Source of the DNA: Rhizaria sp. SCN 62-66
Lineage: Eukaryota
DNA length: 21,779 nucleotides
Assembly (NCBI GenBank): GCA_001724265.1
Contig: MEDY01000088.1
Coordinates: forward strand, 62,001-83,779
Direction: 5' to 3'
Positions within the stretch are counted from its first letter, which is position 1; each line of letters starts with the position of its first letter. Below, piece after piece: positions 1 to 21,779 of the stretch. A program made the position numbers and the translations under genes. The notes beneath the pieces are model-generated. The model had not been told where the DNA came from. It searched no databases and was given only the letters and a program-made list of their open reading frames with translations.

Positions 1-111
1 CATTTTTCTGATCTTCATAACGCTTCTTCATGTCTCTCGTTTGTTCTCTTGCTTTCTACCCCTCAGCACAGACTTCATTTATTTGCAGACACAACGCGTG
101 TGACTGCACCG

Positions 112-3100
112 ATGCTAAAAAGCAGTGCCCAGTTGGGCTCACATGCGCTGCCAAGCATCTCCGCGCCCGCGGTTCTGATTGCACGTGCTCTGTATCACAG
201 CTCCCCAACTGCTGTCAATGATGCTAGTTGCGTCATGCAGAACCGTCCGTTCGCACGTCGCATCCACACCTCCACACCGTCCGTTGCATCTGAGGCTGCT
301 GCGTTGCCGCTGCCCGTGCGCGCCCCTGCGCGCGCAATCTCGACCGTGACCCGCGCCAAGCGTCCGCCTTCGACGCCCGCGCCGGGCTACGTGTCGCCAT
401 CGGTGCCCGTGGCGATCACGCTGCGCGACGCGACGGGCCGCGTGATGGAGGGCCACACGCTCGCGGACGCAATGCTCGACGACGTGGCGCTGCACTCTGC
501 GCGCTTCCGCGCCGACCACGCGCGCGCGCCGAAGCTGGCCGTGGTGCTCGTTGGGCGCCGCGCCGACAGCCAGAAGTACGTGCGCGTCAAGCGGCGCACC
601 GCGCTGTGCGTTGGCATTGACACAGACGTGCTCGAGCTGCCGTCGCAGATCTCGATGGACGCGCTGCTGCAGCGCATCACGGCGCTTAACGCGGACGACA
701 CGGTCGACGGCATCATCATCCAGCTGCCGCTTCCCGCGCACCTCGACGCCACGCTCGCGCTGCAGACCGTGGACCCCATCAAGGACGTCGACGGCTTCCA
801 CTACGCCAACCAGGCCTCGCTGCTCGACGCTGATCACTTCAACAAGCAGCCCGCGTTTGGCTTTCGGCCCCACGCCCCCGGCGCGCCCTTCACTGCGCCG
901 GCCGGCGAGAGCGCCACCGCGCCCGTCAGCGCCGCCGCCGCCGTCGCTGCGGCTGAGTCCGCCGCCGTCGCTGCGGGCTACGCGCAGGCGCCGCACCCGC
1001 CGACCGGCGCGCCGGGCCCCGCGCCCGCGACGGTGCCCGCGGCGCGGCCCGCGCTGACGCCGTCGTCCTTCTCGCGCGCCCGCGAGCCCGCGCCGCTGGC
1101 GTCGACGCTGTTCCCCTCGACGCCGCTGGCGTGCCTCGCGCTACTTGACGCCTATGCGATCCCGCTGCGCGGCGCGCACGTGGTGGTGCTGGGCCGCAGC
1201 GCGGTCGTGGGCTTCCCGCTGTCGCTGATGCTGATGCACCGCGGCGCCGCGGTGTCCTCAGCCGACGCCAACGCCGACGCGCAGACGGTGCGCGAGCTCT
1301 GCCAGTCTGCAGATGTCGTCGTCACGGCTGTCGGGAAGCCTGGCTTTGTGACGCAGGACCTTTTGAAGCCTGGCGCGGTCGTGATTGATGTCGGCATCAA
1401 CTTCGTTGACCAGGACGATCTTCCGGTGATGCACCATCTTTCGCCTCTCTACCCAGAGGTTGCTGCCGCGCCGGCGACGACGGGTGACACAAAGACCAGT
1501 GCAAGTACCACTGATACCACGGTTGACATTGCGGCCGCTCACGTTTGTGAGGACGGAGATCGTGTGGTCGCAGGACGTTGTAGCCCTGCTTTCTTGGACT
1601 TCATGTCTCTCTCCAAACCCATCTCTGGCAGCAGCGCCAGCAGTGCAACAGTCACTATGTCTTCGATGACGCACGGACCGACAACAAACACCGCTGGCTC
1701 CGCCACAACTTTCACAGAGTGTCCCGTGCTGTCTGCCGCGGCTACTACGCGGACCGCGCTGGCCGCGCTAGTTTCGCGCGGACTCGACTGCCAATCATCA
1801 TCGTCGTCATCGTTCGCGAGTGCTGCGCATGCCGGCCCCGGTCCACGCTCTGCCACTACGGCGCCGCCGACGACTGCTTCGTTAACTGCGTCCTCCTCCT
1901 CACTTTTCTTTGGCGCGCACCATGGCGCCAACAAGAGTAACTCATTTAACAACAGTGCTGACGCTCCCGCGCATCCACTCAGTACCGCCGCAGCCGACCA
2001 CGGCGAGCATGTTACTGCTGGCACTGGCACCGGTCAGGGCGAGGTGCCGAATGTGACGCTGATGACGTACTGCATCCCGGTGCGTCGCTATGACTGCGTG
2101 GATCGACCCGACCCGCCCGCCGTGTCTGCAGCGGCCGCAGCTGCGACGGCCGCCGCAGCTTCCGCTGCAGCCGCCGCAGCGGCCACTGCAGCCGGTCCGC
2201 TCTTTGGGGCCTCAGGCGCGAGCGCCGGTGCGGGCGCCGCCGCAGCCGCGGAGCAGGGCCCGCGCCATCTGTCCGGCTCGGCAGCTGGTTCGCTTGCGAT
2301 GCGGTCCTCGCACCTCTCGCCGCTGCCGCCGCCACCGCCGCGGGGCGCGCTGGCCGACCCCAGCGACTGGGACCACAAGCCTTATGACATGCGCCATAGC
2401 AGCAACACCGGCAACCCCAGTGTGGGCACCCACGGCGCTCATGCTGCTGAGGCCTCTGTGTCCTCCACGTCCGAGGCCGGCGCTGCCGCTGCTGAGGCGC
2501 TTGACGGCTTTGCACAGGAACCCGCGCCGCCGCGGCCCGGAATGCTTTCTCCGGCAGACGCCGCTGCGCTCGCGGATCTTGAGTCGGGCTCTCCGCCGCG
2601 GTCTGTCACCACGACCGCTGCAGCGCACGGTGCGTTCACGCTGTCCACATCAACGTCTCCGTCTTCGTCGCCTTTTGCAGTCAAGACGGAGTCGGTGACC
2701 ACGTCGGGGGACATCGCGGCCGTGGTCGACACAACTGCCGGGGTGAGTGACGCGTCCGTGCGCCTTGGCAGCGCCGGCAGCTCCGGTGCGATGCTGTCGC
2801 GGCCGTCGGCGTCGCTGCTGCTACCGGACCCCTTTCTGTTCCCCGATCTTGGCGCTACGTTCACTTCGTTCTCCTCCGTCTTCACGTCGTGGACCTCCCC
2901 CGACCTTTTCTCAGCGCCTGCCCACGCCGCTGCTCGCGTTGCGCACGGGCCGCGCGGCGCGGCCAGCGGCGACGGGCTGCCCGAAAGGCCACACCCACAT
3001 GCGGCATTGCCTGGCTCCGGCGTTGTCACGAGTGACTTCACCAGCACAGGTGCTAGTCATGTAGTCGGCGCTGCGCCGCTGGTGACCGTGATGGCCCAAA

Positions 3101-4149
3101 CAACCACGACGGCAACTGCGATTGTTGACAGCCATAGCGCTGACCACGCGGCGTCTGCTGCGCTGGCAGCGGCCTCGGCAACTGCAGGCTCTGCTGCCGC
3201 GGCGTCTGTCTCGCTCGCGCTCGCTGGTCGTGCTGCGCGCCCCCGCGGCACAGCGCACGTTGCCGCCCTGTCCGACAACAGCGCAGACGAATCCGCCCCA
3301 GGCCGGCGCGCCGTGAAGCTCAGCGTGATGGCGGCCTCGCGTGTGACGGTCTTCGGCGCGAGCGCGGAACATGCTGGACAGCCTTTTCCCCTTTCCGTTG
3401 GCCCTGCCGCCGCAAACGCAGGAGCCGTGCTCGTCGGCGCTCCCGGGCACGCGAGCCGTGCGCGCGGCGCTGGGGTCGATCAGTCGACCGATGGCGCGGC
3501 AAGCTCTGACGCCGTGGGCGCTTCTGTGCTTTCGATCCAGCCCGATGATGGCATGTTCAGCGCCGCCACGCACACCACGAACAGCTCAGGCAGTGCAGTC
3601 ACAGTTGATTCCGAGTCGTTCCCGTTTGCTATGCACTCCGCTGGCAACGCGACTGCCGCGATGAACACCGCAGTCATGGACGAAAGTTCCAGCAGTGCGC
3701 TGAAGCAAGTTCCGACCTCCCTCTCGCTGCCTGCATTTGCCACGAGTCCCGCGGTCGCGCCGCTTCCGGAGCGCCGCCCCCCTACAGCCCATGCGCACGC
3801 GCACGCTCCGACGTCAGTTGCAGCGGCGGTGGCCCCCGTCGCCGTGGACGTGATCGGGGCAGGCAAGCGCCGCGGGAGTGGCCACGCTGGGGCTAATGGC
3901 GGGAGCGGGGACAGCAAGCCGCCGGGTGCCGCCGCGGGCAAGCCCGGCGCGCGGCGCGTCGTGATGGTGGGTGATGCTGACTTTGCATCGGTGCTCACCG
4001 TCGCAAAGCTTGCGACCCCGGTGCCTGGCGGTGTTGGGCCTGTAACCGTGGCCACACTGCTGCGCAACACAGTTACAGCAGCGCACCTTGTCGCCAAGCG
4101 CGCGAAGGGACAAGGATTCTTCTCGTTCTTTACGTCTTGGTACAAGTAA
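112..4149 (+). CDS. folD: Methylenetetrahydrofolate dehydrogenase/cyclohydrolase (FolD/MTHFD family), 1345 aa from ATG 112, probably mitochondrial, with two large low-complexity insertions
   Basis: Motifs in order: PKLAVVLVG, SQKYVRVK (YxxxK), VDGIIIQLPLP, KDVDGFH, FPSTP, VVVLGRSAVVGFP, ADVVVTAVGKP, LKPGAVVIDVGINF, then after the insertion VGDADF and TPVPGGVGPVTVATLLRNT. The N-terminus is Arg/Ser/Ala-rich like a presequence. Stop TAA 4147-4149. The start is uncertain because an acceptor-like ttatttgcag ends at 88, so an upstream exon may lie outside the window. Confidence 0.92.
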   Translation: MLKSSAQLGSHALPSISAPAVLIARALYHSSPTAVNDASCVMQNRPFARRIHTSTPSVASEAAALPLPVRAPARAISTVTRAKRPPSTPAPGYVSPSVPVAITLRDATGRVMEGHTLADAMLDDVALHSARFRADHARAPKLAVVLVGRRADSQKYVRVKRRTALCVGIDTDVLELPSQISMDALLQRITALNADDTVDGIIIQLPLPAHLDATLALQTVDPIKDVDGFHYANQASLLDADHFNKQPAFGFRPHAPGAPFTAPAGESATAPVSAAAAVAAAESAAVAAGYAQAPHPPTGAPGPAPATVPAARPALTPSSFSRAREPAPLASTLFPSTPLACLALLDAYAIPLRGAHVVVLGRSAVVGFPLSLMLMHRGAAVSSADANADAQTVRELCQSADVVVTAVGKPGFVTQDLLKPGAVVIDVGINFVDQDDLPVMHHLSPLYPEVAAAPATTGDTKTSASTTDTTVDIAAAHVCEDGDRVVAGRCSPAFLDFMSLSKPISGSSASSATVTMSSMTHGPTTNTAGSATTFTECPVLSAAATTRTALAALVSRGLDCQSSSSSSFASAAHAGPGPRSATTAPPTTASLTASSSSLFFGAHHGANKSNSFNNSADAPAHPLSTAAADHGEHVTAGTGTGQGEVPNVTLMTYCIPVRRYDCVDRPDPPAVSAAAAAATAAAASAAAAAAATAAGPLFGASGASAGAGAAAAAEQGPRHLSGSAAGSLAMRSSHLSPLPPPPPRGALADPSDWDHKPYDMRHSSNTGNPSVGTHGAHAAEASVSSTSEAGAAAAEALDGFAQEPAPPRPGMLSPADAAALADLESGSPPRSVTTTAAAHGAFTLSTSTSPSSSPFAVKTESVTTSGDIAAVVDTTAGVSDASVRLGSAGSSGAMLSRPSASLLLPDPFLFPDLGATFTSFSSVFTSWTSPDLFSAPAHAAARVAHGPRGAASGDGLPERPHPHAALPGSGVVTSDFTSTGASHVVGAAPLVTVMAQTTTTATAIVDSHSADHAASAALAAASATAGSAAAASVSLALAGRAARPRGTAHVAALSDNSADESAPGRRAVKLSVMAASRVTVFGASAEHAGQPFPLSVGPAAANAGAVLVGAPGHASRARGAGVDQSTDGAASSDAVGASVLSIQPDDGMFSAATHTTNSSGSAVTVDSESFPFAMHSAGNATAAMNTAVMDESSSSALKQVPTSLSLPAFATSPAVAPLPERRPPTAHAHAHAPTSVAAAVAPVAVDVIGAGKRRGSGHAGANGGSGDSKPPGAAAGKPGARRVVMVGDADFASVLTVAKLATPVPGGVGPVTVATLLRNTVTAAHLVAKRAKGQGFFSFFTSWYK

Positions 4150-4562
4150 ACACAAAACATGTTCCACCCTCTAAATCGAACAGACAATATTTATTAATCA
4201 TCTTATTCGCTATTTATCACTCATTTTTAAAGATCGATATTCACAAATAAAAACACGTGAAATTACACGACGTATACTAAATGGGACTTTCTCATGTTGG
4301 ATTCGAAAGAAGGTCCATAGGCCGGACACATAAAGATGACAGTCGAATCTCCCACTTTGACGATCGGTAAAACTGCTTACGTCGGCTTCACAAGTACAAT
4401 ATCCTCCTTTCTCTTTTAAAACGATGTATACGAAACGAATTAGTATATTACATGTAGCTAATTTTCGTAAATGCCTCAACACAAGATAGTGCACTGTATC
4501 TTTCAAAAAAGAGTAACACTGTGCACGCGACAGCGCACCGACTTGATGTTTGATTTGCAACG

Positions 4563-6670
4563 TCACTCATTGTCGTCATGGTCACCTTTGCGATCATCAT
4601 TGCCGTCATCGTCGTCAGAGCTGCCCGCCCGCCCCCCCTCAGCGCGCCTGAGGGTGCGTTCCAGCTGCTGCAGGCTGCCGGCCTCATAGCCGAACTTGCG
4701 CACGGCGGTGTTGGGCATGCCTAAGCACCGCGCAAGCGGAAGCGGCAGCCCGAAGACCTCCTGGAAGAGGCGCCGCGCGTTGGCCGCGACGCCGAAGCGC
4801 GAGCAGCGCCGCAGCGCGCGCCGCAGCCCCGCGCCGTCGAGCCCGGCGACGACGGCGCGGCACGCCGCGGCCTCCTTAAGCTTCACAAAGGGCAGCAGGT
4901 CCGCGTCCAGCGCCTGAGTCAGCGCCGCGCGAATCGTCTGCACACGGGTCCCCGCGGCAGCCGAAACGTGGCCCGCGCCAGTGCCAGTGCCAGCGCCAGT
5001 GAGCGCGCCAGCAAGGACGCCCGCGTCGCCCGCGCCAGCGCCAGCGCCGGACGCGGCGAGGGCGGGGCGCGCGCGTTTAACGCGCGACGCGGCCCGGCCT
5101 TCGCTCTCGCCCCCAGAGCCTTCGGCAGCATCGCCGTCGCCGCGCCCGCGCTCACGGCCCTGACCGTCACGACCCGGACCGTCGCGGCCTTGACCGCGTC
5201 CACGGCCGCCGCCACGCTCGCGCCCGCGCGTGGTGGAGGCGCCGACCGCGCCGTTGCGGCGGCTGGACGTGGCGCGTTTGCGGCCTCGATCGCGCGCGGT
5301 GCTGCTGCGGTTGTTGTCATCGTCGAAGTCGTCCTTCTTGTCATCGCCCTCGCTGTCATGGTCGTCGTTGCTGTCGTCGCCAACATCAGCGTCGTCACAT
5401 TCATTGCTGTCGTCACATTCGTCTGAGCACCCTGAGCCGTCGTAGTCGCCGCTTTCGTTTTCGCTCTCACCGTCGCTGGCGCGGCGCAAGGCCCGGCGTG
5501 AAGCGGACCTCCGAGGGGCGGGCCCCTTGCGCTGGGGCGTGCCGTCCGGGCCGGTCATCCAGCCGCCGGCGCCGAGCCCGGCCGTCGTCGTCGACACCAT
5601 GCCCCTGCCGGCCGAGGGCTCCCGCTGCAGCGCGGCCGCGAGCAGCCGCGCCTCAGCTCGCGCCGCGGCCGCCGACTGCGCGGGCAGCGGCGGCGGCGCA
5701 ACGGGCTCGCCCGGCCACACGGACTGCGCGGCCGGGCCGACGGGGCCCGCGGCGTCACTGGCCAGGACCACGGCGCCGGGGCCCGGGGACGCGGCGGCAG
5801 AGCGGGCCGGAGAGGCGGTCGCATCGCGCGGCATCAGCGCGCCGCCCGTCTTCGCAGCCAGCTGTTTGCCGCGCTTGGAGGATTTGAACACCGTGCCGAG
5901 ACGGAGACTGAGTGCACCAGAGATCGTGGGCCGATTATTACGCAACAAAAATGAAGGCAACGGTAGGAGACCGTAGCGGTTGGATAACGCAAATGATGAC
6001 GCTAAGTCAAGTTGGCACGGAAATGGAATACACACGCGGTTGTCGTGCGTTCGCCACATCGCAGACGATGGGTTGCTGATTAAGATGAAAAGAAGAAGAA
6101 AAAAAAAAAGAGGAGCAAACGAACGTAAGATTATCGAATGAGAACTACAAAAAGGAAGATATCAGATCTTTCTATCTGATGCATACGAGTTAACTGTCAC
6201 ATTGTGAGAGCAACATTTGACAAGAGCAACAGATAGAGTTGGATTCATAACGTCTTAGCCCAACCAACGGGTAGATAACAAGAGAGTAAACATATGTTAA
6301 GATGCATGTGGTAAACACAATTGACGCACTCGAGAATGATTTGGTCCCACGTTTCCACCGGCAGCGGCGCGCTGTCCCCGAGCGCGACGCCGGGTCGCGG
6401 ACGGTGGCGCAGCGTGTGGTAGACGTAGTAACCGTCGCGCAGGATCGGCTCCACGCGGTGCAATGCGCGCGTAACAAGTTCCCCGTCAAACTCCACCCCG
6501 GGCTCGCCCGCGTAGTCGGTGCGCAGAGCTGCGGCGATGCGCGACGCAAGCGTATCAGGGTAGTACAGACGCAGACGCGCGAAGTGGTGATGCAACTCCT
6601 GGAGACGGACCAGCCGTGACGGCGTCCAGATCACAGCCAACTTGCGCGCATCAGCATCGTCCGTGTCCAT
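4563..6670 (-). CDS. Two-exon protein of about 617 aa (exons 6670-6330, 6075-4563): Myb/SANT-trihelix-like N-terminal domain, acidic and RG-rich low-complexity middle, short C-terminal helical domain; paralogue of 7314-8944
   Basis: Donor GA|GTGCGT at 6329 and acceptor (long T-tract)...AATCAG| at 6076 join in frame as WDQIILD-NPSSAMWRTHDNRV. The same motif series occurs in the neighbouring gene. Stop TGA. The domain name is by pattern only. Confidence 0.75.
6076..6329 (-). other. Spliceosomal intron, 254 nt, phase 2
   Basis: GTGCGT donor; strong polypyrimidine tract (A/G run at about 6087-6110 on +) followed by CAG; restores the reading frame. Confidence 0.8.
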
Positions 6671-7313
6671 AGCTATAAAGCACGTGTTGCTGATGCGACA
6701 ATTGAGTGTGTAGCGAGAACCTAGTGTGGGATGCGAGCAAGATGAGGGGATGTGAGAGGAGAGCGATTCATACGATGCCCAAACAAGTGCGTAAGAAGCA
6801 TTGAAGAAGTAACGCATTGCACACAGCTAAAAAATAACTAAACGACTGTTATTGTGCGATCACTTATCATAGATATAGAATATGACAGATTTTGCGCACA
6901 CTGTCGAAGTGACTCAAGGAATTTCGGGTCGAGTTCGTAAAACACATACAAAATAGGATAAATCGAAGTGGCCAATATTTTAAAAAGAGAAATCAATTAA
7001 AATGCAACAGAAATACACGAAAACGTCAAAGAATCACAATTCTACGATCACTTTATCGAGTTGCAATGTGCATTATTCCGGTGGAAGGCAGGCGCGCTGC
7101 GAGGCGTCGACCCGTTGGCTGGAAGCTCGAAGAATCGTGGCGAAAGCATAGCATCCTATAGTTCCGCTGCACTATCGATTAAGATAATCAGTTTATGTAA
7201 GTAGTAAGCCTTCTTATTGTTTAATGTAGTGTCTATTGTAGTTTATGGTGTCTACAAGATAAACGGTTCTAGGTATTAGAGGCGGCGTGCCATGAGAGGT
7301 TATGGATGAAGGC

Positions 7314-8944
7314 TTACACCTGGCGTGCTTTCTTGGTGCCTGCATGCGTTGTCGGTGCGTCGTTGTTGTCCGACACGGGGGGCTGCCAGCGCACGTAGCG
7401 GTGCGTCTTGAGATTCATCTGCATCCCGGGCATCTCGCTGGGGTTCATGATGAACCGCTCGTTCTTGGCCATCGCGAACTTGTTCGCGAGCGAGACGGCG
7501 CTCGAGCGCACCGCCTCCTGCGCCGGCGCGTCCTCGGGCGCGGTCGGCGCCGGAGCCGGCACTGCGTTGGCCAGCGCGGCCGCGCCGCGCGGGGGAATCA
7601 GCGAGGGAAGCCAGACCGGCGGCAGGCGGATGATGGAGTGCTGCTGACTCTTTTTGGCGCTGCGACGATTTTCCGACGGCTGCGGCAGGATGTCGTTAGC
7701 ATCAAAGAGCGCATACAGCGCCTCAAACGACGGCCGCACGTGCAACATCCATGGCTGCACGCGACCGGCGCGGTCACGCAAGCGCTCGGCGGGCGGGTGA
7801 CTAGAGTCGGTCAAAAGCCCGAAACAGAAGTGAAAATAGGAGTGGAGTGAGCTAAAACAAAGAGTTTTGCTGTAGCAACAACAAAGAATATACAATAATG
7901 GATTAAACAAGCCAAATGCGGTTCCAATAAACAGCACTGTAAGTAATTGCTCAGTATAGTGCACATTCATACGAATATACGTCAGATTTGTGATGATTAT
8001 CTCAAGATAGTAGACATCCAAACGTACTCGGCGATAATAGCGTCCCACACCTTGGGCGCGATGGGCTCGAAGAAGCCGAAGCCGTCGGCGGGCAGCCCCG
8101 CGCGCCGGCGGTGCGCGCGGTCAAAGTAGACGAAATATTCGTCGGCGTACCAGTCGGCCAGCGTGCGCACGCGGTCACGCACGCCCTTGGCGCTGAAAGG
8201 CAGGTGCATCGTCGTCAGTTTGAGGCTTTTGCCGTAAAGCCTCTTGTCGCCGGTGTAGATCTTGGTCTTGGCGGGGGTCCTTTTGCCCTTGTGGCGTCTT
8301 TCGTCATCATCATCATCTTCTTCTTCACCGTCATCGTCGTCATCGTCGCAGTCGTCGTCATCGTCATCGTCATCGTCGTCACCACCTGCGTCGCCGTCAT
8401 TGTCGTCGCTGACGCCGTCATCGTCGCCGTCATCACCCTCGGCGCCGCTAGCGTTGCCGCTCGCGTTGCTGCTGGCGTTGCCGCTCGCGTTACCGTTCGT
8501 TCTAGCACCCGCGTCCGCGCTCGCAGAGGCGGCGCTCCCTTCACCGTCGGCGGCGGCCCGCTCGGCGACCTCTTGCGCGACGCAGTGGTTCAGGCGGCGC
8601 GCAATCGCGGCAAACAGCACGGCCTGGTCGTGTATGGGTGGGCTGTGGTGCCGCATGTAGTAGCAGTAGAGCTGCATCGCGAGCATCATCGTCGGGACGG
8701 TCCATAGACTGCCCGCTGGCACGGGCGCGTCGGGGCCCGCGTCGTTGGCTGCCGCCCAGTCCGCCGGATTCGCCAGCCCGCGCGGAAGACGCCACCTGCG
8801 CGGCGCGGCAGCTGCAGACTGTGCGGCGACTGAAGTGGCACGTGCTGCCTCCTCGCCTTCAGTGGCAGCTGCAGGGCCAGCTGCAGCGGCTGCGGCCGCG
8901 GTGGCAGCGGCGGCGATGTCAATGACTGATCGAGTCGGGTCCAT
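7314..8944 (-). CDS. Two-exon protein of about 467 aa (exons 8944-8028, 7800-7314): Myb/SANT-trihelix-like domain split by a poly-Asp insertion; paralogue of 4563-6670
   Basis: Donor GA|GTACGT at 8027 and acceptor ...GACTCTAG| at 7801 give in-frame WDAIIAD-HPPAERLRDR. Pattern WT.....LY...LFAAIARRLN...FSAKGVRDRVRTLADWY. Stop TAA. Confidence 0.75.
7801..8027 (-). other. Spliceosomal intron, 227 nt, phase 2
   Basis: GTACGT donor, AT-rich body, pyrimidine-rich 3' end with TAG acceptor; joins ORFs 7997-8992 and 7314-8048 in frame. Confidence 0.8.
8300..8435 (-). repeat. Imperfect GAT/GAC/GAA trinucleotide array encoding a poly-Asp/Glu tract
   Basis: (tca/tcg)n on the + strand; translates on the - strand to DDDDDDDDDCDDDDDDGEEEDDDDDE. 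Confidence 0.85.
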
Positions 8945-9584
8945 ATGGACAGCAGGCTCTCCAGAGAAACGAAGTTGCGGCAGGTGTAACAAAAAAACAA
9001 TAGTTTAACCAACTGCTTCAACGGGTGCACTATCTAAATTGTTAGCTTGTGATCTTTTGATGCGGTGAATAACTTTGCGAGCACGAAGAAGGTCGAGAAT
9101 GTCAGAGAGAAGAATGTGAGTAAATTACAGTCCCTATGATGTGAATACATCGCCACAGAGAGTATTATAAAAATATTATCTAAAAAAACGTGATAACATA
9201 TCCGTATCAGCACGATATGCTCTTTAACGGACATTATAATACACGGTTGACTTTGCCGTACAGCCAATTTGGGCGGCATTGTCACTGTGCCTTGCCATCA
9301 ACGTGGCGAGAAATCGATTTGTGGTGGCAGTGCATGCAGCTCCTGCGTGCGCCTCCTCTAAAACATCTGCAATCTCATCGTTTTACATTTTCATTGTCTT
9401 CTCTTCTGTTATTTCGTTTTGCTCTATCAGTATTATGTGTGTTTTAATGTGTTTTTCTTTTATGTCTCTGAAATCTACGTATTCATACCACAACTCGCAT
9501 CCTTATACTCCTACAGAACATCGCTTTCCCATCAGTATCTCATTTCCTAACTCTTTGACAAAGCACGCTAGACATCAACACGAG

Positions 9585-12374
9585 ATGTTGTCTAGTGGCT
9601 CGGTGTGGAATGTAGTGTCCACAGACGGCGTGTGCAAGACGATGCATTAGTATTTGACTGGCATGATGTCACTCTCTCCCAACTACGATGCCACGAAATA
9701 TCATGAGTTGTGGACCGAGATCCGTTTGGGCTCGGTGGGAGCATGTTGTGGCAACGGAAAAACGTACGAGGACCATCTTATGGAGATTCTGGTTGAGTCG
9801 AACTTTGTTACGTTTCTCTCCCAGTCTCTCTGTCCGTTTCAGCTCAGTGGTCAAGATGTCCGGTTGCAGCGTTTACACATCACCAGGATCCTGGACACCT
9901 GCTCAAAATCGACAAAGGTCGGCACGGTGATCTCTGCGTTTGGCATGCTACAGACTTTGCTGACTGCTCTTCGCCACCCAAACATTGGACAGGAAAGTTG
10001 TTTTGCTCTGCCCCTGCTCCGGCTCTTTCGCTGCGCGCGCGCGGCTGTGCCGGCGCAGTCGGTCGCCGAGCGCATCGACACCGCCGACGCGCTGATAACC
10101 GCCGTGCAAAGCAGCAACGCGTCTGCTGCACTACTCCCTGCCTAGAAAACGACTCTGATTATGTTCTGGTGTGACGACATGCTGACTTTGTGTGGCAGCG
10201 GCAGCAGCAATGGCAGCAGCAATGGCAGCGGCAGCGGCAGCGGCAGTGGCAGGAGCAGTGGCAGCGGCAGTGGCAGCAGTGACAATAATCAGGGCCTACA
10301 AACAACTCCGCCGCCGCTGCCGGTGGCCATTGTGGCCTCTGTCATGGGTATTTTGGTTGACTATCTCATGTTTGACAACAAATCCCATGCCGTGTTTCAC
10401 TACGACTCGATCATTCCCGCCGCGCCTTTGCTGAGCGCTCTCTTCCAGTGCAATCAGCATGAGCGTATTAACAGCGACTGTGAGCGTATCGAGAGTGACC
10501 GTGATGCCCGCGACGCTCTGTTGGTCGAGTTTGCGCTCAGCCGCTTGTTTGATCGCGTTTTCGGTGCCCTCCACAAGGTACTTCAGGACTTTCAGCAAAG
10601 AGCGATGCTGTTCCTGCTGATTCGCGTTGCCAGCTTTGACCCTGCTGTTGTAGAACGCATCTTTACCGAATCGAGGTTAAACAACCTTGCGGGGCTGAAC
10701 GTTTTGCCGAAGGAATCCGCCACCCTCTACGCAATTATAATCACGCGTTTGTTGCAAGGACCCCGTGCTGTGGCGCAGCGTGTATTTGCAGCCGCGTCGC
10801 GCTCACCTGGCAGCGTGCGTTACGTGCTGGTAAACAGTGCAGTGAGTGACTTGGACGCTAGTGACTGGCTTGTAGACAAAGAATACGACACCGCGGCTGC
10901 GGAAAGAGCGCGTGAGCGTCTGCCCGCGTATCAAAAGCTGGTCGAAGTCATTGTTGATACCTGGACGGAGGCTGCAATCATCATGCCACTTGATAATGCT
11001 GATAATTTGGTGCCTTGGACGCCTGATTTGTCGCGAATCGAGTCGTTTATTGCTTCGGGTTTACTCAGTGCCGTCTTGGATAGCCCTGATAGCAGCAGCG
11101 CCAGCGTTAGTAGTAGCTCGAGTAGCAGGAGCAGCAGCACTACTATTATGACAGCGCGACTGTTGCGTGTGCTTAGGAAACTAATCGCAAGCACAGAGAC
11201 GGTCGCTCTGTGGGAGCAGCGCGTACGAGGCGAAAAGGTGCCAACAAATCGCTTTGTTGAGTTCTACAGCTCTGACAGTCTGCGGTGCAACATTTTCGAC
11301 CTACTGCTCATGGCAGATTGCACCCTCTGTGACGGTGACAATAACCCCGTGATGCGTGAACTGCTACCAATGCTCTCAGCACCGGAGTGCTGCAAGCTCT
11401 TTTCTAACTCAGAGCGCGAACTTCGCGGGGCTGGGAACTCTGACTGGCGGCGAGCGGTTGAGGATGTGGCGCGCTTTGCTCAGGGCTTTAAGGGCGGCTG
11501 GAGGGAGGCGTTTGACGCATACATTGCGGTAGAGCTTGAGAATCACGGATTCCCTCGTCGCCGCGTTGTTACAAACCTGTTACGTCTCACAACTATGACA
11601 CTTCTGGATACGCCCGCGCCAGTGGTCTCGCACGGCCCACCGACTCCATCTGCGTTGTCGCTGTTGCAGCGGCGCGTGCGACTACTGATGAGGGCAAATT
11701 CATTTAGTTATGTGTGGCAAAGGGAGTTGTCAGTTCGGTTTGATGTACACAACGCCGCTCAGGTCCGGCAAAGCAAGTTTGACCTTATTGTCTCTCCTGA
11801 CAGGGCATATGGTGACGACGATGAGCTTAACTGTCACATTGCGTTCTTCATGCTTGGCTCAAAAGTATGGCAAGGCGCTTTTGCTCAACTACACTCATGT
11901 TGCTTACCCCCCGGTTTGAGCGCTGCAGATGCACCCTTTGTCACACTCTTTTACGGTGATTTCGGCCTTCCCTGTTTCCCACACCATGTCACACTGCCAG
12001 AGACTGACACTGTGTTTGGCGAGTATACGCTCCCCAGTGATATCGACACTCTGACGTACCCCGCTGGCACGGTGCTGCTCCGGTCGCGCTCGCTTTTGCC
12101 AAGCTCGATCCCCTCGCTGCTCTTTGTCGTTTTCAAGCCCTGTCCGGCAACGTTGCTGCGTGGCGCAGTGCCCATTGGACGCGTTGTGGGTTGCGGCAGC
12201 AACGACGTTGCGCTCTCGCAAGCCGACCTGCAGATCAAGGATAGGCCGCCGTTTACAGAGGAGCGTGTGAGCTGGCTTGAGTCGTTTTGCGCTGCGAGGC
12301 GGTGCAGCAAACGCAGCAGAGCAAACTGTGGTGCGCAAGGTACGCTGGTATTTTAGCAACAGGCGCCGTCCTAA
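9585..12374 (+). CDS. Large protein of about 929 codons if TAG is read through: ARM/importin-alpha-like helical region plus a degenerate cyclophilin-like domain; 3' end uncertain
   Basis: ORFs 9279-9650, 9654-10145 and 10161-12356 are all in one frame and separated only by TAG (9648, 10143). ATG at 9585. After the TAG at 12354 the frame ends at tandem TAA TGA (12372-12377). The Leu-rich amphipathic character continues across the TAGs. Cyclophilin-like motifs lie at about 11733-12210. Confidence 0.65.
10194..10280 (+). repeat. Imperfect GGCAGC hexamer array encoding a Gly-Ser linker
   Basis: ggcagcggcagcagcaatggcagc... translates to GSGSSNGSSNGSGSGSGSGRSSGSGSGSS. Confidence 0.85.
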
Positions 12375-12828
12375 TGACGAACCATTACACCCGCTTAAAC
12401 AGCTTATCCGCGCTTATTCAAATTTGTGTGTACAAATGCACATGTACATGCACTGATGCTGCATGCCACCGTCCATACAGTAACCTCGCAAACTTCGTTG
12501 AATCGAGAGCCAAAGATGAGGTCGTATGCTGACATGTTGGTTTCAAATAACAAACTATTCCACTGATGTTGTGTAAATTCGGCGATGTATAATGGAGATA
12601 TTCGTTCAACTCGATAATACGTTACTATGGTTACACAGGTGTACAGTTTTTGCATGTGGTCAGAAGATGCCTTAAGATAACTCCTCTTTTATACACATTG
12701 ATATAGTCACTTGTACCGTTGATTGGGCATTTGTTTTATGAGATCACTATTTTATGAACTTGATAGTCTTGTGTTCTTCAGTCAGGCGAGGCAAAATGCG
12801 TTTCAACCTGTAGTGAGTACGCGCTGTG

Positions 12829-13365
12829 TCAGTTGGACACGTAGTGTGTTGCGACAGCAGCAACCGGCGGTTTGGAGAGGAACTGCTCGTCAGTGAAGAG
12901 CACGTGAGCTGGTTTGGGTTGTTTTGTGCGACGGAGCCGTGCAGCTGCAAAAGCAGTAACGCAGTAAATGGTGGGGCGCAAGATAAGCCGTCAGTCTAAC
13001 TTACCTTGTTTCGCAATCACGCTAAATAGAAAATACGATATCACGTTTAAGCAAGAACCTTGATACAACAAAGACATCAAAATCACAAAATGTTCACTTG
13101 AAAAATGCACTGGACCCAAATCAACATGAGATCGTTTGACAAATGGGTACCTATGATGTAAACATGATTATGATAAAGACTTCTGCAAAACTCGGGCGAA
13201 GACTATAATATGTGTGATTAGCAAGAAAACCATCTGTATTATTGCCGCTAGGTATTACCTGAGATTCCTGTTCTTTCCTCTGGGCGCCTCTGCATCATTG
13301 GCACAACAACGCACACTCAACTGGCGGGCGGTGCGACGCCCCCTGTTCAACTAAAATAACTTCAT
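12829..13365 (-). CDS. Tentative small basic protein of about 79 aa, 3 exons (13365-13259, 13021-13005, 12944-12829); not in the ORF track
   Basis: Donors AG|GTAATA (13258) and AAG|GTAAGT (13004), acceptors TTTTCTATTTAG (13022) and CTTTTGCAG (12945). Spliced frame: MKLF*LNRGRRTARQLSVRCCANDAEAPRGKNRNLSVIAKQAARLRRTKQPKPAHVLFTDEQFLSKPPVAAVATHYVSN then TGA, where * is TAG at 13353-13351. No family recognised. Confidence 0.35.
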
Positions 13366-13590
13366 TTCGCTTCACTCGTATAACACACTCGTACACTCCA
13401 CACAAACGCACTAACACCCGCCTGTACTGACGGATTCAGATAGGACGTACGTACACACGGGTGGGTCTGTGTCTGTTGGATACTGCTGTGGTGACGCGGT
13501 GATGCTTTGCTTGCTTGCTCGCTGAACTCACGGCGCGACCGTGCGCTCGCGGCGAGCACAGCAGCAAGCTGCTCGCGTACAGCAGAGCGC

Positions 13591-14595
13591 TTACTCGTCG
13601 GCCTTGGGCTTGCGGTAGGCAGAGGGCTTGAGGACGCCGATGTAAGGCAGAGTGCGGAACTCCTCGTTGAAGTCCATGCCGTAGCCGACGACGAACTTGT
13701 CCTCAACGGGGAAGCCATTAAAGTCGATGTCGATGGGGGTGAGACGGCGTTCCTCCTTGTTGAGCAGCGTGCACAGCTTCAGCGACGCGGGCTTCTTGCT
13801 CTGCATGTGCTTGAGGATCCACGCAAGCGTGGTTCCGGTGTCGATGAGGTCCTCGACGATGAGCACGTGGGCGCCCTCGATGCTCATGTCCAGGTCCTTC
13901 TTCATGATGACGTTGCCCGTCGTGTGGGTGTCAGCGTAAGAAGAAACGCAGATGAAGTCGATCACGGTCGGCACAGTGAGCTGGCGGATCAGGTCAGCCA
14001 TGAACAGGATCGAGCCCTTGAGGAGGCCGACAGCGACGATACGCTTGCCCTCGTAGTGAGTAGAGATCTCCTGTGAAGCGCGAAGTTGACCGACAAAACA
14101 TAGTGGGAATGTGTCAAGAATGTGGCAAAACCGCATAAATGGATAAAATTTCGAGATGTGAGTGGGCCTTCTTTCGAAAAAACAAGTCTTCATTGCGTTA
14201 TGGTGCGTTATGATCGAGAAATGCAACGCAATGCAAGACCGAAGCGGTGTTTGGGATTTGTGAAGGTTCGACGTACGCGGGCGAGCTCAGTGATACGGGT
14301 CTGGATCTGCTCCGTGGTGAAGAGGATCTCGCCGATCTTAGCGCCAAGCTCCGGGGGAGTGTTGGGGAAGTCCTTGGGACTGCGTGTGGGAATGAAGCAC
14401 GGCGCAGCGAGGTGAGTGGCACAACGGAGGGGACGGAGGGTGACGAGAGGAAAGTGAGTTGAAAAGCGGAACTAAAGCGCATTTGCGAGTGTGTTGACAA
14501 TGCGGGGCTCGTATAGGCAATGCGTTGGCATGAGGAAATGCAAGGCAACGTTAATATTTGGCGCGAAAGACGTACAGGTGGAAGTCCTCAGACAT
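13591..14595 (-). CDS. hpt: Hypoxanthine(-guanine) phosphoribosyltransferase, 200 aa, 3 exons (14595-14576, 14379-14277, 14070-13591)
   Basis: Spliced product MSEDFHLPKDFPNTPPELGAKIGEILFTTEQIQTRITELAREISTHYEGKRIVAVGLLKGS...SSY...VLIVEDLIDTGTTL (PRPP-binding loop)...LLNK...FVVGYGMDFNEEFRTLPYIGVL. Stop TAA. Confidence 0.96.
14071..14276 (-). other. HPRT intron 2, 206 nt, phase 0
   Basis: GTACGT donor, CTTCACAG acceptor; restores the conserved ELAR-EIS. Confidence 0.92.
14380..14575 (-). other. HPRT intron 1, 196 nt, phase 2
   Basis: GTACGT donor, CCCACACGCAG acceptor; links ATG 14595 in frame. Confidence 0.85.
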
Positions 14596-15153
14596 GTGCG
14601 AAGACCTGGAAGCGAGGCAAAACGGGGTTGCGGTTCAGAAGCGGCAAAGATGAGTGAAACGGCCCGCGGGACGCATACAAAATAGAAAATAGAGAGAAAC
14701 CCTTGCAAAGTTTTCCGACACTAAAAAACACTCCCCCCGCCTGGGGGGGTTATCACGATAGCCCCACCATGTCGTCCGCACCGCTCCGCGTCCTGAACAC
14801 CCCGGACCAAAACGGACTGGAGCCGAAGACTGTGGGCCAAATCAAGCCGCTCTTTTGCTCACAGTCATCAATCGGTCTCATGCACAGCTTTCCTCAGTGG
14901 TTCATTTCTTTGTGTGGATCGAAACGGCGTGTGCAAAAGCGTGTTCTCCAAGTGGGTTAAAAGAAATATTGGTATAATACTCATCGATTTTTTTCTTTTT
15001 GGTGTTTATTTTTTGACAGACGTTCATTCTGGCTTGAGCCTGTCCACTTTAGCGACTTCCTCTACCCCCTCACTCTCTCACGTTACCCTTCGCCCTTGGC
15101 TCAGACCTCGCTCATACGCCACAGCGGCTGCCCCTGCACTCCAGCACATCGCC
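14596..15153. promoter_or_regulatory. Probable divergent promoter / 5' UTR region between HPRT and the FYVE-SH3 gene
   Basis: About 560 nt between two head-to-head start codons; inferred from position only, no element identified. Confidence 0.4.
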
Positions 15154-17690
15154 ATGTCCGCCCTACTCGTTGACCCCGACCCGCTGCACGTCGTTGAGGC
15201 CTGGGTCGACCACCTCGGTACGTTTGCATCCGCCTCGATGCATCATCTCGCCTTCGCCTTCACCCCTCTCAACCTTCCCGAATCCCGTTCTGTAGCCGCT
15301 CGCCAACAGCCGTCTTCCGACTGCAATTGATGCCATCGCGTGCTTTTGTGAACGGTTGCTATTTTATTGGTCTGTCATAGTGATTTTTACTTTTCTGTAA
15401 CTCTACATTTGCTCAAATCATCTCACGATCCCTCTGCTCTCTTCTGCTCTCCTCTGTCTCCCTTTGCGCAGACGCGCCGCAATGGGTGAAACGTTCGTCG
15501 ACCAACACGTGCCACCACTGCGAGTCCGTCCTGACGACGGGTTATGACTCGCACTGCCGTCTGTGCGGCCGCATCTACTGCCACTCGTGCACCGCCAAGC
15601 GCCACCTCCCCGTGCGGTTCGAGAAGAAGCTCACCGCCGCGCCCCGCCCCGGTGCGCGCTCCATCCCCATCACCAACGGCTCCGTCTGCGCGCGCGCATG
15701 CCTTGACTGCCTGCGTCAGGTTCAGGCGCGCCGCTAGGCTGTGCTGGCCGAGTGCACCAAGCTCGACCCTTCCTCGCGCCACTGCGTCGAAGTACTCGTC
15801 AAGCGCACGAGCTCCGCGCACTCGCCGGCCATCTCTCCCGTCCTGCACGTCTTCTCCGCCGTCCCTGCCACGGCGACGGCGGCGCAGCTTTACGCGACGC
15901 TGATCAAGGCGCGCCCCGACCTTGCTGACTGCGTGCTCACATGCAAGGGCCGCTACCTCCCGCGCGAGCTGCTCGACGTTGTCACGGCGCGCCACCTCGC
16001 ACCCGTGTTGTACATCGACACAAACGCCTCGCTCACGGTCACCTCGGCGCTGCTGCACTCGGATCTCCCGCGCCTCGACGCCGGCACGCTTGCCACACCC
16101 ACCACCGCGGCCGCTGCCGCCGTCGGAGCCTCCGCCGCAGTCGCGACTCCGTCCCCCGCAGTTGGCGCCGTGACTAGGGGGTCGGCGTCCGTGGGCTTCA
16201 CTCCCGGGTACGCCCCCACGCCGTCCCCGCTCCTGGCGCCCTCCGCAGCGCCAGCGCCCGCGGTGGGCGTGGCTCTCAGCAGCAGCAGCAGCAGCAGCAG
16301 TAGCAGTAGTAGTGCGAGCAGGAGCAGCAGCAGTGCGACGCCTGTGTCTCTGTCAGCCATCGTCGCGGCCAGAGCTGCCGCCTATGCCCAGAACAACAAC
16401 AACAGCAACAATTATGTCACAGCGACGACATCCTCATCATCGTCATCATCGTCTGCGGCGGGGACTGGGGCTGCTCTTGGGGGGCCCGGGATGGGCCTCG
16501 CAGTGCCCCACAATGGTCCCTCCGCTTCAGGCTCCGGCGCGCCCCCGTCCCCTTTACCGAACAACGCCGCCGCTGTTTCGGCTGCGGCGGCCTCGGGGCT
16601 CTACTCGACCATCACGGCCGGCTCCGTCTCTGGCTCCGCGCCCCCGCCCCCGCCGCCGCCGCCGCCCCTCTTTGTCACCGCCCCCGGCGCTGGTGCGGCG
16701 CAGTCTGGCATCTCGTCGCCCATCGCGAGTACCGGCTCGCTGCCCAACACCACGCCCCTCAGCCTGAACGCTGCTGCTGCTGGTGCGCCGCCGCCGCCCC
16801 CGCCGCCGCCGCCGCCGCCGCCCGCGACAGGCCTCCCCAGCGGGCTCGTCGCCCGCTCCCCCACCCACGGCAACTACGCTACGGTCCGCGGCGTCCGGTC
16901 CAACTACGCGACGCTCAACCTCACCAGCGCCGGGGTCAGCGGCGCGGGCACGTCCCCGCGCGCGTCGCCCTCCTTCGGCTCCGGTGCCAGCCCGCCCGGC
17001 AGCGCGGCGGCGGCCGGGACTGGCCAGAGCCAGATGCAGTACGGCTACCGGTCGGTCGGGCCGGCGTCGCACCAGCACGTCGCCGCCGCCGCCGCCGCCG
17101 CCGCGGGCCGCGGTAGTGTAGGCGGGGCGGGGTCCGGCGCCGGTGCCCCGCTGTTCCTGCAGCGCGCAGGCTCAAACACCTCCAACGCCTCCGCCAACGC
17201 GGCTGCCAACGCGCTCGCAGCGCTGTACACCGACCTGGCGCCCGCGCTCAACGCCACGGGCGCCAGCGGCGGCGACGGCGGCAACGGCGGCGGCGCGGCG
17301 GCGAGCAACGGCAGCGGCGCCGGCAGCAGCGGCAGCGGCGGGTCGGGCGGCGCGAGCATAGACATGGCCGCGCTGCGCCTGGCCTCGGCCGCTGGCCAGG
17401 GCCCGCGGTTGACTGACGAGAACGACAAGCCGCTGTTCGGTATATGGGTGCAGGCGAAGTACAACTACTCGTCGGTCAAGGGCGAGGAGTACCTGAGCTT
17501 TGCGCAGGGCGAGATGCTCCGCATCACCAGCCGGTCCTCGGCCATGAACTGGTGGGCCGTCAACAGCTACGGCAAAAAGGGATGGATTCCGCCCTCGTAC
17601 GTCGCAGTGCTCGACGGGCAGGACAAGGAGATCGCGGCTGAGGAGGAGAAGAGGCGCAAGAAGGCCGCGCAAGCCGCCGCCGCGCAGTAA
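15154..17690 (+). CDS. Atypical FYVE-like zinc finger, small possibly ubiquitin-like domain, Pro/Ala/Ser-rich region and C-terminal SH3; about 760 aa, 2 exons (15154-15217, 15472-17690), one internal in-frame TAG at 15735-15737
   Basis: PQWVKR...CHHC...HCRLCGRIYCHSC...RACLDC has FYVE cysteine spacing. Two polyproline runs. SH3 at 17436-17612: VQAKYNY...EYLSFAQGE...NWW...GKKGWIPPSYV. Stop TAA. ORFs 15486-15737 and 15741-17690 are in the same frame. Confidence 0.85.
15218..15471 (+). other. Spliceosomal intron, 254 nt, phase 1
   Basis: G|GTACGT donor; long CT-rich tract then GCGCAG; gives in-frame WVDHLD-APQWV. Confidence 0.85.
16278..16334 (+). repeat. (AGC/AGT)n microsatellite encoding poly-Ser
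   Basis: agcagcagcagcagcagcagcagtagcagtagtagt... Confidence 0.9.
16785..16823 (+). repeat. (CCG)n array encoding polyproline; a second run lies at about 16641-16667
   Basis: ccgccgccgccgcccccgccgccgccgccgccgccgccc. Confidence 0.9.
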
Positions 17691-18472
17691 GCGCAGTACG
17701 CAGTCTCTTTGTAGTGCTTTGCTTTGACTAAAATGAACCTCCGCTATTAGTTTGATGGACGTTTTGTAATAAGTGTACGGATCTGTACTGCGTGCTTTTT
17801 CCGTGGTATAGTGTATAGATAGGTGTAACAAGAGTTATTTTTGCGTTGAATTCGTACGTGTCGCTGTATGCGTATTGTCTAAGTGTTATATATCACCCCG
17901 TAAATATGTTCTGTTTGTAACCTGTGGCTGTCCTGTCTTGCTCTGCTCTTTCTATATCGTTTATTTCGTCGTGTATATGTGTGTGTTTATGACTATGTGA
18001 TGGAGAAAAAGGAACGAATAACGATAGAACAAGAGCAGAAGCGAGTGTACGATTGCCCGAAGGCTTCATGTGTTGACGTCATAAGTGTTGTTTTTGATTT
18101 TGTGTTTTCTCACTCTTGTAGTTTTGACTTTCATAAGATCCTCTCATATTGACGTCGGCGGTGATGATCCTTGCTGATCGGATGTTGATGTGGACTGAAT
18201 TCTGGTAATTCCCCGTGTATTTAGGACTACTCACGCCTCAAATAATACATACATGTTTATATGCTGCTGCATCGTCAACTTAAAGACAAGTGTCACACAT
18301 GGCCCTCTGCTGCGTGACAGGGAGGCTGGCGCCCAGAGAGACGTGAGGGCTACTCTGATGGCCAAATCTTTTGAACACACAGAAGGGTGAATAACCGTAG
18401 TTTGCGAAGGCGCTCGTAACCGTTGCGGTGAAGAAGCGTTGGAACAAAACTAACTTGTTATTTTATCACGGA

Positions 18473-20279
18473 ATGTTTGCGCGCCTGCGCACAGCAAATG
18501 CTGTCCGGTGTTTCGCTCCCGTCGTCCCCCAATCCGCCGATGAGCTTCGCACCGCTGCGCTCTCCTGCTCCCATGGAGCTTCCCTGGTCTCTCAACGTGC
18601 TAAAGAGCGTACCAGCAGCAGTGTGACGGCCTGTCCCGCGGCGGCGTACCGCAACCCGGGCGGTCCGCTCTCCGCAAAGACCTTCGCGGCCACCACCCCC
18701 AAGGGCTCTACCAGCGGACCCAGCCCATCGTCGACCCGCGCTACAACAGTACGTTCTTCGCCTTTCCATGATCGTGCTTTGCTTCAAAATAGTGTGCTCT
18801 CGACTGCATAGCTCGTTTTTCTTGACATACTTTGAAGCTAGCCTTTAAGCCCTCTTTCTTCTTGCAGTATCAACTCCGTGAAAATCGTTTATTGCCTTCC
18901 CTCCGCTCCACGTGATTCTTGCACTCACACGTCGCCCGCACTTCGAACCCGCTTGCCCTACGCTCACACTAACTCCGCCACATTACCTATGATGTCTTCC
19001 TCTTATTCCCCCGGCTGCCTTTTTGCGTTGCGTTTTCACTGCCCCGCAGCGTCTGGAGCAACACAAGTCGTTCACCCGCGACGGCTACCTCGTCGTCAAG
19101 AACCTCTTCACGCCGGCCGAAGTCGCCGCTCTGCGCGACGAGATCACGGCCATCGCGCGCGGCCGCCACGGCGAGTTTGACGGCTACCTCCCCGCGGGCG
19201 GCCAGATGACGGACCTGGAGGCCGTGGGGCGGTATTCCCGCATCGAGTTCCCCCACAAGCTCGTCCCCGCGCTGCAGACGACGGTGATGCGCCACCCCAA
19301 GATCGTCGAAGTGCTCACCAACGTCATCGGCCCCGACATCAAGGCCATGTCGTCCAAGCTCTACATCGATGGTCCCGGCGCGCGTGGCCGCTCATGGCAC
19401 CAAGACGAGTCGGTCATCCCCACCCGCGACCGCTCTTTGGTCTGCGCTATCGTCGCGCTCGACGACCACATCGCAGAGACAGGCTGCTTGTTGGTCCACC
19501 CCGGCTCGCACAAGTCTGGCGTACTCTTCCGCGTCTCAGACCCACTCTCCGGCAGCTCAGCCAACTCCGCCTCTTCCTCCGCCGCCGCTGCGTCTGCGTC
19601 TGCCGCCGCGGCCGTGGCGGGGGCGGAGCACCTGGGCACGAGTCCCTCGGGCACCGCCGAGCCCCTGACCGCGGCCGAGTCTGCGCTGCTGTCGGACCCC
19701 GTGCTGCACCCTCCGGGCGGCGTCCCCACTCTTGCCAGCGCGCCCGGTGTGCACGTGGCGACTGCGTCCGAGTCCGAGTGCGCGAGCTGCTCCGAGGACG
19801 ACTCAGTGCGCGACGCCGGATTCGACAGCGACGACGCCGCGTCGGTCGAAAACGGCGTGCCGATCGAGCTCGCGACGGGGTCTGTGTTCTTTGTCAACGG
19901 GTACACGCTGTACCGCATGCTGCCGCAGCCCCCGCTGCCGGTCGCCGCAATCCCCGTCGTCGCCCCCGCCGCTCCCGCTACCGCGACTGCTGAGCCTGGT
20001 GCCGCTGCGACCGATGCGCCTGCCACTGCGCCCGCCGCTGCGGCTGTTGCTGCGGCGGAGAGTGCGAGTGTGGGCGTGCCGGTGACGTCGCTGCGGCGTG
20101 CACTTAAGGTGCACTACTGCAGCGCCAAGACGCTGCTGCCGTGGTGGATCGACAACCAGGTGCCGCCGACGCACGACAACCGCGACATCGTGATGGTGTC
20201 CGGGGTGGATCCCTACGCGTATAAGGGCATCACGGCCACGCTGTCCAAGCCCAGGGCCGTGCGCGCGGGACCCAAGTGA
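18473..20279 (+). CDS. Phytanoyl-CoA dioxygenase (PhyH) family 2OG-Fe(II) oxygenase-like protein, about 501 aa; exons 18473-18748 (tentative) and 19050-20279
   Basis: FTRDGYLVVKNLF, WHQDE (HxD), VALDD...TGCLLVHPGSH, GSVFFVNGY, RRAL..HY motifs. Donor GTACGT at 18749 and acceptor CCCCGCAG at 19049 join in phase 0. Exon 1 begins MFARLRTANAVRCF, like a presequence. Stop TGA. The 5' exon structure is less certain. Confidence 0.88.
18749..19049 (+). other. Probable spliceosomal intron, 301 nt, phase 0
   Basis: GTACGT donor, pyrimidine-rich body, CAG acceptor directly before the conserved domain; an internal alternative acceptor exists at 18867. Confidence 0.65.
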
Positions 20280-20901
20280 AACACGCAACAAGTCAAGCGC
20301 GCAGTCGGACTGTGACAGGCACTGACACGAAGTCTATGTTGTGAGTCTGTCTTCAGCGATCGCGGAGTAATAGAGTAACTGGGAGCGATCTGATTCGAAA
20401 CAAATTGTACACCAACGAGGCAAGTAAGGTCAAGGCAGGCAGGGCGTAGTGGAGGGCGTCGAGTCGAGTTGGGTTGGGTTGAGCTGTTGCTTGCTTTGTG
20501 TGTTTTGCGTAACACAGCAGTGACTTAGACGCTATTTTGTTACTCAGTACCTTATTTTATATCATTATCAACTTATATCCGAAGTAATTATAATTCTGTT
20601 TAATACAAATCACGCATTGATAGCTCTAAAAGCGATGAAATTCTTGATACATGTATATGCGTGTTTTTATGCTGTCAGATAGCAACGCTAGCCATACTAG
20701 TACGACGAGAGACTGATGCAACCGTTACCCGAATCTAACAAATTGGTGTATGCAATATACAGACGACTGTTCGAACTTCCTGTGATACTTTGAAAGGTTT
20801 CATTTATGTTTTAATGTGTCTTCTTAATTATATGTCCCGAAAATGATATTGTATCTCACTGTGACTCTTTCTTTTGATCCTCCTTCGACCGTGTAGGCAC
20901 G

Positions 20902-21421
20902 ATGAGCTCTGGTCACAAAGAGATCGGCCTTGCGTCGCTCGACATCGACGAGAGCGATCGCGCGATGCCCACCAAGGACCTCGTCCGTCTGGTCAGGTAC
21001 GCCCTACTTTTTACGCGCCTTCCGCCTCTTTCGCTTGTCTGTGTCCCTCTATTTCCTGTTGCTCATATCGTTTTCTCTCTCTCTCTTCTCTCTCTGGTGC
21101 TTTGTCTCCCGTGTCGTCCCGTCGCCCTCACCGCACCCTCACAGCAAGGACAAACACGAGTTCATTGTCCCGCGCGACGTGGTGATGACCTCCGGCACGA
21201 TCAAGGCGATCCTCACCGGCCGCGGTCTCTGGCGCGAGATCAGCGGCCCGATGCCCGTTGTCGAATTCCAGGAGATCTCCGGTCCTGTGCTAGAGAAGGT
21301 GATCCAGTACTTTTTCTACAAGAAGCTCTACGACAAGGCCACTGGTCCCATCCCGCCTTTCCCGCTTGACACGGATGGGTTGCTTGAGCTGCTTGATGCT
21401 GCCAACTTCCTCGACACGTGA
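20902..21421 (+). CDS. ELOC: Elongin C (Skp1/BTB family), 123 aa, 2 exons (20902-20996, 21145-21421)
   Basis: Spliced LVRLVSKDKHEFIVPR...SGTIKAIL...FQEISGPVLEKVIQYFFYK...IPPFPL...LLELLDAANFLDT matches the Elongin C pattern, including the terminal AANFLD. Stop TGA. Confidence 0.95.
20997..21144 (+). other. Elongin C intron, 148 nt, phase 2
   Basis: AG|GTACGC donor, CT-rich body, CTCACAG acceptor. Confidence 0.92.
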
Positions 21422-21779
21422 ATCAGAAACGGTCTCCCACTTCACGTGTGTGCATACTATTGTGAGCTCGTGTCCGATGTGAACGAGCCTTTAAGCAGGC
21501 CTGGCTTGTCGGCCTTTTATAGCGCGGCAGCCCGTATCAGTCTTTATCTGCCGCTGCTCCTGCAACTCTAATCCTGAAGTGGCAGGGCCACTCTCGAGAC
21601 AGACTCAATACACACAGCTCTGAACAAGCAAGCATGCTAAGTTTTGATAATGAACGTATAACTTTGTATGAGATGTTAATTAGTAACCATCGGTCCGTCG
21701 TAGGATGGCGCGGACCGGCCTCTGGGCCGTGGGGAGGGAGCCCAGAGGGATTTCGTTCAAGTCAAGTTGGCAACAAAAT

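Follow-up and report, generated by a model that had tools for sequence, protein, structure and literature searches.

Does UAG specify an amino acid in the organism from which this DNA derives, while UAA and UGA remain terminators? The question is posed by a stretch of 21,779 nt (the window), in which an earlier note had seen single TAG codons interrupting otherwise continuous reading frames. Our analysis indicates that UAG is likely to be read as an amino acid with UAA and UGA still serving as stops, although the sample behind this reading is small, with two strong sites among about ten genes. The host is an uncultured, GC-rich, intron-bearing eukaryote of bioreactor, wastewater and activated-sludge metagenomes that is on record in seven studies; GC content in the window ranges from 44 to 73%.

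In-frame TAG codons are reproduced in independent assemblies

Four in-frame TAG codons were located in the window sequence, three in a gene referred to as gene A and one in a gene encoding a FYVE finger and an SH3 domain (FYVE-SH3):

9648-9650, +, TAG at codon 22 in gene A, graded weak; unchanged in X3 record 4 (8388-9713) and X4 record 11 (9072-10222)
10143-10145, +, TAG at codon 187 in gene A, graded strong; unchanged in X4 record 11 (9072-10222)
12354-12356, +, TAG, codon 924 of gene A, six codons 5' of TAA-TGA, ambiguous; kept in X3 record 5 and X4 record 13
15735-15737, +, TAG, codon 110 of FYVE-SH3, strong site, directly 3' of the FYVE finger and 5' of a conserved middle domain; kept in X3 record 6 (14700-16245)

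Across these codons the frame, the GC3 signal and the score for codon usage run unbroken, and UAG occurs three or four times in 4783 codons (~0.08%). The flanking residues that the earlier note had quoted for 9648, 10143 and 15735 were all confirmed in the sequence. Its list of five sites has to be qualified: 10143 and 15735 are strong, whereas 9648 is weak, 12354 may be an ancestral stop and the fifth, 13353-13351, lies in an untranslated region.

In metagenome assemblies produced independently in two other studies the letters at the TAGs are the same, with zero base differences. Comparison of X4 with the window gave 35 differing rows. Some of these stem from another, divergent contig at 15507-15593, and none of the 35 falls on a TAG. 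Since contigs of other samples and studies carry identical letters, the in-frame TAGs are real, and base-call errors, which had been named as a possible refutation, are ruled out.

Terminators of the firmly modelled genes are TAA and TGA

Seven genes of the window were firmly modelled, with the following terminators:

TAA: FolD-domain ORF (4147), gene ending at 7314, HPRT (13591), FYVE-SH3 (17688)
TGA: gene ending at 4563, PhyH (20277), Skp1_POZ/Elongin C-like gene (21419)

None of the seven ends in TAG, and the count given previously (TAA four times, TGA three times) holds. For one further gene, modelled with less certainty, TAA at 6190 is the probable terminator. Neither TAA nor TGA was found in frame in the nine coding segments (4783 codons in total), as had also been stated before for the gene models. 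Relative to homologues, gene A and FYVE-SH3 are free of frameshifts over 929 + 760 = 1689 codons.

Under the standard code, the TAGs would be nonsense mutations that arose recently and became fixed in the population, or products of gene fission. This is the main alternative, and we regard it as unlikely. With the codon usage of the window, TAG accounts for 0.55-0.57 of one-step nonsense mutations and is their commonest product, and the chance that three of three premature stops are all TAG is ~0.17 under plain nonsense mutation. Because ~55% of one-step nonsense products are TAG anyway, the all-TAG pattern is weak evidence for UAG as a sense codon. Nonsense mutation would, however, need to have struck two of about ten neighbouring genes without leaving a frameshift, or a TAA or TGA among the premature stops, and with TAG retained in samples of three studies; that none of the seven firm terminators is TAG also speaks against it.

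Gene A is conserved on both sides of TAG 10143

9585-12374, +, gene A, 929 codons if TAG is read through, ending in TAA 12372-12374 with TGA immediately after
12860-12990, +, decayed copy of the gene A 3' end, about 500 nt downstream of the gene

Gene A is a lineage-specific protein gene; no Pfam family was found in it. Its product is 53% identical to the homologue P0002 (880 aa; E = 0), with 97% of the query covered and residues 14-911 aligned. TAG 10143 lies in a part of this alignment that is free of gaps, opposite a His of P0002. Identity is 48% in the segment between TAGs 9648 and 10143 and 43% in the segment after 10143, and these near-equal values imply that both sides are under the same constraint, which argues against a nonsense mutation at this codon. 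TAG 9648 is graded as weak because the N-terminus is poorly conserved (the first 21 residues are only 25% identical to P0002) and because ATGATG at 9663, 3' of this TAG, is a possible alternative start.

If the standard code applied, gene A would either be a pseudogene of recent origin or have been split into pieces of 159 and 731 aa, the latter starting at an ATG six codons past TAG 10143 and ending normally at TAG 12354. Gene callers have already divided it in this manner, as the public entries P0074 and P0001 are two pieces of this one gene. Nonsense mutation is also favoured by the decayed fragment of the same family close by, which shows that members of this family decay and thereby counts against a sense UAG. 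Furthermore, TAG 12354 aligns gap-free with the TAA of that fragment, as would fit TAG as a stop. In the related contig L001 the same column holds CAA, and the very next codon is the TAA of L001. From these alignments TAG 12354 may be a sense codon, or it may be the stop of gene A, either the real one or an ancestral one.

Stop codons whose meaning depends on context are known from Condylostoma, from karyorelict ciliates and, for UAA, from Blastocrithidia. UAG could likewise be ambiguous here, read through internally by a suppressor or near-cognate tRNA and acting as a stop near true 3' ends, with 12354 as a working stop. We consider this quite improbable. It would suit the place of TAG 12354, which coincides with the stop of the paralogous fragment and is a single codon away from the TAA in L001, and also the sparseness of UAG. 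However, it rests on a single site, the four TAGs have no downstream context in common, and after full reassignment a harmless extension by six codons to TAA-TGA would be expected just as much.

That three of the four TAGs lie in gene A is unremarkable, since this gene is rich in rare AT-rich codons: it holds 38% of those in the window (53% of TTG, 52% of CAA). UAG is concentrated in this weakly codon-biased gene, as would be expected of a rare codon.

The FYVE-SH3 gene is continuous across TAG 15735

15154-15217, +, exon 1 with ATG at 15154, modelled from frame and splice signals
15218-15471, +, intron of 254 nt, GTACGT..CAG, modelled; donor hexamer as in two RNA-confirmed HPRT introns
15472-17690, +, exon 2 with FYVE finger, TAG, middle domain, low-complexity region, SH3 and TAA 17688-17690

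The whole model comprises 760 codons; its intron rests on frame and splice signals, with no joint among the RNA joints listed. Pfam detects FYVE (E 3.3e-9) upstream of TAG 15735 and SH3 (E 4e-8) downstream. FYVE, middle domain and SH3 follow each other in the same order on one chain in all seven aligned homologues, which are those among 68 matches whose best stretch crossed or neared the TAG column. The first 101 residues past the TAG by themselves match the middle domain of the homologues (hhalign probability 96.5%, E 7.6e-10), also in a BLASTP comparison with P0008 (E 7e-9). The part past the TAG is homologous in its own right to both the middle domain and the SH3 found in this protein family.

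With the standard code this protein would be truncated after the FYVE finger. The first in-frame Met past the TAG lies 252 codons downstream at 16491, and the conserved middle domain lies more than 150 codons ahead of any in-frame Met. RNA-library contigs cover the gene at 15749-16238, 15833-16245, 17360-17857 and 17454-17738, 3' of the TAG. Both the domain and the contigs argue against truncation. The hallmarks of a pseudogene are thus absent: no frameshift, no mixed stop types, no loss of constraint, and RNA contigs past 15735. A very recent nonsense allele is possible.

In two separate genes, both of them expressed, UAG is thus flanked on either side by coding sequence with homologues, at 10143 and 15735 (and, more weakly, at 9648), and it is stable across samples.

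Introns are an improbable explanation of the TAGs

13591-14595, -, HPRT (purine salvage), 200 aa, three exons joined in cDNA contigs, stop TAA 13591-13593

HPRT was used as the standard for a genuine terminator and for genuine introns, which measure 206 and 196 nt here (cDNA joints 14069>14276 and 14379>14576). In this spliced, RNA-supported model the TAG candidate at 13353-13351 is downstream of TAA 13591-13593, in the 3' UTR, and this site of the earlier note was consequently discarded. All three introns seen or modelled (196, 206 and 254 nt) have the form GTACGT..CAG and a GC content of 44-54%.

The TAGs would be missing from the mRNA or the genome if they sat in small in-frame introns or had arisen by assembly or base-call errors, an explanation that we hold to be next to negligible. 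TAG does end in AG, a pyrimidine-rich run precedes 10143, GTACGC at 12340 comes near the donor consensus, and an 18-nt GT..AG pair encloses 15735. Independent assemblies concur at the TAGs, however, the homologue alignment at 10143 is free of gaps, and genuine introns are longer (196-254 nt), begin with GTACGT and have a lower GC content. Around 15735 there are 18 GT..AG pairs that would keep the frame, and a GTACGT donor is absent from all of them. Comparison of coordinates with the alignment indicated that pairs of at least 120 nt would delete conserved FYVE cysteines (the last ones, invariant C76 and C79, in intron-sized candidates) or cut into the middle domain; the others, of 18-84 nt, are far below any intron seen here. 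Moreover, the X5 contig 15749-16238 runs through the 3' portions of the longest two candidates (15612-15887 and 15684-15887). Because real introns are ~200-250 nt long with GTACGT donors, mini-introns are a most unlikely source of the TAGs. No RNA contig among the pieces listed bridges a TAG, a point against UAG as a sense codon; X5 record 20 begins 12 nt after TAG 15735.

TAG columns share no amino acid

The homologue residues at the TAG columns are G at 9648, H at 10143, T, S, S, G, S, K and G at 15735, and Q at 12354. All four columns are poorly conserved and no amino acid is consistent among them, which counts against UAG as a sense codon; the poor conservation would suit nonsense mutation. 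Ser is the commonest residue at 15735 (three of seven homologues), in this single column.

Restoration of the codons by mRNA editing, for instance A-to-I editing that turns UAG into UGG, is very improbable in our view. Work on filamentous ascomycetes describes A-to-I editing that mends premature stops in ~71 'pseudogenes' (PMC10776026, PMC11156358), with a preference for U at -1 and hence for UAG (PMC11156358), and only TAG, never TGA or TAA, is in frame here. Yet editing predicts Trp at the homologous columns, and none of the nine homologue residues in the three internal TAG columns is Trp. Such editing is known only from sexual stages of some ascomycetes, whereas the only homologue with a named source comes from the rhizarian Plasmodiophora. 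The RNA libraries X5 and X6, whose coverage at the TAGs is uncertain, gave no row with another letter there.

ARAGORN and Rfam found no tRNA in the 21,779-nt window, and eRF1 is not encoded there either. A metagenome scan for related sequence returned L001 only, which has no in-frame TAG in 880 + 771 codons, a result that is uninformative at this UAG density.

Proposed decoding of UAG and its implications

The uncoupled code put forward in the earlier note is partly supported, and more firmly than that note could do, in so far as homology across two TAGs indicates that UAG is translated; with only two of five sites strong, it is unproven. By analogy with known cases, UAG would be decoded by a tRNA with a CUA anticodon derived from an ordinary tRNA. 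UAA would keep its meaning as a stop, since pairing with this anticodon is not possible for it. eRF1 would recognize UAG poorly or lose the competition for it.

For the lineage, we give about even chances to the following: that a protist lineage outside the ciliates, not yet described and possibly rhizarian, reassigned UAG alone and independently and is at an early, low-density stage, with former TAG stops such as 12354 now read through and an amino acid that is perhaps neither Leu nor Gln. If UAG is indeed sense, the window provides an independent data point on UAG escaping its coupling to UAA, from a protist that is rich in GC, has introns and is common in the environment, and opens a low-density, possibly early stage of reassignment to study. 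Gene callers using the standard code would then split proteins of this organism in public databases, as with P0074/P0001.

Comparison with known UAG-only codes

Reassignment of UAG alone is a rare but already known kind of code change: the codes described in two sources as splitting UAG from UAA are those of one rhizarian, one fornicate, one green alga and some ciliates (PMC5304391, PMC11687900). The rhizarian is Rhizaria sp. exLh, a sainouroid obtained from the bug Lygus hesperus, in which UAG is reported to encode Leu with UAA and UGA as stops (Panek et al. 2017, PMC5304391). Its 384 in-frame UAGs are spread over 71 genes and fall for the most part on columns where Leu is conserved. The window resembles the described exLh code in that UAG alone would be sense in a non-ciliate and in that the firm terminators are UAA or UGA. 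It differs in that about ten genes contain three or four UAGs, with Leu at none of these columns, and in its habitat of wastewater reactors. As the single named FYVE-SH3 homologue is from Plasmodiophora brassicae, the lineage of the window may be rhizarian as well.

In the fornicate Iotanema spirale UAG is described as Gln, again with UAA and UGA as stops, and makes up ~8% of Gln codons; its authors caution that sparse UAG can hide an uncoupled code and list 81 transcripts in which the first downstream UAG is sense and is followed by a true UAA or UGA (PMC5304391). The low UAG share in an uncoupled code would be similar here, and the arrangement at 12354 resembles that of such a UAG ahead of the true stop. 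Iotanema belongs to another supergroup, however, and Gln is hinted at in the window by one weak column (12354, CAA in L001).

Among phyllopharyngean ciliates, UAG is given as Leu in three TARA MAGs and as Gln in Hartmannula sinica and Trochilia petrani (McGowan et al. 2024, PMC11687900), and the same source lists UAG as Ser in Scotinosphaera. It further reports tRNA(CUA) genes in two of the MAGs and reasons that a CUA anticodon leaves UAA untouched. As for these MAGs, the UAG-only reassignment proposed here is derived from metagenome data. These ciliates are AT-rich and have tiny introns and nanochromosome-like contigs, in contrast to the 44-73% GC and 200-250-nt introns of the window.

In-frame TAG codons and terminators

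The in-frame TAG codons that an earlier note on this DNA had described were confirmed: those at 9648, 10143 and 12354 (gene A) and at 15735 (FYVE-SH3 gene) are present exactly as stated there. Base-call error at these positions is ruled out, as contigs from two other studies, taken from the metagenome assemblies X3 and X4 aligned to the window, are identical at the TAG letters. X4 differs from the window in 35 rows, none of them at a TAG, and some of these stem from a second, divergent contig (15507-15593).

Table. In-frame TAG codons kept in metagenome assemblies from other studies
TAG 9648: X3 record 4 and X4 record 11
TAG 10143: X4 record 11
TAG 12354: X3 record 5 and X4 record 13
TAG 15735: X3 record 6

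A further candidate at 13353-13351 was rejected because it lies in the 3' UTR of HPRT, beyond the TAA of a model of 200 aa for which cDNA contigs show the splice joints. The absence of internal TAA and TGA codons was borne out, with none in frame across nine coding segments (4783 codons in total), and so was the tally of terminators: the seven firmly modelled genes stop at TAA (four) or TGA (three). The probable terminator of an eighth gene is TAA.

The proposal of the earlier note that UAG is a sense codon, with UAA and UGA still acting as stops, is probably right; its support comes from the two strong sites, TAG 10143 and TAG 15735, and the candidate at 13353-13351 drops out. Plain nonsense alleles or gene fission under the standard code would be an unlikely alternative. 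Given the codon usage here, TAG is the outcome of 55-57% of one-step nonsense mutations, so that the finding of TAG at all sites is weak evidence when taken alone. However, the alternative requires hits in two genes among some ten neighbouring ones, the same TAGs are kept across studies and no firm terminator is a TAG.

The FYVE-SH3 gene and its TAG

The two-exon model of this gene comprises 760 codons in all, with the TAG as codon 110 and a terminal TAA; its FYVE exon has no in-frame ATG:
15154-15217 (+), exon 1
15218-15471 (+), intron of 254 nt, GTACGT..CAG
15472-17690 (+), exon 2

Pfam places FYVE upstream of the TAG; its SH3 match is C-terminal. A search for near-length homologues with read-through residues 1-230 gave no match, and an exhaustive HMMER search with the same first 230 residues returned 68 matches. 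Seven of these, with a best stretch that spanned or came close to the column of TAG 15735, were aligned. All seven carry FYVE, the middle domain and the C-terminal SH3 on a single chain. The region downstream of the TAG is recognizable by itself, by BLASTP against the homologue P0008 (E 7e-9) and by hhalign to the homologue profile (middle domain: probability 96.5%, E 7.6e-10; SH3: probability 97.8%). RNA-library contigs cover 15749-16245 and 17360-17857, and this expression 3' of the TAG argues against a nonsense allele. Since the next in-frame Met after TAG 15735 lies 252 codons downstream, past the middle domain, the standard code would leave a conserved, transcribed pair of middle domain and SH3 without a way to be translated.

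At the column of TAG 15735 Ser is the commonest homologue residue (3/7), as in P0067 (ARRSALL, window ARR*AVL), which at a single column proves nothing about the encoded amino acid. Restorative A-to-I editing of UAG in the mRNA, which is described for ascomycetes in portions of PMC11156358 and PMC10776026, predicts Trp at the TAG columns; with Trp in none of nine homologue residues, such editing is very improbable here.

Coding microsatellites were observed at 10190-10290, 16246-16411 and 17267-17341, where GGC/AGC runs encode GS, poly-Ser, poly-Ala and poly-Pro. In all four runs they draw cross-mapping of other organisms at very high depth, up to 216 compared to about 5-8 elsewhere, along with many false joints. 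Many joints with sides of 20-25 nt between GC-rich low-complexity stretches (e.g. 5002>19602, 10244>16392) were attributed to cross-matching, either of repeats or of DNA from other organisms.

Gene A

Gene A (9585-12374, +) matched no Pfam family. Its relatives among 5.8 billion proteins were two, the window's own called piece P0001 and P0002, a protein of 880 aa with 53% identity at 97% query cover; in a search for shorter proteins with residues 1-300, the sole match was the window's own 159-aa piece P0074. BLASTP aligned gene A to P0002 from residue 14 to 911 and gapless at codon 187 (TAG 10143), opposite which P0002 has His. Residues 23-186 are 48% identical to P0002 and residues 188-400 are 43% identical; both sides are therefore conserved alike, which speaks against a plain nonsense allele. 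GC3 and the codon-usage score likewise run unbroken through TAG 10143, and no frameshift was found across the 1689 codons of gene A and FYVE-SH3 together, a further point against plain nonsense alleles. On the side of nonsense or fission, an ATG lies six codons 3' of TAG 10143 and every TAG column is variable.

The evidence at TAG 9648 (codon 22) is weaker. The 21 residues that precede it share only 25% identity with P0002, and ATGATG at 9663 is a possible alternative start, although gene A and the gene of P0002 both begin ATG-(TTG)-TCT-AGT at a comparable distance.

The status of TAG 12354 is ambiguous. Aligned at the nucleotide level without gaps, it stands opposite the TAA that ends a decayed, partial copy of the last ~40 gene A codons (12860-12990, +), and in the related metagenome contig L001 it stands opposite CAA, with TAA as the very next codon. 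Reading through it would add five residues before TAA-TGA. The decayed copy shows local duplication and decay in the lineage-specific family of gene A, and both its position adjoining gene A and the alignment of TAG 12354 with a stop are in favor of nonsense or fission. That gene A carries three of the four TAGs would not be odd under reassignment, because it is rich in rare AT-rich codons, holding 38% of those in the window (TTG 53%, CAA 52%) on 19% of the codons.

An AlphaFold2 model from a two-row alignment gave no usable fold (mean pLDDT 36.8, pTM 0.28). Two indels were seen in or near gene A, a CAA insertion in the X4 population at 9575/9576, 10 nt upstream of the ATG, and, in a part of the X4 depth, an in-frame loss of 3 nt at 11118; both preserve the reading frame.

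Possible introns at the TAG codons

A cDNA contig joins the HPRT exons over introns of 206 and 196 nt. Like the modelled FYVE intron of 254 nt, both start with GTACGT, end with CAG and have a GC content of 44-54%. The same start and end are found in all introns seen or modelled:
14071-14276 (-), HPRT intron, GTACGT
14380-14575 (-), HPRT intron, GTACGT
15218-15471 (+), FYVE-SH3 intron, GTACGT
8027 (-), donor GTACGT

This strict donor consensus could aid gene modelling and lineage placement. An intron enclosing 15735 is very improbable: of 18 frame-keeping GT..AG pairs none has a GTACGT donor. Pairs of at least 120 nt would either cut into the middle domain or remove FYVE cysteines that are conserved, as judged from their coordinates against A2, the alignment of the FYVE-SH3 protein with its seven homologues, and the others measure 18-84 nt. 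At 10143 an intron is likewise very improbable, as the alignment to P0002 has no gap there. For a candidate 3' intron of gene A with donor GTACGC at 12340, the donor is absent from L001 and from the decayed fragment. Among the RNA-library contigs listed none bridges a TAG, and the uncovered parts are uninformative.

The DNA and its organism

The window comes from a eukaryotic nuclear genome. It has spliceosomal introns, coding stretches of up to 73% GC with AT-richer spacers, and about ten genes, among them a FolD-domain ORF, HPRT, a PhyH-type dioxygenase, a Skp1_POZ/Elongin C-like gene and FYVE-SH3; a Pfam search of ten further ORFs matched Skp1_POZ alone. The habitat on record is bioreactor, wastewater and activated-sludge metagenomes, and among the matches listed 10 runs from seven studies hold the window in whole or part, one of which may be its source. 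Among the relatives found for the window proteins, one alone is named, a FYVE-type protein from the rhizarian Plasmodiophora brassicae, which may be taken as a lineage hint, not a placement.

The FolD (THF dehydrogenase/cyclohydrolase) domains lie at residues 149-472 within an open frame that extends over at least 1382 codons (1-4149, +). The remaining ~900 codons, an unusually long C-terminal extension for FolD, are GC-rich, domain-free and without a stop, and RNA-library contigs lie over 2788-4376. An ESM Atlas search with the FolD domain recovered the family with no usable taxonomy. Two adjacent paralogous genes without Pfam family (7314-8944, - and 6190-6670, -) have a C-terminal exon-1 motif in common (...W[DQ].II.E[YC]V), and in both an intron falls at the same codon. 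The former has an acidic poly-D/E tract and, from its donor at 8027, three candidate acceptors, for intron lengths of 158-227 nt.

Neither a tRNA nor any other Rfam family was found within the window. A metagenome scan with query A1 returned L001 alone, which is not syntenic with the window, has no in-frame TAG and carries two genes that both end in TAA; genome-contig and viral-contig scans with A1 gave nothing. Two Saprospiraceae loci returned by a genome-contig scan with an HPRT exon (38-39% identity) were judged irrelevant. At L001 3205-3262 an A7 run is followed by a +1 frame in which the amino-acid likeness to the gene A C-terminus goes on (..ANCGAHDTLTAQ*); the called protein, by contrast, ends SEKN*. 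As P0078 from a second assembly has the same C-terminus, this frame shift is probably genuine rather than a homopolymer error.

Comparison with known UAG-only codes

In the literature no account was found of a UAG-only code in a wastewater eukaryote, rhizarian reassignment papers having been judged by title and start of abstract. If true, the code of the window would add one more case to those already described. In sections of PMC5304391 and PMC11687900, reassignment of UAG alone is given for Rhizaria sp. exLh (Leu), Iotanema spirale (Gln), Scotinosphaera (Ser) and several phyllopharyngean ciliates (Leu or Gln). Like these, the window shows UAG within the frame of homologous coding sequences and lacks UAA and UGA there. 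UAG also ends none of its seven firmly modelled genes, a small sample, and TAG 12354 may be a stop. Compared to Rhizaria sp. exLh, for which 384 UAG in 71 genes are stated in PMC5304391, its UAG density is far lower, and nearer to the low-usage situation about which that source cautions for relatives of Iotanema.
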